Of a stretch of DNA of 64,000 nt, positions 1 to 64,000 are shown piece after piece. The notes under the pieces were generated by a model. The model searched no databases and was not told the DNA's origin. It saw nothing but the letters and a program-made list of their open reading frames with translations. The stretch is from an uncultured Candidatus Saccharibacteria bacterium. GTDB taxonomy: Bacteria > Patescibacteriota > Minisyncoccia > Phycocordibacterales > CAYSCM01. Position numbers and translations under genes: made by a program. How positions within the stretch are numbered: position 1 is the first letter of the stretch; every line of letters begins with the position of its first letter. The stretch is from the NCBI GenBank assembly GCA_964429815.1, contig CAYSCM010000001.1, positions 352,001-416,000 on the forward strand, given 5' to 3'.

Positions 1-302
1 AGAAAGAAAAGGGCGTATCCGATTCCGAGCGCCGAAAAGAGAAACGCCGTTGTGTAGCCGAACTGCGAATGGACCCCGATGAGAGCTTCTTTCTCAGGGT
101 GCTGTGCGAGTACGTACTCTTGCGTCACCTCGCCGAGCTGCGTCGCGATAAGGGCGAGGACGGCCCCGGCGATGACAAGTGTTCCGCGGAAATGCCTCCA
201 GTGAGGTCCGCGAAACCACCCACCGGAAGAAGCTATTTCCGCGATCGCATAGGCAACGAGGAGGCCGATTGGGAAGTGAACGAAGAGGGGGTGTAGGTTC
301 AT
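1..302 (-). CDS. DUF2231-like membrane protein, N-terminal part (gene continues past window start)
   Basis: Manual translation of minus strand from ATG at 302-300 gives MNLHPLFVHFPIGLLVAYAIAEIASSGGWF..., a hydrophobic TM-rich N-terminus typical of DUF2231; no stop before the window edge. Confidence 0.45.
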   Translation of the reverse strand, partial: MNLHPLFVHFPIGLLVAYAIAEIASSGGWFRGPHWRHFRGTLVIAGAVLALIATQLGEVTQEYVLAQHPEKEALIGVHSQFGYTTAFLFSALGIGYALFF

Positions 303-311
303 CGGCCTACG

Positions 312-752
312 TTAGCGAGGCCGAGCTCCGGCGGCAAAAAAGGTTTCGGTGGTCGAAGCAGGTCGTATTTGGATCGAGTTTGCCGTAATAGAGCCGTCCG
401 AATTGTTACTGCCGGCAGCAACGATGTTTTCACCGAGCACAAGGTCGTCGAGGTTCCCCGCGACCATTTTCCCGACCATCGTCGAAGCGCCGAAGAAGAC
501 GATGCGGGAACCGCCGGAAGGCAACTTTACGGTGACGCTTTGTTCGTCCTTCGCGATTATCTCTCCCACCGCGGCGTTACCGAGACGCCCCCGCTGGGTC
601 GCCCCGGTCGCCCCGGCTCCGCCAAACCCTCCGGCAGTGCGTACTGCGCGCGCTCCGGTACCGGAGCGCGCGTGAAGCACGCCTGCGTAAAACGATGCAC
701 CGCTTGCGATGATGAGGACGACGGCGACGATGATAAGATTTTTTCGGTTCAT
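312..752 (-). CDS. secreted DUF5666-like protein (N-terminal TM/signal, Gly/Ala-rich linker)
   Basis: ORF track 146 aa; MNRKNLIIVAVVLIIASGASFYAG TM followed by GEIIAKDEQSVTVKLPSGGSRIVFF...SITANSIQI beta-rich domain, similar architecture to ORF 55652-56092. Confidence 0.55.
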   Translation of the reverse strand: MNRKNLIIVAVVLIIASGASFYAGVLHARSGTGARAVRTAGGFGGAGATGATQRGRLGNAAVGEIIAKDEQSVTVKLPSGGSRIVFFGASTMVGKMVAGNLDDLVLGENIVAAGSNNSDGSITANSIQIRPASTTETFFAAGARPR

Positions 753-782
753 GGTAGATGGTTACGTTACTAATTAATAATG

Positions 783-2006
783 CTACTCATAGCGAAGTGC
801 CTCGATGGGGTTAAGCTGTGCCGCGCGCCGAGCCGGATAGTAGCCGAAGAGTATTCCTATCCCCGCCGCCACTCCGAACGCCAGGATGACCGAAGAGATG
901 GAGACGCTCGTCTGTACAAGTCCGAGCGCTTTGACAGCACGGGCCAGAGCCCAGCCGAGAAGTATCCCAATGACACCTCCTACCCCCGTGAGCGCCACGG
1001 CCTCGGCAAGGAATTGGACCGTGATGTCGTGTCGAGTCGCACCTATTGCTTTGCGAAGCCCTATCTCTCGCGTGCGCTCGGTAACCGTCGTCAGCATCAT
1101 GTTCATGATGCCAATGCCGCCGACCACCAGCGATATCCCCGCGATCGCAGCAAGAAGAATAGTAAGGGTCCCGGTGATGCTTGAGGCCGTCGCGATGATA
1201 TCCGCCTCGTTGATGGTCGAAAAGTCGGCGGCGGTGGGGTCCGAGATGTGGTGGCGATTAAGGAGCAGCGTCGTAATATCCTGCTGCATCTGGGTCATGG
1301 CCGCCGCATCGACAGCCTCGACGCTTATGGTCGAGAGGTAGGAACTTCCCGCAAGGTAGCGCTGCGCGGACGTGAGCGGTACGTAGATAGCGTCATCGGG
1401 GTTGTTAAAACCGGACCCGCCCTTGCTTTTGGTGATACCGATGACCTTGAATTGCACCCCTTTGATACGGACGACGTCCCCCAAGGCATCCGCACCTTCG
1501 CCGAAAAGGTCGTCGCGGGCGGTGGGACCAAGGACCGCGACCTTGGCGAGCGAGCGGTCGTTTTGGTCGGAGATAAAAGAACCTTCGTCGACTTCAACGT
1601 TGCGAACCGTCGGGTAGCTGCCCGTCGTACCGATGACCGAAGTGTTCGTATTAGTGCCCTTGGCGCTTATTTGGTAGCGCCCGGTGAGTTCCGGCGCAAC
1701 GGCTTCGACGGAATTCACCTCGGAAGCGACGGCGTCCGCATCGCCGCGCGTGAGCGACTGGGCCGTACCGCGCCCGGTAGATATAGTGAACCCCGGCCCG
1801 CGTTGTGCGCCCGGGGTCACGAGTACCAAATTAGCCCCGATCGATTGAATACTTGCTTGAATGGAATTTTGAGCGCCTTGCCCGACCGATATCATCGCAA
1901 TGACGGAAGAAATTCCTATCACGATGCCCAGGACCGTAAGGGAAGAGCGCACCTTGTTGGCGCTCATGGCGTGGTACGTCTCATCCATAACGTCAGTGAA
2001 TCTCAT
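783..2006 (-). CDS. ABC transporter permease, MacB/FtsX family
   Basis: 407 aa; N-terminal TM, large periplasmic domain, C-terminal FtsX-type 3-TM bundle; 4-nt overlap with upstream ATPase gene. Confidence 0.88.
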   Translation of the reverse strand: MRFTDVMDETYHAMSANKVRSSLTVLGIVIGISSVIAMISVGQGAQNSIQASIQSIGANLVLVTPGAQRGPGFTISTGRGTAQSLTRGDADAVASEVNSVEAVAPELTGRYQISAKGTNTNTSVIGTTGSYPTVRNVEVDEGSFISDQNDRSLAKVAVLGPTARDDLFGEGADALGDVVRIKGVQFKVIGITKSKGGSGFNNPDDAIYVPLTSAQRYLAGSSYLSTISVEAVDAAAMTQMQQDITTLLLNRHHISDPTAADFSTINEADIIATASSITGTLTILLAAIAGISLVVGGIGIMNMMLTTVTERTREIGLRKAIGATRHDITVQFLAEAVALTGVGGVIGILLGWALARAVKALGLVQTSVSISSVILAFGVAAGIGILFGYYPARRAAQLNPIEALRYE

Positions 2007-2710
2007 ACATTGGCGTGAAGTCGATGTCGACCTGTCTTTTCATCGGAGACGACCATGCCGTCTCGAATGGAAATGATACGCTGCGCATGCTGTGCAACGT
2101 CGTGCTCGTGCGTGATGATGACGATGGTACGACCGAGCTCGCGGTTGAGGCGCCCGAAGGTGTCGAGCACTACCTCGCCCGTTTTGGTGTCGAGGTTACC
2201 GGTCGGCTCGTCGGCGAGGATGAGCACCGGATCATTGACGAGCGCGCGAGCGATGGCGACGCGCTGCTGTTGGCCGCCCGAGAGAAGGTTGCTCCGATAG
2301 TAAAAGTGTCCCTCATCGAGACCCGCTTCGACGAGCGCCCTCTTCGCTCGAGTCTCTCTTCCATGTTCGGGCATTTGGGCATAGACCAAGGGAAGCATCA
2401 CGTTGCGCATGACGCTCGTGCGGCGCAAGAGGTTGAAAGTTTGAAACACGAACCCGATTTTGGCCCTTCGTATGGACGCAAGCGCATCGTCGGAGAGCGT
2501 CGATACGTCGATGCCGTCGAGCGAGTACGTACCGCTCGAGGGCGTATCGAGGCAGCCAAGTATGTTCATGAGCGTCGATTTTCCCGAGCCAGACGGGCCC
2601 ATGATAGCGACGAATTCACCGGTTTTTATACTGAAGGAAATACCCCGGAGGACGATGGTTTCGAGATCACCAGCATGAAAGATCTTAGTGATGTCCGTAA
2701 GCTCGATCAT
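2003..2710 (-). CDS. ABC transporter ATP-binding protein (MacB/LolD-type)
   Basis: Walker [13 protein letters not shown] signature [15 protein letters not shown], Walker [12 protein letters not shown]. Confidence 0.92.
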
Positions 2711-2712
2711 GG

Positions 2713-4488
2713 TCAGCGTCCGCCCGTTTGTATCCGGACGTTGCCACCGCCGCGGGCGCTCCCGATGAGGCTCGGCGCTTGTTGCGTCACTGTCGTCGCA
2801 GCGGATATGGTGCGGGAGATTATTTGTTCTCCCTCGTCGAGACCCGAGGTTATTTCAACCGCGCTGTCGCTCGTGAGCCCGACCGTGACCGGCGTGCGGA
2901 TCGGTGTCTCGCTCGTCGTAAGGCCCTGTGCCGAGTCTGTGGACGTCGCGACGGGCGGGTTAAAGACCTCGACGTAACTTGCACCGCCTTGTGATTTGAC
3001 GGCGGAGGAGGGGACGATGAGCGCGTCCGTTTTGCTTCCGCTGATGATGGCGGCTGAAACGCTCATTCCAGGCTTGATGTGTGCGTCTTGGGTATCGAGA
3101 TGAATGTCAACGGTATAGGTGACCACCCCCTGCGAGACGGTGCCCACCGTATCGACCGATGCGACTTCACCGGTGATGGAAAGCCCGTCGATGGCGTCGA
3201 AGGTAAGGGTGGCCTTCTGTCCCACCCTGACCTTCGCGACATCGACCTCGTTTAGGGTTACCTCGGCGAGTTGATCGGACGTTACGAGCGTGGCAACAGC
3301 GCTCCCCGCGCTCACCGAGTCGTATTTTTTAACGTTGACCTTGGCAAGCGTTCCCGCGAAAGGCGCGTACACGGCATAATTGTTTAGTGTCTGCTGCGCA
3401 TCCAAGAGCGCGTTTCGTCGCTGCAACAACGTGAGCTGGGAGGATTGAATATCAAGACTATCCGCGCCCGCCTTTAATTTTTGAAGCGACTGTTGCTTTT
3501 CGAGAATCGTCGACGTAGCGGTCTCTATCGCCGTTTTGTTCGTCAGAAGGCTTTGCACGTCGCCATTGACCTGTCCCGTATACGTCCCGAGATTGGTGAG
3601 GTAGACAGTGAGCGTCGAAGGGATCGCAAGTGAGTGCTCGGTGAGCCGGTCTTTTACGAAGTTGTAGAGATCGGTCGCGCTTTTAATAGCGTCACTTATC
3701 TTTTTGCTGGTGTCATAGGATTCACCGATAAGGCCGGTAAGGGTGCCGGCGTCCGCGCCACGAGAAGTAGCTTTGTAGTCGGCAAACGTTTTGTTGTAGG
3801 CATCATTCGCCCCTAGGTAGGCAGCGATGGCGGCATCTTTGTAGGTTGTTACGTTGTTGTCGAAGAGGCGAACCATATCAGAGAACGCGGAAGCGTTGTC
3901 TTGCGTGTTTCCTCCGACATTGTTGTGACCATAGAGGGCGTCGTAGAGGCCGCTCATGACCGACGGCAAATTAAGGAACGCATTACTTACAGAGCTGAAA
4001 CCATTATCAAGACCTTGGCTGTAATCGCTTTGCGCTTGAGAGAGCGCGTTTTGGGCCTGCGTCAGGGAGAGCGTGTCCGCTGGCTCCGTCAATTTTTGAA
4101 GCGCTATCTGGGCGCTTTGAAGGTTAGCCTCCGCGTCTCGCACTCCTTTTTGCGCGTCGGCGCTGTCGAGGGCGACGATAAGTTGCCCTGCATGGACGAC
4201 CTGCCCCCGCGCGGGGCTTACGTATACGACGTCGCCTCCCGCTTTAGGCTTAAGGTCGATTTGCTGCGAAGCAAGAACCTGTCCGGTACCGGTCACCGAG
4301 GAGACGATGGTTCCGCGCTCCGCCCTAGCGAGCACGTAGCGCGTCTGACTCGGCGTCGACGAAAAAGCGCCATAGGCGTAATAGCAAAATCCAAAAAAGG
4401 CGAGAAGGGAAATAGCCGAGGTAATCTTATGAGCTTTTGCGCGGGCAACCATACGCATAAGAAAACGACTATTAGGAGAAGATTTCAT
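2713..4488 (-). CDS. HlyD/MacA-family periplasmic adaptor (efflux membrane fusion protein)
   Basis: 591 aa; N-terminal TM, long coiled-coil-like Q/A/L-rich region, C-terminal beta-barrel-like domain; first gene of a 3-gene efflux operon on the minus strand. Confidence 0.8.
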   Translation of the reverse strand: MKSSPNSRFLMRMVARAKAHKITSAISLLAFFGFCYYAYGAFSSTPSQTRYVLARAERGTIVSSVTGTGQVLASQQIDLKPKAGGDVVYVSPARGQVVHAGQLIVALDSADAQKGVRDAEANLQSAQIALQKLTEPADTLSLTQAQNALSQAQSDYSQGLDNGFSSVSNAFLNLPSVMSGLYDALYGHNNVGGNTQDNASAFSDMVRLFDNNVTTYKDAAIAAYLGANDAYNKTFADYKATSRGADAGTLTGLIGESYDTSKKISDAIKSATDLYNFVKDRLTEHSLAIPSTLTVYLTNLGTYTGQVNGDVQSLLTNKTAIETATSTILEKQQSLQKLKAGADSLDIQSSQLTLLQRRNALLDAQQTLNNYAVYAPFAGTLAKVNVKKYDSVSAGSAVATLVTSDQLAEVTLNEVDVAKVRVGQKATLTFDAIDGLSITGEVASVDTVGTVSQGVVTYTVDIHLDTQDAHIKPGMSVSAAIISGSKTDALIVPSSAVKSQGGASYVEVFNPPVATSTDSAQGLTTSETPIRTPVTVGLTSDSAVEITSGLDEGEQIISRTISAATTVTQQAPSLIGSARGGGNVRIQTGGR

Positions 4489-4491
4489 ACG

Positions 4492-4959
4492 TTAGCGCAT
4501 CGGGGGCGGCGGCAGGACGCGAACAAACCGCGCGACGACCTGGGAGCTATCATTTGGATTGCCGATGACGACGACGTAATCATCCTCAGCAAGCGTTGAG
4601 GAAGAAATGATCTGTTCCCCGCTGCGAATAGTGGTGCTCGCGTTGAGAAGGACGACCTTTTCTTCTCCGCGCGGCTCTTCGACCAGGAATGTCGGGAGGG
4701 AGACTTTGATTATTTTCCCAAACGCACCATTTCCACCCGGAAGGTTGAAGAAAGAAGATCCCATCGGCATTCCACGATCTTCTCCCGAACGGAAGACACG
4801 GTAGTAACTATCCCCAAAACGATACGCAAACCCCGCCTCATGCCGTCCCACGACGACACCAGCCTGGAAGACGACAAGAACGCTGATAATGGCAAGGAGA
4901 GCTATCAAGACGCGACGCAACGTCTTCGATTCGAACGTCGAGTGCAGGTTCATGTGCAA
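4492..4959 (-). CDS. hypothetical membrane-anchored protein
   Basis: 155 aa ORF with one TM (VLIALLAIISVLVVFQAGVVVG); stop/start abuts neighbouring genes. Confidence 0.4.
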   Translation of the reverse strand: MHMNLHSTFESKTLRRVLIALLAIISVLVVFQAGVVVGRHEAGFAYRFGDSYYRVFRSGEDRGMPMGSSFFNLPGGNGAFGKIIKVSLPTFLVEEPRGEEKVVLLNASTTIRSGEQIISSSTLAEDDYVVVIGNPNDSSQVVARFVRVLPPPPMR

Positions 4960-4962
4960 AAG

Positions 4963-5400
4963 TTATGCGTAGCGAATAAAAAATGGTCGCGATGTGCCGA
5001 ACAAAAACCGAAGCGACAGAAGGAAGGTGGAAAGAGACAGCAACACTGCAATGAATCCCATGACCGGCAGCGTCTGCGCGATCGAGAGCAGGAGCTCTCG
5101 CCAGACTTCTAGTGCAGATGAGCCATCGCTTACGACGAGGCGTACATATGAGGTAAAGCCGCTGATGCTCGCCTCATTGAGGAGCAATCTCATTGCAGGA
5201 ACGAGGGCTCCGAACGAAAGAAGCGAACAAAGACCCATCGTAAAGATCTGAAGTCGATGGCCGCGCCTCATGCGTCGCATGAGCGCCTGTTCGATAGCGC
5301 CTTTCAAGGCAAGACGGGGCCGCGGTGAGGCTAGGCTTTGGAAGATTTCTTCGTAGGAAGTCATGGTATGTATACGTAAGAGGAGCGCATCTGGGTGCAC
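4963..5400 (-). CDS. hypothetical membrane protein, possible anti-sigma factor partner
   Basis: 145 aa with 2-3 TM segments directly downstream of an ECF sigma factor gene on the same strand; role inferred from position only. Confidence 0.35.
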   Translation of the reverse strand: MHPDALLLRIHTMTSYEEIFQSLASPRPRLALKGAIEQALMRRMRRGHRLQIFTMGLCSLLSFGALVPAMRLLLNEASISGFTSYVRLVVSDGSSALEVWRELLLSIAQTLPVMGFIAVLLSLSTFLLSLRFLFGTSRPFFIRYA

Positions 5401-5553
5401 TCCTCCTTCTCATGGCCGGCGCGATAAAGTCGGCATATCGCGCCAGCGCGATAAACGCGCTACGCCCATCTGGCAGTGCCAGCGCGCGCAGGCGAGAGGC
5501 TTATGGCCTCTACATAAGAATACGGACAAAGTGTGAATCTTGGTGCACCATGC

Positions 5554-6129
5554 TCATTTCCGCTCTCGAAGGTCGAGGCTGGAGCGAAGTTTTTCGATGG
5601 CGCGTCGATGTCGGCTCTTTACGGTATTGTTCGATTGTCCGAGAATGTTCCCGATTTCCTCAAAGGTGAACCCATCGATATAGTGAAGATGAAGTACTTC
5701 TTGTTGCGGTAGAGGGAGCTCCTCCATGACTTCGGCGAGATGTCGCGCGTCTTCGGCGCGAGCGGCCAGCTCGGAGGGCAGAGCAGCGTTATCGGGAAGA
5801 TTCTCCGCAAACGAGCCGGCACGTTCGTCGCTCTCGAGCTCGGAGAAAAGTGTCTCGCGCCGCTTTCGCAAGAGATCTATCGAGGCATTACGGGCAATGT
5901 TGTAGAGCCATGTACGAAAACTCCAAAAACTGTCGTAGCGCGCAAGATTACGCCAGACTTTCACGAACGTTTCCTGTGCCGCATCTTCAGCGACTTCTTC
6001 TCGTCCGGTGAGCCGGAAAACGAATGCGTACACGCCAGGCAGATGACGTTCGACAAGATTCGCGAGGGCCGCCTCGTCGCCGTGCAGCGCTTCGTCCACG
6101 AGTTCTTTGTCTGAGCGCGGGTCCATGGG
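5554..6129 (-). CDS. RNA polymerase sigma-70 factor, ECF subfamily
   Basis: Region 2 motif AQETFVKVWRNLARYD and region 4 HTH GFTFEEIGNILGQSNNTVKSRHRRAIEKLR; start trimmed to MDPRSDKEL. Confidence 0.85.
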   Translation of the reverse strand, partial: PMDPRSDKELVDEALHGDEAALANLVERHLPGVYAFVFRLTGREEVAEDAAQETFVKVWRNLARYDSFWSFRTWLYNIARNASIDLLRKRRETLFSELESDERAGSFAENLPDNAALPSELAARAEDARHLAEVMEELPLPQQEVLHLHYIDGFTFEEIGNILGQSNNTVKSRHRRAIEKLRSSLDLRERK

Positions 6130-6306
6130 GGAAAGCGTAGCGCGTGAAAGCGAAAAGTAAACCGTCACGACTTGACTTGCTATACTAGGGTCGTAGTGTC
6201 TTGATACCTACGCTAACGGGCTGAAAACAGTTATAACGCGGCTTACCTTAAGCGTATTTTCTCCGCGAGGCCGTGGTAATAGCCTCGAGTCCGTATCGTC
6301 ATCATT

Positions 6307-6816
6307 ATGGAAGAACAAAAGAGGGCGTTCCTAGCGGCATATGAGGAGCATGCGGACGCGCTCTACCGCTACTGTTATTTCAAAATAAACGATACCGAGA
6401 TCGCACGAGATTTATTGCAGGACACGTTCGCAAAAACGTGGAATTACATTGCGTCGGGCAACACGGTAAGCAACATGAAAGCGTTTCTCTATCGCTCGAT
6501 CAACAACGAGATCATCGACGAATACCGGAGGAAGAAGCATGCCTCACTTGAGGTTATGGCCGAAGAATCGGGATTCGATCCGGTGGCTCCGGAGATGAGC
6601 TCTCACGAAGAGCTGCTCGACGGGAAGCGAGTATTGACGCTCCTTGGCCATCTGCCGAAGCTCTATCGGGATGCGATATTCATGCGCTATGTGGAGGAGC
6701 TTTCTCTCACCGAAATAGCGGAGATACTCGGTGAATCGGAAAATACCATCTCCGTGCGCGTTCACCGTGGAATAAAAAAACTGCGGGAACTTTTCGACGA
6801 AAACATACGAACATGA
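6307..6816 (+). CDS. RNA polymerase sigma-70 factor, ECF subfamily
   Basis: LQDTFAKTWNYIAS (region 2) and LSLTEIAEILGESENTISVRVHRGIKKLR (region 4); divergent from the other ECF sigma gene. Confidence 0.85.
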   Translation: MEEQKRAFLAAYEEHADALYRYCYFKINDTEIARDLLQDTFAKTWNYIASGNTVSNMKAFLYRSINNEIIDEYRRKKHASLEVMAEESGFDPVAPEMSSHEELLDGKRVLTLLGHLPKLYRDAIFMRYVEELSLTEIAEILGESENTISVRVHRGIKKLRELFDENIRT

Positions 6817-8066
6817 ACGAACGAAACGCTAATTCAATAGAGGAAATCCTCACGCGCGGAAAAAGCGTCCGGCTTTCTGATTTTGAAAAGGGAGAGATGC
6901 GCAAATCCCTCATCAACACGATGGAGACTACTTCGTCGCGACCCCGCATATATCGCCAAGCGCGTGCTCTTTCTTGGAGTTATCTTTCGATGCGGGTGAG
7001 CGTCGCTTCGCTCCTCGTGCTTTTCCTCGGGGCTGGGACGTCGTTTGCGGCTCAGAGCGCGGTCCCGGGCGACGCACTATATCCCATCAAAGTCGGTGTG
7101 AACGAAAAAGTCGAAATTTTCCTTGCTAGGAGCCAAAAAGCGCTCGCCGAAGTAACCGCCAAGCATGCGCTCACGCGCCTTACGGAAGCGGAGACCCTCG
7201 CGTCGGAAGGAAAGCTCGACCCCAAGAAGAAATCCGAGGTCGAACAGCGTTTCTACAAAAACGTGGCCGATCTGCGCGGGAATCTCAAGAAATTGGAGGG
7301 GAGCGGCGACTACGCGGCGGCGACCAACGTGAGCTCCTCCTTCGAGGAGGGTCTTGGTGAGCATCTTGGTGCCTTTGTCAATCTCTCCGGAAACATTGCA
7401 ACGGCAACGCCCGAAGTAGCCGCCATTGCCGACTCGGTGGGCAGCGAGCTCCAGTCGACCCAGAACGAGCGGGTAGCGATCTCTGAGCGGGAAATCTCCG
7501 AAGCGGCGACGACCACGCTCGCGCAAGTCCGTGCCGCTTCGGATAGCGCGCAGAAGAAAATCGCGGACGTTGAAGCGTTCGTGTCCCAATCTTCCTCCTC
7601 GACACCCTCCCCGGTATCTGCCGTTGTCACTGAGCGTCTTAGCGCTGCAGAAGAACTCTTTGCGCGCGCGGTGGCCCTTCAAAATGCCGGCTCCTACGGC
7701 GAAGCGTTCGCGCTCTTTAGGGAGGTGCAGTCGCAAGTACAGGACGTCAAACTCCTCACCATTTTGGGTACGAAGGTAAAGCGCGGACTCACGGTGCGCT
7801 CCGCTCAAGGGGTCGCAACAAGCTCGCTCACGGGTTTTCCCAAAAAGGGAGAGGAAGGCTCGGGTGAAAAGGTCCAGGTACGTGCGGAACTCGCCCCCCA
7901 ACCAAAGGCCGCCGAGCTCGACATCAACGGTGAGCTGCGACAATCCGCTGATGAAAAATCATTGAGCACCAGCAGCGAAAGGAGGGGTATCAAGATACAG
8001 ATCGATCGAGATGGGGAGCAGAGAGACGAGGAAAGCTCCGGCGTTCATCTCAATATCGATCTCTGA
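6813..8066 (+). CDS. DUF5667-like anti-sigma-factor-type membrane protein
   Basis: ATGA overlap with the sigma factor stop (translational coupling); cytoplasmic N-term, single TM (VSVASLLVLFLGAG), long A/E/K-rich extracytoplasmic domain. Confidence 0.6.
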   Translation: MNERNANSIEEILTRGKSVRLSDFEKGEMRKSLINTMETTSSRPRIYRQARALSWSYLSMRVSVASLLVLFLGAGTSFAAQSAVPGDALYPIKVGVNEKVEIFLARSQKALAEVTAKHALTRLTEAETLASEGKLDPKKKSEVEQRFYKNVADLRGNLKKLEGSGDYAAATNVSSSFEEGLGEHLGAFVNLSGNIATATPEVAAIADSVGSELQSTQNERVAISEREISEAATTTLAQVRAASDSAQKKIADVEAFVSQSSSSTPSPVSAVVTERLSAAEELFARAVALQNAGSYGEAFALFREVQSQVQDVKLLTILGTKVKRGLTVRSAQGVATSSLTGFPKKGEEGSGEKVQVRAELAPQPKAAELDINGELRQSADEKSLSTSSERRGIKIQIDRDGEQRDEESSGVHLNIDL

Positions 8067-8124
8067 AATTTTGATACCCGACCGAGAGCCGGTCGTCTTC
8101 CTCAAGGAGGGGTACAATAGCCGG

Positions 8125-9267
8125 ATGGAGCCGCTCGCCTCGAAAATACGCCCCGAACAACTTTCTGACTTTTTCGGCCAGGAACATTTGGTCGGGAAGG
8201 GTAAGCCTCTGCGCGAGGCGATCGAAGGAGGGCACCTCTTCTCCTTCATCCTCTGGGGACCTCCCGGCTCCGGAAAGACCACCCTCGCGCGCATCTACGC
8301 AAAAGCCCTCAATGCCGAGTTCCACGAGCTCTCCGCCGTCGACTCGGGAAAGGACGACATTAAGGCGATCGTCGGGAAACGCGGCCAACTTGCGCTCGGC
8401 AAACCCAAGGTCCTCTTTATCGATGAGATACATCGATTCAACAAAGCCCAGCAGGATTTCCTGCTGCCGTTCGTCGAAAAAGGAGAACTCACGCTCATCG
8501 GGGCGACGACTGAAAACCCTTCTTTCGAGGTCATCCCCGCGCTTTTATCCCGCTGCCGCGTTTTTGTCCTCTCGGAGCTTTCAGAAAAGGATATGGAAAA
8601 GATACTCAAGCGGACGGGCTTCAAGATGGGCAGCGAGGCTAGAGGGTGGCTTATCCGGCAAGCAGGAGGTGATGCACGACAGGCTATAACGACGCTTGAA
8701 GCGGCGCACCGCCTCTACGGAAAAATTTCCGCCGAAACGCTCAGAGAGACCATTCAGAGCACGCACCTGCGGTACGACAAGAAGGGGGAAGAACACTACA
8801 ACACCGTTTCCGCGTTCATTAAGAGCATGCGTGCCTCGCAACCCGATGCGGCCCTCTACTATCTCGCACGGATGATCGAGGCAGGAGAGGACCCGCTCTT
8901 CATTGCACGCCGCATGGTCATTTTCGCAAGCGAGGACGTTGGCCTAGCCCAACCGACAGCGCTCGTCGTCGCCAACGAAGTGTTTCGGGCGTGCGAGACG
9001 ATAGGCTACCCTGAGTGCGCCATCAACCTTGCCCATGGCACTGCCTACCTTGCGACAGCGAAGAAAAATCGGGACTCCTACAATGCCTACCTTGCAGCAA
9101 TGGACGACGTGAAGACCTACGGCAACCTCCCCATACCGCTTAAGGTGCGCAATGCGCCGACAAAGCTTATGAAGGAGCTCGGGTACCACAAGGGCTACAA
9201 ACTCTATGACAGAGAAAGCTACCTTCCGGAAAAATTGAAGGGAAAAAAGTATCTCGGCGGGACCTAA
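8125..9267 (+). CDS. rarA: replication-associated recombination protein A (AAA+ ATPase RarA/MgsA)
   Basis: Walker A GPPGSGKTT, Walker B LFIDEIHRF, MgsA C-terminal helical domain; start trimmed to MEPLASKIRPEQL. Confidence 0.9.
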   Translation: MEPLASKIRPEQLSDFFGQEHLVGKGKPLREAIEGGHLFSFILWGPPGSGKTTLARIYAKALNAEFHELSAVDSGKDDIKAIVGKRGQLALGKPKVLFIDEIHRFNKAQQDFLLPFVEKGELTLIGATTENPSFEVIPALLSRCRVFVLSELSEKDMEKILKRTGFKMGSEARGWLIRQAGGDARQAITTLEAAHRLYGKISAETLRETIQSTHLRYDKKGEEHYNTVSAFIKSMRASQPDAALYYLARMIEAGEDPLFIARRMVIFASEDVGLAQPTALVVANEVFRACETIGYPECAINLAHGTAYLATAKKNRDSYNAYLAAMDDVKTYGNLPIPLKVRNAPTKLMKELGYHKGYKLYDRESYLPEKLKGKKYLGGT

Positions 9268-9290
9268 GCCCCCTTTGGTATACTCTCGCT

Positions 9291-9917
9291 ATGCACAGAA
9301 ACCTCATCGTCGGCTTCATCGCTCTTAGTGTCCTCGGGGTAGGCGGATACCTCCTCGTGGGAAGGTCTTTCTTGGGATCGGAGGTGAGCAGGAACCCTTC
9401 AGGACCGATGCAAAGTGGTTCCTTCCGCTCTCTTGCCGCGAGCGTGGCGCCGCGGCGCTGTTCCATCATAAGCGGCAGCGGCCCCTCTGCGACTAACGGA
9501 GTGCTCTACATCGCTTCGGGAAACGTCCGTGGCGACTTTACGGGCTCGGCGGGAGCCGGAAGCGTGGAGAGCCACATGATAGTGAAGAGGAATGTGAGCT
9601 ACATCTGGAGCTCGGCGACGGCGCAAGGTTTCAAGATGAGCGTCCCCTCGGCGTCCTCTGGCGGACAGGAGAGTGTCTCTGGGAGCCTCTCCTACGACCA
9701 GACGGTAGAGTATTCCTGCGAACCTTGGAGTGTCGACCAGTCGAAATTTTCTCTCCCGACGGGGATTTCCTTCTCCGACGTCTCTCAAGTGCAAAGCGGC
9801 GCCGCCGGAGCGGCCGGGAATGAGGGTCTGCGCGGAACGGCCGAGCAGTGCAAAGCGTGCGAGAGCCTCTCCGGCGCCCAGAAGGCGCAGTGTCTTGTCG
9901 CGCTCTCGTGCCAGTAA
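9291..9917 (+). CDS. hypothetical secreted protein with Cys-rich C-terminus
   Basis: 208 aa; N-terminal TM/signal IVGFIALSVLGVGGYLLV; C-terminus CKACESLSGAQKAQCLVALSCQ. Confidence 0.5.
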   Translation: MHRNLIVGFIALSVLGVGGYLLVGRSFLGSEVSRNPSGPMQSGSFRSLAASVAPRRCSIISGSGPSATNGVLYIASGNVRGDFTGSAGAGSVESHMIVKRNVSYIWSSATAQGFKMSVPSASSGGQESVSGSLSYDQTVEYSCEPWSVDQSKFSLPTGISFSDVSQVQSGAAGAAGNEGLRGTAEQCKACESLSGAQKAQCLVALSCQ

Positions 9918-10319
9918 ATGATGGAGCGCGAGCGATTCGAAGAGCTGGTGACGCAGGAATTTCCGAATGCGGTACCGGAGAGATTCCGCGGTCATATCAA
10001 AAACGTCGCCCTCCTTGTCGAAGATGAACCCTCGGAGGAAGTTCGCGCCGAGGAAGGGCTTGCCGGCAACGAGACGCTCCTTGGTCTCTATCGAGGGATT
10101 CCCTACGATGACCGCGGCGGCCTCTATGGGGTGGGGGCGACGCTCCCGGATACCATAACGCTCTATCGAATACCCATTCTCGAGGAAGCGGGGGAGAGCG
10201 AGGAAAGGGTGCGGAAGATTATACGGGAGACCATCTGGCACGAGGTGGCGCATTACTTCGGGTTCTCGGAGAGAGACGTAGGGCGTCGCGAGGAAGACGG
10301 CACCAATTATTCACGCTAA
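9918..10319 (+). CDS. zincin-like metallopeptidase family protein
   Basis: 133 aa with HEVAHYFG (HExxH) motif; acidic. Confidence 0.65.
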   Translation: MMERERFEELVTQEFPNAVPERFRGHIKNVALLVEDEPSEEVRAEEGLAGNETLLGLYRGIPYDDRGGLYGVGATLPDTITLYRIPILEEAGESEERVRKIIRETIWHEVAHYFGFSERDVGRREEDGTNYSR

Positions 10320-10328
10320 CCAAGATCC

Positions 10329-10724
10329 ATGTCCTATGCAGGCAATGTCATCAAGGAAACCGAGGAGAACCACTTTTTTCGAAAAGTTGTGTACACGGGA
10401 GAAAAATCCCAACTCGTCGTTATGGAAATTCCCGTTGGCGGAGACGTGGGGGAGGAAATACACGAGCACGTCGAACAGTGGCTTTTCTTTGAGGCAGGAA
10501 CCGGCAAAGCGGTCGTCGGAGAAAGGGAGTGGAGCGTGGGTAAGGGCGATGTTGTCATCGTGGCCGCAGAGACTCGACACAACTTCTTCAACGTCGGCTC
10601 GGAACCTCTCAAGATATATACGATCTACGTTCCGGCAAACCACATCGATGCGCGCATTCACAACACGAAGGCGGATGCCAAGAGGGATGCTCAAGATAAG
10701 GCATTCGGCGAGTGTGTCGTATAA
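10329..10724 (+). CDS. cupin domain protein
   Basis: 131 aa; G(x)5HxH...E cupin motif 1-like GGDVGEEIHEHVEQWLF and motif 2-like GDVVIVAAETRHNFFN. Confidence 0.65.
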   Translation: MSYAGNVIKETEENHFFRKVVYTGEKSQLVVMEIPVGGDVGEEIHEHVEQWLFFEAGTGKAVVGEREWSVGKGDVVIVAAETRHNFFNVGSEPLKIYTIYVPANHIDARIHNTKADAKRDAQDKAFGECVV

Positions 10725-10804
10725 TTTGGGGATAAAAAACTTTGGGAAGAAAGCGCGCCGCGTATACTAACGTTATCGTAATTTTTTAGCAGCTGTTTGA
10801 TTTC

Positions 10805-11182
10805 ATGGACGAAAAAGAACCAATGATTGAGCGCAAGGCCTTCCAACAGTGGGCCGTGCTTGCCATCCTTATCCTTTCTCTGGCCGGGAACTACTTCCTC
10901 TACAAAGAAAACAGGAAGTTGTCGACGAACCCGCAGATCGCAGTTCAGCAGCAAATAGAGGCCATTGTCAGCAAGGTAAGCAAGCTCATCGTGCTTCCCT
11001 CCGACGAAACGCCGACCATCGTGACCATAGCCAACACGACCGATCTTAAAAATCAGCCGTTCTTCCAGAACGCCAAGCCTGGCGACCAGGTCATCATGTA
11101 CCCGAGCAATCGGCGCGTCATAATATACCGCCCGAGCGAGAACCGCATCATTGAAGTGGGGTTCATCAATATCGGCCATTAG
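10805..11182 (+). CDS. hypothetical membrane-anchored protein
   Basis: 125 aa, one TM (WAVLAILILSLAGNYFLY), followed by a strong terminator. Confidence 0.5.
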   Translation: MDEKEPMIERKAFQQWAVLAILILSLAGNYFLYKENRKLSTNPQIAVQQQIEAIVSKVSKLIVLPSDETPTIVTIANTTDLKNQPFFQNAKPGDQVIMYPSNRRVIIYRPSENRIIEVGFINIGH

Positions 11183-11193
11183 GAAAAATTAGG

Positions 11194-11228
11194 GAAAACG
11201 CGCCGCCCGACGCGGCGCGTTTTGCTTT
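11194..11228 (+). terminator. rho-independent terminator
   Basis: aaaacgcgccgcccgacgcggcgcgttttgctttt: GC-rich perfect hairpin plus T-run. Confidence 0.7.
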
Positions 11229-11240
11229 TGAAAAAGAAAG

Positions 11241-11264
11241 TGCGCCGAAAAATTTCGGCGCACT
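11241..11264 (-). terminator. rho-independent terminator for convergent minus-strand gene
   Basis: gtgcgccgaaaaatttcggcgcac hairpin flanked by A/T runs, directly 3' of CDS 11263-12450. Confidence 0.55.
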
Positions 11265-12450
11265 AGGTGCACTGCGCGAGGCCTTCTATGGCCTTGCGGA
11301 AAATCTCCCTCCCGCGCTCGAGTACGCTCTCGCGGAGAGCGCGGTTCGCGGGGAAGAATATCTCGTCCATATACGCGCGGCTCTCGCGAGCGTACGGACA
11401 TTCAGGGTCTTCGTAGAGGTAGGTTCCGACCGCGTTACGCGCACAGACGGCCCACGAGCTCTTGAGGAGCTTATAGGTTCCTATCTCGACGCATAGCCCG
11501 AGAAAGAGGGCGCCATGCTCTCGGGCGAGCTCATCGGCGACGAGCGTTTCGATGACGCCGGACGAGTGGACCGCGATCGATTCGTCCGCAGCCGTCGCTT
11601 CGATGGTTCCCACCCCGAACATCCGCTCCATCCGTTCGTTCTCACGACCTCCTTTCGGAAAGTGGCTGATGAGCGAAAATTCCCCGGCTCTCCCCAGGCC
11701 GGTATGGAGATCGAGAAGAAGCACACGCTCGGCGCTTTTCGGGAGGCACCGGCGGACAATGCGACGAAGAGCGATGGCGCTTCTCGTCGGTCGACCATCG
11801 CCGGCATAAAAGACCCCCTGCGGGTAGTCTCCTTGACCGGTGCCAATGACACGCTTTAGTTTCCGTTTCCCCTCAGCAAGGCTCCACTTCCGGATCGCTT
11901 CAAGCAGCCAGAACTCGCAAACAGCTTTGAGGCACCCGGTGTAGCGCCAGAGGTCGGGGAGGCGCGGGTTGATATAAGGGTTGAGCTCGACGTACTCCGG
12001 CGACGTCGCTACTTTGGTAAGCGTTCCGTCGCGAAGCTTCCATGCTTCCCAATTCGCGCGGTTAGGATCGACATTGTTTTCATCGTTTCGGTGTGAGTGC
12101 GATGAGCCCCACGGGTTGAGGCCGTGGACGGCGAGCAGTCCGACGTGTGCCGGTGCTCTCTTATCCCACGCACCCATAAGCTCGTTTACTAGCATGGATC
12201 CCATGTAGAGCTCGGATCCATGGAGACCCGTCGTGACAAAAAGTACGCTCTGTGGCTCTGACGTCCCGCGATAGGCGGCAATGGTGACGAGCTCATCCTC
12301 GCCAACGCTCTTCCGGTACAAGCCGCGAATGCCTCGGCGCCAGAGACATTCGACGTGAATGATCGCACCGGCCGCTTCCGCCGCGGCGTAGAATGCTTTG
12401 CACGAGTCTGGAAACGTCGGCCTTGGCATCGTGAGTAGGCGATTGGACAT
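11263..12450 (-). CDS. DUF2817 / M14-like zinc carboxypeptidase-fold protein (succinylglutamate desuccinylase/aspartoacylase-like)
   Basis: 395 aa; TTGLHGSELYMGS resembles the HxxE zinc-binding motif of the M14/AstE-AspA superfamily; the family call is from memory of the motif pattern, not a search. Confidence 0.5.
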   Translation of the reverse strand: MSNRLLTMPRPTFPDSCKAFYAAAEAAGAIIHVECLWRRGIRGLYRKSVGEDELVTIAAYRGTSEPQSVLFVTTGLHGSELYMGSMLVNELMGAWDKRAPAHVGLLAVHGLNPWGSSHSHRNDENNVDPNRANWEAWKLRDGTLTKVATSPEYVELNPYINPRLPDLWRYTGCLKAVCEFWLLEAIRKWSLAEGKRKLKRVIGTGQGDYPQGVFYAGDGRPTRSAIALRRIVRRCLPKSAERVLLLDLHTGLGRAGEFSLISHFPKGGRENERMERMFGVGTIEATAADESIAVHSSGVIETLVADELAREHGALFLGLCVEIGTYKLLKSSWAVCARNAVGTYLYEDPECPYARESRAYMDEIFFPANRALRESVLERGREIFRKAIEGLAQCT

Positions 12451-12537
12451 ACTGTCCCTCCTATCCTTGTCGAGGTACGACGTGCTCCTTTAATCCTATA
12501 CCCGAGCGGATGTGCGGGGAAGAGTACAATACAAGCT

Positions 12538-13611
12538 ATGGCCATCATCGGACACATAGACCTCGACGCCTTCTTCGCCTCCGTGGAGGAGCGCGACAAA
12601 CCCTTCCTCAAAGGAGAACCCATCGTCGTTGGTGCCGATCCGAAAGGGGGAAGCGGCCGTGGCGTCGTCGCGACCGCCAACTATAAAGCGCGCGAGTACG
12701 GCATACACTCGGCGATACCTATCTCGCAGGCATGGAAGCTCTCAGAGTTGGCACGAAAGTCGGGGAAACCCCAAGCGGTTTTTATCGTACCCTCCAGTCA
12801 CAAGTACGGGAAAGCTTCGAAGGAAGTTTTCAAGGTCGTGAGAAGTCACGTAACGAGCATCGAGGAAACCTCCGTCGATGAAGCGTACCTCGACCTCACC
12901 TTCACGAAAACTCTTTTGGGAGCGATCGCGCTCGCGCGCGCTGTGAAGCGCGATATCTATCGCCGTACGGGGCTTCGCGCGACGGTTGGCATCGGGCATA
13001 ACCGCATGATGGCAAAGATCGCAAGCGGCCATAAAAAACCAAATGGTCTCACGGTCGTCTCCGAACAAAAGGCCGAGAAATTCCTGGAACCACTTCCCGT
13101 TCGCATCTTGCCGGGCGTCGGCCCAAAGACCGAAGCGGCGCTTCGGCGCTATGGTGTAAAAACGGTCGGGGACGCTCGGAAATTCTCCTGGGTTGAGCTC
13201 GTCGAGCACTTCGGCTCATGGGGCTACGACCTGTATGAAAAAATCCGTGGCATCGCCCCGGCGAAGCTCTACAAGGACGAACCGTACAAATCGATCGGAG
13301 AGCACGAGACGTTTGAGACCGATACGGACGACCTCGACGCTATCATGAAAACGATAAGCGGCATGGCGGGAAGGCTCCTCAAACGACTTGTCCGTCACAA
13401 TTTTTCCGGCTTCAAGACGGTTGTCATCACGGTGCGTTTCTCCGATTTCACCACCAAGAACCGCTCGGTGACCGCCAAGGAAAAGATAGATAGCCAAAAA
13501 GTCCTCGAGGTGCGCGCGCTCAAGCTTCTCCTGCCGTTTTTCGACCGAAGCGAGAATCCCCGAAGGCTCCCGATACGGCTCGTAGGACTCAGGCTCGAAA
13601 AACTCGTTTAA
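12538..13611 (+). CDS. dinB: DNA polymerase IV (Y-family translesion polymerase)
   Basis: MAIIGHIDLDAFFASVEERD...IVVGA N-terminus, HhH, little-finger domain; -10-like TACAAT just upstream. Confidence 0.9.
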   Translation: MAIIGHIDLDAFFASVEERDKPFLKGEPIVVGADPKGGSGRGVVATANYKAREYGIHSAIPISQAWKLSELARKSGKPQAVFIVPSSHKYGKASKEVFKVVRSHVTSIEETSVDEAYLDLTFTKTLLGAIALARAVKRDIYRRTGLRATVGIGHNRMMAKIASGHKKPNGLTVVSEQKAEKFLEPLPVRILPGVGPKTEAALRRYGVKTVGDARKFSWVELVEHFGSWGYDLYEKIRGIAPAKLYKDEPYKSIGEHETFETDTDDLDAIMKTISGMAGRLLKRLVRHNFSGFKTVVITVRFSDFTTKNRSVTAKEKIDSQKVLEVRALKLLLPFFDRSENPRRLPIRLVGLRLEKLV

Positions 13612-13634
13612 AAAGCGCGTGCTACAATAGCGCC

Positions 13635-14762
13635 ATGAAAAAACTCATAGTCGGCGCGGCGGCCCTCTTTGTCGTTGCCCTACCGGTCTCTGCCGCTACG
13701 ATGCGCGCGGGTAACGATTATATGCTCGGCCAGAACCAGACGGTCCCGGACAATCTCTACGCGGCAGCAAGCAACCTTACGCTCTCGGGCGTCGTCTTCG
13801 GTGACGCGCTGGTAGCGGGAAGGACGGTGCTCCTCAATGGGCTCGTCAAGGATGACGTCGCGGCCGCAGGGGGCACGGTTCAGCTCCTCTCGACGGTAAA
13901 CGGCGATGCGCGCGTCGCCGGAGGCGACGTAACGATCGGCGGCAAGATCGCCGGCGACCTCATCGTCGCCGGCGGCACCGTGCATGTGCTCCAGAGCGCT
14001 GTCATCGGAGGGGACGTCGTCATGCTCGGCGGGGCGCTCACCTTCGACGGGGTCGCTCTCAAAGATGTGCGCATGATAGGGGGCAGTGCTCTCATCCACG
14101 GCCTCATTACAGGCTCACTACGCGCAAATGTCTCGAAGACGGTCACCGTCGCGACCGGCGCTTCCATTAAGGGGAACTTCGATTACGCCGCCCCGACCCC
14201 GGCGACGGTCGAGAAAGGCGCCATAATCGGCGGGAAAATAACCGCGACGACGACACCGGCAGCGCCAAGCGAAACGCAGGCGATATTCGCAACCCTCGTC
14301 TCCATCGCACTCCTAACGAAATTCATTATCTTGGCGCTCGCCGCGGCGCTCCTCGTCTATTTCTTCCCCCGTGCGAGCTCCTCCGTCACGATGAAGACGC
14401 TCGCTGAAATTCCAAAGAACACCATTCTCGGCTTTACCGCGCTCGTCGTCATTCCGATTGCCTCCGTTCTCCTTATGGCGACAGTGCTTTTCTTCCCCTT
14501 TGGCATCCTCGTCCTCATCCTCTACGCGTTCCTTCTCGGGCTCTCCAAGCTCTACGTAGGCGTCGTCGCGGGGGCTCTTCTTTCTAAGTGGTTCGTGAAA
14601 AGGGAGGGGGTGAATGTTGGCTTTGCCATTCTCGGTACGGCGGCTATCGAGCTCGCCTCACTCATTCCTATCGTCGGCTGGATAGTCTCAGCGGTGTTTT
14701 GCCTCGCTACGTTTGGGGCCATTATGCGCATCCTCAGCGCCCGCTACGGCGCGCAGCGATAG
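13635..14762 (+). CDS. membrane protein with polymer-forming beta-helix (bactofilin-like) repeats
   Basis: 375 aa; signal peptide, repeated G(D)xVxxGGxV motifs, then four C-terminal TM helices. Confidence 0.5.
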   Translation: MKKLIVGAAALFVVALPVSAATMRAGNDYMLGQNQTVPDNLYAAASNLTLSGVVFGDALVAGRTVLLNGLVKDDVAAAGGTVQLLSTVNGDARVAGGDVTIGGKIAGDLIVAGGTVHVLQSAVIGGDVVMLGGALTFDGVALKDVRMIGGSALIHGLITGSLRANVSKTVTVATGASIKGNFDYAAPTPATVEKGAIIGGKITATTTPAAPSETQAIFATLVSIALLTKFIILALAAALLVYFFPRASSSVTMKTLAEIPKNTILGFTALVVIPIASVLLMATVLFFPFGILVLILYAFLLGLSKLYVGVVAGALLSKWFVKREGVNVGFAILGTAAIELASLIPIVGWIVSAVFCLATFGAIMRILSARYGAQR

Positions 14763-15169
14763 TGTGGATAGCGGATTCTGTTATACTACGCTCTGGCACG
14801 CGTGAGTTCCTGCTTTTTACTGTCTAGCGTAGTGAGAGAAATCAAAGCTTGCTTTGGTTTCCGAGCGAGCGACGACAGCAAGGGTTCCAAGAACCCTTAG
14901 TTTGCCCCACAGCGCAAGGTCCTTCTTGTTAGATGGGGCAAATCGGAGATGAAAACAGCCCCCGCTCTCCCCTATATCAGCACAGCTGATCGGGCGATCA
15001 TCAGCATCGCTCGATGTTGATGATATAGCCGCGGCGGGCCGTTTTCGTTTTGCGCCTTACTTCAGGCTTATTTTTGCAAAAGAGAATGAATAAAACCGGG
15101 CGTCCCAATCGTCGGCACGTTCAGCGCCGACGCACGGAAGTAGCAGCGCCTGAGCGTAAACTTTGCAGT

Positions 15170-15205
15170 GGCGGCTCGTGCAAAAGCGAGCCGCCTTTTT
15201 CTTTT
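15170..15205 (+). terminator. rho-independent terminator
   Basis: ggcggctcgtgcaaaagcgagccgcc + tttttctttt; ends an unassigned ~400-nt structured intergenic region. Confidence 0.75.
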
Positions 15206-15223
15206 GATGCTACAATCCCGGCC

Positions 15224-15892
15224 ATGACTAAGGGGAAGGTGATTGAGCGGAGGGGAAGAATCTTGAGAATGAACACACTCCTGAAGCGGCTTTACCCAAA
15301 TGCAAAAATTGCCCTCCGTTACAGAAACAATTGGGAACTTCTTGTTGCGGTGCAACTTTCCGCGCAGTGCACGGACAAAACGGTCAATCGCGTTACGGAA
15401 AAGCTCTTCAAGAAGTACAAAACGCTCGACGACTACGTAAAGGCAGGTCCTCGAGAGTTCGAGCGGGATATTTTTCAAACGGGGTTTTACAAAAATAAGA
15501 CCAAAAACATTCTTGCGGCAGCGAAGCTCATCAAAGAAGACTACGGCGGCAGAATCCCTAAAACGATGAAAGAGCTGCTCCTCATTCCCGGTGTTGCACG
15601 GAAAACCGCGAATGTTGTTTTAGGGAACGCGCACGGTGTTGTCGAGGGTATCGCCGTCGACACGCACGTGCGCCGCTTTGCGCTCAAATTCGATCTAACC
15701 GACCACCGCGACCCGGTCAAAATCGAGCGCGACCTCATGGAGCTTTTGCCTAGGAAGGAGTGGTTTGCCTTTACCTACCGCATTATCGAATACGGCCGGA
15801 AGGTCTGCCCAGCACGCGTTCACGATTGTGCGGCTCATCCCCTTAGCAAAATCTACGCTCTCGCTGCGGGGCGCTTTCCCAAGGCGAAGTAA
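15224..15892 (+). CDS. nth: endonuclease III-like HhH-GPD DNA glycosylase
   Basis: LLVAVQLSAQCTDKTVNRV, HhH-GPD LPGVARKTANVVL, catalytic D in GIAVDTHV; only two Cys (CPARVHDC), so an incomplete 4Fe-4S motif. The ORF-track N-terminal extension overlaps the terminator and was rejected; alternative start 15269. Confidence 0.8.
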   Translation: MTKGKVIERRGRILRMNTLLKRLYPNAKIALRYRNNWELLVAVQLSAQCTDKTVNRVTEKLFKKYKTLDDYVKAGPREFERDIFQTGFYKNKTKNILAAAKLIKEDYGGRIPKTMKELLLIPGVARKTANVVLGNAHGVVEGIAVDTHVRRFALKFDLTDHRDPVKIERDLMELLPRKEWFAFTYRIIEYGRKVCPARVHDCAAHPLSKIYALAAGRFPKAK

Positions 15893-15906
15893 GATAAAAT
15901 GATAGC

Positions 15907-16590
15907 ATGAGAAGGCTCGCCATCTTCGATATCGACGGGACCCTTTTCCGCTCCTCGCTCATCATCGAGCTCATCGAAGAGCTTATCGAGCAGGATATTT
16001 TCCCGAAATCCATGCGCGATATGTATCTGCGCGAGCAGGGGGCGTGGCTCGACCGGAGGGGAAGCTATGAGGACTATATAATGAAGCTCGTCGTTGCGTT
16101 CGAAAAGCATCTCAAGGGAGTTTCTTACAAAGACTTTACGGCGGCCGCGAAGGTCGTGACGGTGAAGAAGAAAGACCGTGTGTACCGATATACTCGTGAC
16201 CTCATTAAAAAACTGAAACAGGAGGACTACTACCTGCTCGCTGTTTCGCAATCCCCGAAGGCCATTCTCGAGCCCTTCGGCAAAGGTGTCGGCTTCGACA
16301 AAATCTACGGGCGCATCTACGAAGTGGGGCCGTCCGAGCGCTTCACGGGCGGCATTGAAGACCTCAATCTCATCGCGAACAAGGCAAATATCGTCAAGCG
16401 TGTCCTCGAAAAAGAAAAGCTCACGCTCGATGGCTCCGTCGGGGTGGGCGACACGGAGGGGGACATAGCGTTTCTCGAAATGGTCGAAGAGCCGATATGC
16501 TTCAATCCCAATGCCGCCCTCTACAAGCACGCCAAGCGGCTCGGCTGGAAGGTCGTCGTCGAGCGGAAGGACGTCGTGTATGAACTCTAA
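15907..16590 (+). CDS. HAD-IB family hydrolase (phosphoserine phosphatase-like)
   Basis: DIDGTL motif I, S/T motif II, GDTEGD motif IV. Confidence 0.78.
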   Translation: MRRLAIFDIDGTLFRSSLIIELIEELIEQDIFPKSMRDMYLREQGAWLDRRGSYEDYIMKLVVAFEKHLKGVSYKDFTAAAKVVTVKKKDRVYRYTRDLIKKLKQEDYYLLAVSQSPKAILEPFGKGVGFDKIYGRIYEVGPSERFTGGIEDLNLIANKANIVKRVLEKEKLTLDGSVGVGDTEGDIAFLEMVEEPICFNPNAALYKHAKRLGWKVVVERKDVVYEL

Positions 16591-16598
16591 GCACTTCT

Positions 16599-16838
16599 AT
16601 GAAGAAACTCTTTAGGAGTGAGAGGGATAGGCGCGTCGCCGGCGTCATCGGCGGAGTGGGGGAGTATCTCGACATCGACCCGACATTCCTGCGGGTCATT
16701 TTTATTTTCATCCTGGTCTTCAGCGGGTTTCTCCCCGCTACAGTCGTCTACCTCCTCGCTGTTTTGGTCATTCCGCGGCACCCGCGGATCTCAAAACCCA
16801 ACGCACTCCACTTTGACGCACAGGCGCATGACCTCTGA
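16599..16838 (+). CDS. PspC domain-containing protein
   Basis: RSERDRRVAGVIGGVGEYLDIDPTFLRVIFIF then a TM segment: canonical PspC N-domain. Confidence 0.75.
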   Translation: MKKLFRSERDRRVAGVIGGVGEYLDIDPTFLRVIFIFILVFSGFLPATVVYLLAVLVIPRHPRISKPNALHFDAQAHDL

Positions 16839-17043
16839 AGAAAAGACCGCCGGGGGTATGGCCGGCGGTTTTAGTCATTGACGCGATCGAAGGACGGCGG
16901 CTACGAAGAGCGCGAGGGCGATAAGGCCGATTCCTCCCCATAGCAATATTCCCCCAACGGTAAGTCCCCATGCATCGAAAGCGGGGAGCATGGACGGTTC
17001 CGTCGTTGCCGCACTTAGTATATCAGGATGATACAATGGCGTC

Positions 17044-17868
17044 GTGAACGCAGCGCCGACGTCCCGCAACGTAAAACGCTTTCAAAAGCTTGTGCTCGGA
17101 CATTTCCAAAAAGCCGGCCGCGACTTGCCCTGGCGGCGCACCCGCGACCCATACCGCATCCTCCTTTCCGAGATCATGCTCCAACAGACGCAAGTGGAGC
17201 GCGTCATACCCTTTTATGAGCGTTTCTTTGCCCGATTTCCTGACGTTACGTCACTTTCCCGGGCCAGTTTCGCTGAGGTATACGAGTATTGGAAAGGGCT
17301 TGGCTACAATCGTCGCGCCAAAGCGCTACGCGACCTCGCCGAGGTCATAGTGCGAGAGCATGGTGGGGCGTTTCCCTCGACCGCAAAAGCGCTCGAAGAG
17401 CTTCCTGGAGTCGGTCGCTATACCGCCGCCGCGGTCGCCGCGTTTGCGTTTAGCAAGAGAGTCATCCTCATCGAGACCAACATCCGCACGGTCTACCTCC
17501 ATCACTTTTTTTCGGGGAAGGGGAAAGTGGACGACAAAAGCATCGAGCCGCTCATCGAAAGAACTCTCCCCGACAGAGATTTCGCACGATGGTACGCCGC
17601 GCTCATGGACTATGGGGCACACTTAAAAAAGAACGGCGTTAAGCTCAACTCGAGGAGCCGCTCCTATGTCCGGCAAAAACCGTTTAAAAACTCGACACGA
17701 AAACTGCGCGGAGAAATACTGCGCCGTCTTTCGGAGAGCGAAGGGCAGATGGTGGAGAAACTTCGCCATGAACTTGGGGCAAAAGCGTACCTCTTTCGCC
17801 GTGAGCTGCAAAAGCTCAAGAGCGAAGGGCTCATCGTCCTTGAACGTGCCCACGTACAGCTTGCCTAG
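17044..17868 (+). CDS. MutY-like HhH-GPD adenine DNA glycosylase homolog lacking a C-terminal Fe-S cysteine cluster
   Basis: LLSEIMLQQTQVERVIPFYERFFARFPDVTSL and LPGVGRYTAAAVAAFAF match the MutY catalytic core; no Cys cluster after the HhH-GPD. Confidence 0.72.
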   Translation: MNAAPTSRNVKRFQKLVLGHFQKAGRDLPWRRTRDPYRILLSEIMLQQTQVERVIPFYERFFARFPDVTSLSRASFAEVYEYWKGLGYNRRAKALRDLAEVIVREHGGAFPSTAKALEELPGVGRYTAAAVAAFAFSKRVILIETNIRTVYLHHFFSGKGKVDDKSIEPLIERTLPDRDFARWYAALMDYGAHLKKNGVKLNSRSRSYVRQKPFKNSTRKLRGEILRRLSESEGQMVEKLRHELGAKAYLFRRELQKLKSEGLIVLERAHVQLA

Positions 17869-19067
17869 CGCGTATCGCGGATGATAGAGGCAAAAAATAC
17901 GCCGCAGAAGGTAAGGATTCCAAAGACAAGAAAGAGGTAGCGAAGCGGCAGGAAAAAGAGAAGGACCGATCCGGTGAAAATGCCAAGGAGCGTCGCGGTC
18001 GGCTGTATCATGCGGAAAAGCGAAATAGCGTGGGCGCTGCGCCCGTCCACTTTTTTGAAAAAATAGGATTCGGTCGAGACCTCGACGAGCGCTCCGCCGA
18101 CATTCGTCAGGTAGAGAATGGAGCTCCACAGAAGGACGCTCGCGGCCTGTGAGTAGGAGATGGCAGCGACCCCGGCCCCAAGTATCACGAAGCCAAGGAT
18201 CATAAGCTCCTGCTCGCCGAGATAACGGTCCGCGATATGTCCGAGCGGTATTTCGAAAATGACGTAGGGTACCTGCGTTACGGCGAGAATGACGCCAAGC
18301 ACAGGCCAAGAAAATCCAAGATGCACGTGGAGGTAGATGGGAATGTAGACGACGGAGATGGCGTAGAAAAGACGGAGCATGAGTTGCGAGGAAAATACGC
18401 CGAAGAGGTCGCGGTTGCGTGCGAGAGAGCGGAGCGAGCGCAGGAGGTCTCGAATCCCGATGCCGACGTAGGGAGGGTCGACGAAGTTGCGGAAACGCAG
18501 CGCGATGACGACAAGAAAAGGTATGAGGAAGAAAACCGACACGAAGTAGACGCTTCTGAAATGTTCTTCGAGGCCGACGATCGCTCCCATGATAAAGGGC
18601 GCGATAACGAACGCGAGGTTCGCCAACCCGAGATAGAGGCCTCGCACGCCGCCGGTCACATCGTCCTCGCCGTCGCCAGGATGGCTGTAATTCTCGAGGA
18701 ATATATCCAGCGAAAAGAAAATAGCCGGCTCAAGTCCCAGAAGCAGTATGTCGAGCACAATTATAAGAAAAGGGCTCGTGACGGTAGCGAGCCCCAAGAG
18801 GATGCCCATTTGAAGGGCAGCGAAAATGACCAGCGAGCGATAATTGCCGAGCTTGCGGAGCACTTGTGAGGCGGCGATAAAAGTGAAGAGGGAGCAGAAA
18901 GCCGAGACGATGTAGACGACGCCGACGTAGCGCTCGCCGAGGAGGTTCCCTATGAAGTTGCTGTTGACATAGAGGACGAAGGTGAGCTGAAGGTAGGCTA
19001 TGAAGCCAGCAAGATAGAGCCAGCGGATTTTTCGCAGACGAAGGATGCGGAGTGCCGTGGTAGACAC
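17865..19067 (-). CDS. MFS transporter
   Basis: 400 aa, about 12 predicted TM helices. Confidence 0.75.
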   Translation of the reverse strand: MSTTALRILRLRKIRWLYLAGFIAYLQLTFVLYVNSNFIGNLLGERYVGVVYIVSAFCSLFTFIAASQVLRKLGNYRSLVIFAALQMGILLGLATVTSPFLIIVLDILLLGLEPAIFFSLDIFLENYSHPGDGEDDVTGGVRGLYLGLANLAFVIAPFIMGAIVGLEEHFRSVYFVSVFFLIPFLVVIALRFRNFVDPPYVGIGIRDLLRSLRSLARNRDLFGVFSSQLMLRLFYAISVVYIPIYLHVHLGFSWPVLGVILAVTQVPYVIFEIPLGHIADRYLGEQELMILGFVILGAGVAAISYSQAASVLLWSSILYLTNVGGALVEVSTESYFFKKVDGRSAHAISLFRMIQPTATLLGIFTGSVLLFFLPLRYLFLVFGILTFCGVFFASIIRDTR

Positions 19068-19088
19068 TCCACCAGTATATAGAGTTAC

Positions 19089-21029
19089 TTAGACCCCGAG
19101 AAGCACCGGAATGACGATAGGGCGCTTGTTGGTCTTTTGGAAGAGGAACATCTCGACCGCGTCGGTGAGACGATCTTTCACGTAGTCGAAATTGATGGGG
19201 TTTTGTCCGGCCGTTGAGTCCTCGACGCTCTTTTTGATGATGAGGCGCGCCTCGCCAAGGAGCTGCTGGCTCTCGCGCAGGTACACGAAGCCGCGCGATA
19301 TGATGTCCGGCGATTTGCGCAGTTTTCCCGTCTTGAGGTTTATGGTCGTAATGATGACGAACATTCCGTCCTGGGAGAGCGCTTTGCGGTCCCGGATGAC
19401 CACTTCCTGCATGTCCCCGATGGAAAAGCCGTCCACCATACGGATGTTGCTCGGAGCCTTTTCCTTGCGCACGCTGATGCGCGTGCCCTCCTCGCGTATC
19501 TCGACGATGGAGCCGTTATCGGGGATAACGATGTTCTCCTCTGGCGTCCCGACGGATTTCGCTATCTCGGCATGGACACGCAGCATGTAGTGGTATCCGT
19601 GGAGCGGCATGAAGAATTTTGCACCGATATGGCTGTGTATCCAGGCGGTCTCGTCGCGGTTGGCGTGACCGGAGGAGTGGACGTCGGAAACTTGGTAGTG
19701 GATTATTTTCGCGCCCTGGCGGGAGAGATTGTCCTTCAATTTCTGCACCGCGCGTTCGTTCCCCGGGATGATGGAAGAGGAGAGGATGATGGTGTCGTGC
19801 TTGCTGAGCTTCAAGTACTTGTGCTCCATCATCGCGGTGCGCATGAGCGCAGCGAAATCGTCTCCTTGAGCTCCGGTCGCGAGGATGAGGATTTTCTCTG
19901 GCGGGTACTCCCCCATCTCCTCAATGCCGATGAGCGTGCCCTTCTTAGTCTTGAGCATCCCCATCTGCTTTACGATCTCAACGTTGCTTTTCATGGAGCG
20001 CCCCTCGACGACGACCTTGCGGTCGTGCTTCTCCGCGAACTCGATGACTTTCATAATGCGCTCAAGCTGCGAGGAGAACGTACCAATGATGATACGTCCC
20101 TTGATGTCGCGAATGTACCCCTCGAGTGTATCGAAGACCTTGGTCTCGGGCACGGAATAGCCTGGTTTTTCAACGTTGGTCGAATCCGCCATGAGCATGA
20201 GGACCTTTTGACCTTTAAATATCGAGTACTCTTTTTCCTCTTTTTCGGATGGGACGCCGTCGATGTGATCGAGCTTAAGGTCGCCTGTGTGTACGATCCA
20301 TCCATAAGGGGTTTCGATGATAACCCCCATCGAGTCGGGAATGGTGTGTGTGACTGAAAAGAAGCGCACGGAGAGTCCGCCTATTTTTATGGTCTCCTCT
20401 TTCTCGACCTCGATGATGGTCGGCTTCCCGAGGTGCGCAAATTCTTCCTGGCGCTTCTTTATCATAAGCGTCGTCAACTTGCGCGAGTAGATGGGCGGGT
20501 TGCCTATTTTGTCGATGAGGTAGGGGATGCCGCCGATGTGGTCGAGGTGGCCGTGGGTCACGATGACCGCGCGTATCTTGTCCTTGCGGTCTTCGAGGTA
20601 TTTGGTGTTGGGGAGAATGAAATCGATGCCAGGGGTTTCCTCGATGCGGAACTGGAAGCCCATGTCGACAATGATAATGTCGGGACCAAACTCGATCGCG
20701 GTCATGTTGCGGCCGACTTCCTCGACGCCGCCGAGCGGAATGATGCGAACGACGCCCGATTCGATGGCGGGAATGTGGACTTCGGAGCCATTTCCGTTGC
20801 CGTTTTGCATCGCCTCTCCCACTTCTCGGGGCATGAAGCGCTGGTCACGACGCCTGCGTTCGCGGCCAGCTCCGCCACGGCGACCTCCGCGTCCCATCGG
20901 ACGGGCTCCGCGCGAGGTTCCGCCTGCTTCCGTGGCGCGGCCGCCCATCGGACGGCCGCCGCGGCGACGCGAAAAGCCACGGGAATGCCCTTCCTGTCGG
21001 TGTTGTGGTCGGTTTTGTTCGTTGTCCAT
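19089..21029 (-). CDS. rnj: ribonuclease J with Arg/Gly-rich N-terminal extension
   Basis: Metallo-beta-lactamase HxHxDH (VTHGHLDHIGG), beta-CASP and RNase J C-terminal domain; ~80-aa RG/RGG-rich N-terminus. Confidence 0.9.
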   Translation of the reverse strand: MDNEQNRPQHRQEGHSRGFSRRRGGRPMGGRATEAGGTSRGARPMGRGGRRGGAGRERRRRDQRFMPREVGEAMQNGNGNGSEVHIPAIESGVVRIIPLGGVEEVGRNMTAIEFGPDIIIVDMGFQFRIEETPGIDFILPNTKYLEDRKDKIRAVIVTHGHLDHIGGIPYLIDKIGNPPIYSRKLTTLMIKKRQEEFAHLGKPTIIEVEKEETIKIGGLSVRFFSVTHTIPDSMGVIIETPYGWIVHTGDLKLDHIDGVPSEKEEKEYSIFKGQKVLMLMADSTNVEKPGYSVPETKVFDTLEGYIRDIKGRIIIGTFSSQLERIMKVIEFAEKHDRKVVVEGRSMKSNVEIVKQMGMLKTKKGTLIGIEEMGEYPPEKILILATGAQGDDFAALMRTAMMEHKYLKLSKHDTIILSSSIIPGNERAVQKLKDNLSRQGAKIIHYQVSDVHSSGHANRDETAWIHSHIGAKFFMPLHGYHYMLRVHAEIAKSVGTPEENIVIPDNGSIVEIREEGTRISVRKEKAPSNIRMVDGFSIGDMQEVVIRDRKALSQDGMFVIITTINLKTGKLRKSPDIISRGFVYLRESQQLLGEARLIIKKSVEDSTAGQNPINFDYVKDRLTDAVEMFLFQKTNKRPIVIPVLLGV

Positions 21030-21033
21030 GAAG

Positions 21034-22818
21034 TTAAATCGTAGGTGCTAAAAAGCTCCATACCTTATCCGTCGCCATGTACCAGCTCCGGACATCGGCG
21101 AAGCGCTCTGCGGGCGTTGTCACAAGGCCGAGCTCGATGCCCTTAAGCGACTTGGGCACGATGTAGATAAAGTCCGGCGAGTAAAGGAATATGGCCGGGG
21201 TTTCTCCCGAGACTATCGAAGCGAACTTGTCGTATGCATCCATGCGCGCGTTCGGCTGCGAAGAGCTTCGTGCGGTCTCGAGGAGTTTGTCGGCGTCTTT
21301 GTTGGTGTAGAGGGCGATATTAAGACCAGGGTCATTGCGCTGTGAGCTGTGCCAGAAAGCGAAGAGATCGAGCTCGCGCCCCACAATCTCGCCGAAAAGG
21401 AGCGCATCATAGTTGCGTGGACGTATCACGTTCTGGTTGAGGTCGCCCGTATCGAAAACCTTGAGCGTCACGTCCACACCGAGCGCTTCCCAGTCCTTTT
21501 TGAGGAGCTCCGCCGTCTGTTTGAGCTCCGGCGCAGAGGCGGTCGAGAGCGAAAAGGAAAGCTTCTCAAGGGTCTTTTTGTTCTTCTTTTTTTCATACAC
21601 TTTGTCGGTCTCGTTGTACGACCAGCCGTTGCGCTCAAGGATTGCTCGCGCGGAGGCGATGCGGGCTTCGGAGGACGTCGCGTCCCACGAGGAAGCGGGA
21701 AGGAGGTACGGCGGGAGCGGCGAGTCGATGACCTTGCCATAGCTTCCAAGCACGCTTTGCACGATCTGATCCTTGTCGATGGCGACGTCGAGAGCTTTGC
21801 GCACCTCGATGTGCGTGAATATCGACGCTTGATTCTGGTTGAAGAAGACCCCGAAGATGCGCGGCAGCGGGTATTTCAAAACGGTCTCACGGGAGGGAAT
21901 CGTCCCGAGTGTTTCCGGAGAAAGTCCCGCGGCCGCCTGCACGTCCCCGGAGGAAAGCGCGGAGGCGAGCTCGCCAACGCCGGAGTAGAAACGAACCGTG
22001 AGCTGTGCTATATGGGCGGTTCCGAGCGCCTCGTTTTCAAACGGCGCAAGCTCGTAGGAGGTCGGGATGCCCGAGGAGTTTTTTGAGATGGATGAGACAC
22101 GGTACGCCCCAGAGCCGATGGGGTTTACATTGTAATCGCTGAACGCGAATTGGTCGGCGGGGATGTTCTGCCAGATATGGGAGGGAAGTATCCCCATGGT
22201 CGTGTTCTCCAGAAACGGCGCGTAGGGGGCTTTTAGGTGGAAGGCCACCGTGCGCTCATCGATTTTTTCCACCGTGATGCCTTCCCAGTTGGCCCGCCGC
22301 GGGCTCTTTATCGTCGGGTCGAGCGCGCTGTTGACCGTGAAGACCACGTCATCGGAGGTCAAAGGCGTGCCGTCCTGGAAGACAAGGCCGGGTTTAAGGG
22401 TGAAAGTGTACGTCAGGCCGTCGGAGGAAATAGTATAGCCCTGCGCGAGGTCGGGAATGAGCGTGCCGGCAGGGGTCGGACGCAGAAGCCCCGCGTAGAC
22501 AAGCTCGGTCAGATCGCGGTCGGCGTCGGAGATAGCGAGTATGGGATTGATGAAACGAGCGGTACCTACGACCCCCTCGGTGAGGGAGCCTCCGCGGGCC
22601 GGTACCGAAACGAGAAGAGAGGCGTTTACTTCGTAGACGACAAAGAGTGCCGCGGCCGCGACGAAAAGCGAGAGCGCTCCGAAAAGGACACGCTCCGCCG
22701 GAGAAAGCCGCGATACCAAGGCGGAGAATCTCTGCATAAAGGATGGCCGTTTTGAGGCCGGGGGAGATGATTCTTCTTGAACGCCCGAATGAACGTTCGA
22801 TTGCTGCGGAAATTCCAT
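21034..22818 (-). CDS. ABC transporter substrate-binding protein, family 5 (peptide/nickel type)
   Basis: 594 aa; N-terminal TM/signal then a family-5 SBP-like domain. Confidence 0.75.
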   Translation of the reverse strand: MEFPQQSNVHSGVQEESSPPASKRPSFMQRFSALVSRLSPAERVLFGALSLFVAAAALFVVYEVNASLLVSVPARGGSLTEGVVGTARFINPILAISDADRDLTELVYAGLLRPTPAGTLIPDLAQGYTISSDGLTYTFTLKPGLVFQDGTPLTSDDVVFTVNSALDPTIKSPRRANWEGITVEKIDERTVAFHLKAPYAPFLENTTMGILPSHIWQNIPADQFAFSDYNVNPIGSGAYRVSSISKNSSGIPTSYELAPFENEALGTAHIAQLTVRFYSGVGELASALSSGDVQAAAGLSPETLGTIPSRETVLKYPLPRIFGVFFNQNQASIFTHIEVRKALDVAIDKDQIVQSVLGSYGKVIDSPLPPYLLPASSWDATSSEARIASARAILERNGWSYNETDKVYEKKKNKKTLEKLSFSLSTASAPELKQTAELLKKDWEALGVDVTLKVFDTGDLNQNVIRPRNYDALLFGEIVGRELDLFAFWHSSQRNDPGLNIALYTNKDADKLLETARSSSQPNARMDAYDKFASIVSGETPAIFLYSPDFIYIVPKSLKGIELGLVTTPAERFADVRSWYMATDKVWSFLAPTI

Positions 22819-22853
22819 ACGGTCCGGGGAAGAGCCCCGGGATTAGGCGTTAG

Positions 22854-23087
22854 TTAGCGAAGGATAAGTGCGGCAAATGCGGAGAGCGCGAACAGGGTGC
22901 CTAGCACAACAGAGCCCCAGAAGAGGTAGAGCTCGAGACCACGGCGCGTGTGGAACGCCGCCGAAAAATTGTCTCCGCCAAAGGCTCCCCCTAGAGAACT
23001 CCCCCGTCGTTGCAGAATGATCGCGGTGACGAGGAGGACGGCGAGGAGGACTTGGGCATACGGTAAAACGGACTTCAGCAAACCCAT
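22854..23087 (-). CDS. secG: preprotein translocase subunit SecG
   Basis: 77 aa; two TM helices flanking the Gly-rich loop LQRRGSSLGGAFGGDNFSAAFHTRRG. Confidence 0.78.
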   Translation of the reverse strand: MGLLKSVLPYAQVLLAVLLVTAIILQRRGSSLGGAFGGDNFSAAFHTRRGLELYLFWGSVVLGTLFALSAFAALILR

Positions 23088-23194
23088 GTGGGAGCTACTC
23101 TAGCAGACCCCGCTTTGGCGTGCAAGTATTTGGACTGCCTTTACATATTAGTGAACCTTGACTATCATGCATGCCTCCAGCACAGGAGGTCCCC

Positions 23195-23449
23195 ATGGCT
23201 ACATTGTCACGGACGGCCATAAAAAGAGAAAATCCCACTCCAAACAAAAAGAGAATCGAAATCGAAACCTTAACAGCGTGCGAATATCAGGACCGCCTCG
23301 TAAGGATCCTTACAGAACGTGTCAACGAGGGGTGGGAAATTGCGGCAGTAACTTTCTCTCACTTAGGAGAACCTGCAGGAGCGAACGGCTACGCGGTGGG
23401 TTTCAAGTGGAGGCACTTTTTTGTTGTTTTGAAGAGGGTCGGAGAGTAA
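23195..23449 (+). CDS. DUF4177 domain protein
   Basis: RIEIETLTACEYQDRLVRILTERVNEGWEIAAVTF...GYAVGFKW matches the DUF4177 pattern; strong SD aggagg 6 nt upstream of ATG 23195. Confidence 0.55.
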   Translation: MATLSRTAIKRENPTPNKKRIEIETLTACEYQDRLVRILTERVNEGWEIAAVTFSHLGEPAGANGYAVGFKWRHFFVVLKRVGE

Positions 23450-23457
23450 TGTGCTGC

Positions 23458-23487
23458 GCCGCCCGGTCTCGGGCGGCTCTTTTTTTG
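23458..23487 (+). terminator. rho-independent terminator
   Basis: gccgcccggtctcgggcggc + tcttttttt. Confidence 0.75.
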
Positions 23488-23489
23488 GA

Positions 23490-23517
23490 ATTGACACGCT
23501 CTGAAACTTTTTTATAC
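23490..23517 (+). promoter_or_regulatory. sigma-70-type promoter for groES-groEL
   Basis: TTGACA (23490-23495), 16-nt spacer, TATACT (23512-23517), ~25 nt upstream of groES; no CIRCE inverted repeat seen. Confidence 0.6.
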
Positions 23518-23542
23518 TACAGGCACTTTTATTTTTATTCCC

Positions 23543-23863
23543 ATGACATCAAAAAAAGTCTCTAAAGAGAACCTGATTCCGCTTGGTGATCGTGTGCTTG
23601 TAAGGCCGGTCGAAGAAACACAAAAAGAACGCAAGCTGCCCTCCGGTATCATTCTTCCCGAGAGCGTTTCTAAGGATAAGACGGACAAGGGGATCATCGT
23701 CGCGACGGGAGAAGGGCGTGTGACCGATGAGGGAAAGAAAATCCCGATGAAGGTGAAGGTGGGCCAGACGGTGCTTTTCCAGTGGGGCGATAAGTTCGAG
23801 ATAGGCGGCGTTGAGCACTACCTCGTCTCCGAGAGCAATATTTTAGCGGTCGTTAAGAAATAA
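23543..23863 (+). CDS. groES: co-chaperonin GroES
   Basis: 106 aa; LIPLGDRVLVRPVEE...GIILP...GIIVATGEGR canonical GroES. Confidence 0.95.
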   Translation: MTSKKVSKENLIPLGDRVLVRPVEETQKERKLPSGIILPESVSKDKTDKGIIVATGEGRVTDEGKKIPMKVKVGQTVLFQWGDKFEIGGVEHYLVSESNILAVVKK

Positions 23864-23866
23864 TCG

Positions 23867-25519
23867 ATGTCCAAGCAAATTCTTTTTGAAGACAAGGCTC
23901 GCCGCGCCGTAAAGGGCGGCATTGATAAGGCGGCGCAAGCCATCAAAATCACCCTCGGCCCCCGTGGGCGCAATGTCATTTTCGACAGGAGCTACGGCGG
24001 CCCGACCATCACCAACGACGGAGTCTCCATCGCCAAGGAGCTCTCCTTTAAAGACAAGTTCGAGAACATGGGCGCGGAGCTCGTGAAAGAGGTCGCCAAT
24101 AAGACCAACGATATGGCAGGGGATGGCACCACGACCTCGGTCGTTCTCTTTCAAGCCATTCTTGAAGAAGGTCTCAAGAACACGACCATGGGCGTGAATC
24201 CGATGGGGGTGCGCGCGGGCATCGAGAAAGCCTCAGCCCAAGCGGTAGATATCCTCAAGAAAATGGCGAAGAAAATTGCCGGGAAGGACGAGGTGAAGCA
24301 AGTCGCCACTATCTCTGCCGAATCGGCCGACATCGGGGTAAAGATTGCCGAGACCATCGATGAGGTCGGCAAAGACGGCGTCGTCACGGTCGAAGAGTCG
24401 CAGTCCTTCGGCATCGAGACCGAGGTTGTCGAGGGCATGGAGTTCGACAAAGGCTACATCAGTCACTATATGGTCACTAGCCCGGAGCGTATGGAAGCCG
24501 ATATGCGAGACCCCCTCATCCTCGTGACCGACAAGAAGGTAGCCTCCGTGCAGGAAATCCTCCCTGTCCTCGAGCAAGTCGCGCGAAGCGGCAAGAAAGA
24601 TCTCGTTATCATCGCCGACGACGTCGAAGGCGAGGCGCTTGCCACCTTTATTCTCAATAAACTGAAAGGCACGTTCAATGTACTCGCGGTCAAGGCTCCC
24701 GGCTACGGCGACCGTAAGAAAGAAATGCTCGGCGACATCGCGACCGTAGTCGGAGGGCAGGTCATCTCCGAGGAGACCGGCTCGAAGTTTGAGAGCGCGA
24801 CCCTCGACATGCTTGGGCGAGCCTCCCGCGTCATCGCGAGCAAGGATTCGACCAAAATCGTCGGCGGCAAGGGAAAGAAGGCCGACATCGACACGCGCGC
24901 GAAGAGCCTGCGCAAACAGCTCGAGAATACCGATTCCAAATTTGATAAAGAAAAGCTCGAAGAGCGCATTGCGAAACTCTCCGGCGGGGTCGCCATCATC
25001 CGCGTCGGTGCGGCTACCGAGACCGAAATGAAGTACCTCAAGCTCAAGATCGAGGATGCTGTGAACGCGACCAAGGCCGCCATCGCCGAGGGCGTCGTTG
25101 CCGGCGGCGGCGTGGCACTCCTCAAGGCGGCTATCGAGCTTGAAAAGTGGATAGAGGCCCAAAAGGGAAAGGCGACGCGTGACATCGAGGTCGGCTACGG
25201 CATTGTGCTGCGCGCGCTCGAAGTGCCCATTCGCCAGATCGCGCTCAATGCGGGGAAGGGCGATGGCTCCATCATTGTGGAGAAGATCAGAAACGGAAAA
25301 GGAAATATGGGCTACGACGCTCTTAAAGATGAGATGGTTCCCGACATGCTCGATGCGGGCATCATCGACCCGGTCAAGGTGACGCGCTCAGGCCTTCAGC
25401 ACGCAGCTTCTGCAGCGGCGATTCTCCTCACTACAGAAGCCGCTATTGCGGACGAACCAGAAGAGAAAAAGGATATGCCGGCTATGCCTCCCGGGGGAAT
25501 GGGCGGCATGGACTACTAA
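23867..25519 (+). CDS. groEL: chaperonin GroEL
   Basis: 550 aa; ATP-binding DGTTT, C-terminal GGMGGMDY tail; 3 nt after groES. Confidence 0.97.
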
Positions 25520-25556
25520 AAAACCGCGCCCTTTCCACAAGGGCGCGGTTTTTTTC
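25518..25556 (+). terminator. rho-independent terminator after groEL
   Basis: aaaaaccgcgccctttccacaagggcgcggttttttt. Confidence 0.8.
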
Positions 25557-25571
25557 TCTCATTGCGCCGAC

Positions 25572-26153
25572 ATGGAGTTAGACTATACTAGTACCACCAT
25601 GACCTACATCCTCATTGGCGTAGTCGTTATCGTGGTGCTCTGGACGATCTCTGCCTTTAACCGCTTTGTGACCCTGCGCAATCGCACGAGTGAGGCATGG
25701 GCGGATATCGATGTCCAGCTCAAGCGCCGCTACGACCTCATTCCCAACCTCGTTGAGACCGTGAAGGGCTACGCTGCGCATGAGAGCGGCCTCATCGAGC
25801 GGGTGACCCAGGCGCGCGCCAGCGCGATGCAGGCGGGCTCTACTGCCGATAAGGCGAAAGCGGAAAACGCACTCTCACAGACGCTCAAATCGCTCTTTGC
25901 AGTGGCGGAGAATTATCCGAACCTCAAGGCCAACGAAAATTTCCTCGAGCTCCAACGCGAACTCTCCGATACCGAGAACAAAATCCAGGCAGCGCGCCGC
26001 TTCTACAACACCAATGTGCGCGACCTCAACACGGCGCTTCAAGTTTTCCCGGGTAATCTCATAGGTCCTTCCTTCGGCTTCAAACCCGCGGAATACTTTG
26101 AACTCGGCGAGGCGGATGCCGCTGCTCGAGAGCCGGTCAAAGTTTCTTTCTAA
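25572..26153 (+). CDS. lemA: LemA family protein
   Basis: N-terminal TM then FNRFVTLRNRTSEAWADIDVQLKRRYDLIPNLVETVKGYAAHE; start trimmed to MELDY, since the ORF-track N-terminus overlaps the groEL terminator. Confidence 0.85.
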   Translation: MELDYTSTTMTYILIGVVVIVVLWTISAFNRFVTLRNRTSEAWADIDVQLKRRYDLIPNLVETVKGYAAHESGLIERVTQARASAMQAGSTADKAKAENALSQTLKSLFAVAENYPNLKANENFLELQRELSDTENKIQAARRFYNTNVRDLNTALQVFPGNLIGPSFGFKPAEYFELGEADAAAREPVKVSF

Positions 26154-26183
26154 AACCCTTTTTCGTTTTAGTTTAAAGCCACC

Positions 26184-27071
26184 ATGGCTTCTCTTTATAC
26201 TCATCAGGACGAAAATATTGCAAAGACTTGGCTGCTCGTCAGCGTTTTCTTCGCGCTCGTCGTGGGGCTTGGCTACATCATCTCGCTCTACTACCACAAT
26301 CCTTCCATTCTCGTGATCGCGGTTGTCGTCGCGGTCCTAATGAACATTTTTTCCTATTGGTATTCTGACAAAATAGTCATTTCTATGGCTGGTGCCCGGC
26401 CGGCGCCAGAGAGTGAATTTCCGCAGCTTCACCATGTGGTTGAGAACCTAGCTATTACCGCGGGGCTCCCAAAACCAAACATATACGTCATCAATGATCC
26501 TGCACCCAATGCGTTTGCAACAGGTCGCAATAAAAACCACGCTATCGTAGCGGTAACTTCTGGTCTCATCTCTCTCATGAATAGAAACGAGCTCGAGGGT
26601 GTTATCGCGCACGAGCTCTCGCACATAGGCAATCGCGACATGCTCGTCATGACGCTTGTCGTGGTACTCGCCGGTTTTGTCGCCATTATATCCGACATAT
26701 TTTTGCGCATGAGCTACTTTGGAGGAGGCAGGCGTGACGACCGAGGTGGCAACGTGCTGGCGATACTTGCTATCGTCGGCGCGATTCTCGCGCCGCTCGC
26801 AGCGACCCTTATACGCTTGGCTATCTCGCGCCGTCGAGAATTCCTTGCAGATGCCTCGGGCGCGCTGCTGACGCGCTACCCGGAAGGCCTCGCCTCGGCG
26901 CTTGAGAAGATAGGCTCCTACAACCGCCCGATGATTCGCGCCAACAATGCCACCGCCCACCTCTATATTAGTAACCCCTTTGGCGCCCGCATCGGACAGG
27001 GCATTGCACGCCTCTTTATGACCCACCCACCGATCGAGGAGCGCATCAAAGCGCTTCGCGATGAGGCATAA
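26184..27071 (+). CDS. htpX: zinc metalloprotease HtpX (M48)
   Basis: HELSHIGNRD (HExxH), 4 TM segments, C-terminal EFxAD. Confidence 0.9.
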   Translation: MASLYTHQDENIAKTWLLVSVFFALVVGLGYIISLYYHNPSILVIAVVVAVLMNIFSYWYSDKIVISMAGARPAPESEFPQLHHVVENLAITAGLPKPNIYVINDPAPNAFATGRNKNHAIVAVTSGLISLMNRNELEGVIAHELSHIGNRDMLVMTLVVVLAGFVAIISDIFLRMSYFGGGRRDDRGGNVLAILAIVGAILAPLAATLIRLAISRRREFLADASGALLTRYPEGLASALEKIGSYNRPMIRANNATAHLYISNPFGARIGQGIARLFMTHPPIEERIKALRDEA

Positions 27072-27139
27072 GAGTGCAGTTGCCTCCAAAGCGTCTCTAT
27101 GGCAGTATCGTGAGCGGACTTTTGAACACGGAGGAAAAG

Positions 27140-27430
27140 ATGTCCAAGAGGGTTTTGATCGCTGCAAACGGCAAGGTCTCAGAAGCGCTCGCGCGGCATA
27201 TAAATAAGTCGCAGCGCACGATCGCGCACACGGCGGTGGTTGCAGAGCAGGCGCAAGGGTTCATCTCGCCAGCCGATGCGGTGACCGAAGGTTTCGGCGG
27301 CCATTTCGACGAAGCGCGCTTTCTCGCCACTCCGGCTCAAGGGAGCTTCTCCCGCGAGCCCAATCGGGGAAACAATAGCCGGCGTGGTCTCGCCTGGCAC
27401 CGCCGCCGCATCGGTGGCGATCCGATCTGA
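27140..27430 (+). CDS. hypothetical protein
   Basis: 96 aa from ATG 27140 with ggagg SD 8 nt upstream; followed by a strong terminator; overlapping antisense ORFs also exist. Confidence 0.35.
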   Translation: MSKRVLIAANGKVSEALARHINKSQRTIAHTAVVAEQAQGFISPADAVTEGFGGHFDEARFLATPAQGSFSREPNRGNNSRRGLAWHRRRIGGDPI

Positions 27431-27451
27431 CAATCCTTACTCCACGATGCA

Positions 27452-27492
27452 TCGCGCGATTCCTTGAGGAATCGCGCGATTTTTATTTTTGT
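27452..27492 (+). terminator. rho-independent terminator
   Basis: atcgcgcgattccttgaggaatcgcgcgat + ttttatttttg. Confidence 0.75.
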
Positions 27493-27873
27493 CTCGCACC
27501 CTACCGTCTCAGAAGCGACTGAAGGGAAGTAATGAAAACCGGGATGCTTAAAATTCCCGTCAGGTATTCTACTGATGTGTAGGCCTCTCCCGTTTTAAAG
27601 ATGTCATGGAAAAGGAGAAAATCAACGAACAAAAAGCCGACTATTAAAACAATGTCGAGTAGTTTTCTCATGCTCACATAACTAGTATACAAAGACTGGG
27701 TTTCTTAGCGGTCGGCGTAATTGTGTGTTACAACTCTTGGGTATTTAGGAGGCGTCGCATGGTGCTTTGAACCGTAGGTTTAAAGAGCTGGAGGCGCGAC
27801 GGCGGCGAGGCGGGGTCGCGGAAATTTTCAGTAGAAAATTATCCGTGACCTAGTGCACATTTGTTTGCAGGGC

Positions 27874-27958
27874 GGAGGGTTCGCATAGCGGTCTAGTGCG
27901 CACGCTTGGAAAGCGTGTGAACCGAAAGGTTCCGAGGGTTCGAATCCCTCACCCTCCG
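27874..27958 (+). tRNA. tRNA-Ser (anticodon GGA)
   Basis: Manual fold: acceptor GGAGGGT/ACCCTCC, D-loop GG, anticodon stem cacgc/gcgtg with loop ttGGAaa, long variable arm gaaccgaaaggttc, T-arm gaggg-ttcgaat-ccctc, discriminator G. Confidence 0.85.
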
Positions 27959-28066
27959 CCCTGTATGCAAGGCTCGAGTGAATTTTCATCTCTCCGCCTC
28001 CGCCCAATCTTTACATACATGCATATCGGGTTACGGGTTCTTTAAAAATTGTAAAGAAAAGGGCAC

Positions 28067-28483
28067 TCATGATTGAGTGCCCCCAGACGACTTTTTCTCT
28101 TCTTTAGCTTTTCGCCAGCTTGAAATATTAGCGATGTCCAAGCCACATTCACGAGCGATGTCGAGCATAGCGTGGTGAAACTCGTGAACGGAGTTGAGTG
28201 CCCAGCTGAACCCGTCAGGATCGAAGTTGTCACCGTTAATCTCCGCAGTGAGCCGAGTGACCCCTGCCCGCGTCACTTCAGCACTGAACTCAAGCAGATT
28301 GGAATGCGATAGTTTTTGGTCAGCCATCGCCTTCCAACCACGGTCTTCCCGCTCCAAGGGAAGCATTGGTTCCGTGCAACGCTTTGCCTTGTAGTGGTCC
28401 ATATAGCCACATGCAGCATCTGTCCTACCCGTTTTTTCACTGCGTTGACGAAGCTTTTCAAAGAACTCTCCAAAGGTTGTCAT
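28067..28483 (-). CDS. hypothetical protein (lower-GC region next to tRNA-Ser)
   Basis: 138 aa ORF; HEFHHAMLDIAREC motif; GC clearly lower than flanking genes. Confidence 0.4.
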   Translation of the reverse strand: MTTFGEFFEKLRQRSEKTGRTDAACGYMDHYKAKRCTEPMLPLEREDRGWKAMADQKLSHSNLLEFSAEVTRAGVTRLTAEINGDNFDPDGFSWALNSVHEFHHAMLDIARECGLDIANISSWRKAKEEKKSSGGTQS

Positions 28484-28533
28484 GGTTGCCTCGCGGTTTA
28501 ACCTATCAGCATAGTAACCTAGGGATATATAAT

Positions 28534-28701
28534 ATGAGTATGCAAAAAATTAAGATTGAAAACCATACGTTCTCCGGCGGGCTCTGGCTCGCCGCGTGGC
28601 TTTTCACGATAGGGTTTCTCAAACTCACCTTCTGGCAGGGCGTGTGGGCGATCCTCATTTGGCCCTATTACCTTGGCTTGCATTTCGCGCCGCTCCATTA
28701 A
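28534..28701 (+). CDS. hypothetical small membrane protein
   Basis: MSMQKIKIENHTFSGGLWLAAWLFTIGFLKLTFWQGVWAILIWPYYLGLHFAPLH; ORF-track N-terminus trimmed. Confidence 0.3.
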   Translation: MSMQKIKIENHTFSGGLWLAAWLFTIGFLKLTFWQGVWAILIWPYYLGLHFAPLH

Positions 28702-28719
28702 GATTCCCGTATCAGCGAT

Positions 28720-29127
28720 ATGTCGGTACTGAGAGGATTCAAACAATTCATTCTCCGCGGCAACGTCATCGACCTCGCGGTCGGCGTTGTGATCGGCGCC
28801 TCGTTCAACTCTGTCGTCACCGCACTGGTGAAAGATTTGCTCACGCCGCTCATCGGCGCCATAGCAAAGGTGCCGGATTTTTCAGGCCTCAGCTTCACGA
28901 TACACGGGAGTAAGTTCATGTACGGCGACCTCCTCAACGTCGTCATTTCTTTCCTCCTGATCGCCGTTGCCGTGTACTTTTTCATTATTACGCCGATGAA
29001 CGCGCTCATTGCGCGCTCCCGCAGAGCTCCGCCGGCAGACCCGACCACCAAGAAATGCAGGGAGTGTCTCTCCGAAATCCCCCTCGATGCGCGCCGCTGC
29101 GCACATTGCACCCAGGTAGTAGTCTAG
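28720..29127 (+). CDS. mscL: large-conductance mechanosensitive channel MscL with C-terminal zinc-ribbon extension
   Basis: RGNVIDLAVGVVIGASF signature, two TM; C-terminal CRECLSEIPLDARRCAHC. Confidence 0.9.
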   Translation: MSVLRGFKQFILRGNVIDLAVGVVIGASFNSVVTALVKDLLTPLIGAIAKVPDFSGLSFTIHGSKFMYGDLLNVVISFLLIAVAVYFFIITPMNALIARSRRAPPADPTTKKCRECLSEIPLDARRCAHCTQVVV

Positions 29128-29269
29128 ACATTCCAAGGCTTACCATAAGGCTTTTATGCTGTGGAAAGCCGGAGACCACGTCGGAAGCGTCTCTGATAAA
29201 ATAGGAGTGTGCAACAAATCTTGCCCGGTCGAACGGCAAGTGATTACCCATTAACAATCTTCAATACCT

Positions 29270-29692
29270 ATGTCACTTTTTACTCCGAAAGGGTTCCTCA
29301 TGTGGGGAGGTGTCGTCCTCGTAGTGGTCGCGATCCTCGGCTACGTTGGCGTCATCGGTCCGACGGCGCAGAGCAGCATTTTCGGGAACTTCTGGTGGTT
29401 TGATAATGCGGAAAACATCGCGCACCTTGTGCTCGGCGTCGTCGCGCTCATCGCCATGTATGTCCTCTCGGCAGGCATGCAGAAGAACCTGGTGCTTCTA
29501 GTCGGCGTCGTGGGCATCCTCGTTGCTCTCTACAACCTCGTTGGCACTCAGCTACTCGGGGCGAACCTCGAAAGCCCGGCTGACCTCATCCTCCACCTTG
29601 CGGTGGGTGCGTGGGGCCTCTACGCGGGACTTCGCAAGGCTCCGATGATGGGTTCCTCGATGTCTATGGGCAGCGGGATGGGCTCCATGTAA
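29270..29692 (+). CDS. hypothetical membrane protein (4 TM) with Met/Ser/Gly-rich tail
   Basis: 140 aa; followed by a terminator. Confidence 0.55.
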   Translation: MSLFTPKGFLMWGGVVLVVVAILGYVGVIGPTAQSSIFGNFWWFDNAENIAHLVLGVVALIAMYVLSAGMQKNLVLLVGVVGILVALYNLVGTQLLGANLESPADLILHLAVGAWGLYAGLRKAPMMGSSMSMGSGMGSM

Positions 29693-29708
29693 GATTTGCC
29701 TCGCATAC

Positions 29709-29742
29709 AAAACCGCCCGGGAAATCCGGGCGGTTTTGTATT
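29709..29742 (+). terminator. rho-independent terminator
   Basis: aaaaccgcccgggaaatccgggcggttttgtatt. Confidence 0.8.
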
Positions 29743-29796
29743 GAGAGGAATTCAACTTCCTAAAACCGATACGGGAAAAGTGCTACTCTATAGGGT

Positions 29797-30207
29797 ATGG
29801 CAAATCTCAAAGACAAAGACGAAGCGTATTGGAAGAACAAGCTCACTCCCGAGCAGTACGAGGTGTTGCGAAACGCTGCGACCGAAGCTCCGTTTTCCGG
29901 AGAGCTCTACGACAACAAAGAAACCGGCATGTATCAGTGCGCCGCCTGCGGGTTTCCGCTCTTCTCTTCGAAAGATAAGTATGACTCTGGCACCGGATGG
30001 CCGTCCTTTGTGCGTCCCGTGGGGAGCGTGGAGACGGCCGACGATGGCTCTCACGGCATGCGCCGCATTGAGGTGACATGCCCGAACTGCGGAAGTCATC
30101 TCGGTCACGTCTTCGACGATGGTCCGGATCATATGCCGGATGGCTCTCCTGCGACGGGAAAGCGCTACTGCATCAATTCCTGCGCCCTCGACTTCAAACC
30201 TGAATAA
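29797..30207 (+). CDS. msrB: peptide-methionine (R)-S-oxide reductase MsrB
   Basis: Two CxxC zinc motifs (CAACGFPLF; [12 protein letters not shown]) and catalytic GWPSF. Confidence 0.92.
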
Positions 30208-30258
30208 GGACTTTTGTTACCGCGCTGAAATGTCTATTATAAAAAGTATTACACTTCT

Positions 30259-30684
30259 ATGTATATAGGTATGGACATACCGATCAATTACATCGCCGTT
30301 CTCATAGCCGCCATTGCAGGAATGCTCATCGGCGCGCTGTGGTACTCGCCGCTTCTCTTTGGGAAAGTATGGATGCGGCTCATGGGGATGCAGATGGGCA
30401 TGACGCCGGAGGGGAAGAGCCGCGCCAAAATGGGTTACGCGTTCGGTTTCATAGCCGCGCTCGTCAGCGCTTATGTACTCGCGCATTTCGTGTACCTCGT
30501 CGCCACGGTCTCGCTTTCCGAGGGACTTATCCTGGGATTCTGGCTCTGGCTTGGGTTTATTGCCCCCGTCATGCTTGGCATGGTGCTCTGGGAAGGCCGG
30601 CCTTGGGGGGTCTACTTCATAAACGTCTTCTACCAGCTCGTAAGCATTCTCGCGATGTCGGTCATCCTTACCCTCTGGGTGTAG
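30259..30684 (+). CDS. DUF1761-like membrane protein
   Basis: ALWYSPLLFGKVWMRLMG motif and 4 TM helices. Confidence 0.55.
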   Translation: MYIGMDIPINYIAVLIAAIAGMLIGALWYSPLLFGKVWMRLMGMQMGMTPEGKSRAKMGYAFGFIAALVSAYVLAHFVYLVATVSLSEGLILGFWLWLGFIAPVMLGMVLWEGRPWGVYFINVFYQLVSILAMSVILTLWV

Positions 30685-31393
30685 GAATACCGGCGCTCTC
30701 AAGAAGCCTGGAAAGCTCCGCTCCCTCGATACGGCGCACCTTGCCGGAAGGAAGCTTGCCTAGGAGAATATTCCCAACGCGGATGCGCTTGAGGCTTCTC
30801 ACCTGGTAGCCGAGCGCCGCGCACATGCGTCGCACCTGGTGTTTTTTTCCCTCCGTGAGCGTGAGGCGAAAGGTGCGATCGGAGAGTCTCCTCGCCTTGG
30901 CGGGCTTGGTCGTATAGCGCTCGATACGCACGCCCTTTTCCATCTTCACGAGGTCCCCTCCGAGGACTTTTTTATCGACCGCCACCTCATACTCTTTTTC
31001 TTTGAGTGCGCCCGGCTCGAGGAGCCCGCGCACGATGCGTCCGTCGTTGCTTAGGAGGATGAGTCCTTCCGAATCTTTGTCGAGTCGGCCGATCGGGACG
31101 ACGCTTTTGGAAAATTTGGAAAGCGAAGCGATATCGCTCTGTCCCTCGGAGGGGGAATGCGTGACGATGCCGCGCGGTTTGTTGAACGCGAAGTAGACGA
31201 GCTCCTTTTGCACCGAAGCGATGTTTTTGTCGAGCTCTACGAGATCTGCTTCTCGCACGACATCGCCCAATTTTGCGACGGCGCCATTGATGCGAACGTA
31301 TCCCTTCAGTACGAGCTCGTCGGCTTTGCGTCGCGACGCGATGTGACGCTCGGCCAAATATTTATTGATGCGCACCGGAAACCGAGATGCCAT
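30668..31393 (-). CDS. pseudouridine synthase (RsuA/RluB family)
   Basis: S4 domain RINKYLAERHIASRRKADELVLKGYVRING, catalytic-Asp region GRLDKDSEGLILLSNDG. Confidence 0.85.
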   Translation of the reverse strand: MASRFPVRINKYLAERHIASRRKADELVLKGYVRINGAVAKLGDVVREADLVELDKNIASVQKELVYFAFNKPRGIVTHSPSEGQSDIASLSKFSKSVVPIGRLDKDSEGLILLSNDGRIVRGLLEPGALKEKEYEVAVDKKVLGGDLVKMEKGVRIERYTTKPAKARRLSDRTFRLTLTEGKKHQVRRMCAALGYQVRSLKRIRVGNILLGKLPSGKVRRIEGAELSRLLESAGIPTPRG

Positions 31394-31554
31394 TGCGAAA
31401 CTATACATGCTGCACTACGCTGCGCAATGCGAAATCATACGTGTGTGATTTTTATGCGTTGGCCACTGATGCAGCGAGAAGGAAGGAGTTCTGTGAAGAG
31501 GTGAGCGGGCGCGTGAAGGGCCTTTTTCCAAACGGAGCGAAAAGTTAGTATCAT

Positions 31555-32043
31555 ATGCTCATGGGGAAACTCTTGATAGGGTTCTTGGTGCTCGCGATCG
31601 GCGCGACCGCCCTCGTATTTCTCGCCGCGAACGAGGGAAGTGTGGCTCCCTACGCACAAAACGGGGCGCAGCTCACGAACATGTATCTTGGGAACCTGCC
31701 CCTTAAGGTTGAGATCGCCCGCACGGATGCCGAGCGTCGCCTTGGACTAGGCGGCCGCATCTCGCTCGAGCAAGATCAAGGCATGCTCTTCGTGTTTGAC
31801 CGTCCGCAGCGCCTCGAGTTTTGGATGAAAGACATGCATTTTCCGCTCGATATGATCTGGCTCGATCAAAATTTTATGATAGTCGATATTTCAAAGGACG
31901 TTCGGCCTGACACGTACCCGCAAACCTTCTCGCCAAAAATTCCGGCACAATATGTACTGGAAGTCAATGCCGGGGTTTCAGATAGTTTCGGTATCGGGGA
32001 GGGGACGAAGCTCACCTTCGTTAGAAATTTTTTGACGAACTGA
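31555..32043 (+). CDS. DUF192 domain protein
   Basis: N-terminal TM, then ARTDAERRLGLGGR...GMLFVF...MKDMHFPLDMIWLD pattern typical of DUF192. Confidence 0.72.
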   Translation: MLMGKLLIGFLVLAIGATALVFLAANEGSVAPYAQNGAQLTNMYLGNLPLKVEIARTDAERRLGLGGRISLEQDQGMLFVFDRPQRLEFWMKDMHFPLDMIWLDQNFMIVDISKDVRPDTYPQTFSPKIPAQYVLEVNAGVSDSFGIGEGTKLTFVRNFLTN

Positions 32044-32057
32044 CCGCACGTTAAGCG

Positions 32058-32101
32058 CCGCCGCGGCGCCCGAGCTTCGGGCGCCGCGGTCCCCATTTTT
32101 T
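32058..32101 (+). terminator. rho-independent terminator
   Basis: ccgcggcgcccgagcttcgggcgccgcgg + tccccatttttt. Confidence 0.8.
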
Positions 32102-32218
32102 AAGAATTTCCGAAGGATTGACCCCTGTATATACACGTGTCGAAATACATTGTCCACAATTTTCCACCGAGCATCACAGACGTACAATGGGACGACTTTA
32201 GTAGATTGTTATTTATCC

Positions 32219-34615
32219 ATGGAGGCACAGCAAAAGTCGATGAGCGCGCAGGAGCTTGTGAAGGACCAAGTCGATCAATTACTCAATGCTCCCGCCGTCG
32301 AGGAGGAGCCGAGGCTCATTTCTTCGCAGGATTACACGAAATTCGTGCCGAGCGTTCAGAAACGCGACGCTTCTATCGCGATTTTCGACTTCCAAAAGAT
32401 AGTCCGGGCCATCCACAAGGCCATGATCGCCTCCAATGAAGGCTCGCTTGGCGAAGCGGAGATCGTCGCGCATAAGGTGATGAGCGACATCACCCGCATC
32501 GCACGCAAATACAAGACTTTCATGCCCACCGTGGAGGGCATCCAAGACACCGTCGAGACCGAGCTCATGTTCTCCGACTACACGGCGACGGCGAAAAACT
32601 ACATCATCTATAGACAGAAGCGCTCTGAGCTCCGCTCGATCGGCGTCATCGTGCCCGAGCATGTGCGCAAACTCTCCGAAGAGTCCGCGACGTATTTCAA
32701 AGATAATCCCTTAGGCGAGTTCGTGTACCTGCGCACGTACGCGAAGTGGGTCGAAAGCGAAAACCGCCGCGAAACATGGATCGAGACCGTCGATCGCTAC
32801 GTGAACTTTATGAAAAAGAATCTTGGCGACAAGCTCACGGCTGACGAGTACGCCGAAGTGCGCGAGGCCATACTCAAACAAGAAGCAATGCCCTCGATGC
32901 GCCTCCTTCAGTTCGCCGGCCCCGCGGTCGAGCGCTGCAACGTCGGCGCATACAACTGCTCCTTCATCGCGCCAAGCAAGCTCGAAGACTTCGCGGAGAT
33001 CATGTACGTCTCGATGTGCGGCACCGGTGCGGGCTACTCGGTCGAGAGCGCCAATATCCAGGAGCTCCCGCTCATCAAAAAGCAGACCGGCGAGAAACTT
33101 CCCTCTCATATCATCGGCGACAGCAAGGAAGGCTGGTGTGATGCACTCACTCTTGGGCTCAAGGTGTGGTTTGACGGCAAGGACGTCGACTTCGACTACT
33201 CGCTCATCCGTCCCGCAGGGGCCCGTCTCAAGACGATGGGCGGCAAAGCTTCCGGTCCCGAGCCCCTTCGAAACCTCCTTACTTTCGCTAGGCAGACCAT
33301 CATGGCCCGCCAAGGGCGCCGTCTCAGCAACCTCGATGCGCACGACATGATCTGCAAGATAGGAGACTGCGTCGTTGCCGGCGGGGTACGTCGCAGCGCC
33401 ATGATCTCGCTTTCGGACCTCGACGATGAGGGCGTGCGCGACGCAAAACGAGGACAGTTCTACCTGACGCATCCGCATCGAGCACTCGCCAATAACTCCG
33501 CAGTCTACGAACACAAGCCGACGGCATCGGAATTCATGCAGGAGTGGCTCTCACTCGTTCAAAGCGGCTCTGGCGAGCGCGGCATCTTCAACCGCGGCTC
33601 GCTTGAGAAGCAGCTTCCGAAGCGCCGCTCCGAACTTCTACGAAAAAAATACGGCGAGGACGGGGCGAACCCCATTGGCCGCCTCGGTACCAACCCTTGC
33701 GGCGAAATCATTCTCCAGAGCAAACAGTTCTGCAATCTCTCGGAGGTCGTCTGTCGCGCCGATGACACGGAAGAGACACTACTGCGAAAGATGCGCGTCG
33801 CCGCTATTTTGGGCACCTACCAATCGACCCTTACCGATTTCAAATATCTGTCGAAGGAGTGGCGGGAAAACTGCGAGCGTGAGCGGCTGCTTGGCGTATC
33901 GCTCACTGGCCAGTGGGATTCCCCGGTCGTCCAGGAAGACAAGATGCTTGAAAAACTACGCACGCGGGCCGTCGAGGTGAACCGAACCTACGCTAAGCGT
34001 TTCGGTATCGCACAGAGCAGTGCTATCACGTGCGTCAAACCCTCCGGCACGCTCTCGCAAATGGTCAACTGCGCTTCCGGCATGCATCCGCGCCATAGCC
34101 CCTACTACATCCGCCGCATCCGCATCAGCGCCACCGACTCGCTCTTCAAGATGCTCAAAGACCAGGGCGTGCCGTACCACCCCGAGGTTGGGCAGAGCAT
34201 AGAGACCGCGAACACCTACGTACTCGAGTTTCCGGTCAAAGCACCCGAGCACACAAAAGTCTTTAAGAATGATCTCACTGCGCTCAAACAGCTCAATCAC
34301 TGGAAGCAAGTGAAAAGTCACTACACTGAGCACAATCCTTCCGTCACCGTATCGGTGGGGGAAAGCGAATGGGTCGATGTCGCCCACTGGCTCTACAACA
34401 ACTGGGACATCATCGGCGGCCTCTCATTTCTGCCACGCGAAGACCATGTCTACCAGCTCGCACCATACGAGGCCATCACGAAGGAACAATATGAGGAGAT
34501 GAGCAAGCGTTTCGTGAACGTTGACTACAGCAAGCTCGTCACCTACGAGCTGCGCGACGAGACCGAGATGAAAAAGGAGCTTGCCTGCGCTGGCGGCGTG
34601 TGCGAGATTGTGTAA
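32219..34615 (+). CDS. nrdJ: ribonucleotide reductase, class II (adenosylcobalamin-dependent, NrdJ-type)
   Basis: ~799 aa; ATP-cone-like N-terminus (VQKRDASIAIFDFQKIVRAIHKAM), class II RNR core without class I R2 partner features; the ORF-track start at 32150 is a TTG, ATG 32219 preferred. Confidence 0.82.
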   Translation: MEAQQKSMSAQELVKDQVDQLLNAPAVEEEPRLISSQDYTKFVPSVQKRDASIAIFDFQKIVRAIHKAMIASNEGSLGEAEIVAHKVMSDITRIARKYKTFMPTVEGIQDTVETELMFSDYTATAKNYIIYRQKRSELRSIGVIVPEHVRKLSEESATYFKDNPLGEFVYLRTYAKWVESENRRETWIETVDRYVNFMKKNLGDKLTADEYAEVREAILKQEAMPSMRLLQFAGPAVERCNVGAYNCSFIAPSKLEDFAEIMYVSMCGTGAGYSVESANIQELPLIKKQTGEKLPSHIIGDSKEGWCDALTLGLKVWFDGKDVDFDYSLIRPAGARLKTMGGKASGPEPLRNLLTFARQTIMARQGRRLSNLDAHDMICKIGDCVVAGGVRRSAMISLSDLDDEGVRDAKRGQFYLTHPHRALANNSAVYEHKPTASEFMQEWLSLVQSGSGERGIFNRGSLEKQLPKRRSELLRKKYGEDGANPIGRLGTNPCGEIILQSKQFCNLSEVVCRADDTEETLLRKMRVAAILGTYQSTLTDFKYLSKEWRENCERERLLGVSLTGQWDSPVVQEDKMLEKLRTRAVEVNRTYAKRFGIAQSSAITCVKPSGTLSQMVNCASGMHPRHSPYYIRRIRISATDSLFKMLKDQGVPYHPEVGQSIETANTYVLEFPVKAPEHTKVFKNDLTALKQLNHWKQVKSHYTEHNPSVTVSVGESEWVDVAHWLYNNWDIIGGLSFLPREDHVYQLAPYEAITKEQYEEMSKRFVNVDYSKLVTYELRDETEMKKELACAGGVCEIV

Positions 34616-34630
34616 CACCTCGCTCCCCTG

Positions 34631-34672
34631 ATACAACAACTGCCTGCGATCGCGGGCAGTTGTTGTATTTGT
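34631..34672 (+). terminator. rho-independent terminator after nrdJ
   Basis: atacaacaactgcctgcgatcgcgggcagttgttgtat + ttgt. Confidence 0.7.
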
Positions 34673-34694
34673 AAAAAGATGGTATAGTATTCCC

Positions 34695-35166
34695 CGTGCA
34701 CCGGATAATCGCGCACCCCAAAGGAATTTGAGGAGGTGAGGAAAGTCCGAACACAGCCGAGCACCTGTAAGGTCGTAGTGCCGCAGGGATGCACTATTGC
34801 TTTACAGGTGCTCGGAGCAGGTAGCGTCCTAAGCTTTCGCTCTGCGAAAGCCGGATCCGACACTCGCAAGAGTGTTCAGGAGGTAACGCCCGTCCACCGT
34901 AAGGTGCGAGATGCGAACAGAAACGTCGATGCCGAAAGGCTAGAGTCCCCTCGGGGATTGTCTCGTCGAGAGGCGAGGATGAAACGGCTAAACTCTTACT
35001 TCTGTGCAAGGCCGCGTCGAGCACCTTTAAGGTTGTATTGGAGCAAGAATCAATATTGCTTTAAAGGTGCTCGAAGTGCCGCTTGAACCGCACAGCGATG
35101 TGTGGTCCAGATAAATGATTATCGTCCGCCACTGGCGGATACAGAATTCGGCTTACAGGTGCACGC
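34695..35166 (+). ncRNA. rnpB: RNase P RNA (bacterial type A)
   Basis: GAGGAAAGTCCGAACAC (P4 5' strand), AAGGCTAGAGTCC, ACAGAATTCGGCTTACAGG (P4 3' strand) in canonical order; P1 helix cgtgcacc...ggtgcacg; followed by a terminator. ORF-track ORFs here are spurious. Confidence 0.85.
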
Positions 35167-35178
35167 ACAAATGATGAA

Positions 35179-35205
35179 GGCCCGCGAAAGCGGGCCTTTG
35201 TCGTT
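35179..35205 (+). terminator. rho-independent terminator after rnpB
   Basis: ggcccgcgaaagcgggcc + tttgtcgttt. Confidence 0.7.
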
Positions 35206-35283
35206 TAACCACAGGAATGCCTGTGGGGGCAGGAACCGTCGAGGTATACTTCCTGTATTACTTTTTAAGAGTTAGAGAGATTT

Positions 35284-37587
35284 ATGAGCACGTCGCGATT
35301 GCCCACCTACCTTCTTCTTATAGGACTCCTTCTTTCTCCCCTCTTTTTCATTCCGTCTGTCACCATACCCTTCGTTTTTGCCAAGGTGCATGTGCTGACC
35401 CTCCTTAGCTCTCTGGCGTTTCTTATCGCCGTCGTCGTCGCACTGCGGCGGCGGGCGGTATCGCTTACGTTTCATCCTGTCCTTCTCGCGCTCTGGACGG
35501 TCGTCGCCGCGTACCTCGTCTCAGCCCTCCTTACCAAAGCGCCGATGCTCTCGCTGGTGGGAATGCGCTTCGACGTGGATACCGTGGCATTCATGGCGCT
35601 TGCGGCGTTTTCAGCGACGCTCTGCGCTCACCTTTTCTCGGAGCGGCGGCACTTGTCGCTTCTCCTGCGGGGAGCCGCCATCGTCGCCGCGCTCGGCGGC
35701 CTTTTTGTGGGCGCGAGGCTCCTTTTCGGAGTTGGGTTTTTGGGCTTCGGGTTTTTCACCGATAAAACGAGCAATTTCTTCGGCAGTTGGAACGACCTTG
35801 CTCTTCTCTCCGGACTCTCAGCGATTCTTTGCCTCAATGCACTTCGCTCCGCGACGCTCGTCGGAGCGAAAAAAGTCCTGGTTATCGTGGGACTCGTCGC
35901 TTCGATCTTCTTCCTCGCTATCACCAACTACTTCACGGCGCTCCTCGTCGTCGCGGTAGTCTCGGCGGCCTTCTTCCTTCTCGAGATGCTCTCTTCGATA
36001 CGCGCACGCTCGACGGCGTCACTCTTCCACCTTTTTCCGATTTTCGCCCTCCTCACCGCGCTCGTGGCGGGCCTCTTCGCTTTTGAGAGCGGTATCGGCG
36101 GGTCCTTGGCGACCTCGGTCGGCATCTCCCAGCTCGAGGCGCGACCCTCCTGGGTCACCACGTTTGACATCGGCAAGGCGACCCTTAACGCTAACCCGCT
36201 CTTTGGCTCCGGACCAAACACGTTCGTGCGGGATTGGCTTCTCAATAAGCCCGCCGAGGTCAACACGACGGCGTTCTGGGCCGCCGACTTCATTCAAGGT
36301 GTCGGCACTATCCCAACCGGCTTTATCACGACCGGCATCGTGGGCACTGCTTTCTACGCAATATTCCTTCTCCTCCTCGTTCTTGCGAGCGTCCAATTCT
36401 TTGTTCGCTCCGGTCAGGCCTCCGGCGGAAGCTTCTACAGCACCACCTTCGCCCTTGCCGCTCTCTATCTCGTGCTCTTCACGTTCCTCTATACCCCCTC
36501 ACCGATACTCGTTCTCAGCGCGTACGCTTCCGTCGGACTCTTCATCGCCGCGCTCATCGCCGAAGGCTTCTTGATGAAGCGGCAAATCTCCCTTGCGATG
36601 CCGACGTGGGGGAGCTATCTCATGCAGCTTGCCATGGCGCTTGCGATAATCACGACCGTCGCCTATCTCGGCGAGAGCGGTATGCGGTTCATCGCTGCAC
36701 TGCAAGCCGGTCAGGCCTCCGCGGACATACAAGCGGGCGACGTGGTGAACGCAAAGCGTCATAGCGCCTCCGCTCTCTCCTTGGCGCACGTCGACGAGTA
36801 TGAGCGACTTGCGGCTCTCGCGAATCTTGCGGCGCTTCGTGACCTGGTCAACAAGAAAAATCCAACCGACGAGAACAAGGCGCAGGCGCAGCAAGAGTTG
36901 TCTGAGGCCGTTGCCCATGTTACGGCGGCCGTAAACGACAATAGCCAGAACTACCAAAACTGGCTCGCGCTCGCGCAGGTTTACATAACCGTGCTGCCTC
37001 TCCAGGTCCAAGGCGCCTACGAAAATGCCAAAACGGCATTGGGGAAGGCGATCGAGCTTGCTCCCAAAAACCCGGACCTCGAGCTTGCGTTCGCCCAGCT
37101 CGAGCTCGGCCAAAACAATACCGTCGAGGGACGAAAGCACCTCACCAACTCCCTCTCGCTCAAAGGAAACTACACCGCGGCGATTTACCTCCTGGCGCAG
37201 CTTGATATAGCCGAGGGCAAGTCTGATGAAGCACTCCAGGCGCTCGCGGTCGCCCAACAACTCATCCCCAACGAACCCTCCGTCTACTTCATGGCGGGCT
37301 ACCTTTTCTACGCGCGAAACGACGACAAAAACGCCATAGGAGCGCTCAAAGAGGCCGTCGCACTCAACAAGGACTACGCCAATGCGCACTACTTCCTCGG
37401 TCTTGCTCTCGCCCGTTCGGGTGACAGTGCCGGCGCCATTGCAGAATTCGAAGGGCTTGCGGCAGGTAACCCTGACAACGCCGATGTCGCGGCGATACTT
37501 AAGAATCTAAAAGCGGGGAAGCCGCCCTTCGCCGCGCAGACTCAGAGGCCGACCAAGAACTCGCCGCTTCCCATCAAGGGTGAATAA
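35284..37587 (+). CDS. O-antigen ligase-like polytopic membrane protein with C-terminal TPR repeats
   Basis: 767 aa; >12 TM helices, large loop, C-terminal TPR-like repeats. Confidence 0.62.
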   Translation: MSTSRLPTYLLLIGLLLSPLFFIPSVTIPFVFAKVHVLTLLSSLAFLIAVVVALRRRAVSLTFHPVLLALWTVVAAYLVSALLTKAPMLSLVGMRFDVDTVAFMALAAFSATLCAHLFSERRHLSLLLRGAAIVAALGGLFVGARLLFGVGFLGFGFFTDKTSNFFGSWNDLALLSGLSAILCLNALRSATLVGAKKVLVIVGLVASIFFLAITNYFTALLVVAVVSAAFFLLEMLSSIRARSTASLFHLFPIFALLTALVAGLFAFESGIGGSLATSVGISQLEARPSWVTTFDIGKATLNANPLFGSGPNTFVRDWLLNKPAEVNTTAFWAADFIQGVGTIPTGFITTGIVGTAFYAIFLLLLVLASVQFFVRSGQASGGSFYSTTFALAALYLVLFTFLYTPSPILVLSAYASVGLFIAALIAEGFLMKRQISLAMPTWGSYLMQLAMALAIITTVAYLGESGMRFIAALQAGQASADIQAGDVVNAKRHSASALSLAHVDEYERLAALANLAALRDLVNKKNPTDENKAQAQQELSEAVAHVTAAVNDNSQNYQNWLALAQVYITVLPLQVQGAYENAKTALGKAIELAPKNPDLELAFAQLELGQNNTVEGRKHLTNSLSLKGNYTAAIYLLAQLDIAEGKSDEALQALAVAQQLIPNEPSVYFMAGYLFYARNDDKNAIGALKEAVALNKDYANAHYFLGLALARSGDSAGAIAEFEGLAAGNPDNADVAAILKNLKAGKPPFAAQTQRPTKNSPLPIKGE

Positions 37588-37589
37588 GG

Positions 37590-39269
37590 ATGCCCCAGCG
37601 TATCTTCAATCTTTTTAACCGGGAAGTACGCGGCATACACCAAGCCGCGTACCTCCTCGGTATTTTCGCCATCATCTCTCAGCTTCTCGCGCTCCTGCGC
37701 GACCACCTCCTTGCCGGCGCTTTTGGCGCCGGGGCGACACTCGACCTCTACTACGCCTCGTTCCGACTCCCCGATCTTCTCTTTGCAGGCATCGCTTCGC
37801 TCGTCTCCGTCTACGTCCTTATTCCGTTCTTTTCTCAGAAAGTCGAAGGCGGCGGCGGGGAAGCACGCGCGTTCCTCTCGACCATGCTCACGGGCTATGT
37901 CGCTCTCATCGGCATCGCTTCCCTCATCGTGTTCTTTGCCGCGCCGTACCTCTTGCCCCGAGTGTTTCCCGGCTTCGCCACGCAATCGCACGAGCTCGTG
38001 TTTCTCACGAGACTCCTCCTATTGCAGCCGATACTTCTTGGTCTTTCTTCGCTCATCGGGACCATAACCCAGCACGATCGGAAATTTTTCCTGTACGCGT
38101 TTTCTCCCATTCTCTACAATGTCGGCATTATCCTGGGCATTGCGTTTCTCTACCCGCTCTGGGGCCTTCCTGGGCTCATTGTGGGCGTGATAGTTGGAGC
38201 TCTCATGCACGTGGGAATCCAGGTGCCCTACACGCTCTCGACCGGCTACTTTCCGGTCCTCACGAAAAAGGCTTCGTGGCGGGAGTTTCGTCAGGTCGTC
38301 ACGCTCTCGCTTCCGCGTACCATCGCACTTTCGGCGAACCAGGTAGCGCTTCTCGTCATTGCGACCCTGGCAGGCGGGATTACCGCAGGCTCCATCGCGG
38401 TTTTTAACCTCGCGCTCAACCTGCAATCGGTGCCGCTCTCCGTCATCGGCGTCTCCTATTCCGTCGCAGCTTTCCCGACACTCGCCAGGCTCTTCTCCTT
38501 AGGAGAGCGCGATGCCTTTTTTGCGCAAATCTCTGCCGCGTCGAGGCACATCATCTTCTGGTCTCTTCCAACACTCTCTCTCTTTATCGTGCTGCGCGCC
38601 CAGATCGTCCGCACCATCCTTGGCTCCGGCGCGTTCAACTGGAATGACACCCGCCTCACTGCCGCCGCAGTTGCCATTTTCGTCGTCTCTCTCTTGGCGC
38701 AGGGGCTGGTCCTTCTCATCGTGCGTGGCTACTACGCCGCCGGGCGTACTGCGGTGCCTCTTATCATCAATGTGGGCTCCGCGCTCCTCTCCATCGTCTT
38801 TTCCCTCTACTTTTTGTACTTGTTCCGTTCGTCTCCCGCGTTCGCCTCTTTCACCGAGTCGCTCCTGCGCGTTTCGGGAATCGAAGGGACAGCTGTTCTC
38901 ATGCTCCCCTTGGGGTACATGCTCGCCCAGATCGGGAACGCCGTGGCGCTCTTTCTTCTTTTTGAGCGGGACTTTCGACGCTTTGCCAGCGAGCTCCTCT
39001 CAGGGAGCCTCCAGAGCTTCTGCGCCGCTGTCGTTATGGGGCTTGTCGCCTACCTCCTCCTCAATATCTTCGATACCGTTTTTGACATAACCACGTTTGT
39101 CGGTATATTTTCCCAGGGACTATTCTCCGGACTTGGCGCTATCGTCGTGGGCGTTGTCGTGCTGTGGGTCCTTCGGAACCAGGAACTCTCCGAGATTGCC
39201 GGCTCGCTACGCTCACGCATATTCACCGCTCCCGCTACGGCTCCCGATGAGATAGAGCCTACCGTCTAG
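37590..39269 (+). CDS. murJ: lipid II flippase MurJ (MviN family)
   Basis: 559 aa, 14 TM; N-terminal LLALLRDHLLAGAFGAG...LDLYYASFRLPDLLF typical MurJ. Confidence 0.85.
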   Translation: MPQRIFNLFNREVRGIHQAAYLLGIFAIISQLLALLRDHLLAGAFGAGATLDLYYASFRLPDLLFAGIASLVSVYVLIPFFSQKVEGGGGEARAFLSTMLTGYVALIGIASLIVFFAAPYLLPRVFPGFATQSHELVFLTRLLLLQPILLGLSSLIGTITQHDRKFFLYAFSPILYNVGIILGIAFLYPLWGLPGLIVGVIVGALMHVGIQVPYTLSTGYFPVLTKKASWREFRQVVTLSLPRTIALSANQVALLVIATLAGGITAGSIAVFNLALNLQSVPLSVIGVSYSVAAFPTLARLFSLGERDAFFAQISAASRHIIFWSLPTLSLFIVLRAQIVRTILGSGAFNWNDTRLTAAAVAIFVVSLLAQGLVLLIVRGYYAAGRTAVPLIINVGSALLSIVFSLYFLYLFRSSPAFASFTESLLRVSGIEGTAVLMLPLGYMLAQIGNAVALFLLFERDFRRFASELLSGSLQSFCAAVVMGLVAYLLLNIFDTVFDITTFVGIFSQGLFSGLGAIVVGVVVLWVLRNQELSEIAGSLRSRIFTAPATAPDEIEPTV

Positions 39270-39291
39270 GGGCTCCGGAATCCCCCCGTGT

Positions 39292-41085
39292 ATGGACGCT
39301 ATACGTAATTTTTCCATTATCGCTCACATTGACCACGGCAAGTCGACGCTCGCCGACCGCTTTTTGGAGCTGACCGGCACCATTGAAAAGCGGAAGATGA
39401 AAGACCAAGTGCTCGACTCAATGGAGCTTGAACGGGAGCGCGGCATTACGATAAAAATGCAGCCAGTGCGCATGCGACATAGCATTGGAAGCGCCGAATA
39501 CGTGCTCAATCTTATCGACACACCCGGGCATATCGATTTCTCCTACGAAGTCTCGCGCGCCCTTCGCGCCGTCGAAGGTGCGCTCCTCCTAGTCGACGCA
39601 ACCCAGGGCGTGCAGGCACAAACGCTCACCACGCTCGGAATGGCGCGTGAACAAGGGCTCGTCATCGTACCGGTCGTCTCGAAGATAGATTCCCCACTTG
39701 CACGTTCCGATGAAGTAAAGCTCGAGCTTGCGAACCTTCTTAGCGTCTCGCCGGAGGATGTGCTGGCCGTTTCCGGGCGCACGGGGGAAGGAGTGAGAGA
39801 GCTTCTCGACGCCATCGTCGCGCGCATTCCGCCGCCCAGGTGCAAATTCAGCGGCAAGGACGATTTTCGCGGCCTGGTGTTCGATTTCAAGTACAGCAAC
39901 CATCGGGGCATCATTGTGTACTTGCGTGTGTTCGATGGAGAAGTGGCGAGGAATACTCCGCTTATGTTCCGTGCGGCGAATCGGAGCTTTGTCGCTGCCG
40001 AGGTCGGTATTTTCACTCCGGAAGAGTTGCCAAAAGAGGAGCTCACGGCAGGGGAGATAGGCTACATCGTCACTGGCATCAAAGAGCCAGGTGTCGCCTC
40101 CGTCGGCGACACCCTTGCACGAAGCCCTTCAAAGGTTCCGACACTTCCCGGCTATTTGACTCCTGCACCGGTGGTGTGGGCTTCGGTGTATCCCGAGAGC
40201 CAAGACGATTTCGATTATTTACGACAGGCGCTCCTGCGACTGCGGCTCTCCGATTCCTCGCTCTCCTACGAGGAGGAATCATCGGGGAATCTTGGCAGGG
40301 GTTTCCGATGCGGATTTCTCGGCATGCTCCACCTCGAGATCGTGACTGAGCGCCTCAAGCGTGAATTTAATCTCTCTCTTGTTATTACGACACCGACCAT
40401 CGCTTATGAGGTTGAGACGTCCGATAAAAAAATACAGACCATTTATTCGCCGGCGCGCTTTCCCGCTGACGGACGGATAGCGCAGATCCGGGAACCGTGG
40501 GTCAAAGTGACGCTCTTTTGCCCGCCGGAGTACGTAAGTAATGTCATGCAGCTCCTCTACGACCACGAAGCGCAGCTCGGGGATTCGGAAACCTGGAGCG
40601 ACGGGCGCACCAAGATGACGGTACGGATGCCGATGCGTGAGCTCATGCGCAACTTCTTCGATAAGATAAAAAGCGTTTCCTCCGGCTTCGCCTCGCTCTC
40701 CTACGAGATAGAGGGGATGCGGATCGCGGACGTCGTGAAGCTCGAGATTCTCGTCGCGGAGGAAGTCATCCCCGCGTTCTCGCGCATCGTCTCACGTAGG
40801 AAAGTTGAGCACGAGGCGCAAGACGCGGTGGAGAAGCTCCACAAAGTGCTCCCGCGACAGCTTTTCGTCACCAAAATCCAGGGAAAGGCGATGGGGCGCA
40901 TCATCGCATCGCGGACCCTCTCAGCGCTGCGCAAGGACGTCACAGGATACCTCTACGGCGGCGATATCACCCGTAAGATGAAACTCCTTGAAAAACAGAA
41001 AAAGGGAAAGAAAAAAATGAAAGAACACGGCCGCGTAAACATCCCGCAGGACGTGTTTCTCAAAATGATCAAGCAAGAGGAGTAG
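39292..41085 (+). CDS. lepA: elongation factor 4 (LepA)
   Basis: IRNFSIIAHIDHGKSTLADR G1, DTPGHIDF G3, LepA C-terminal domain. Confidence 0.95.
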   Translation: MDAIRNFSIIAHIDHGKSTLADRFLELTGTIEKRKMKDQVLDSMELERERGITIKMQPVRMRHSIGSAEYVLNLIDTPGHIDFSYEVSRALRAVEGALLLVDATQGVQAQTLTTLGMAREQGLVIVPVVSKIDSPLARSDEVKLELANLLSVSPEDVLAVSGRTGEGVRELLDAIVARIPPPRCKFSGKDDFRGLVFDFKYSNHRGIIVYLRVFDGEVARNTPLMFRAANRSFVAAEVGIFTPEELPKEELTAGEIGYIVTGIKEPGVASVGDTLARSPSKVPTLPGYLTPAPVVWASVYPESQDDFDYLRQALLRLRLSDSSLSYEEESSGNLGRGFRCGFLGMLHLEIVTERLKREFNLSLVITTPTIAYEVETSDKKIQTIYSPARFPADGRIAQIREPWVKVTLFCPPEYVSNVMQLLYDHEAQLGDSETWSDGRTKMTVRMPMRELMRNFFDKIKSVSSGFASLSYEIEGMRIADVVKLEILVAEEVIPAFSRIVSRRKVEHEAQDAVEKLHKVLPRQLFVTKIQGKAMGRIIASRTLSALRKDVTGYLYGGDITRKMKLLEKQKKGKKKMKEHGRVNIPQDVFLKMIKQEE

Positions 41086-41090
41086 TTTCC

Positions 41091-41195
41091 TAGCGGAATG
41101 CCGGGAAGTAGAGGAGCACCATCGAGACGATGATGATTACCGAGAGGGTGATCCAGATCGCCTTGAAAGCCGCTTTCGTACGCTTGTCGAACATG
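41091..41195 (-). CDS. candidate 34-aa small membrane protein
   Basis: Minus-strand MFDKRTKAAFKAIWITLSVIIIVSMVLLYFPAFR*; not in ORF track (under 60 aa); one clean TM. Confidence 0.25.
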
Positions 41196-41212
41196 ATGGT
41201 AGACTAGCACAT

Positions 41213-41590
41213 ATGTTGCGTCCCCGTGAAGTAAGCCCTTGGAAGAAGCTCCTCTTCAGCTACCCGACGCTCTTTCTTCTCATCCTCCTCGTGGCACTTC
41301 TCTTCCGCTCGGTGTATCTCGCGTATCTTCGGGAGCGGGCAACAGCGAAGCTCCTTTCCGAGCGTCGCAACGAATTAAACCAGGTCGAAACGCGGGTAGC
41401 TGCGGTCGCGGAGAGGGTCAGGCAACTCAACACACCACGCGGGGTCGAGGAGGAGGTGCGCTCGCGTTTCCAGGTTGCAAAGCCGGGCGAGAAAGTTATA
41501 GTCATCGTTGACCAAGATGCAACGTCTACGGCCGCTTCAGCCGACACAGCTCGGTTCTGGTCGCGGGTAAAAAAGTTTTTTGGTTTCTAA
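41213..41590 (+). CDS. septum formation initiator family protein (FtsB/DivIC-like)
   Basis: Short cytoplasmic N-terminus, single TM, coiled-coil (LRERATAKLLSERRNELNQVETRVAAVAERVRQL). Confidence 0.6.
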   Translation: MLRPREVSPWKKLLFSYPTLFLLILLVALLFRSVYLAYLRERATAKLLSERRNELNQVETRVAAVAERVRQLNTPRGVEEEVRSRFQVAKPGEKVIVIVDQDATSTAASADTARFWSRVKKFFGF

Positions 41591-41600
41591 GGAGAAAGCG

Positions 41601-41671
41601 GGATTAGTTTAGTGGCAAAATGAATGCTTCCCAAGCATTAGTCACCGGTCCGATTCCGGTATCCCGCACAA
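41601..41671 (+). tRNA. tRNA-Gly (anticodon CCC), non-canonical T-loop
   Basis: Acceptor GCGGGAT/ATCCCGC, D-loop GG, anticodon stem aatgc/gcatt loop ttCCCaa, T-stem accgg/ccggt; T-loop is tccgatt rather than TTCRAAT. Confidence 0.6.
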
Positions 41672-41741
41672 AATAAGGCTATTTTGCCAAATGTATCCAC
41701 AGGGGAGAGCGTGATATACTAAAAATCCCTAAGAAAATGAT

Positions 41742-41993
41742 ATGAAACCTGTCACTATGTACAGCACGCCGACCTGCCACTTTTGTCACATGGCAAAGGA
41801 TTTTTTCAGAGAGCACAACGTGCCGTTCACGGACTACAACGTGGCGACTGATCTCGTAAAACGCAAGGAGATGATAGAGCGATCTCGCCAGATGGGAGTG
41901 CCGGTCATATTCATAGGCGATGAGATGATCATCGGCTTTAACCAGGAACGCATCGAAAAAGCTCTCGGCCTCACCGCAAAAACCGCCCTCTAG
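41742..41993 (+). CDS. glutaredoxin-like protein (NrdH/YruB family)
   Basis: 83 aa; CHFC active site; extended -10 (TGaTATACT) just upstream. Confidence 0.8.
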   Translation: MKPVTMYSTPTCHFCHMAKDFFREHNVPFTDYNVATDLVKRKEMIERSRQMGVPVIFIGDEMIIGFNQERIEKALGLTAKTAL

Positions 41994-42004
41994 GGCGGTT
42001 TTTG
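41978..42004 (+). terminator. rho-independent terminator
   Basis: aaaaccgccctctagggcggttttt. Confidence 0.7.
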
Positions 42005-42037
42005 CTTTGCAGACCAGCGTGCTAGTGTTTTTGCATT

Positions 42038-42109
42038 GCCTCCGTAGTTCAATGGATAGAACGGACCCGTCCTAAGGGTTTGATGTCAGTTCGATTCTGG
42101 CCGGAGGCG
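42038..42109 (+). tRNA. tRNA-Arg (anticodon CCT)
   Basis: Acceptor GCCTCCG/CGGAGGC, D-arm gttc-aatggata-gaac, anticodon loop gtCCTaa, T-arm gtcag-ttcgatt-ctggc, discriminator G. Confidence 0.82.
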
Positions 42110-42133
42110 CAGGAAGGACGCTATACTTACAGT

Positions 42134-42457
42134 ATGCCTCCCATTGGCCCCGAGCAGGGGTATCTCAAGGAAATTTATACGCTCACGAAAGAAAATAACC
42201 GCATGCTTAAGCGCATGAGGCGCAGCTCTATCTTTTGGGGCGTCGTTAAGTTTCTCTGGTGGGTTTTCCTTCTCATCGTCCTTCCAGTTCTCCTCTATCA
42301 GTACTACATCGCACCCTTCGTCGATCAGGCACAGCATACCTATCAGAGTGTTCAGCAAGGAGCGAATCAGGTGCAGAATTTTCAGCAGTACCTCACTAAG
42401 CTTCTCCACGACACCCTTGCCAGGTTTGGATTCGGGTCGAGTTCCTCGGGAAACTAG
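42134..42457 (+). CDS. hypothetical membrane protein with Q-rich C-terminus
   Basis: 107 aa from ATG 42134 (ORF-track N-terminus overlaps tRNA-Arg and was trimmed); TM WGVVKFLWWVFLLIVLPVLLY. Confidence 0.45.
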   Translation: MPPIGPEQGYLKEIYTLTKENNRMLKRMRRSSIFWGVVKFLWWVFLLIVLPVLLYQYYIAPFVDQAQHTYQSVQQGANQVQNFQQYLTKLLHDTLARFGFGSSSSGN

Positions 42458-42493
42458 CACGGAGAAAAATTTTGCGGTAAGGTATTCAGGTTC

Positions 42494-42566
42494 GCCGAGG
42501 TAGCTCAGTTGGTAGAGCATTTGTCTGAAGAACAAAGGGTCGCCGGTTCGATCCCGGCCCTCGGCA
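42494..42566 (+). tRNA. tRNA-Phe (anticodon GAA)
   Basis: Acceptor GCCGAGG/CCTCGGC, D-arm gctc-agttggta-gagc, anticodon stem tttgt/acaaa loop ctGAAga, T-arm gccgg-ttcgatc-ccggc, discriminator A. Confidence 0.9.
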
Positions 42567-42573
42567 CAAAATT
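42552..42573 (+). repeat. direct repeat copy 1 (tRNA-Phe 3' end, tcccggccctcggcacaaaatt)
   Basis: 22-bp segment spanning the tRNA-Phe T-stem 3' side, acceptor 3' strand, discriminator and 7 nt beyond; repeated identically at 42735-42756. Confidence 0.9.
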
Positions 42574-42734
42574 GAAATTGCCTGGACTGGCTCCAGGCAA
42601 TTTCAACTTCTGATGAGGGATCGAACCTGGAAGGGGTCGGGAAACGGGAGTTTCCCGTCGAGGAAAACAGCGAGCTTGCGAGCGTTAGAAACCGCGGGTT
42701 TCTAAAGAGCTGCGCAGCAGCTCAGGAGTGAGAT

Positions 42735-42756
42735 TCCCGGCCCTCGGCACAAAATT
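42735..42756 (+). repeat. direct repeat copy 2 (tRNA-Phe 3' end)
   Basis: Identical 22-mer 183 bp downstream of copy 1. Confidence 0.9.
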
Positions 42757-42827
42757 ATGGGTTGTTTTTTACAAACCTAGTCTGTATTTACGTCGGCACC
42801 ATAGGGTGGCCAGAAAGGAAGGTTGCT

Positions 42828-43136
42828 ATGGACCATAGCAATCATCAAGTACAAGAGCGTAACCATCAGGCATGTGCCCACGGCATGTGTCTGAATCACG
42901 ACCCGCAATGGGAGAAGGCAGAAGAAAGGCACTTCGAGCCTCGCCCGATGTGGTTCGGCCTCTATCAGGTCTATTGGACCGTACGTTGCTGCGGAAAGGC
43001 GATGAGGCGGGTTAAGGAAGTGATCACTCAACGATGCGCGAAGTGCGGCAGGTTTGGCGAAAAAGTTACAAAGTGGGAAATTGCACTTTGCTCCTGCTGC
43101 GGTCATCACGTAGATATGGGCGGTAGCTCACTGTGA
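42828..43136 (+). CDS. hypothetical His/Cys-rich small protein (putative metal-binding, zinc-ribbon-like C-terminus)
   Basis: 102 aa from ATG 42828 (aggaagg SD); MDHSNHQVQERNHQACAHGMCLNHD... CCGK... CAKCGRF... CSCCGHH; lower GC than neighbours. Confidence 0.45.
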   Translation: MDHSNHQVQERNHQACAHGMCLNHDPQWEKAEERHFEPRPMWFGLYQVYWTVRCCGKAMRRVKEVITQRCAKCGRFGEKVTKWEIALCSCCGHHVDMGGSSL

Positions 43137-43143
43137 ACTCGAA

Positions 43144-43172
43144 GGCCCGGACGTTGTCCGGGCCTTTCAATC
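43144..43172. terminator. bidirectional hairpin terminator between convergent genes
   Basis: ggcccggacgttgtccgggcc + tttcaatc. Confidence 0.6.
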
Positions 43173-43178
43173 TTTACA

Positions 43179-43664
43179 TTAGTTCGATCTCACTTTGAGT
43201 TTTGTCTGGCGAGCCTTATCGATCTTTGGGAGTTTGATGATGAGCACGCCGTGCTTCTCTACCGCCTCTGCTTCCTCGCAATCCACTTCGGCAGGAAGGA
43301 GTATAGTACGTGAGAAGGCGCCCCAGTAGAGCTCGCGGTGGAAATAGTTTTCATCCATGACCTCCTTGGCCTCTTCGCGCCGCCCCTTTATGGTCACCAT
43401 ATCGCGGGTGATGGCGATGTCGAGGTCCTCGGGACGCACGCCGGCGACGATGGCCTTGATGACGATAGACTCCGGCGTCTGGTACATGTCCACCGTGAGC
43501 TCCCCGACCGCCTCGTCCTCTTCAGCACTGGAAGAAGCAGAAGTTGGGCGCTCGTCACGGGAAGCTCTGGAGGGGGATATGCGGCGCTCTTCTTCAAACG
43601 CATCGTACTCGTCCACGTTGACCGAGCCGGTGAGTCTTTCAAAAAATGATCGTCCACGTGCCAT
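43179..43664 (-). CDS. Hsp20/alpha-crystallin family small heat-shock protein
   Basis: 161 aa; alpha-crystallin domain, Ser/Glu-rich N-terminus. Confidence 0.88.
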   Translation of the reverse strand: MARGRSFFERLTGSVNVDEYDAFEEERRISPSRASRDERPTSASSSAEEDEAVGELTVDMYQTPESIVIKAIVAGVRPEDLDIAITRDMVTIKGRREEAKEVMDENYFHRELYWGAFSRTILLPAEVDCEEAEAVEKHGVLIIKLPKIDKARQTKLKVRSN

Positions 43665-43679
43665 GATTGTTTTTTTTGT

Positions 43680-44381
43680 TTACCCTACGCGGGTCCGAGG
43701 AGCCCGCAGGCGCTTTATATGTTCGAGGGTGAGGAAGAGGAATATTATCCCGACCCACACTCCGACGAACACGGAGAGCGTCTGGCTTCCGTTGGTCTGA
43801 ATTATAAGAAAATTGAAGAGCGTGTGCAAGAAAACGGCCAGGATAAGTCCCCCGGTGAGAAAAAGGAGGCGGACGCGATACGGGCGATAAAAAGAGAACG
43901 CCATAAAAACGCCGACGGTAGCGGAGGAGAGCACGTGAAGGAGCGAAGCTCCGAGGAAACGGAGATTTCCGGTGAGGATGGTATGGGAGAGTGAGCCTCC
44001 CGCAAGAGGGTCAAGAAGAAAAAAGGTATTCTCAAGAGCAGCGAAGCCGAGCGCAACCGTGATCATGTAGATGGGCGCGTCTATCGGTTCGTCGAACGCA
44101 CGACGGTGCAGGTCGATTATGTGCATAGCCTGAAATTTGGTGAATTCCTCTATCGCGGCCCAGGCGAGCACGATGAGAAGGCCCGGGGGAAGCCATAGCT
44201 GCGCGTAGTGCTCGAAGGGGATGACAAGCGGAACGCAGAGCATCCCGCCGAAAAAGGAGAGAGCGATGAATTTCTTCGGCTCGGGGTGGAGGCGGTCTTC
44301 CTTAAGCCAAAACCACAGCCACAAAAGGGCGGGGAGGAGCCCCCCGAGGAACGCGATGAGGATATTTTGAAGGGAAAACAT
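43680..44381 (-). CDS. PrsW-family intramembrane metalloprotease
   Basis: 233 aa polytopic; EEFTKF (EExxK), FAALEN (FxxxE), HTLFN (HxxxN) motifs. Confidence 0.72.
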   Translation of the reverse strand: MFSLQNILIAFLGGLLPALLWLWFWLKEDRLHPEPKKFIALSFFGGMLCVPLVIPFEHYAQLWLPPGLLIVLAWAAIEEFTKFQAMHIIDLHRRAFDEPIDAPIYMITVALGFAALENTFFLLDPLAGGSLSHTILTGNLRFLGASLLHVLSSATVGVFMAFSFYRPYRVRLLFLTGGLILAVFLHTLFNFLIIQTNGSQTLSVFVGVWVGIIFLFLTLEHIKRLRAPRTRVG

Positions 44382-44384
44382 ACC

Positions 44385-46595
44385 CTATGCCTCATCTCTC
44401 GTTGCCGACACGGCTTCTTCCGTGCCCGGCCAGCGCTCCATCATGAGAAGCTCTCCGGAGCCACCGGGTAGCAGCGAGTGAATCTCTTCGGTAATAAAAG
44501 GCATGAAGGGGTGGAGAAGTTTGAGGAGTTTGGTCAGTATCTGGTAGAGCGCCCACGACCGTGCGCTCTTATGCTGAGAGGCGCCCTCTTTGAGGATGGA
44601 CTTGCTTTCTTCGAGTATAACATCAGCGAGCGTATGCCACGTGTAGTGGTAGAGCTTTTCAGCGGCAAGGTAGAGGCGGTACCCCTCGATGTCGGCCGTC
44701 ACGTCCTGCGCGAGATCTTCGAGCTGTCGGAGGTACGAAGCCTCCGCCGCAGAGAGCTCGGGAACCTCCTCGCCAAGCACCCCTTCTTGGAGATTTTCGA
44801 GAACGAAGCGGCTGATGTTCCAGAGCTTGTTTGCGAAGTGCTTATAGCCCTTTATTTTGTCCTCGGAAAGTTTTATGTCCGTCCCAGGCGCTGCGCCAAC
44901 GACAAGGGAAAGGCGCGTCGCATCGGCACCATATTTTTCTATCATCTCCACCGGGTCGATGATATTGCCGAGTGACTTACTCATCTTTTTTCCGTTTTTG
45001 TCGCGCACGAGCCCATGGAGGTACACAGCCCTGAAGGGTATCTGTCCCATGTGAAAGCCGGCCATAAGCACCATGCGTGCGACCCAGAAAAAGAGTATGT
45101 CGTAGCCGGTCTCGAGCACCGAGGTCGGGTGGTAGAGCTTGAGATCCTCCGTTCCCTTCGGCCAGCCGAGCGTTGAAAAGGTCCACAGTCCCGAGGAGAA
45201 CCAGGTGTCGAGGGTGTCTGGGTCCTGTTCCCATCCCGCTCCCTCGGGAGCCGAGACCCCCACGTAGCGCTCAGAATCGCGGTACCAGACAGGGATGCGG
45301 TGGCCGAACCATATCTGGCGGGAAATGCACCAAGGGCGCAGGTTGTCTATCCAGTGGAAGTAGGTTTTACCGAAGTACTCCGGAAGGATGGAGATAGCGC
45401 CCTGCGCGACGGCAGTGCGCATAAGTTCTTTGAGCGAGAGTTCAGCTCCCGACCCGATGCCGAAGATCTGTGAGTGCACGATGCGGAAAGGTTTATCGAC
45501 ATCGACGAACCACTGTTCCTTTATCTGCGGTTCAATGATGCCGCCGCCGCGGCTATTAGTCGCGACATTGTGAACGTAACCCTCGTCGACCTTTTCGAGG
45601 AGTCCCTTCTCCTTCAGCTTCTCGACTATTTTTGGACGTGCTTTTTTTATGTGGAGCCCTGCGAATTCTCCCGCGAGGCGAAGAAGCTTCCCCTTTTCAT
45701 CGATGATTTGCTCCTTATCGAGCTTGTGGCGCTCGGCTATCTCAAAGTCGATGAGGTCATGCCACGGAGTGATGGTCATGACACCGGTACCAAATTCCAT
45801 CGAGGCGGCGGCATCCTTGATGATGGTCGCCGTCACCGGGCCGTTTATCCATTCGAGCTCGAGCGTATCGCCGTGGCGGTAGTTCGCATAACGAGCATCG
45901 TCAGGATGCATTACAACGTACTTATCACCGAATTTAGTTTCGGGACGCGCGGTCGTGATGGTGAAGGGGCCGTACTTAAGATGGTAGAGCGGCTCCTTTT
46001 TCTCCACCCACTCGATCTCGTCATCGGAAACGGTCGTCTGAAATTCAGGATCCCAATTGACGATGCGTGCTCCGCGGAAAATGAGCCCAGCCTCGTACAT
46101 CCGCACGAACGCTTCCATGACGGCCCGGTAACGCTTCTCGTCCATGGTGTAGGCATAGCGGCTCCAATCGAGTGAGCTTCCCATACGGCGAAGCTGCGCG
46201 ATGATGGTCGCCTTACTCTCCTCAGTGAACTCATCGATACGCCGCAGAAGCTCCTCGCGACCGATGTCGTGGCGGGTTTTCTTCTCCTTCTTGTACACCA
46301 TGTCCTCTACCTTCGACTGCGTCGCGATGGCCGCTGAGTCCGTGCCGGGTACCCAGAGCGTTTTAAAACCCCGCATGCGCTTGTAGCGGATGAGGATATC
46401 CTCGATGGCGAGCATCGCCGCGTGTCCCATGTGGAGGGTGCCGGTGACGTTGGGAGGGGGAAGGACTATTGAGTACGGCTCCTTGTGGCTCTTGGGGAGA
46501 TTGTCAGGGTTGAAGTAGCCCGAATCCTCCCATTTTTTATAGATTTCAGGCTCCGTTTCCTTGGGGTTGTAGGGCTTAAGGAATTTCTGGTTCAC
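44385..46595 (-). CDS. valS: valine--tRNA ligase (short form lacking C-terminal coiled-coil)
   Basis: PPPNVTGTLHMGHA (HIGH), KMSKSLGN (KMSKS), editing domain; 736 aa. Confidence 0.9.
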   Translation of the reverse strand: MNQKFLKPYNPKETEPEIYKKWEDSGYFNPDNLPKSHKEPYSIVLPPPNVTGTLHMGHAAMLAIEDILIRYKRMRGFKTLWVPGTDSAAIATQSKVEDMVYKKEKKTRHDIGREELLRRIDEFTEESKATIIAQLRRMGSSLDWSRYAYTMDEKRYRAVMEAFVRMYEAGLIFRGARIVNWDPEFQTTVSDDEIEWVEKKEPLYHLKYGPFTITTARPETKFGDKYVVMHPDDARYANYRHGDTLELEWINGPVTATIIKDAAASMEFGTGVMTITPWHDLIDFEIAERHKLDKEQIIDEKGKLLRLAGEFAGLHIKKARPKIVEKLKEKGLLEKVDEGYVHNVATNSRGGGIIEPQIKEQWFVDVDKPFRIVHSQIFGIGSGAELSLKELMRTAVAQGAISILPEYFGKTYFHWIDNLRPWCISRQIWFGHRIPVWYRDSERYVGVSAPEGAGWEQDPDTLDTWFSSGLWTFSTLGWPKGTEDLKLYHPTSVLETGYDILFFWVARMVLMAGFHMGQIPFRAVYLHGLVRDKNGKKMSKSLGNIIDPVEMIEKYGADATRLSLVVGAAPGTDIKLSEDKIKGYKHFANKLWNISRFVLENLQEGVLGEEVPELSAAEASYLRQLEDLAQDVTADIEGYRLYLAAEKLYHYTWHTLADVILEESKSILKEGASQHKSARSWALYQILTKLLKLLHPFMPFITEEIHSLLPGGSGELLMMERWPGTEEAVSATRDEA

Positions 46596-46691
46596 CTAAA
46601 AAGTCTAGCAAACTCAACGTATTTTCAAAAGCTATTCACTTTTTTTAGACTTCGGGTAGTCTTTTGCCTAGACCCTTAGCAGGAGAGAAAG

Positions 46692-47000
46692 ATGGCTACC
46701 TCAATGGTTACGCAAGAATCCCTTGAGACGCGCGCCAGCGACCCGCTGATCGCAGAAGTTGTGGGCGTCTACGAACATCACGTCACGCTGCGCACCCGCA
46801 TCTGCTTCGGAGCGATGTCCGTGCTGGTGCAGTACCCACGCACGGCGTTCACCTGGGGGGAGGGGGAGAGCCCACTCTATTTCAAAGGAGGCGCCGCGCC
46901 CACGTGGGCGCGCATCGATCCCGACCGAGTGGCCTCATTCGTGAATATTCCCCTCGCCGAGGAGGACACCATCAAGTTTCTCCTGGCGAAAAAGTCCTAG
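46692..47000 (+). CDS. hypothetical protein
   Basis: 102 aa; aggagagaaag SD before ATG; own terminator immediately after. Confidence 0.5.
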   Translation: MATSMVTQESLETRASDPLIAEVVGVYEHHVTLRTRICFGAMSVLVQYPRTAFTWGEGESPLYFKGGAAPTWARIDPDRVASFVNIPLAEEDTIKFLLAKKS

Positions 47001-47004
47001 AATC

Positions 47005-47030
47005 GGGCCGCCCGCAGGGGCGGCCCTTTT
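47005..47030 (+). terminator. rho-independent terminator
   Basis: gggccgcccgcaggggcggccc + tttt. Confidence 0.75.
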
Positions 47031-48192
47031 ATATGAGCGAAAGGTTTCCTTCAGCGATAAAGTCTGCAGCGTTGGAAGCACCAAATTTCTTAAGCCGAAA
47101 GTATCCCGCCGCGGCTATCATGACCGCGTTATCAGTCGTGAGTTCCCGCGCGGGAATAAAAAGTTTTGCTCCCGGGAAATCTTGTGTGATCATCGCCTCA
47201 ATTTCTTTCCGAATGTTGTTGTTAGCAGACACGCCACCGCCCACAACAAGTGTTTTCGCGCCGCGCTCGTTCATCGCTCGGCGCGTCTTGCCGACGAGCA
47301 CGTCGGTCACGGCGTCCTCGAACTCTCTTGCGAAGGTTTCTTTCGTTTGGTCGGAAATCTCAGACAGCTCGCGGAGTGCATAGAGCGCGGCAGTTTTAAG
47401 CCCTGAGAACGAAAAATCGCAATTATTTGCCGAAAGCATGGGGCGGGGAAGCTGTATTGTGCCGCGGGCGTTTTTTGCACGGGCGGATTCAGCGAGTTTC
47501 GAGATCTGCGGCCCGCCGGGGTAGGGAAGCCCGAGCATGCGGGCGACTTTGTCGAACGCTTCCCCCACCGCATCATCGAGTGTCGAGCCGACAAGCTCAT
47601 AGGTGAGCCAGGCTTTCATAAGGACGAGCTCGGTGTGCCCGCCGGAAATGAGGAGCGCGAGTGCGGGGAATTCTATGTTCCCTATTTTGCCTTCTCGAAT
47701 GAGCGACGAGATGACGTGACCTTCCATGTGATTGATGGGGACGGTAGGGAGGCCCCATGCGAGCGCAAGCGCTTTTGCGAAATTGATGCCTACCCACAGC
47801 GCCGGCTCGAGCCCGGGGCCCGATGTCACGGCAATGGCATCAAGCGGCGGCTTCTCGTACGATTCGAAAAAGCCTACGAGAAATCGCGCCAAGTCATGCT
47901 CGCGTTCAAGAAGCTTTTCGATAGTCGCGCGAGCGTCATCGGATAGTTTTGAAGCACTGACATCGAGCATTCCCGCCTCCTCAAGAGCCTTGGTGAGGAT
48001 GGGGATGAGGTTTTTAGCATGTTCGCGCTTGGCGAGTGCAGGGAACACACCGCCGTATTCCCTATGTATCTCGACTTGCGAAAGGACGGCATTTCCAAGC
48101 ACGGTAAAACGGGCGTTTCCGATTTCGCCCTCCGCGTCGACTATGCTCACCGCGGTCTCATCGCAGGAGGTTTCTATGGCGAGGATTTTCAT
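47029..48192 (-). CDS. tsaD: tRNA N6-adenosine threonylcarbamoyltransferase TsaD (Kae1/Gcp family)
   Basis: MKILAIETSCDETAVSIV start, HMEGH and GGVSAN motifs; start 48192 chosen because it gives the ATGA overlap with the upstream NUDIX gene (ORF track allows 48228). Confidence 0.88.
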   Translation of the reverse strand: MKILAIETSCDETAVSIVDAEGEIGNARFTVLGNAVLSQVEIHREYGGVFPALAKREHAKNLIPILTKALEEAGMLDVSASKLSDDARATIEKLLEREHDLARFLVGFFESYEKPPLDAIAVTSGPGLEPALWVGINFAKALALAWGLPTVPINHMEGHVISSLIREGKIGNIEFPALALLISGGHTELVLMKAWLTYELVGSTLDDAVGEAFDKVARMLGLPYPGGPQISKLAESARAKNARGTIQLPRPMLSANNCDFSFSGLKTAALYALRELSEISDQTKETFAREFEDAVTDVLVGKTRRAMNERGAKTLVVGGGVSANNNIRKEIEAMITQDFPGAKLFIPARELTTDNAVMIAAAGYFRLKKFGASNAADFIAEGNLSLI

Positions 48193-48620
48193 AATGCTTC
48201 GTTGGAGATCTTCTTTTGCAACCAACAATCAATAACCCGTTTGCTTGAGGTAAACATTGGGGAGGGGAGATTCTTCGGGTCGACCCATTTCCAGTTCCTG
48301 CTTTTTTCCGGTTCAGCATCATATGGTTCGCCTTTTTCTGACTCAGCGAGAATTCCAATGGTGACGTAGTGCTTGTTTTTCGCAGGGTAAAAAATAATAT
48401 CGTTGTTGACGCAAATAATCCCTTTTATTCGAATATCTTTGAGTCCGGTTTCTTCTTGAACCTCCTGCCGAGCGCAATCGGCAAAGGATTGTTCAAATTC
48501 TAAATGGCCTCCAGGTATTTGGAATGTTCCTGCTCCGCCGGACTTAGATAGGCGCTCCCCAATGAGGATGGTATTGCCTCGAGTTATCAAAATTCCGATG
48601 CCGATGTATGGTCGATCCAT
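48189..48620 (-). CDS. NUDIX hydrolase
   Basis: Nudix box GGHLEFEQSFADCARQEVQEETGL. Confidence 0.82.
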   Translation of the reverse strand: MDRPYIGIGILITRGNTILIGERLSKSGGAGTFQIPGGHLEFEQSFADCARQEVQEETGLKDIRIKGIICVNNDIIFYPAKNKHYVTIGILAESEKGEPYDAEPEKSRNWKWVDPKNLPSPMFTSSKRVIDCWLQKKISNEAL

Positions 48621-48621
48621 G

Positions 48622-48640
48622 GTGCGCGGTAAGGGACTCG
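48622..48640 (-). repeat. direct repeat copy (tRNA-Val 3' end, gtgcgcggtaagggactcg on + strand)
   Basis: 19-bp identical copy of the tRNA-Val acceptor 3' side/discriminator region, 198 bp downstream (tRNA sense) of the tRNA and 1 nt from the NUDIX start codon. Confidence 0.9.
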
Positions 48641-48819
48641 GTCACGAATAATCTACTCGTCGTCGCTCGCAGATTTTCGCGACCCCGGCTCGGTATCAAA
48701 AGCTGCTGCTTTTGATATACCTGCGCCCTTCGAGTCCCTTATGGAAGCGACACTGGTCGCTTCCTCCCGCGCAACAACGAAATTAAAAAACGATGGCAGA
48801 AGCCATATTTTTTAATTTA

Positions 48820-48838
48820 GTGCGCGGTAAGGGACTCG
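48820..48838 (-). repeat. direct repeat copy within the tRNA-Val 3' end
   Basis: Same 19-mer inside the tRNA-Val gene. Confidence 0.9.
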
Positions 48839-48893
48839 AACCCCTGGCCCTTCCCACGTCAAGGGAATGCTCTACCAACTGAGCTAACCGCGC
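48821..48893 (-). tRNA. tRNA-Val (anticodon GAC)
   Basis: RC fold: acceptor GCGCGGT/ACCGCGC, D-arm gctc-agttggta-gagc, anticodon stem ttccc/gggaa loop ttGACgt, T-arm agggg-ttcgagt-ccctt, discriminator A; followed (minus sense) by a hairpin + U-run terminator 48781-48818. Confidence 0.85.
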
Positions 48894-48952
48894 ATGAGAG
48901 ACTTCGGCATTCTAGCAAAAAGTTGCCGTTTTACCACCGCTAGGGTCGCACG

Positions 48953-49171
48953 CTACGATCGCTTTTTGGCAAAAAAAAGCAGATACAAAATTTCCAGAAC
49001 ACCGATGGAATTAACGAGGAGAAGGGCAACGAACCACACCGGTTGATTGTTGCGGCCGGCTCTCCAGAGCGCGAGCCCCTTCCAGACGATGGCCCAGAGG
49101 ATGAGGGCAACAAAAGCGATCATGTGCGTGAGAACCCAGCCGACGAAAAGCCCGAATGATGCGTAAGTCAT
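48953..49171 (-). CDS. DUF5652-like small membrane protein
   Basis: 72 aa, two TM, WKGLALWRAGRNNQPVWFVALLLVNSIGVLEILYLLFF motif. Confidence 0.6.
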   Translation of the reverse strand: MTYASFGLFVGWVLTHMIAFVALILWAIVWKGLALWRAGRNNQPVWFVALLLVNSIGVLEILYLLFFAKKRS

Positions 49172-49194
49172 AGAGATAGTGTAGCAGATTTCGG

Positions 49195-49267
49195 CGACCC
49201 TACCGGGATTCGAACCCGGGTTACCGCCGTGAGAGGGCGGTGTCCTAGACCACTAGACGATAGGGCC
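49195..49267 (-). tRNA. tRNA-Glu (anticodon CTC)
   Basis: RC fold: acceptor GGCCCTA/TAGGGTC (one G-U), D-arm gtct-agtggtcta-ggac, anticodon stem ccgcc/ggcgg loop ctCTCac, T-arm ccggg-ttcgaat-cccgg. Confidence 0.8.
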
Positions 49268-49575
49268 TCGCTTCGCTCGGCCATGCCGCCGTCGCTCGTT
49301 CGGAAATGAAGGTGCACTTTCATTTCCCTCACTTCGCTAGACGATGGGGCCAAACACGGCGATTCTAGCATTTTCTCCTCCAAATGCTAGGATGACGTGC
49401 GTAGTTTATCAAACGGAGAGGTGGCTGAGTGGAGAAATCGCGAATAGCTTCGCGATTTCTCCGATCCGCGAAGCGGACGTGCCGATGTGAGCGAGCCTAC
49501 CGGCGAGCGAGAAGGCACGAGGTGGACGAACTTGTTCGACCCTCAGCTTCCATTTAGTATGGGCGAAGCCCATAT

Positions 49576-49662
49576 GGAGAGGTGGCTGAGTGGTCGAAAG
49601 CGGCGCCGTGCTAAGGCGTTAGGGGCGAAAGTCTCTCGTGGGTTCGAATCCCACCCTCTCCG
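49576..49662 (+). tRNA. tRNA-Ser (anticodon GCT)
   Basis: Acceptor GGAGAGG/CCTCTCC, D-loop GG, anticodon stem gcgcc/ggcgt loop gtGCTaa, long variable arm, T-arm gtggg-ttcgaat-cccac, discriminator G. Confidence 0.9.
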
Positions 49663-49664
49663 CA
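49645..49664 (+). repeat. attL-like repeat (3' end of tRNA-Ser GCT)
   Basis: cgaatcccaccctctccgca. Confidence 0.8.
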
Positions 49665-49715
49665 AATGTTGCCTATAGGGACAGAACAATCTCGATTTCC
49701 TGTTATACTTTCGTT

Positions 49716-50441
49716 ATGGCGAACCTTGAAGGAGGACCCAATTCGAACGTCGAAAAAGAAAAGAAAATCCGAGAAGCAGAACAAGAGCTTGATTCAATCG
49801 ATCTGAATCCGGACAAACTTCGCCCTCTCTCGCCTGATGAGATCCACAGTCTTCATAGTAACCTCGCCGATCTTCTCTACTCAGCAGAAACAACTAGAAC
49901 GTTAGCTGACTTACCGGACTCTCCCGAAATTCGAGGGATCAGTGGGGAAGAACAAACCCGAATTGCGATTCAGAAACTCCATGAACGCGGTCAAGAGCTT
50001 CTTAAGAAGACCATTGACGACGAACGACTCCGTGCCGACCTGACTGAAAAAATTAGAGAGTATCATCGCTCAAACTGGCGTGAGGCTTTTGCGAATGAAA
50101 TCACCCAAGGACGAACGCCTTTCGGCGATGCGAGTAACTCGATTATTGAATTTTACCGAACCAAGGGGATCAATATTGAGAATCCGACGGAAGAGGACAT
50201 TGATAAGTATTTTGAGCGAAAAGAATACGACGCTGCAGCATTTGGCCTTGAATTTAAACGCCGACGTCGAAAACAGTTTGCGGATATGGATAACCAGAAG
50301 TTTTCCGATTTTCAAAGTTTATTTTGGCGGATGTTTAGGGTGCCTGATGGGCATGGATGGTTCACAACCCTTATGAACGGCAAGGCGTTTGTGCAGAAGC
50401 TCGACGAAATCAACGAAGCTCTGAAGCATAAAACTCCATAG
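49716..50441 (+). CDS. hypothetical protein (island cargo)
   Basis: 241 aa from MANLEGG (ORF-track N-terminus overlaps the tRNA and was trimmed); acidic, helical, low GC. Confidence 0.5.
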   Translation: MANLEGGPNSNVEKEKKIREAEQELDSIDLNPDKLRPLSPDEIHSLHSNLADLLYSAETTRTLADLPDSPEIRGISGEEQTRIAIQKLHERGQELLKKTIDDERLRADLTEKIREYHRSNWREAFANEITQGRTPFGDASNSIIEFYRTKGINIENPTEEDIDKYFERKEYDAAAFGLEFKRRRRKQFADMDNQKFSDFQSLFWRMFRVPDGHGWFTTLMNGKAFVQKLDEINEALKHKTP

Positions 50442-50773
50442 GGGCATAGGAGACTGTGTTTATTTATGCCAACACGATACCACTTTTTCTTTTTCTAGCC
50501 TGTATGGCCGATTTCCACGCCATGCAAAAGACAGATCTCTTTGATACACTCTAATCGCTCCATGAAGATTGGATCGCGTAGCTGTATCCGGGTTCGAACA
50601 TCGTTCAGGCCTGCCCGCTCGGACCGGTAAATGTCCAGATAGGTCAATTTTGAAAAAGAGCCTTATGAAATGGGCCTCTTTTTCGTCTCCCAAATTCGCC
50701 AAAAAGGTTCGAATCCTAACCAGTCTCTGCTTCCTCACCTTGGTGATGTATATTTAGGCCATCATTTTAATCT

Positions 50774-51427
50774 ATGGTGCCAACCGAGATTATCCTGGCT
50801 AGTGTAAGTTCTCCTTTTGAAATTGGCGCACAAATCGCCGAGATTATTATTGCGGCAGGGACAATTGTGGGGCTCGGGTTTTCGATATGGTTTTCGCGAA
50901 GAACTCTGCAACGATCGGATTGGAATTCAATAATGACTACCGCTCCCAGCATTGCGATCGAGTGTCGTAGTGATGGATTTTGGTTGAATGATAGGCCAAC
51001 TGCCGGAGGTTCTTGGGGAGAGCCCACACGCCATCTCGAACCTTCAGGAAAGTACGTCACCTTCGCGTTGAGATTTAGAATCTCAAATCAGGGGAGGGGT
51101 CTAGCACTTGCTATTAAGCCCGAAGTTTCTTGTAAGGCGAAAGCTTGGGTGGGAGGGATTCAGAATTTCCCTGTTTGGATGGGCACCGACAATGAGGACA
51201 AATCAGATCTTGCTGTTGACATACAGGAAGAGGACTTCAAATGGCTCGAACTGATGAAAAATCCTTTGCATTTGGCGCTGAGCATTAGCTACAAAAATGA
51301 CCAGGGCAACATTGCTTGCACCTCTAGGTGGTCGGCTAACCTGCAACCGTTTACAGTTAATGGAACTCGTCTTGAAATATGCCGGGACCGAATCCAAGAG
51401 CCTAGTATGCAAATTACTTATAGTTGA
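50774..51427 (+). CDS. hypothetical membrane-anchored protein (island cargo)
   Basis: 217 aa with N-terminal TM, low GC. Confidence 0.5.
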   Translation: MVPTEIILASVSSPFEIGAQIAEIIIAAGTIVGLGFSIWFSRRTLQRSDWNSIMTTAPSIAIECRSDGFWLNDRPTAGGSWGEPTRHLEPSGKYVTFALRFRISNQGRGLALAIKPEVSCKAKAWVGGIQNFPVWMGTDNEDKSDLAVDIQEEDFKWLELMKNPLHLALSISYKNDQGNIACTSRWSANLQPFTVNGTRLEICRDRIQEPSMQITYS

Positions 51428-52107
51428 CTCGAAAAACTGTGAAATTCGAACTCAAAAAAATCAGAAGAAACACCCCAGATGACGAACTTCTTAGTGATCT
51501 GAAAACTACAGCAACAAAGTTAGGACAGCAATTTGTCACGAGGGCTCAGCAGGACCAATTTGGAAAATTTGATAGCTCGAACATGTCGAGGCGACTAGGG
51601 GGATGGGCAAAAGCTCATGAGCGTGCTGGTCTTAGGCTTGCACGTCATCAAAAGAGTCTGAAAGCTTCAGAAAACGAACTATTGCAAAATTTGGAAGAGG
51701 TTTGGACAAGGCTAGGACGACAACCGAATAGTCAGGATATGTTTGCTCCTATCTCACGCTTTGGCGTGAGTGCGTATAAACGCCACTTCGGCAGTTGGAT
51801 GAAAGCTCTCGAGAAGTTTGTTTCGATCGCAAATTTTGAGGGTGCTTTGACAAATGGATCGGATGAGGAGACTGTTGTTTCTGGGTCAAAGCGTAGGACA
51901 AAGCGAGAAGTCAATTGGAAGACGCGCTTTCTTGTAATGCGTCGGGATAATTTCAAATGCAAAAGTTGTGGACGGTCACCGGCTACGGACGCTGGAACTA
52001 TTCTCAATGTGGATCACATAAAGGCCTGGGCGAATGGGGGTGAAACTGTCCTAGACAATCTACAGACCCTATGTGCGGTCTGTAATCTGGGCAAAAGCAA
52101 TCTATAA
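51424..52107 (+). CDS. HNH endonuclease with N-terminal tandem helix-turn-helix-like repeats
   Basis: C-terminal HNH motif VMRRDNFKCKSCGRS...VDHIKAWANGGETVLDNLQTLCAVCN; two N-terminal repeats (...RRLGGWAKAHERAGL / ...KRHFGSWMKALEKF); 4-nt overlap with the upstream gene. Confidence 0.72.
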   Translation: MTRKTVKFELKKIRRNTPDDELLSDLKTTATKLGQQFVTRAQQDQFGKFDSSNMSRRLGGWAKAHERAGLRLARHQKSLKASENELLQNLEEVWTRLGRQPNSQDMFAPISRFGVSAYKRHFGSWMKALEKFVSIANFEGALTNGSDEETVVSGSKRRTKREVNWKTRFLVMRRDNFKCKSCGRSPATDAGTILNVDHIKAWANGGETVLDNLQTLCAVCNLGKSNL

Positions 52108-52247
52108 GGCATCCGGCGGCAACCCCATTCCTTCCTGTTTCAATATCCAGCGGATTTCCTCGCTCAATAATCACTCCTAGACAATCACACACGTTTTGGT
52201 TGTATGTGCTCAGAAGTACATTTGGCCATGCAAGGGAGTGTCTGCTA

Positions 52248-52517
52248 ATGAGCATGAAACCTACCCGCATAACTTTTGAAAATCCAAAATACGGCAAGGT
52301 TGAGTGGACTTTGCCCGAACACGTTGAAACAGCGCTCGCCGCCAATGCTTCATCAAGTGCTGAGATGGAGGAGGCGGTGAAATTCTTAGCACGAACAACA
52401 GCCAAAGTGTTCGGCACGATTGTCTATTGCTTCACTCTAGGCAAATTGCCTGACCTCGACGCTTTCCTTGGTCAATTCGCGGAAAAAGGCGAAGCGAAGC
52501 CACCACCCTCTCACTGA
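52248..52517 (+). CDS. hypothetical protein (island cargo)
   Basis: ~89 aa from MSMKPTRITF. Confidence 0.3.
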   Translation: MSMKPTRITFENPKYGKVEWTLPEHVETALAANASSSAEMEEAVKFLARTTAKVFGTIVYCFTLGKLPDLDAFLGQFAEKGEAKPPPSH

Positions 52518-52555
52518 GACTTTCAGGACGTACCCTAGCGGTACGTCCCTTCTTT

Positions 52556-52732
52556 TTAGTCAGACAGCTCCTTACCGTCTCGTCGGATTTCTTCCCGCAC
52601 CCACTCTCGAAGCCTCGCCTTTCTAACGGCTTCCTTTTCCAGTTTTCGCATCTCCTTCTCACTCTTGTCCGGCCAGTCAATTTTCACACCCTGGCGAGCG
52701 CAAACACGTTTGATAAGATGAAAGCGCTCCAT
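52556..52732 (-). CDS. hypothetical small basic protein (island cargo), start inside internal repeat B
   Basis: MERFHLIKRVCARQGVKIDWPDKSEKEMRKLEKEAVRKARLREWVREEIRRDGKELSD; a truncated homolog (MERLECIKEICLLHGVEIGHTG) starts at 50563 (-) inside repeat A. Confidence 0.35.
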   Translation of the reverse strand: MERFHLIKRVCARQGVKIDWPDKSEKEMRKLEKEAVRKARLREWVREEIRRDGKELSD

Positions 52733-52947
52733 GAACGATGGCTCGCGTAGCCATAGCCGGGTTCGAACGTCGTTCAGGCCTGCCCGCAACGGTTTGTAAG
52801 AATGCTCCGGTGGAGCATTCACGCAAAGCGTCGGATTTGTCGTGAGGTGGGATTCGAAAGGCGGAGCCCGACAAACGCAAAGCGTTTGTTTCGGGCGAGC
52901 CCGGGCAGGAGCCACTTTCCGCCGGAGGCGGATTAGTGAGCTGACGC

Positions 52948-52967
52948 CGAATCCCACCCTCTCCGCA
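52948..52967 (+). repeat. attR-like repeat (copy of tRNA-Ser GCT 3' end)
   Basis: Identical cgaatcccaccctctccgca 3.3 kb downstream. Confidence 0.8.
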
Positions 52968-53025
52968 GAAAGAAACTTCCGATTCGGACAGACCCGAGTA
53001 CTTCGGGAGTTAGTATAATGAATGT

Positions 53026-53331
53026 ATGAGGAGATATGTTTCCGGTGGCGTTGCGCATAAGCTACCGGCAGATTTACGGAGGGCTCTATCGTCTGATTCT
53101 AAAGCTCTGGCGGCTTGGGAAGATGTTACGCCACTTTCCCGCAACGAGTGGATTTGTTGGACTGTCTCCGTTAAAACTCCCAAGAAGAGGAGGGAGCATG
53201 TCGACAGGGTCATATCGGAACTAAAGGAAGGGATGCGACGCCCTTGCTGTTGGTACGGCTGCGTTCACCGGAAGGATAAGCCGCTAAACCCTTCGCAGAA
53301 GCTTGTACTCAGTAGAAAAGCGAGAAAATGA
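53026..53331 (+). CDS. YdeI/OmpD-associated family protein
   Basis: 101 aa; LSRNEWICWTVSVKTPKKRREHVDRVISELKEGMR pattern. Confidence 0.65.
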   Translation: MRRYVSGGVAHKLPADLRRALSSDSKALAAWEDVTPLSRNEWICWTVSVKTPKKRREHVDRVISELKEGMRRPCCWYGCVHRKDKPLNPSQKLVLSRKARK

Positions 53332-53630
53332 GACGCGTCCACAAGAAACGCTGGATTGTCTTATTTGTCTTATTTCCAAAAATTACCCCAGCGACCCGAG
53401 AGCCTCAACAAATTGCCTTCGAAAGCGCTAGAATATCCTTATGGGGATTGACTGAGGTTCTCTGAATCCCGAGTGGTCCGCCCCCAGATTGGCAGCCTAG
53501 AATCGCGGGAAAATGAGGAGATTTTTGGTAAAATAAAGACAGGTTTTCGAAGCATAGCGGTCTTGCCTTATTTTATTCACAAAATTCACAGAAGATTTCC
53601 CCGGCTGCAGTGCCATAATTTACCCATATC

Positions 53631-54704
53631 ATGAATCGACGCGTCTTTTTTGCAGTCTTGATTATTACCGTCGGATTTATCGTAGTTCTCGCACAGTATT
53701 CAACGGGCTATCACACGAAGTATCACAACAGTCTCGCCGCGTCACTCCTCGCTGCAGTAGGCGTTCAGGATACAGCCTCATCATCGGACAACGGCGCTCC
53801 TACAGCTTCAACGACCCCCACCGTTTTGGACGTCCTCCGACAGCTCCAAGAGCAGCAACAGTATCTGGCGGATCAGGTTGCAAGGTTAGGTGCGCGGATG
53901 GGAGCTGCTGATCTGAGAGCGATGTTCACACGCACCCTCAAGCATGGCGATTCAGGCAGCGATGTGAGCGAATTGCAAACCCTCCTCGCCCGAACCCTGG
54001 GGAGTGCTTCGAGTTCTGTCACAGGATTCTACGGCCCCTTGACGGATAAAGCCGTTCGGCATTTTCAATCCCAGGTAGGAATGAAGGAGACAGGAGTCTT
54101 TGATTCTGGGTTACGGGACAAGCTTTTAGAGTCGATACAGGAGCAAGACGCCCAGGATGCCGTGCTATCGGATGCTGTCCCAATTGACCTATCGTCCATT
54201 GCCGACCTAGAACTTAGCATGCAAGACCTGCAGGGCCGCATAGCTCAACTCTCCTCGCAATTATCGGATACCCAAACGGCGGTCGGAGATTTGACGGGAC
54301 AGATTTCCCAACTCGAATCTCGGGTCTCGAATTTGGAAGAAAGCAACACGGCGGCGGCTTTACAGGCGGCGAGCAGCCCGCCCACCACGAGCCCGCCCGC
54401 CACAGGTTCATCCGTACAAACGCTTTCTATCACGAATGTGCAGGCGACCAACATCAGCAAAAATTCCGCCACGATCACCTGGGTAACCAACAGTTCAGCA
54501 ACCAGTGAAGTCGACTACTCACAAAACTCCAGTATGCCGACAAACCAAACGCAAATCGCAAGCACTAGCGCGCTGGTGACAAGTCATAGCATAACGATTA
54601 CATCGCTCAATGCTGGCTCAACGTACTATTACAACGTCACCTCCAAGGGGAGCACAGGCACCGTTGTGCACAGTAGCAATGCGACATTTCAAACAGCGCA
54701 CTGA
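53631..54704 (+). CDS. secreted protein with peptidoglycan-binding (PG_binding_1-like) domain, coiled coil and C-terminal Ig/FN3-like domain
   Basis: N-terminal TM/signal; HGDSGSDVSELQTLLAR...GFYGPLTDKAVRHFQSQVGMKETGVFD PG-binding motif; heptad region; S/T-rich beta domain. Confidence 0.62.
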   Translation: MNRRVFFAVLIITVGFIVVLAQYSTGYHTKYHNSLAASLLAAVGVQDTASSSDNGAPTASTTPTVLDVLRQLQEQQQYLADQVARLGARMGAADLRAMFTRTLKHGDSGSDVSELQTLLARTLGSASSSVTGFYGPLTDKAVRHFQSQVGMKETGVFDSGLRDKLLESIQEQDAQDAVLSDAVPIDLSSIADLELSMQDLQGRIAQLSSQLSDTQTAVGDLTGQISQLESRVSNLEESNTAAALQAASSPPTTSPPATGSSVQTLSITNVQATNISKNSATITWVTNSSATSEVDYSQNSSMPTNQTQIASTSALVTSHSITITSLNAGSTYYYNVTSKGSTGTVVHSSNATFQTAH

Positions 54705-54753
54705 GCTAGTCTTCGGTCCGGCCCCCTAGCTGGCCGGGAAGCCCCAGGCTCGT

Positions 54754-55608
54754 TCAGCGCGTGAGTTCTTTCACGAAGTCGTTGAGATCGTCGCTCACGA
54801 GGATCCCATACAGTCGCAGGGGGTTGTCTTGGTACACCCCCTTGTAGGTCGTCCGCGCCGTCGTGTAGCCGGCCGCTTTGAGGATTGCGATGATAGCCGG
54901 ATTGCTATAGCCGAATGGGGATGCAAAGTGGGTGACGGGCTTGCCGAGCTCGCGCTCGATTATTTTTTTACTCTCGGTAACCTCGACGGTGACCTTGTCG
55001 AGCGGGAGCGTCTTAAAGTACGGATGGGAAAGCGTATGATCGCCGATGGTCATGCCCGCCGCGTCCATGTCCTTGAGCTCTCCCCAGGTCAGGAAGTGCC
55101 TCTTTCCGATGGAGTTCGTGTAGATGAAGAATGTCGCCGTAGCGCCGTATTTCTTAAGAAGAGGGAAGGCGTACGCGTACTGATTGTGCCAGCCGTCGTC
55201 GAAGGTGAGCACGACTGGTTTTGTGGCGGGCGGTAGAGCCCCATGTTTCATATCCATTGCCAGCTCGTCCAACGTGATGGTCGTATATCCATTGTCGTGC
55301 AGGTACTTCAGCTGCTGCTCGAACAACTCCGGCGTAATATCGTACTGGTTCTGTATTTTTGATTCGCCCGCATAGTACGGTCGAACGCTATGGTAAATGA
55401 AGATGGGAATTTTAAGTGCGCCAGGTCCCGGCGCTTCCTCGGGCAAATTTTGGAATTGCGATTCGATCGCCGCCGCCGACTGCAGTTCAGGAGGAATCGA
55501 GGCGAAAACATAACCAAACTGGAGAACATTTTGGCCAACGACAAAAAACACTACTACAGCAGAGAATACTGCGCCCGCAGCTACTAACCAAGGATAGCGT
55601 CGCATCAC
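54754..55608 (-). CDS. polysaccharide deacetylase family protein (NodB homology domain)
   Basis: LTFDDGW, HTLSHP motifs; N-terminal TM. Confidence 0.82.
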   Translation of the reverse strand: MMRRYPWLVAAGAVFSAVVVFFVVGQNVLQFGYVFASIPPELQSAAAIESQFQNLPEEAPGPGALKIPIFIYHSVRPYYAGESKIQNQYDITPELFEQQLKYLHDNGYTTITLDELAMDMKHGALPPATKPVVLTFDDGWHNQYAYAFPLLKKYGATATFFIYTNSIGKRHFLTWGELKDMDAAGMTIGDHTLSHPYFKTLPLDKVTVEVTESKKIIERELGKPVTHFASPFGYSNPAIIAILKAAGYTTARTTYKGVYQDNPLRLYGILVSDDLNDFVKELTR

Positions 55609-55651
55609 CGAAGTATAACGCTTTCTGAGAGAAAGTGCCGTTTCACCTTAC

Positions 55652-56092
55652 TTAGTGGGCGCTTGTCGAAGTGGCATGATGCTCCATAGCCACGGGAGGC
55701 AGAGAGATGTCGCGGACGATCTGTGCCGCGATACTCGTTCCCGTTATCAGGCCGTACACGCGTACCTTGTCTCCAACTTTGATATCGGAGAGGGTGATTT
55801 TGTGCCATGTTCTATTGACAATGCGCGTAGAGGCGCTCGTCGTAACGGCATAGTTGGTATCACGAACAGTGAGCACAAAAGACCCCGATCCGATTTCCTT
55901 GATTGTCCCTTGGAGCGTTCTCTTTAATTTTGCCGCTGGCTTGCCGTGCTCCTCCGTGCGAACGCCCCCGGTTTTGCTCGTCGAAGTGGCAGCACTTGTC
56001 GTGGCATGTGAGTCCGGTCCCATGGCAAGTGCCGGAACCGCAAAGCCGAGGACAAGGAGAGTCGCGAGGCTCTTAGATACGAGATGTTTCAT
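55652..56092 (-). CDS. secreted DUF5666-like protein
   Basis: 146 aa; signal peptide, S/T-rich linker, beta domain similar to ORF 312-752. Confidence 0.55.
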   Translation of the reverse strand: MKHLVSKSLATLLVLGFAVPALAMGPDSHATTSAATSTSKTGGVRTEEHGKPAAKLKRTLQGTIKEIGSGSFVLTVRDTNYAVTTSASTRIVNRTWHKITLSDIKVGDKVRVYGLITGTSIAAQIVRDISLPPVAMEHHATSTSAH

Positions 56093-56304
56093 ATGGTGCT
56101 ACTAGCTGTGGTCTATTGGTATTGATAATAGTTAATGGTACCACATCTACACTAAGCGCAAGGCTAGCCTGCGGGGACAGGACGGAATGAGGCAGCCCCC
56201 CTCCTTCGCAACTACTAAAGGGTGCTTCGGTGCGGCTCTAGCCAAAAGCCAAAATGTGCCGATTCCGCTTTAATTCGGGGGCGTTTACGTGATTTACTAG
56301 GGCT

Positions 56305-56772
56305 ATGTATCGGCGCTTAGCCCTCATGGCCGTCCTCTCGTTTAGTGCCATGTACCTCCTTATGTATATGATGGTCGACTCCTATGCGAACGTATTTCCG
56401 AACCTCAACGAGTTTTATATGGCGGCCATGATGACCTCACCTATGATCCTCATCGAGCTTTGGCTTATGGGCCGTATGTATGCCGACAAACGACTAAGCA
56501 GGGTAATAGGCTTCCTAAGCATAGCTCTCTTCGTCGCCAGCATAGTTCTCTTGCGGAACCAGATCGGCATCTCCGACCAAGAATTTGTGCGCTCCATGAT
56601 TCCTCATCATGCCGCGGCCCTTCTCATGTGCGAACGTTCAAAGCTTACTGACCAAGAACTTAAAACTCTGTGCCGCAATATCGTGGCAAATCAACAGGCG
56701 GAGATCTTGGAGATGAAGGCGGTTCTTGAGCGACTGCAGAAGAAGTCTACAGAGTCGTGGGCTAATTTGTGA
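56305..56772 (+). CDS. DUF305 domain protein
   Basis: MIPHHAAALLMCERS and NIVANQQAEILEMKAVL motifs; N-terminal TM. Confidence 0.7.
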   Translation: MYRRLALMAVLSFSAMYLLMYMMVDSYANVFPNLNEFYMAAMMTSPMILIELWLMGRMYADKRLSRVIGFLSIALFVASIVLLRNQIGISDQEFVRSMIPHHAAALLMCERSKLTDQELKTLCRNIVANQQAEILEMKAVLERLQKKSTESWANL

Positions 56773-56953
56773 GGGCGTGTGCGTTTTGGGAGCGCCGCGT
56801 CACAGCTTGTATAGAAGGGCCGAAGTAGCCGGTGACGAAGCCTTCGGGGAGGACGGACGGATTTAGAGCGAGGGTGGTATACCTGATACAGCGCATTGCC
56901 ACATGCACGGATTTTCATTAGGCTGACGGAGAAACAGAGAAAGGAGGGCGTTG

Positions 56954-57172
56954 ATGGACGACCAAGAGTATTTCGTCTACGTCGAAGAGGCGGCGAAGCT
57001 CCTCGGACATTCGCCGATCCCTCGGGAGTTCATTAGTGAAGCCCTCCGACGCATTCGACAGGGGAACATGACCGTCGAATACTATCCCGCCTCCGCGTAC
57101 CCGCTCATCCGCGAGGTCCTCACTGCGGCGCGGCGTCTCGAGCGCGCGCGAGCCATCCATGAGGGATGCTGA
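56954..57172 (+). CDS. hypothetical small protein
   Basis: 72 aa; followed directly by a strong terminator. Confidence 0.45.
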   Translation: MDDQEYFVYVEEAAKLLGHSPIPREFISEALRRIRQGNMTVEYYPASAYPLIREVLTAARRLERARAIHEGC

Positions 57173-57193
57173 TGCGTTTCTATCTTCGGATTC

Positions 57194-57227
57194 GGGCCGC
57201 CCAGTAATAATCTGGGCGGCCCTTTTG
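57194..57227 (+). terminator. rho-independent terminator
   Basis: gggccgcccagtaataatctgggcggccc + ttttg. Confidence 0.8.
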
Positions 57228-57270
57228 TATGGAACGAAGGAGTGGTATCGTAGGGGCTCCTTAGATTCCC

Positions 57271-57774
57271 ATGAGCTTTCTCAAACGGGTTTCTCTCTAC
57301 ATCTCTATCAGTATCATGTACGTAGCGCATGTCGCGCGGCACACCTATCTTAGGATTTTCCATCGGCAAAAATTCGCACATGGCGTGCGTGTTATCCTGA
57401 TCCACACGGGACGTGTGGTGCTTGTGCGACACTGGTATGCACCGGGTGTCTGGACGCTCCCCGGAGGGGGCATTCAAGGAACCGAGACGGCGGAAGACGC
57501 AGGACGTCGCGAGGCGTTTGAAGAGACGGGCCTTACCGTCGATTCCTGGGGAGGGGAGGTAGGCACCTACAGAGGCGTGCTTGGCTCTCGTGATACAGTG
57601 ACCGTGTTTTTCTCCGAAGACGTGCAGGGAAGCATGAAGCTTCTGCCAAGCTTTGAGATCATGGAGCGTGGATTTTTCGACCTCACGCATTTGCCCGGTA
57701 CTATTTCTCCGGCGAACCGACGTCGGATCGAAGCGTATCAACGTGGTGTGCGCAATGAACGGGGAACATGGTGA
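57271..57774 (+). CDS. NUDIX hydrolase
   Basis: Nudix box LPGGGIQGTETAEDAGRREAFEETGL. Confidence 0.7.
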   Translation: MSFLKRVSLYISISIMYVAHVARHTYLRIFHRQKFAHGVRVILIHTGRVVLVRHWYAPGVWTLPGGGIQGTETAEDAGRREAFEETGLTVDSWGGEVGTYRGVLGSRDTVTVFFSEDVQGSMKLLPSFEIMERGFFDLTHLPGTISPANRRRIEAYQRGVRNERGTW

Positions 57775-57775
57775 T

Positions 57776-58390
57776 ATGAAACGAAGGACGTCTACTGTGG
57801 GCATCGCCCTTCAGCATCTGAAACGCGACCGGCGACTCGCAAAAATCATAGCCAGGGTGGGCAAGCCTGAACTTCGGCACACAAAAAATTCCTACGAGGC
57901 GCTCGTGCGGGCCATCATATACCAGCAAATTTCGGGAAAAGCCGCGGCTTCTATTCTCGCGAAATTTCTTGCTACCGTGCCGCACCGCACCTATCCTACA
58001 GCGCAGCAGGTTCTTAAGGTGCCGATGCGCAAGCTCCGTGCCGCCGGTCTCTCGAGACAAAAAGCGCTCTATATTCGCGACCTCTCCGCGAAATTCGCAA
58101 GCGGCTACATCGCGCCGCACCATTTTCCGCACATGAGCGACGAGGATATCCGAGAGCACCTCATTGCCGTGAAGGGAATCGGGCGCTGGAGCGCCGACAT
58201 GTTCCTTATGTTCTCACTCAACCGTCTCGATGTGCTCCCGACCGGCGATCTCGGCATCCAACGCGGCATGAAGATCCTTTTTAATTTGCGGGTGATGCCT
58301 AAGCCTGCGCGAATGGAAGAGCTCGCCGCAGCGTGGAAACCATATCGTACGCTAGCGTGTTGGTATCTGTGGAGAATGCAGGATACTTAA
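57776..58390 (+). CDS. DNA-3-methyladenine glycosylase II-like (AlkA/HhH-GPD family)
   Basis: HhH-GPD motif LIAVKGIGRWSADMFLMFSLNRLDVLPTGDLGIQRG with catalytic Asp; start trimmed to MKRRTST. Confidence 0.8.
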   Translation: MKRRTSTVGIALQHLKRDRRLAKIIARVGKPELRHTKNSYEALVRAIIYQQISGKAAASILAKFLATVPHRTYPTAQQVLKVPMRKLRAAGLSRQKALYIRDLSAKFASGYIAPHHFPHMSDEDIREHLIAVKGIGRWSADMFLMFSLNRLDVLPTGDLGIQRGMKILFNLRVMPKPARMEELAAAWKPYRTLACWYLWRMQDT

Positions 58391-58464
58391 GACACCTGGC
58401 GCGCAGTTGCGCGAGACAGCGTTTATCGGCATGCTAGATCACGGATTTCATAAGGAGCCAACCC

Positions 58465-58743
58465 ATGCTCCTCACGGAGCTCTTTGTACGAAAGGTGCGG
58501 CCCAAGAAGAAGCGCGAAGCGAAAGAGCATGCGCTCCGCAGCCTCACGAAAGCACTCTCGTGGCGTATCCTCGGGACCCTTGATACCTTCGTTCTCGCAT
58601 GGCTTATCACCGGAAGCGCAAAAACCGGCGCCGCCATCGGCGCCGTCGAGCTTTTCACGAAGATTTTTCTCTTTTACGTGCACGAGCGCGCCTGGGCTCA
58701 CGTGAGCTGGGGCCGCCCGAAACTGAAAAATCCGCCTCCCTAG
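58465..58743 (+). CDS. DUF2061 domain membrane protein
   Basis: RSLTKALSWRILGTLDTFVLAWLITGS...FYVHERAW pattern. Confidence 0.62.
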   Translation: MLLTELFVRKVRPKKKREAKEHALRSLTKALSWRILGTLDTFVLAWLITGSAKTGAAIGAVELFTKIFLFYVHERAWAHVSWGRPKLKNPPP

Positions 58744-58760
58744 GCGGATTTTCCTTTACC
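58735..58760. terminator. bidirectional hairpin terminator
   Basis: aaaatccgcctccctaggcggatttt between convergent genes. Confidence 0.6.
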
Positions 58761-59679
58761 GCGCTCGAAGCTCCATGTAAATATCCTCGAGCGCTTTCAC
58801 CGCATCACCTGCCGCGATGTTGTTCTGGTGGTAGAGCTCGTTGGTGCAATCGCCCGCAGCCCACACGAAGGATGTTTTAGTTTTCTGGTTCTTGGGGTCG
58901 ACGATGACGCGTCCGACCGTATCGAGCTCCACGAGGTCTTTCACGAACTCGGTATTAGGAATGAGCCCTATCTCGACGAAAATGCCGTTGACGGAAAGCT
59001 CTTTCGTCTCGCCACTTTCTTTGTCTTTGTAGGAAAGTCCGGTCACGAAGCCGTCGCCCTTTACAGCGAGAATCTCGGCGTTTTTTATGCCGGTCATCTT
59101 GGGATGTGCCAATACTTTCTCGACGGTAACGGGATCGGCTCGATAATCGCTGCCGTGTGTGAGGAGCGTCACGCTCTTGCAGTAGGCAAGGAGCTGTGCG
59201 GCTGTTTCAAACCCTGCGTTGCCGCCGCCGATGACCACGACATCCATATCCGCAAAAAGCGGCCCGTCGCAGGAGGCGCAGTAGGTGAGGCCCTTGTTGT
59301 CGAACTCGGCTGCGCCCGGGACGTCGAGCTTGCGGCGGTGTGCACCCGAAGCGATAAGGAGAGCCTTCGCCTCAAAGGAGGTGCCGTCCTTAGTGGTCAC
59401 GCGGAAGCCGCCGTCTATCGTTTCGGCCTGCACCGCACGGTCGGGGGAGACTATCTTAAGACAGTCGCTCTGGTAGGCGCGCAGGTGCGCCTCGAGGGAT
59501 TTCGCGAGGTCTGGCCCCGAGATTTTCACCGTCCCTACCCAGTTTTCGATGCCGAAGGATTCAATGCTCTGTCCGCCGAAAGCCTCCGTGATGAGGACGG
59601 TATCGAGGCGTTTGCGGCACGCATAGACGCCGCCGGCGACACCCGCCGGTCCCCCGCCGACGATGATGAGGTCATGCAT
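58756..59679 (-). CDS. trxB: thioredoxin-disulfide reductase
   Basis: FAD site GGGPAG, redox CASC, NADPH site GGGNAG. Confidence 0.92.
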   Translation of the reverse strand: MHDLIIVGGGPAGVAGGVYACRKRLDTVLITEAFGGQSIESFGIENWVGTVKISGPDLAKSLEAHLRAYQSDCLKIVSPDRAVQAETIDGGFRVTTKDGTSFEAKALLIASGAHRRKLDVPGAAEFDNKGLTYCASCDGPLFADMDVVVIGGGNAGFETAAQLLAYCKSVTLLTHGSDYRADPVTVEKVLAHPKMTGIKNAEILAVKGDGFVTGLSYKDKESGETKELSVNGIFVEIGLIPNTEFVKDLVELDTVGRVIVDPKNQKTKTSFVWAAGDCTNELYHQNNIAAGDAVKALEDIYMELRAR

Positions 59680-59856
59680 GCGAGAGAGTATAGCGCACCG
59701 TCCGACAAACGCGAAAAAACCACCCCTGCGGGCAGCTCTCGCATTTGCACTTCTTTATCCTTGTCACCTTTCAAACACCTTGCGCAGCCGTCGCGACGGC
59801 GAGCAAAGCAGATTTTGCTCCAGCAAAATACGCGTGTATTTTACATGTGAAAAAAA

Positions 59857-61026
59857 CTACTTAAGTTTGCTCCTACGGAGGAAGGAAGGTACCGCTCCCC
59901 AGTCGTCGTCCGCCTCGACTTCGGCGGCGACAGCCGGCTCACGTCTCTTTTCTTCAACAAGAGGCTCCGCAGCTTTTTCTTTTTTGGAAACGATGGGTGT
60001 ATTGAATATCTTGCCATCCTCTTCAGCCCGCCTGCCGATCGTAAAGAGAGAGGAACTGCGGTGGCCGGAACCCTCGGGGAAGCCGGTCGCGATGACCGTG
60101 ACCTTGAGCTCCCCTTTCTTGAGATTTTCGTCCTTGGTAGCGCCGAAGATGACCCTGGCATTGGGGTCGATTGATTCGGTGATGATTTTCGCGGCTTCCT
60201 GAACTTCAAGCATGCCGAGGTCGTCGGAACCGGCAACCGCAAAGAGGACCCCCTTGGCTCCCGTGACCGAGATCTCGAGGAGCGGCGAGTTGATGGCCAT
60301 GCGCGCGGCCTCCTCGGCGCGCTTGTCGCCGGTCGCGATGCCCACCCCCATGAGCGCGCTTCCAGCGTTTTCCATAATGGCGCGGATATCGGCAAAGTCG
60401 AGGTTGATGATGCCCGGGGTCGTGATGAGGTCGGAAATACCCTCGACGGCGAGCCGCAGGATGTCGTCGCACATCGCAAACGCGCTCTTCACGGTCGTAT
60501 TTTTGTCGACCACCGCGAGGAGGCGGTCATTGGGGATGACGATGAGAGCGTCAACCTCTTTTTTGAGCTCATCGATACCTCCCTCGGCGAGCCGCATGCG
60601 CTGCTGACCTTCGAAGGAGAAGGGTTTCGTGACGACGCCGACCGTAAGGGAGCCGGCCTCACGCGCCGCGCGCGCGACGACGGACGCCGCGCCGGTCCCG
60701 GTGCCGCCACCCATGCCGCAGGCGATAAAAATCATGTCGGCGTTTTTCACCGAGTCGAAAATTTCTTCCTTGGTCTCTTCCGCGGCGCGACGGCCTAGGT
60801 CGGGGTTCATGCCCGCGCCGAGGCCGCGGGTCAGGTTCTTGCCGATGTGGATTTTGCGCTTGGCTTGCGATTGGTGGAGATCCTGCGCGTCAGTGTTGAT
60901 GACCACGAACTCGACGCCGCGCATCTTCGAGCTGATCATGTGGTTTATGGCGTTTTTTCCCGAGCCGCCCACCCCGATGACCCTAATTCGCGCGAACGTT
61001 TCAACTTCAGGTCGGATTTGTTGCAT
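59857..61026 (-). CDS. ftsZ: cell division protein FtsZ
   Basis: GVGGSGKNAINHM, tubulin signature region, C-terminal peptide DDWGAVPSFLRR; ATG 61026 preferred over the ORF-track start 61074. Confidence 0.95.
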   Translation of the reverse strand: MQQIRPEVETFARIRVIGVGGSGKNAINHMISSKMRGVEFVVINTDAQDLHQSQAKRKIHIGKNLTRGLGAGMNPDLGRRAAEETKEEIFDSVKNADMIFIACGMGGGTGTGAASVVARAAREAGSLTVGVVTKPFSFEGQQRMRLAEGGIDELKKEVDALIVIPNDRLLAVVDKNTTVKSAFAMCDDILRLAVEGISDLITTPGIINLDFADIRAIMENAGSALMGVGIATGDKRAEEAARMAINSPLLEISVTGAKGVLFAVAGSDDLGMLEVQEAAKIITESIDPNARVIFGATKDENLKKGELKVTVIATGFPEGSGHRSSSLFTIGRRAEEDGKIFNTPIVSKKEKAAEPLVEEKRREPAVAAEVEADDDWGAVPSFLRRSKLK

Positions 61027-61160
61027 GACGATACGTGAGCTGTTAGTAGCGCCATCATACCAGGCCGCTTTCAAAAGGGAACTTTGACAAAAAAGGGTTT
61101 ACGTATCCCAGTGGCTTATCGATGAAAACAAAAAACGCCCGTCCTTCGGGCGCTCTAGCG

Positions 61161-62327
61161 CTACGGCAAGAACTGAGAAAGGCTCCGCCAGAGGTCTTTG
61201 AAGAGCTCTTTGGCGCTGTGTGAGCCGACCTCCTCGCTTACGGTGAGCCCGGAGACAGCAAGGCCGTACGCGGTTGCCCAGGAAGCATCTTTGAGCTTTG
61301 AATTGATCCGGAAGCTCGGTAGGTAGAGGCGGGCGGGGAGCTTGAGGACGCTCTTCGCGGCGTCGACGATGCCGGTAATACCGGAGCCGCCTCCGGTGAT
61401 GATGGCACCCGCGGGGAGGAGCTGTGCCCGGCCGATTTTCTTCAAGTGGGTCTCGATGAGCCGGAATAGTTCAACGAGCCGCGAGGCAATGATGTCGTCA
61501 AGCTTTTTTTTCGGATACGTCGCGCCGATGATGGAGCCGATTTTTATCTGCTCCGCCTCAGGAAGAGAGATTTTGAGCCCAAGCGCGATCGCATGCGTGA
61601 TGTCGGAGGAACCGGTGGGGAAGATTTTCACCGACATCGGCAGCCCGTTCTCGTAGATAGCAATAGTCGTCGTCTCGGAACCGATGTTGATCAACACACA
61701 GCCCGCCTTTTTGTCTGCCTTGCCAAGCATCACGAGGCTCCCAGCCAAGGGGGAGGCGATGACGTCTTCCACCGAAACGCCCCCCTCCTCGACGGCGCTT
61801 ATGAGATCGTTGAGGTGCTGCTCAAGCATGGTCACCATGAGAACGTCGGTCTCGAGCTTGGTGCCCTTCATACCTTGGGGTTTCCCCATGACCGGAGCTC
61901 CGTCGAGGCGATAGGAGAGCGGGATGGTGTGGAGCACTTTGCGATTAACGAGCTTGTCTTTGGCCTTTCCCTCTGCGACCGCAAGCGCTTTTTCCAGGTC
62001 GAGGTCGGTCACCTCGTAGTCAGCCCGGGATATCACAACCTCGCCGCGGGAGGTCGCTTCGTCGACGCCCGCCCCTCCCGCGCAAATGTAGGCGCGGCGT
62101 ATCTTCATGCCGGAAGATTTTTCGGCCTGGCCGACAGCCGCGGCGATCGATTTTGTCGCTTCGGCGGCATTCACGATGTAGCCGTGCCGCAGTCCCCGGG
62201 TCTCAGAGGCGCCGATACCGATGATGGAGGGAAGCTGGCCCGGCTTATCCTCCTTGCTAATAGCCGCGACGACCACCTTTATGTAGGACGTTCCAATATC
62301 TATACCGACCGCGACTCGTTGCGCCAT
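61161..62327 (-). CDS. ftsA: cell division protein FtsA
   Basis: Actin-like ATPase; VGIDIGTSYIKVVV phosphate-1, 388 aa, immediately upstream of ftsZ. Confidence 0.92.
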   Translation of the reverse strand: MAQRVAVGIDIGTSYIKVVVAAISKEDKPGQLPSIIGIGASETRGLRHGYIVNAAEATKSIAAAVGQAEKSSGMKIRRAYICAGGAGVDEATSRGEVVISRADYEVTDLDLEKALAVAEGKAKDKLVNRKVLHTIPLSYRLDGAPVMGKPQGMKGTKLETDVLMVTMLEQHLNDLISAVEEGGVSVEDVIASPLAGSLVMLGKADKKAGCVLINIGSETTTIAIYENGLPMSVKIFPTGSSDITHAIALGLKISLPEAEQIKIGSIIGATYPKKKLDDIIASRLVELFRLIETHLKKIGRAQLLPAGAIITGGGSGITGIVDAAKSVLKLPARLYLPSFRINSKLKDASWATAYGLAVSGLTVSEEVGSHSAKELFKDLWRSLSQFLP

Positions 62328-62353
62328 GAGAAATTTGCAAGGAGGAGAGGGGA

Positions 62354-62731
62354 TTAGAAAGAAATCCGCAGAAGCCGCCTCTCTTCGTCCTCCATTCTAG
62401 CGCCATGGGCGAGCCCCTTCAAATGGAGGAGTCCGTGGATAAAAAGGTGGGCGAGGTGTATGCGCGGCGTGTGCCCGTAGCGGGAGGCTTCTCGTTTGGC
62501 GACGGCCGGGGCGATGAGTATTTCTCCGGAAGTTTTCGCCATAGAAAACGAGAGGACATTGGCTGGTTTGTTTTTTCCCCGCAGGGAACGATTGAGACGT
62601 TGCGACTCTTTCGCCGAGACAAAGGCCAGTGAGAGCTCGTAGTTCGTGCCAAGCACCCGCTTTGCAAGTTCGGTAAAAGGCAAGCGGGGAAGCTTGCCTT
62701 TCGTCTTGTTTACTATGGAGAGTCGTGCCAT
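62354..62731 (-). CDS. ybeY: rRNA maturation RNase YbeY
   Basis: HGLLHLKGLAH zinc-binding HxxxHxxxxxH motif. Confidence 0.85.
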   Translation of the reverse strand: MARLSIVNKTKGKLPRLPFTELAKRVLGTNYELSLAFVSAKESQRLNRSLRGKNKPANVLSFSMAKTSGEILIAPAVAKREASRYGHTPRIHLAHLFIHGLLHLKGLAHGARMEDEERRLLRISF

Positions 62732-62991
62732 TAGCGGCGCTCGGGCTTCAGCTCTACTTTGCCGAGCTTCACGAGCTCGTTGAATTTCTCACGGCGCTCG
62801 ATTTTTTTAAGAGCCTTCTTCTTGCGTACGTAGGGAGAAGTTGGGCGTGCGCGGTAGCGGATGGAGCGCACGCGCGGCAAAATACCGGAACTCTGCACCT
62901 TCTTGGTGAAACGGCGAATGACGCTCCCCGTCGATTCGGAGGGAGCGCGCGTCACTTCGGCATTTATGCCCGAAATCTTCATGCGGGGCAT
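62731..62991 (-). CDS. rpsU: 30S ribosomal protein S21
   Basis: Basic ~85-aa protein (...VRKKKALKKIERREKFNELVK); start approximate. Confidence 0.78.
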   Translation of the reverse strand: MPRMKISGINAEVTRAPSESTGSVIRRFTKKVQSSGILPRVRSIRYRARPTSPYVRKKKALKKIERREKFNELVKLGKVELKPERR

Positions 62992-63014
62992 CCTACCATA
63001 GGGGTGTGACCCTT

Positions 63015-63050
63015 TCAACTAAAAAGCAACCCGCAGTTTTTGCTGCGGGT
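63015..63050 (-). terminator. rho-independent terminator (minus strand)
   Basis: Minus-sense cacccgcagcaaaaacugcggguugcuuuuuaguu. Confidence 0.7.
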
Positions 63051-63365
63051 GCCGTTGTGGCCTACACTTCCTTCCTTAAGAGCTCTGAGCAGGCAGTGTA
63101 GGCGTCGTGTCGTCCTTGTAAACGACCGTCTCGGCACCCCAAACCATACGCCTTGTTAAATAGGCGAGTTAGACGTCTTGCCGCGGATCTGAGTGTCCCT
63201 GGGAGAAACTCAAAAACCACTTGCCTGCCTAAAGGATCGTCGGGATACGTTTCGATGCAGAAGATGCTATCCCTGAGTCGAAGGAAGTAATGAGGTCGGA
63301 GAGGCTTCATTTCTTGTCCTCACTTGTAACTTCTAAGACCCTACCAGTTTGGGAAATGGAGTCAA

Positions 63366-64000
63366 TCAGAGCACTTCTTTCTTGAGGTACACGGAGAGCT
63401 GCGGTAGCGGAATGATCTCCTGGGAGCGGGTCTCCATGTGACGGACGATAACGGTGCCGTCGAGCGCTTCCTTATGTCCCATGATGATGGTCCAGGGAAC
63501 GCGAAGCTTTTCCGCGGTAGTGAGCTGGGCAGAGAGCTTGTCGCGTCCCAGCGACTGCTCGAGCGGAATACGGCTCTCACGGAGCATATCAAGAACAGTG
63601 AAAGATTTACGCTTGGCCTCAGGGCCGACGTAGATGAAAAAGATTTTCGGCCTGCGGACCGGTCTTGTGGACACGGAAGCCGCCGAAAGAGCGCGCGCGG
63701 GGGCCTTGAAGGTGAAAACGACACCTATCGCGGGAATGGGCACCCGCAAGAGCCGCCGCGACACTTCGTCGTAGCGGCCCCCGCGCGCAATGCGGTCCGT
63801 GCCGGAGCTGCCGTAGCGTATCTCGAAAAGCGTATGGGTCGCGCTGTCGCGAGCGGAGACGAGGGAGGTATCAAGCTCGTAGGGGACGCTCATACTTTCG
63901 AGAAACTCGAGGATCTCGGAGAGGTGCCGGCGAGAGGGCTCGGAGAGGTAATCAATGGAGCGCGGCGCGCCGGAGCACGCCTCATGCCCCTTCTCGCGAA
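63366..64000 (-). CDS. hisS: histidine--tRNA ligase, C-terminal part (gene continues beyond window end)
   Basis: Class II motif 3 GGRYD and anticodon-binding domain; no start within the window. Confidence 0.75.
   Translation of the reverse strand, partial: REKGHEACSGAPRSIDYLSEPSRRHLSEILEFLESMSVPYELDTSLVSARDSATHTLFEIRYGSSGTDRIARGGRYDEVSRRLLRVPIPAIGVVFTFKAPARALSAASVSTRPVRRPKIFFIYVGPEAKRKSFTVLDMLRESRIPLEQSLGRDKLSAQLTTAEKLRVPWTIIMGHKEALDGTVIVRHMETRSQEIIPLPQLSVYLKKEVL

Follow-up and report, generated by a model that had tools for sequence, protein, structure and literature searches.

Phages, ICEs and genomic islands integrate into tRNA genes by means of tyrosine integrases (Reiter 1989 and Williams 2002, cited in PMC9897764). 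In such integration, the insertion lies in a tRNA gene, a duplicated gene end bounds the insert while the gene stays intact, the T loop serves as a breakpoint, and successive insertions stack behind one tRNA. The inserts reported here resemble these elements in all of these respects. They were found in a window of 64,000 nucleotides (contig CAYSCM010000001.1, positions 352,001 to 416,000) from an uncultured Candidatus Saccharibacteria bacterium, where they come with an end repeat and an intact tRNA gene. Unlike those elements, they are 84-200 bp long, ORF-less and without an integrase, they have a covarying core and an inverted copy predicted to pair with the displaced tRNA fragment, they include a 5′ class that breaks in the D loop, and the outer end of their repeat runs variably into the flank. 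No integrase gene was seen in the bounded segments among the insert and island ORFs examined, and the repeat is the 3′ part of the tRNA at tRNA-Val, tRNA-Phe and the tRNA-Ser(GCT) island but not in the 5′ cases at tRNA-Glu and tRNA-Ser(GCT).

Integron attC sites and CTX-type elements (IMEX) share with the inserts an imperfect palindrome by the crossover, strand-specific structure (indicated here by a G.U bias on a model-fitted alignment), tandem arrays, some units without ORFs, and a target site that is regenerated. In contrast to those systems, the present target is a tRNA loop and not attI or dif, no IntI or Xer gene is adjacent, the core sequence is conserved where attC centres are variable, and the far junctions of young copies are untidy. 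SINEs and TPRT retroelements (tRNA-derived SINEs, R2 in rRNA genes) are likewise small, non-autonomous, structured and tRNA-related, use a conserved RNA gene as their site, produce target duplications of variable length, and have one fixed end and one junction that varies in extent, with apparent template switching. Variable-length duplication and the fixed C56 junction were seen here in 74 cases, and far-junction variation in two young copies only (L139 and L157). The present elements differ from SINEs and TPRT elements in that they are bacterial, have no known reverse transcriptase partner and no 3′ tail, and restore the host gene through their duplication; an RNA intermediate is only proposed.

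In Patescibacteria, homing-endonuclease cassettes and group I introns occur in tRNA genes (bioRxiv 10.1101/2025.07.03.662931; PMC13011429), and T4 SegB is a comparison system (PMC2330249). The target gene and the host agree with our case, some members carry HNH or GIY-YIG nucleases, and ORF-less relatives are common. Unlike group I introns, which sit at position 35/36, the present inserts break in the D and T loops, lie outside the mature tRNA, are unspliced and keep the gene by duplicating its end; the tRNAs are contiguous, no Rfam intron model matched even at E up to 10, and the 5′ inserts at tRNA-Glu and tRNA-Ser(GCT) contain no nuclease ORF. MITEs and palindrome-associated elements derived from IS200/IS605 are also about 100-200 bp long and ORF-less, with hairpins near their ends, orientation-specific insertion and many copies. 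In contrast to these, the duplication here is 18-28 nt (12-28 nt overall) and variable, the target is a structural tRNA position, the usual terminal inverted repeats are lacking, the inverted stretch pairs with the flanking fragment instead of the other insert end, and no parent IS was found. Archaeal disrupted tRNA genes (non-canonical introns, split and permuted tRNAs; PMC3293823) have breakpoints in tRNA loops, including D and T, and tRNA fragments beside mobile DNA, whereas here the host is bacterial, the functional gene is contiguous, and no bulge-helix-bulge was noted. We found no description of such inserts in the literature, the nearest being work on group I introns at position 35/36 of tRNAs in Patescibacteria and a paper on the fragments of tRNA that remain from large integrated elements. 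Rfam 15 returned only tRNAs, for the window at gathering thresholds and for both tRNA regions at E up to 10, where weak matches were at chance level. A first-pass annotation of this DNA had stated that no known feature type explains the fragments, and this is supported: no catalogued type covers them. No Rfam family or paper matched.

ARAGORN found seven tRNA genes in the window, the same seven as listed before, and since all are contiguous and complete, a split, permuted or intron-containing tRNA was rejected. The divergent tRNA-Glu and tRNA-Ser(GCT) genes and the region between them contain the following features:

49193-49267, minus strand: intact tRNA-Glu(CTC) gene (ARAGORN; Rfam tRNA, 62.3 bits)
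49268-49335, minus strand: Glu-side insert, 68 bp between gene and fragment, without ORF
49302-49327, minus strand: perfect 9-bp hairpin of the Glu-side insert, loop of 8 nt (ggtgcact)
49336-49351, minus strand: probable displaced ancestral tRNA-Glu 5′ end, 14/16 match to nt 1-16
49352-49414: ancestral divergent Glu/Ser spacer (end-to-end alignment with relatives)
49362-49370: conserved -10-like box ATTCTAGCA in the spacer (the minus strand reads TGCTAGAAT)
49385-49393: conserved -10-like box TGCTAGGAT in the spacer
49415-49432, plus strand: repeat copy DR1, exact match to nt 1-18 of tRNA-Ser(GCT) and probably its displaced ancestral 5′ end
49433-49575, plus strand: Ser-side insert, 143 bp, without ORF (fold, pair list, homologue in L011)
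49433-49460, plus strand: perfect 12-bp hairpin of the Ser-side insert
49465-49477, plus strand: second hairpin of the Ser-side insert, TCCGCGAAGCGGA
49478-49519, plus strand: stem of the Ser-side insert
49521-49541, plus strand: hairpin of the Ser-side insert
49532-49560, plus strand: promoter-like TTGTTC-17-TAGTAT inside the Ser-side insert
49542-49548, plus strand: CTCAGC(T), pairs with nt 9-15 of the displaced Ser fragment
49559-49573, plus strand: last hairpin of the Ser-side insert
49576-49663, plus strand: intact tRNA-Ser(GCT) gene (ARAGORN, Rfam tRNA model)

On the Ser side, the exact recurrence of the first 18 nt of the gene 161 bp upstream was confirmed (DR1 to the gene copy at 49576-49593) and lies far beyond flank shuffles, in which the longest exact match was 10 nt (200 shuffles). 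The perfect 12-bp hairpin reported directly after the fragment is also present and extends to 14 bp (49431-49462), as the GG of the fragment pairs with the following CC. The RNA fold of the unit has a predicted energy of -80.2 kcal/mol (z = -7.2), and the insert has a homologue at tRNA-Ser(CGA) of L011. In the gene itself, nt 1-18 form DR2 of the 5′ insert and nt 70-88 form DR1 of a 3′ island.

On the Glu side, the near-copy GGCCCCATCGTCTAGC agrees with the gene start GGCCCTATCGTCTAGT at 14 of 16 positions, as had been noted, and is separated from the gene by 68 bp, with 84 bp from fragment start to gene start. The insert consists of a GAGCGAAGCGA motif adjoining the gene, the 9-bp hairpin followed by CCGA, and a linker; the hairpin is real, with a loop of 8 nt instead of the 7 nt first assigned. 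The longest exact run of the near-copy is 9 nt, and because shuffles also reach this length the Glu match alone is not significant. The fragment is validated by the synteny alignment and by homologous inserts in L009 and L017, which have the same architecture and an alignable sequence.

The 63-bp window spacer, which has a promoter-like site on its minus strand, aligns over its full length with the complete 50-65-bp Glu/Ser spacers of insert-free relatives, and the Glu fragment abuts it exactly at the intact tRNA-Glu start of these relatives. This end-to-end alignment indicates that both fragments are ancestral gene starts, with an insertion in the D-loop region of each gene, and shows that the insertions entered a conserved ancestral arrangement and that the gene was restored. 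We put the probability at about 0.7 that the fragments were once the 5′ ends of tRNA-Glu and tRNA-Ser(GCT) themselves, displaced by ORF-less folded mobile elements that duplicated the gene end. Each gene would have been entered in the D-loop region, by elements of 84 and 161 bp including one repeat copy, leaving the insert with an intact tRNA gene to one side and the old end, still beside the old promoter, to the other. Origin from tRNA-targeted insertion, one of the first-pass proposals, is thus supported by the spacer alignment and by the homologous inserts in L009, L017 and L011.

The 5′ class has its mirror in a 3′ class with T-loop entry, almost always at T55|C56, represented here by tRNA-Val, tRNA-Phe and the tRNA-Ser(GCT) island. 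These and other units in the window are:

27776-27858, plus strand: orphan degenerate core A with shortened stem, just upstream of tRNA-Ser(GGA) (52.1 bits, E = 2e-12)
42574-42734, plus strand: 3′-class insert behind tRNA-Phe, with a core other than core A
42572-42606, plus strand: 15-bp perfect hairpin of the Phe insert
42615-42627, plus strand: inverted T-arm copy of the Phe insert
48622-48640, minus strand: displaced tRNA-Val 3′ end, 19 nt exact from C56
48641-48819, minus strand: 3′-class insert behind tRNA-Val (covariance-model hit, 93.5 bits)
49664-52947, plus strand: 3.3-kb low-GC island behind tRNA-Ser(GCT), two tandem units, GC 0.46
50706-50730: degenerate middle repeat of the island
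51424-52107: HNH homing-endonuclease gene, island cargo (Pfam HNH and HNH_repeat)
52844-52858: inverted tRNA copy at the island end
52849-52956: core A at the island end (covariance-model hit, 87.4 bits)
52948-52966, plus strand: displaced tRNA-Ser(GCT) 3′ end, 19 nt exact, from T-loop C56

In the tRNA orientation, the Val insert contains a terminator-like hairpin, the tRNA 3′ end in inverted copy with a hairpin interrupting it (48729-48741 plus flanks), and core A (48632-48738); its 19-nt exact repeat has a spacing of 198. The ATG of a NUDIX gene lies 1 nt past the displaced Val 3′ end, at the ancestral tRNA/gene junction. Most relatives have 0-5 nt between tRNA-Val and the ATG of the next gene, and the window retains this junction at the distal fragment. 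The Phe insert is bounded by an exact 22-nt repeat (42552-42573 and 42735-42756, spacing 183). The 3′-side duplications previously reported for Phe and Val were therefore found to be exact over 22 and 19 nt, and the view that these cases and the 5′ cases at Glu and Ser(GCT) belong together is supported; the downstream match suggested for tRNA-Ser(GGA) is 9 nt exact and does not rise above chance in shuffles. A hammerhead considered at CTGATGAG in the Phe insert was rejected, with no Rfam hammerhead match.

Among 80 Paceibacteria genomes, such a repeat is present at roughly one tRNA in ten. Terminal repeats of at least 12 nt within 450 nt were found at 22 of 210 tRNAs in Paceibacteria loci, and 22 cases of the 5′ class in 1.6 Mb. 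Core A, a core of the 3′ class, occurs in at least 120 metagenome contigs, and about 85 of 123 hits lie no more than 100 nt downstream of a same-strand tRNA, which may be of nearly every isotype; some copies lie behind tmRNA. Among 74 cases with a distal repeat, the repeats have a median length of 19 nt, 35 of them begin at C56, which is 18 nt ahead of the tRNA 3′ end, and the spacing is typically 132-200 (median 172). The outer repeat end varies, reaching +8 nt or farther in 9 of the 74, and duplications range from 12 to 28 nt. Breakpoints of the 5′ class in the D loop fall after nt 12, 15, 18 or 21, with some at 25-36, and are less uniform than the T-loop breakpoint. In both classes, about 90-110 nt separate the inverted copy and the distal repeat.

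In the core alignment, 92.6% of cells are paired, compared to 71% in shuffles and 31-42% in slid controls. On this model-fitted alignment, compensatory changes were found in 19 of 20 core pairs, and G.U pairs (67) exceed A.C pairs (18), which favours the tRNA-sense strand. These results show a conserved and, on the fitted model, strand-specific structure, and the structure analysis that had been suggested for the fragment and hairpin units thus gave strongly covarying stems. In both classes, the folded module is predicted to abut the displaced fragment and to pair with it through a complementary stretch borne by the element, and this pairing, which includes acceptor-specific bases of the local fragment, would form an acceptor/T-arm-like stem closing a multi-hairpin core. 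The earlier picture of a hairpin simply fused to a fragment was not supported, as the hairpin is the first stem of this larger module. The module may work as an RNA, in processing or regulation. A kissing loop, in which GCAG/AGCA loops of the core would pair with the CUGC loop at the junction hairpin, was tested and dropped, since the co-occurrence of these loops is inconsistent. A TCCGCC-N-GGCGGA hairpin is common to the window Ser insert, the island end and inserts bearing GIY-YIG genes; as a family marker it was rejected, being only about 3-fold enriched near tRNAs.

Several observations show that the modules form a family with patchy distribution, tandem stacking and recent copies at different tRNAs. 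Insert presence is patchy at orthologous tRNA loci of relatives, and tandem arrays with different cores occur behind one tRNA. In L139, the cores at tRNA-Gly and at tRNA-Pro are 90% identical, and a Pro/Gly chimera has its joint within the T loop; the copied segment included the 3′ end of the source tRNA and spans exactly from one T-loop site to the next. In L157, cores at two Ser loci are 96% identical, and in the young copy the 19-nt target duplication is exact, the inverted stretch is of the source type, and 24 nt of local sequence are duplicated; here the copied segment did not include the 3′ end of the source tRNA, so the two young cases give no single clean rule. One locus of L157, resembling tRNA-Ser(UGA), may be a true T-loop-interrupted tRNA.

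The window inserts of 84-198 bp hold no ORF, and the HNH gene of the window sits in the 3′ island. Related 5′-class inserts carry GIY-YIG ORFs (two Pfam-confirmed, six more by inspection). No reverse transcriptase, integrase or transposase gene was found in or beside any insert examined, and no recombinase in the long inserts, where Pfam returned only HNH for the island ORFs, and where L115, L042 and other long cases were inspected by eye; apart from the HNH gene, the cargo of the island, L115 and L042 is unassigned. Contig look-ups for this genome gave no empty site or circle junction; Logan contigs break inside tRNA-Ser(GCT). Scanning viral contigs with the core pattern gave one chance match, in a high-GC contig without a tRNA, and no phage with the module. 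The proposal that the fragments are relics of repeated integration and excision of larger elements was not borne out, as the units form a discrete family with covarying structure, and it is further opposed by the narrow size range (132-200 bp typical), the lack of integrase genes and the tandem occurrence. Displacement by an element carrying its own tRNA copy comes close to what is observed, except that the duplicated end mostly includes local flank, which points to target duplication and not to an imported tRNA piece.

We infer that the elements are non-autonomous and mobilised in trans. The fixed loop junction, the variable outer end and the chimeric joins are best fitted by nicking followed by target-primed copying. 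A first nick would be made in the tRNA loop, and from this primer a structured template, RNA or DNA, would be copied while paired to the loop; a second, staggered nick would then fall past the end of the gene. The HNH and GIY-YIG nucleases carried by some members are candidates for the nicking enzyme. The extent of source copied on the far side varies, with joins resembling template switches. In most elements the inverted stretch corresponds to the tRNA at which it sits, down to the acceptor bases and at times the flank. Simple copying-in would not generate such a stretch, and the local match calls for subsequent correction, for selection, or for spread that is mostly between orthologous sites. 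It is tentatively possible that the elements are a bacterial counterpart of SINEs, namely small structured RNAs that mimic the acceptor/T-arm half of a tRNA, base-pair to T or D loops and are inserted by target priming. The gene would be regenerated through a staggered second nick, with HNH or GIY-YIG nickases and perhaps a reverse transcriptase supplied in trans.

Many of the same features could be read as those of miniature integrative elements that a tyrosine recombinase of the integrase or Xer type, acting in trans, moves by conservative recombination within the T or D loop. The folded module would then be the attachment site, perhaps in the form of folded single-stranded DNA as for integron attC sites or CTX phage, and the repeats would be attL and attR. 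tRNA-end repeats with a restored gene are the classic signature of tRNA integration, the T-loop position agrees with a known integrase sublocation, and stacking at the restored site recalls CTX/IMEX arrays and integron cassettes. The inverted copy some 90-110 nt from the distal repeat would fit a stem-loop circle opened in one arm, cargo-bearing versions occur (the window island and L115), and the L139 segment runs from T-loop site to T-loop site. However, none of the inserts or islands examined has an integrase in or next to it, the variable outer boundary of the repeat often takes in local flank, and the young copy in L157, with its target-derived repeat, source-type inverted stretch and messy far junction, is not expected from conservative recombination. 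Circles as small as 110-200 nt would make an unusual substrate, and integrases are not known for integration on the 5′ side. We regard a recombinase of this kind as unlikely.

It is much less probable that the modules are non-mobile cis-acting RNA devices of the host, arising as local partial tRNA duplications and serving as tRNA-like processing or termination signals, which would set the tRNA apart from what adjoins it and keep RNase P/Z-type processing of the neighbouring transcript working. It is on the tRNA-sense strand that the structure is conserved, the acceptor/T-arm-like fold ends exactly at the old tRNA 3′ end abutting the next ATG, terminator-like hairpins directly follow the tRNA in 3′ inserts, and a promoter-like site lies within the Ser 5′ insert, all of which would suit such devices. 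One core behind nearly all isotypes and tmRNA, its patchy presence at orthologous loci and the mixture of cores within arrays speak against them, as do the 90-96%-identical copies with chimeric junctions at different tRNAs of one genome, the orphan degenerate copy in the window and the nuclease genes carried as cargo. Chance similarity or an assembly artefact is already refuted, although the 9-nt run of the Glu fragment, taken by itself, and the match at Ser(GGA) fall within the shuffle range: the exact repeats of 18, 19 and 22 nt are well above the shuffle maximum of 9-11, the independent Logan assembly of SRR12313482 is identical across the region, and about 200 independent contigs share the architecture. 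Perfect hairpins with stems of at least 9 bp are common in the window (about 28 distinct, against about 2 list entries per shuffled window); the hairpins matter only through their fixed position beside the fragments.

Patescibacteria have tiny genomes and mostly single-copy tRNA genes, and yet about one in ten tRNAs in the sampled relatives carries one or more inserts. The inserts exploit biology's most conserved sequences, the T and D loops, and avoid being lethal through duplication of the gene end, not through splicing. Their covarying core is a candidate class of structured RNA (or folded DNA) that is not in Rfam. For annotation, displaced fragments and interrupted pseudo-tRNAs will mislead tRNA finders and break assemblies at tRNA genes; for expression, the inserts introduce signals resembling terminators and promoters where tRNAs and genes closely adjoin. 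If targeting works by base pairing, the system could provide a programmable insertion tool. If the SINE-like reading is true, these elements would colonise essential genes of the smallest bacterial genomes in a hitherto unknown, RNA-guided and self-repairing manner.

The repeated tRNA ends in the window belong to elements inserted into the loops of tRNA (and tmRNA) genes with duplication of the gene end, and because of this duplication the function of the gene is kept. They belong to one family, whose conserved folded module base-pairs with the displaced fragment, i.e., the repeated tRNA end at the far side of the insert. All seven tRNA genes named in the first-pass annotation were recovered by ARAGORN and Rfam, and an independent assembly of the same organism has identical sequence at this region. 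The main features are as follows.

49576-49593: nt 1-18 of tRNA-Ser(GCT), with an exact second copy at 49415-49432
49433-49460: perfect hairpin directly after the Ser(GCT) fragment
49336-49351, minus strand: GGCCCCATCGTCTAGC, identical to the start of tRNA-Glu at 14 of 16 positions
49302-49327: Glu-side hairpin with a perfect 9-bp stem
tRNA-Phe 3' end: exact 22-nt repeat, spacing 183
tRNA-Val 3' end: exact 19-nt repeat, spacing 198
Glu-side and Ser-side inserts: the window's members of the 5' class (inserts in the D-loop region)
49664-52947: island behind tRNA-Ser(GCT)

The longest match reached in flank shuffles was 9-11 bases, and thus the three exact repeats (Ser(GCT), Phe and Val) are far above chance. 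In the same shuffles, neither the tRNA-Glu near-copy, with a longest exact run of 9 nt, nor the match reported downstream of tRNA-Ser(GGA) was significant alone. The Glu-side hairpin has a loop of 8 nt instead of the 7 nt first described. Long perfect hairpins are common in this genome, and only their fixed position adjoining the fragments is informative. The first-pass observation stands, and of its interpretation tRNA-targeted insertion is retained, whereas relics of the integration and excision of larger elements are not.

By its neighboring genes (TsaD, NUDIX and DUF5652) and their best relatives, the window belongs to the Paceibacteria/Kaiserbacteria part of the Patescibacteria. The head-to-head arrangement of tRNA-Glu and tRNA-Ser was found in 33 loci, and the spacer of insert-free relatives is 50-65 bp with two conserved -10-like boxes. 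The 63 bp separating the two fragments of the window (49352-49414) align over their full length with the complete Glu/Ser spacers of these relatives, which shows that the fragments mark the exact former starts of both genes; judged from this alignment, tRNA-Glu now lies 84 bp and tRNA-Ser 161 bp farther out. Together the divergent -10-like boxes (CTAGCAT...ATGCTAG, 49365-49390) make up an inverted repeat of 9 bp, and the Glu/Ser spacers of relatives conserve it. The Glu-side insert shares its layout and alignable sequence with inserts in two relatives (loci L009 and L017), and the Ser-side insert has a homologue along its length in front of tRNA-Ser(CGA) in a third (L011). Similarly, the ATG of the gene after tRNA-Val lies only 0-5 nt behind the tRNA in most relatives, and the window keeps this junction at its far fragment, where 48622-48640 is followed by a single C and the NUDIX ATG; the intact tRNA-Val is 198 bp away. 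At 48618-48640 and in loci L008, L009, L014, L045, L058 and others, this gene start at 0-5 nt sometimes overlaps an encoded CCA. Since the genes begin so close to the tRNA 3' end, the sequences suggest tRNA-mRNA co-transcripts in which tRNA 3' processing would create the mRNA 5' end, hence leaderless mRNAs.

Exact terminal repeats of at least 12 nt within 450 nt were found at 22 of 210 tRNAs (80 genome loci and the window), and a wider set held 22 cases of the 5' class. In the direction of the tRNA, the 3' class (T-loop inserts) consists of the intact tRNA, a hairpin (often present, perfect and sometimes terminator-like), an inverted tRNA 3' part, a core of ~90-110 nt and the displaced 3' end. 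In the inverted stretch, the reverse-complemented acceptor strand comes first, followed by a bulge or hairpin and by the T stem with ATTCGAA. The 5' class consists of the displaced 5' end, which reaches the D loop (the anticodon loop in some relatives), a perfect hairpin usually followed by a CCG that pairs with the D-loop GG, more hairpins, a stretch complementary to the fragment, a short promoter-like spacer and the intact gene. Both classes have the polarity of the tRNA and share ACUGCU-loop hairpins, TCCGCC...GGCGGA hairpins and CGAG repeats. One relative (L139:575-720, minus strand of the locus) has a 36-nt copy of tRNA-Pro nt 1-36 located 74 nt upstream of the intact gene, with a Pro(40-61) piece downstream; this copy ends in the anticodon loop, and therefore anticodon-loop breakpoints occur too.

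The conserved core of one 3'-class type, core A, was recast as a DNA pattern and run on metagenome contigs. Matches were found in at least 120 contigs; for ~85 of 123 hits, a same-strand tRNA of nearly any isotype ends no more than 100 nt upstream, and further matches lie behind tmRNA genes. Where a distal repeat was present (74 cases), the median repeat was 19 nt, the spacing was mostly 132-200 bp, and the repeat began at T-loop C56 in 35, while its outer end was variable and often ran past the tRNA into the flank. In L114, L126, L158, L170 and L183, the same 3'-class element lies behind the tRNA-like 3' end of tmRNA genes (next to smpB where visible). In L107 and L136, a non-tRNA sequence (…GGTCAGTTCTGAAAGCCAAGCTGAGTGGTCATGCG) precedes the core ~150 nt upstream; it may come from the 3' end of a different small RNA, perhaps SRP RNA, which would widen the target range of the elements. 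At least three core types occur among relatives, namely A, B (L011, L017 and L046) and the Phe type; the core of the insert behind tRNA-Phe (42574-42734) was missed by the core-A model.

A covariance model built from seven cores had three hits in the window, at the Val insert, at the end of the Ser(GCT) island and at an orphan upstream of tRNA-Ser(GGA); it also detected 29 copies among the genome loci and 113 among 100 metagenome loci. The orphan (27776-27858) is degenerate (52 bits) and its closing stem is shortened; no tRNA lies upstream of it, and tRNA-Ser(GGA) follows after 15 nt. In the 113 copies, 92.6% of cells were paired, compared to 71% when shuffled and 31-42% with partners slid, and both-sided changes were present at 19 of 20 pairs. 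G.U pairs exceeded A.C pairs 67 to 18 in this alignment, which was fitted to the model and somewhat favors structure; this excess suggests that it is the tRNA-sense strand that folds, either as RNA or as single-stranded DNA. Pairing between the complementary stretch and the local fragment extends to acceptor-specific bases and in some cases to flank, and thus the unit resembles the acceptor/T-arm half of the neighboring tRNA with a large insertion replacing the T loop. The Ser unit of the window has a fold z of -7.2, and its fragment positions 9-15 pair with 49542-49548. No Rfam family matched the folded module.

Several findings speak for movement of the inserts. The presence of inserts differs among orthologous tRNAs of related genomes, and one tRNA can be occupied by different core types in different genomes. 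Where the spacing is long, two elements whose cores differ are stacked in tandem. In L139, the cores behind tRNA-Gly and tRNA-Pro are 90% identical, and the Pro copy retains the tRNA-Gly 3' end and a Gly-type complementary stretch, joined to Pro sequence within shared T-loop bases. In L157, cores 96% identical occupy two Ser loci. The copy at tRNA-Ser(CGA) has the target's 19-nt repeat but the source's complementary stretch, along with a local duplication of 24 nt; the second copy interrupts the T loop of a tRNA-Ser(UGA)-like gene that has no duplicate to restore it. The acceptor, D and anticodon arms of this gene (L157:3350-3600, minus strand) are intact around core A, and two readings fit it, a pseudogene or a tRNA requiring removal of the T-loop insert. 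Apart from these findings, three short-read contigs of the window's organism (Logan L001, L002 and L205) start or stop inside tRNA-Ser(GCT) (49576-49662), which would fit strain variants around the gene.

The island is 3.3 kb of low GC (0.46). The tRNA 3' end, repeated exactly over 19 nt, marks its two limits, and its two units, arranged in tandem, have in common a conserved ~90-nt block and a small minus-strand ORF (MERF...). One cargo gene encodes an HNH homing endonuclease carrying HNH_repeat domains; several other island ORFs had no Pfam match. A small GIY-YIG nuclease ORF was found in eight 5'-class inserts (L025, L032, L055, L113, L151, L166, L183 and L197), two of them Pfam-confirmed. 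In these inserts the displaced 5' piece runs to nt 24-35 and is broken in the D loop (anticodon loop in L151) by short GC-rich perfect palindromes (e.g., CCTGCCTGCGCAGGCAGG), an identical one being present at tRNA-Glu (L025) and tRNA-Leu (L197). We infer that ORF-less members are mobilised in trans.

The core-side junction is fixed between T55 and C56, the outer limit of the duplication is variable, and the far sides of young copies show variable extent, local duplication and chimeras at microhomology; for these reasons we favor nicking and primed copying. A nick in the tRNA loop would allow the nicked strand to prime copying of a template pairing with the loop sequence (the core starts with GGAUUCGAA, complementary to the T loop), and a second, staggered nick would follow beyond the gene end. 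The template could be donor DNA, or RNA if a reverse transcriptase were supplied, and the HNH and GIY-YIG nucleases are candidate nickases. The main rival is conservative recombination at a folded attachment site, with a tyrosine recombinase acting in trans, as for integron cassettes and CTX phage. It accounts for the stacking and for the stem-loop adjoining the distal repeat, but it leaves the variable boundaries and the L157 junctions unexplained, and no recombinase was found in or beside the inserts and islands examined.

The nearest known systems are integrase-type tRNA integration, attC/CTX-type folded sites, SINE-like target-primed elements, homing-endonuclease cassettes and group I introns (the introns recently described in Patescibacteria tRNAs) and MITEs, and each shares some features with the family. 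Integrase-type integration, homing-endonuclease cassettes, group I introns and MITEs each differ from it in at least one defining feature tested. No description of it was found in Rfam 15 or in the literature searched, whose coverage was incomplete. The general type, tRNA-targeted insertion with gene restoration, is already known, and a new mechanism is a realistic possibility.

The distribution of the modules makes it unlikely that they originated purely as an RNA device serving the host, but they may still affect expression: they put terminator-like hairpins after tRNAs, they retain a tRNA-like end before genes starting right at the old tRNA end, and the Ser 5' insert supplies a promoter-like TTGTTC-17-TAGTAT.

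Follow-up and report, generated by a model that had tools for sequence, protein, structure and literature searches.

Structured non-coding modules behind tRNA genes and an HNH-carrying low-GC block at tRNA-Ser(GCT)

The tRNA-Ser(GCT) locus and its low-GC cargo

We analysed a 64-kb stretch of DNA (the window) in which an intact tRNA-Ser(GCT) gene is followed by low-GC DNA and then by a short structured module (Table 1). An exact direct repeat, CGAATCCCACCCTCTCCGCA, lies at 49645-49664, where it comprises the last 20 nt of the tRNA with one trailing base, and again at 52948-52967. An earlier note on this DNA had described a perfect 21-bp repeat; the repeat is real and exact, but its length is 20 nt, with non-matching bases next to the two copies (5′, t/c; 3′, a/g). 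It is a unique pair and not a dispersed repeat, with just two occurrences in the window at up to three mismatches, a chance expectation of 0.01 matches and two occurrences in 0 of 100 shuffles. An origin by chance, as one of many dispersed repeats or through misassembly is extremely improbable: Logan contigs from two runs of one study do stop within the tRNA-Ser or where it ends, but an independent Logan contig (L086) runs through the same cargo, module and flank without a gap and the architecture recurs in >100 loci from unrelated samples, which together with the chance expectation contradicts such an origin.

Table 1 Features of the tRNA-Ser(GCT) locus and of related elements in the window
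Feature	Position	Strand	Basis or remarks
Mini-element behind tRNA-Phe(GAA), other sequence class	42552-42756	+	22-nt repeat, inverted T-arm copy
Mini-element behind tRNA-Val(GAC)	48622-48819	-	Distal 19-nt copy 48622-48640, inner domain
5′-side counterparts	49337-49575	.	Displaced 5′-end copies, then hairpin-rich DNA, then intact gene
tRNA-Ser(GCT), intact	49576-49663	+	ARAGORN; Rfam tRNA model 57.2 bits
Low-GC cargo, ~3.12 kb, starting exactly after the tRNA	49665-52787	.	GC profile; right-hand spacer homology; spacing
Cargo unit X1: ORF A and truncated ORF E copy	49665-50618	.	Ends in 79-nt repeat ...GGGTTCGAACATCGTTCAGGCCTGCCCGC
ORF A, orphan, 241 aa	49716-50441	+	Cargo unit X1
Truncated ORF E copy	50495-50647	-	Cargo unit X1
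Degenerate tRNA 3′-end remnant GGTTCGAATCCTAACCAGTCTCTGC	50706-50730	+	Left edge of HNH-containing unit X2
ORF B, 217 aa	50774-51427	+	Hydrophobic stretch near N-terminus (read from translation); without family match
HNH endonuclease gene	51439-52107	+	Two PF18780 HNH_repeat units and PF01844 HNH domain
ORF D, orphan, 89 aa	52248-52517	+	Followed by terminator-like hairpin 52526-52548
ORF E, basic, 58 aa	52556-52732	-	5′ region within second 79-nt repeat copy
Mini-element spacer	52788-52841	+	Hairpin 52789-52831; inverted repeat; alignment with relatives
Inverted copy of tRNA 3′ strand, 5′ strand of stem P1	52842-52858	+	13/13 nt; fold; P1 covariation
Class-1a inner domain	52859-52947	+	Fold, covariation, covariance model R1
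Distal repeat copy, 3′ strand of P1	52948-52967	+	C56 to discriminator plus 2 nt

GC content is 0.43-0.50 from ~49.6 to 52.6 kb and ~0.55-0.58 in the flanks, in agreement with the earlier description of the enclosed DNA as poorer in GC than its surroundings, and foreign low-GC DNA inserted at the tRNA-Ser 3′ end is supported. The repeat that borders the cargo, CCGCAA (49660-49665 and 52784-52789), is short, at 6 nt. The proposed division of the block into two tandem units is likewise borne out by the related ends of X1 and X2, which carry a direct repeat of 79 nt at 82 % identity (50540-50618 vs 52709-52787); its two copies had been noticed before as ~62 bp at ~80 % identity and are longer than that. 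The second copy forms the right end of X2. As claimed, the small minus-strand ORFs are 58 aa (start 52732) and, for the truncated ORF E paralogue, 22 aa (start 50563) in length, and a degenerate third copy of the tRNA end is present within the cargo as its only T-loop-like motif, 14 of 16 positions agreeing with the repeat over GGTTCGAATCCTAACC (50706-50721). Searches for homologues of ORF A found only itself, and those for ORF E found none.

The HNH endonuclease with tandem N-terminal repeats was recovered with Pfam (PF18780, 1.3e-20; PF01844, 1.5e-11). The absence of a tyrosine or serine recombinase also stands: a family profile search of the five cargo ORFs matched no recombinase family, and no integrase or resolvase family is among the families listed for the other window ORFs. 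With a cut-off of E ≤ 1e-10 the HNH protein has 1839 homologues, of which most are ~225 aa long, and the family is often found immediately 3′ of tRNA-Ser genes. In loci L177 and L178, which have a leader sequence in common, the relative immediately follows a tRNA-Ser 3′ end or such an end in displaced form, and in L180 it lies 139 nt after a tRNA-Ser 3′ end. A tRNA was absent nearby in 2 of 6 other contexts examined. Elsewhere the family adjoins defence-like genes, so a defence role of the HNH protein is equally possible. Its suggested role as mobiliser is plausible; Rfam models detected no group I intron at the HNH gene.

A structured module family behind tRNA genes

The DNA at 52842-52967 is a ~125-nt three-way-junction module supported by covariation, with an inverted T-arm copy 89 nt upstream of the distal repeat copy. 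The inverted copy consists of GTGAGG, the acceptor complement, and TGGGATTCGAA, the complement of the T-stem and T-loop back to T54. The inner domain contains P1b (GGC/GCC), a GGA/GA internal loop, hairpin P2, hairpin P3 (GGGCAGGAGCCAC...GUGAGCUG) and the junction ACGC. The module folds with z = -6.9 and scores 96 bits with covariance model R1 (cmsearch), and the distal 20-nt copy is one strand of its closing stem, more than a bare att scar.

This architecture is common to three tRNAs of the window (Ser, Val and Phe), and behind tRNA-Val and tRNA-Phe only ~190 bp separate the copies. The tRNA-Val(GAC) element has a terminator-like hairpin (48793-48806) and an inverted T-arm copy (48729-48741), with a fold z of -5.9 and an R1 score of 26.1 bits (E = 3e-7). 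Behind tRNA-Phe(GAA) the 22-nt repeat (42552-42573 / 42735-42756) encloses an inverted T-arm copy at 42617-42627, and the element belongs to the class of L022 and of the first unit of L129. On the 5′ side we found displaced 5′-end copies of tRNA-Glu (49337-49351) and tRNA-Ser (49416-49433), a pattern seen at 17 of 345 tRNAs surveyed (18 copies).

In 80 related Paceibacteria loci a downstream 3′-end copy occurs within 400 nt of 41 of 214 tRNAs (~19 %), most commonly with a repeat of 19-21 nt spanning C56 to the discriminator. Scanning metagenomes for the class-1a motif yielded at least 80 loci or contigs, among which 38 modules follow a tRNA sharing ≥ 12 nt of 3′ end, covering 14 amino-acid types, and a search of 1.06 Mb of unselected loci with R1 gave 28 additional matches at E < 1e-3. 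In the covariation test on 55 modules 88.9 % of cells are paired, compared with 76.8 % after shuffling and 27-40 % after sliding, with 189 vs 66 double-change cells. Modules also sit at the 3′ terminus of fusA. Downstream of the functional fusA end (VKDIETEE*), L123 has in succession a terminator, the inverted copy, the inner domain and, displaced and diverged, an older gene end (VKDIDEEA*); in L101 the fusA repeat measures 44 nt. The inverted copy is closer to the functional tRNA copy than to the distal copy in 26 cases vs 4. Together with the two fusA loci, these counts suggest that the mini-element brings a replacement 3′ end.

The modules may instead be structured RNAs behind tRNA genes and not mobile DNA, their stem mimicking the acceptor/T-arm minihelix of the adjacent tRNA, which would make the RNA a substrate of RNase P/Z and a ligand of tRNA-handling enzymes, with the repeat kept by selection or gene conversion. 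We consider this unlikely. An RNA role is possible because the sense strand is also the one that transcription of the tRNA would copy into RNA, and this strand gives the better fold in 32 of 35 modules (p = 8e-6) and holds 39 GC(GNA)GC mini-hairpins against 4 on the antisense strand. Strong covariation across all helices, a repeat ending exactly at the discriminator, an inverted copy that tracks the functional tRNA and a hairpin loop, CAAACUGCUUUG, conserved in both 3′ and 5′ modules also fit an RNA. Against it, occupancy is patchy (14-28 % for each of six common isoacceptors), orthologous tRNAs carry modules of different sequence classes, units form tandem arrays (L129 among them), fusA 3′ ends are targeted with displacement of a diverged gene end, and a terminator-like hairpin often stands between tRNA and module. 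The class differences, the arrays and a tRNA-Phe locus at which L029 has one unit more than L023 look like signs of gain and loss. No Rfam family matched the modules. In GC-closed context GNA triloops outnumber GNRA tetraloops by 39 to 5, and GNA triloops are typical of DNA mini-hairpins and not of RNAs; it is from the loop types only that we infer a preference for single-stranded DNA over RNA. Stem G-U and A-C counts (41 vs 34) do not differ significantly and do not separate single-strand structure from sequence symmetry.

The cargo as a probable separate insertion

The earlier note took the terminal repeats for attL and attR of a 3.3-kb insertion. This is not supported, on three counts: the distal copy is integral to a conserved structured module, such modules normally lie only 120-210 bp behind their tRNA, as at tRNA-Val and tRNA-Phe here, and the spacer right of the cargo matches the spacer directly after the tRNA-Ser 3′ end in cargo-free relatives. 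Homologues of this spacer start right at the tRNA-Ser 3′ end in three cargo-free units, L094, L108 and L088, the last following a tRNA-Ser-like end, CTCCTCCGCA. With the cargo removed, tRNA end and module motif would be 118 nt apart. Of 38 other units 37 have 71-133 nt here, and the exception, a tandem array, has 268 nt. Because cargo-free relatives join the tRNA-Ser end directly to the spacer, the cargo probably inserted independently, at the final base of the tRNA, and the spacer homology suggests that it entered a pre-existing unit of tRNA plus mini-element, or the free form of such a unit.

It is nevertheless conceivable, if rather unlikely, that the full 3.3 kb forms a single integrative island or a tandem pair, with the 20-bp repeats as attL/attR, the module as an att-proximal arm, an integrase lost or acting in trans (CIME-like) and the ~190-bp units elsewhere as cargo-less derivatives. 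The block is repeat-bounded and the tRNA intact. Cargo in a circular element could leave the fold unbroken only if placed between the tRNA copy and its inverted counterpart, which is where it lies here. Between tRNA-Arg and a class-1b module with its distal copy, L170 carries 5.3 kb of genes, a member of this HNH family among them, and a similar array in L129 contains 1.45 kb of AT-rich DNA; the position of both fits a cargo-carrying element as well as a secondary insertion. The cargo, however, has repeated termini and a short flanking repeat of its own, its GC (0.44-0.49) is unlike that of the module (0.63) and of the host, the HNH cassette of L177 sits outside the mini-element, the L129 cargo truncates a module, and only three of ~150 modules examined have cargo >1 kb between tRNA and module. 

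Proposed model and comparison with known systems

The reading we favour, with about an even chance of being right, combines a mini integrative element, non-coding and with a folded att site on which a recombinase would act in trans, with HNH-associated cargo. Without cargo the mini-element behind tRNA-Ser(GCT) would span ~190 bp and comprise a replacement tRNA copy (C56-discriminator), a spacer hairpin, the same tRNA segment inverted and the conserved ~89-nt two-hairpin domain, the former 3′ end of the host tRNA having been pushed to its right as the distal repeat. On a single strand with the polarity of the tRNA, pairing of the inverted with the direct copy would recreate the target in duplex form at the foot of the three-way junction. 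The better folding of the sense strand and its surplus of mini-hairpins speak for this polarity. The fold may be the attachment site, at whose T-loop a recombinase coded elsewhere would exchange strands, much as the XerCD of the host acts on the attP of CTX phage, a forked hairpin. The presence of one family on many different tRNAs and fusA would be explained, because the stem sequence and not the conserved core matches the target. Against mobility, neither a free form, whether excised or circular, nor a recombinase was seen, and no near-identical strain with an empty site; the nearest genome of the collection is only 60 % identical in TsaD. In a second event the 3.12-kb low-GC DNA (49665-52787) would have inserted between the tRNA and the mini-element spacer as two tandem units with related ends, the second bringing a tRNA 3′-end remnant, ORF B, HNH and ORF D. 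It may have arrived by nuclease-stimulated recombination (intron-less homing) and not by an integrase, with putative HNH cleavage of tRNA-Ser DNA.

CTX-phi type integrative elements (IMEX) use host XerCD via a folded single-stranded attP, in which attP1 and attP2 are inverted target-like copies ~90 bp/nt apart in a forked hairpin of ~150 nt; integron cassettes and their attC sites are mentioned in the same work (PMC3089051). Like these, the mini-elements have opposed, folding target-like copies ~90 nt apart and no recombinase of their own, integration leaves one functional target with inverted and direct non-functional copies, and tandem arrays occur. Unlike them, the target is a tRNA from T-loop to 3′ end, or fusA, and not dif, and we recognised no Xer binding sites in the mini-elements. 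They are also only 120-210 bp long and without replication or virion genes, their stem varies with the target while the two-hairpin core is constant, and both the single-stranded stage and the recombinase are postulated.

Islands that target tRNA genes have non-autonomous derivatives (CIMEs), tycheposons are also comparable, and a tRNA sublocation scheme for such islands was reportedly set out by Williams in 2002. They resemble the mini-elements in inserting at the T-loop or 3′ end, providing a replacement 3′ end, leaving a displaced partial tRNA at the far end, forming arrays by accretion and including members without integrase. The units here differ in being non-coding and ~190 bp long, with no integrase in them or among the families listed for the window, and, unlike known att arms, in their obligatory inverted target copy and covariation-supported core. 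Integron gene cassettes are small, often promoter-less units that form arrays, and their attC is recognised by structure as a folded single strand. Small units, arrays at one site and, as proposed here, a folded-strand site are shared with them, but IntI, attI and a GTTRRRY core are absent and the repeat of 19-21 nt is specific to the target gene.

Free-standing HNH homing endonuclease genes are known from the phage T4 seg/mob type. The cargo HNH is like homing endonucleases in its homing-associated repeats and in the recurrence of its family by tRNA-Ser. HNH genes also occur in Patescibacteria tRNA introns (bioRxiv 10.1101/2025.07.03.662931), from which the cargo gene differs in its lack of a detected group I intron and in the defence-like neighbours of its family elsewhere. 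The modules themselves are a small, widespread, structured and non-coding family behind many tRNA genes of these tiny bacteria, and one that is apparently new to science.

Modules of predicted fold behind tRNA genes of the window

The 3′ end of the tRNA-Ser(GCT) gene recurs downstream as an exact direct repeat (CGAATCCCACCCTCTCCGCA, 49645-49664 and 52948-52967), which an earlier note on this DNA had put at 21 bp and which measures 20 nt. It is not a dispersed repeat within the window, where no third copy exists even at 3 mismatches (0.01 expected by chance). As that note had stated, the DNA between the copies is lower in GC (0.43-0.50 against ~0.55-0.58 outside), contains a degenerate tRNA-like stretch at 50706-50730 and small ORFs of 58 aa and, as a paralogue, 22 aa, and encodes an HNH protein for which Pfam confirmed two HNH_repeat units (PF18780) and PF01844. 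The two internal repeats described there do exist but, at 50540-50618 and 52709-52787, are longer than claimed (79 nt, 82 % identical). The reported absence of a recombinase also held, as none of the five ORFs of the low-GC cargo has a recombinase-family match in Pfam, PHROGs or PADLOC, and neither integrase nor resolvase is among the families listed for the remaining ORFs of the window.

An inverted copy of thirteen T-arm bases of the tRNA is present at 52846-52858, 89 nt upstream of the displaced (distal) copy of the tRNA end, and the region 52780-52975 is predicted to fold into a long stem, formed by the inverted and the direct copy, which encloses two hairpins (z = -6.9). Equivalent arrangements follow tRNA-Val(GAC), with 19-nt repeats 198 bp apart and an inverted T-arm copy 88 nt before the distal copy (z = -5.9), and tRNA-Phe(GAA), with 22-nt repeats 183 bp apart. 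The folded modules at tRNA-Ser and tRNA-Val align without gaps and have GGCG.AG...CGAGCC.GGG in common, while the Phe element belongs to another sequence class (GGGGTCGGG...CCCGT.GAGGAA) found also in the comparison loci L022 and L129. The ~190-bp units, which we term mini-elements, contain no ORFs, and at tRNA-Val the distal copy stops one base short of the ATG of a NUDIX gene.

Coordinates of the tRNA-Ser gene, mini-elements and features of the comparison loci (L-numbers)
Feature	Sequence	Coordinates	Remarks
tRNA-Ser(GCT)	window	49576-49663	intact; ARAGORN and Rfam tRNA model
Cargo-free mini-element, tRNA-Phe	window	42552-42756	
Cargo-free mini-element, tRNA-Val	window	48622-48819	
Displaced 5′ end of tRNA-Glu	window	49337-49351	
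Displaced 5′ end of tRNA-Ser	window	49416-49433	
Class-1a core at fusA 3′ end	L101	11858-12040	
Class-1a core at fusA 3′ end	L123	7560-7870	
Class-1a unit at partial tRNA	L119	5130-5200	
Repeat-bounded insert at tRNA-Phe	L010	12297-15064	
Array with AT-rich DNA	L129	2226-4010	behind tRNA-Asp
HNH relative	L177	7687-8678	downstream of tRNA-Ser; relatives on the three unrelated contigs have 54-68 % identity to the cargo HNH gene
HNH relative	L178	2541-3362	downstream of tRNA-Ser
HNH relative	L180	7011-7917	downstream of tRNA-Ser
HNH relative	L170	1306-6883	within 5.3-kb block from tRNA-Arg to class-1b module

When compared to Rfam 15, including its group I introns and ribozymes, the tRNAs alone scored, and the modules in the window, L012, L023 and L029 were unmatched at E ≤ 1 apart from sub-threshold hairpins. 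The consensus sequences of the hammerhead, the K-turn and group II domain V, compared by eye, do not fit the conserved core, and a pseudoknot of a CUGC hairpin loop with GCAG finds no support, the loop being variable and GCAG constant. Priming of reverse transcription by the tRNA from a PBS-like complement was likewise rejected, as some repeats reach trailer sequence that is untranscribed or unprocessed, and as the complement ends at T54. Published descriptions of such modules were found neither in Rfam 15 nor in a limited search of the literature, the nearest reports being of CTX integration and of group I introns that interrupt Patescibacteria tRNAs at position 35/36. In L119 a class-1a unit (the class found at tRNA-Ser) follows what appears to be the 3′ part of a tRNA alone, where ARAGORN calls no gene; an intron of the sort described from Patescibacteria (bioRxiv 10.1101/2025.07.03.662931) may interrupt this tRNA.

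Occurrence, covariation and the strand predicted to fold

We surveyed 80 loci from Paceibacteria-type genomes, retrieved via the neighbouring gene for TsaD (≤ 60 % identity). For 41 of 214 tRNAs sufficiently far from contig ends, the following 400 nt include a second copy of the tRNA 3′ end, and in about half of those 41 a recognisable inverted T-arm copy lies 56-113 nt ahead of the downstream copy (141 nt in one). All six common isoacceptors are affected, with mini-element occupancies of 14-28 % for each, the sequence class differs between species at orthologous tRNAs, and tandem arrays of units are present. Scanning of metagenomes with the class-1a motif, GGCAGGAGCCACTT N8-38 TTAGTGAGCTGA, matched at least 80 loci. 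Among the 80 metagenome loci listed, 38 modules, representing 14 amino-acid types, follow a tRNA with which they share at least 12 nt of 3′ end, and the motif starts 71-133 nt past the tRNA end in 37 of these, the remaining one (268 nt) being a tandem array. Repeat length ranges from 12 to > 40 nt, commonly 19-21 nt from C56 through the discriminator, with longer ones mainly in tandem arrays, and the repeat always ends where the tRNA ends. The boundaries sit in TTCGA/CGAAT of the T-loop and are class-specific, the commonest falling between ...GCTGACGC and C56. In viral contigs the class-1a motif was matched five times, in each case by chance in GC-rich coding DNA without a tRNA.

In an alignment of 55 modules covariation is strong in P1, the stem of inverted and direct tRNA-end copies, in the 3-bp helix P1b and in P2. 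Paired cells make up 88.9 % of this alignment compared to 76.8 % when shuffled and 27-40 % when slid, and double-change cells number 189 versus 66. The covariance model built from it, R1, scores the Ser module of the window at 96 bits and the tRNA-Val module at 26 bits (E = 3e-7), and, when applied to loci not selected by motif (1.06 Mb), yielded 28 more matches with E < 1e-3.

Of the two strands, the one with the polarity of the tRNA gives the better fold in 32 of 35 modules. Across all loci (72 units, 11.4 kb) GC(GNA)GC mini-hairpins occur 39 times in sense and 4 times in antisense orientation, and for the heptamer GCGAAGC there are 23 copies on the tRNA-sense strand and none on the opposite one, against a symmetrical background. 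GNA triloops closed by C-G are classic hyper-stable mini-hairpins of DNA, whereas structured RNAs favour GNRA tetraloops. Triloops and tetraloops are equally frequent among the predicted module hairpins, tetraloops are rare in a GC-closed context (5), and counts of G-U versus A-C are uninformative as to RNA or DNA. A terminator-like hairpin often separates the tRNA from the module. Together these observations give a modest preference for a folded single strand of DNA over RNA; the modules may instead have a role as a tRNA-like RNA.

Probable replacement of gene ends, and the cargo at tRNA-Ser

The class-1a core is also found at the 3′ end of fusA, the gene for elongation factor G, in two loci. 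The order in L123 is the functional fusA end (VKDIETEE-stop), a terminator, a 10-nt complement of that end, the core, an older displaced end which has diverged (VKDIDEEA-stop) and then a second, different unit, while in L101 a 44-nt fusA repeat surrounds the core. At differences between the tRNA copy and the distal copy, the inverted copy agrees with the former in 26 cases and with the latter in 4. Integrative elements at tRNA genes follow this logic of gene-end replacement, although the units here are of ~120-210 bp and have no ORF and no integrase. At tRNA-Phe one extra unit is clear in L029 relative to L023, but since the downstream flanks have diverged the junction is not callable as precise, and we did not accept this pair as a clean indel.

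In the window, the intact genes for tRNA-Glu and tRNA-Ser are preceded, at 84 and 161 nt, by displaced copies of their 5′ ends, with hairpins, GCGAAGC among them, in between (49337-49575). Displaced 5′ ends were found at 17 of 345 tRNAs surveyed (18 copies), sometimes in tandem (L009) and often accompanied by a CAAACTGCTTTG hairpin which is present in 3′ modules too. This pattern looks like a 5′-side counterpart that would replace the 5′ end of the tRNA.

The closest genomes to the window, sought for an empty-site comparison by searching genome contigs with TsaD, reach 60 % TsaD identity at best, and neither an empty site in a close strain nor a free form of the element was seen. Exact-protein look-ups gave zero matches for the YdeI-like and the 357-aa neighbours, and those for DUF5652, ORF A and ORF B led to the same organism only, on contigs broken at tRNA-Ser. 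Independent assemblies of this organism (Logan contigs L086, L167 and L168, SRR12313480 / SRR12313482) end at window positions ~49576, ~49605 and ~49662, inside tRNA-Ser or exactly at its end; these breaks could reflect strain heterogeneity at the site or a tRNA sequence common to different organisms.

In L094 and L108 the 3′ end of tRNA-Ser, ...CCGCA, runs straight into a spacer (ACCGATTTGTGAGAACAGTCC...GCAAAGCG...), which in L088 comes after a 3′ end resembling that of tRNA-Ser (CTCCTCCGCA). This spacer is clearly homologous to 52788-52841 of the window, there preceded by ...GCCTGCCCGCA, the right end of the cargo, and the cargo-free units of these three loci still carry the module. Once the cargo is subtracted, the distance from tRNA to motif is 118 nt, a typical value. 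Given the spacer homology and the typical spacing, 49665-52787 would be an insertion at the last base of tRNA-Ser with CCGCAA on both sides, and the homology favours a separate, secondary insertion. The earlier note had taken the whole 3.3 kb as a single repeat-bounded insertion, seemingly of two tandem units, which would be in keeping with L170, where 5.3 kb including the same HNH family lie between tRNA-Arg and a class-1b module, and with the 1.45 kb within the array of L129. It is at odds with the homology of the spacer to cargo-free units, and we consider a single island unlikely. In view of L170 and L129, cargo may either ride inside such elements or insert secondarily. The L129 array comprises a class-4 unit, an AT-rich stretch of ~1.45 kb that contains small orphan ORFs, and a class-1a module minus its 5′ half; the AT-rich DNA begins directly after a displaced tRNA copy and truncates a module, and the two displaced copies are more alike to each other than to the functional tRNA end.

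The cargo of the window, which we favour as a separate insertion, consists of two units with the same terminal 79-nt sequence, the second starting with a degenerate tRNA 3′ end followed by ORF B, the HNH gene and ORF D. No homologues of ORF E were found, ORF A matched itself only, and the HNH protein was the sole cargo match in PADLOC, to type II restriction-enzyme models. Its family is very large (1839 matches). Six other contexts of the HNH gene include three at tRNA-Ser and one at tRNA-Arg, while no tRNA was found near the gene in L174 and L175/L176. The HNH gene starts 53 nt past tRNA-Ser in L178, 139 nt past it in L180 and behind a displaced copy of tRNA-Ser in L177. A conserved leader is common to L177 and L178, following the displaced copy in the former and the tRNA-Ser gene itself in the latter, and in L177 it looks as if a mini-element was inserted between the tRNA and the HNH cassette. 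HNH neighbours are often defence-like (AAA_15/21 ATPase, HEPN_AbiU2, Fic, SocA_Panacea), which suggests that these neighbourhoods are defence islands. With free-standing HNH homing endonucleases the cargo protein shares its nuclease domain and DNA-binding repeats, as well as a recurrent position by a conserved, putative target gene (tRNA-Ser in the window, L177, L178 and L180, and tRNA-Arg in L170), and it may likewise cleave alleles without the endonuclease gene. The cassette might spread next to tRNA-Ser by nuclease-stimulated recombination.

Relation to known elements and a proposed wider reading

Tyrosine-integrase islands at tRNAs share with the repeat-bounded DNA at tRNA-Ser a direct repeat of the 3′ part at both ends and an intact tRNA at one end, but carry their integrase gene beside the att site, where none was matched here among the cargo ORFs or the families listed for the window. 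As in CIMEs and other trans-mobilised elements, att-like sites here flank DNA without recombination genes. A cognate autonomous element bearing an integrase was not found among the 80 genome loci, the 80 metagenome loci listed or the viral contigs, and the longer inserts of L010, L129 and L170 contain no integrase-sized ORF or integrase-domain gene (L010 and L129 judged from ORF lists only). The tRNA-Phe gene of L010 is repeated over ~48 nt (anticodon stem through 3′ end) on the far side of a 2.7-kb insert, which contains three ORFs, one of them TPR-like and repetitive in translation, but neither an integrase-sized ORF nor a module. We rejected it as a mini-element in favour of a different kind, an integrase-less island, as its classical-looking repeat comes without a module.

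The attP of CTX phage is a hairpin formed from inverted target copies ~90 nt apart, used by a recombinase which is not the phage's own (PMC3089051). Like this CTX-phi type of IMEX, the mini-elements have inverted target copies at about that distance (89 nt for Ser, 88 nt for Val, 56-113 nt for nearly all others and 141 nt for one), a foldable hairpin (~125-150 nt) and no recombinase of their own, and would leave one functional and two non-functional targets after integration. For a stage as single-stranded DNA, which in such elements arises from their replication, the sense-strand-specific structure and the GNA triloops would be indirect hints. The target of CTX-phi however is dif with its XerC/XerD arms, whereas here it is the T-loop and 3′ end of tRNAs and the 3′ end of fusA, and the conserved core differs as well. 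Integron cassettes have IntI, attI and a GTTRRRY core in attC; here no integrase is among the families listed for the window, no attI is present, and the boundaries lie in the T-loop without a GTTRRRY core. MITEs are bounded by terminal inverted repeats of their own and duplicate a target site of set length, independent of the target, whereas in the mini-elements the inverted repeat is the target itself, different for each tRNA, and the length varies. By analogy, the mini-element would behave as a non-autonomous integrative element of the CTX or CIME type, though features that define each of the known kinds are missing from it.

We tentatively put forward, as a substantial though less than even possibility, that the mini-elements are a new class, non-coding and programmable, with the target written in the base-paired stem and the ~90-nt core read by a host enzyme. 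The target would be set solely by the stem sequence between the inverted and direct target copies, so that the same core could be retargeted to any tRNA T-loop, to the D-loop in the case of 5′ modules, or to a protein gene at its 3′ end, fusA being an example, and since the element always supplies a replacement gene end its insertion would be harmless. The element may enter as a folded single strand of DNA, with natural DNA uptake as one conceivable route. If true, an element with no gene and no Rfam match would have an insertion logic, of folded target copy and replacement end, that is CTX-like yet redirectable, and if base pairing truly sets the choice of target the system would merit interest as a means of targeted insertion.

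Genomic islands are commonly delimited by partial tRNA repeats. In these genomes most such repeats enclose just ~190 bp of structured DNA, giving rise to false-positive islands, and the 'island' of the window proves to be a hot spot in layers, made up of a mini-element, orphan genes and an HNH cassette of the type usual beside tRNA-Ser. Should the wider reading be true, about one fifth of the tRNA genes in a large group of ultra-small bacteria would bear a tiny element, parasitic or commensal, which annotation has missed.
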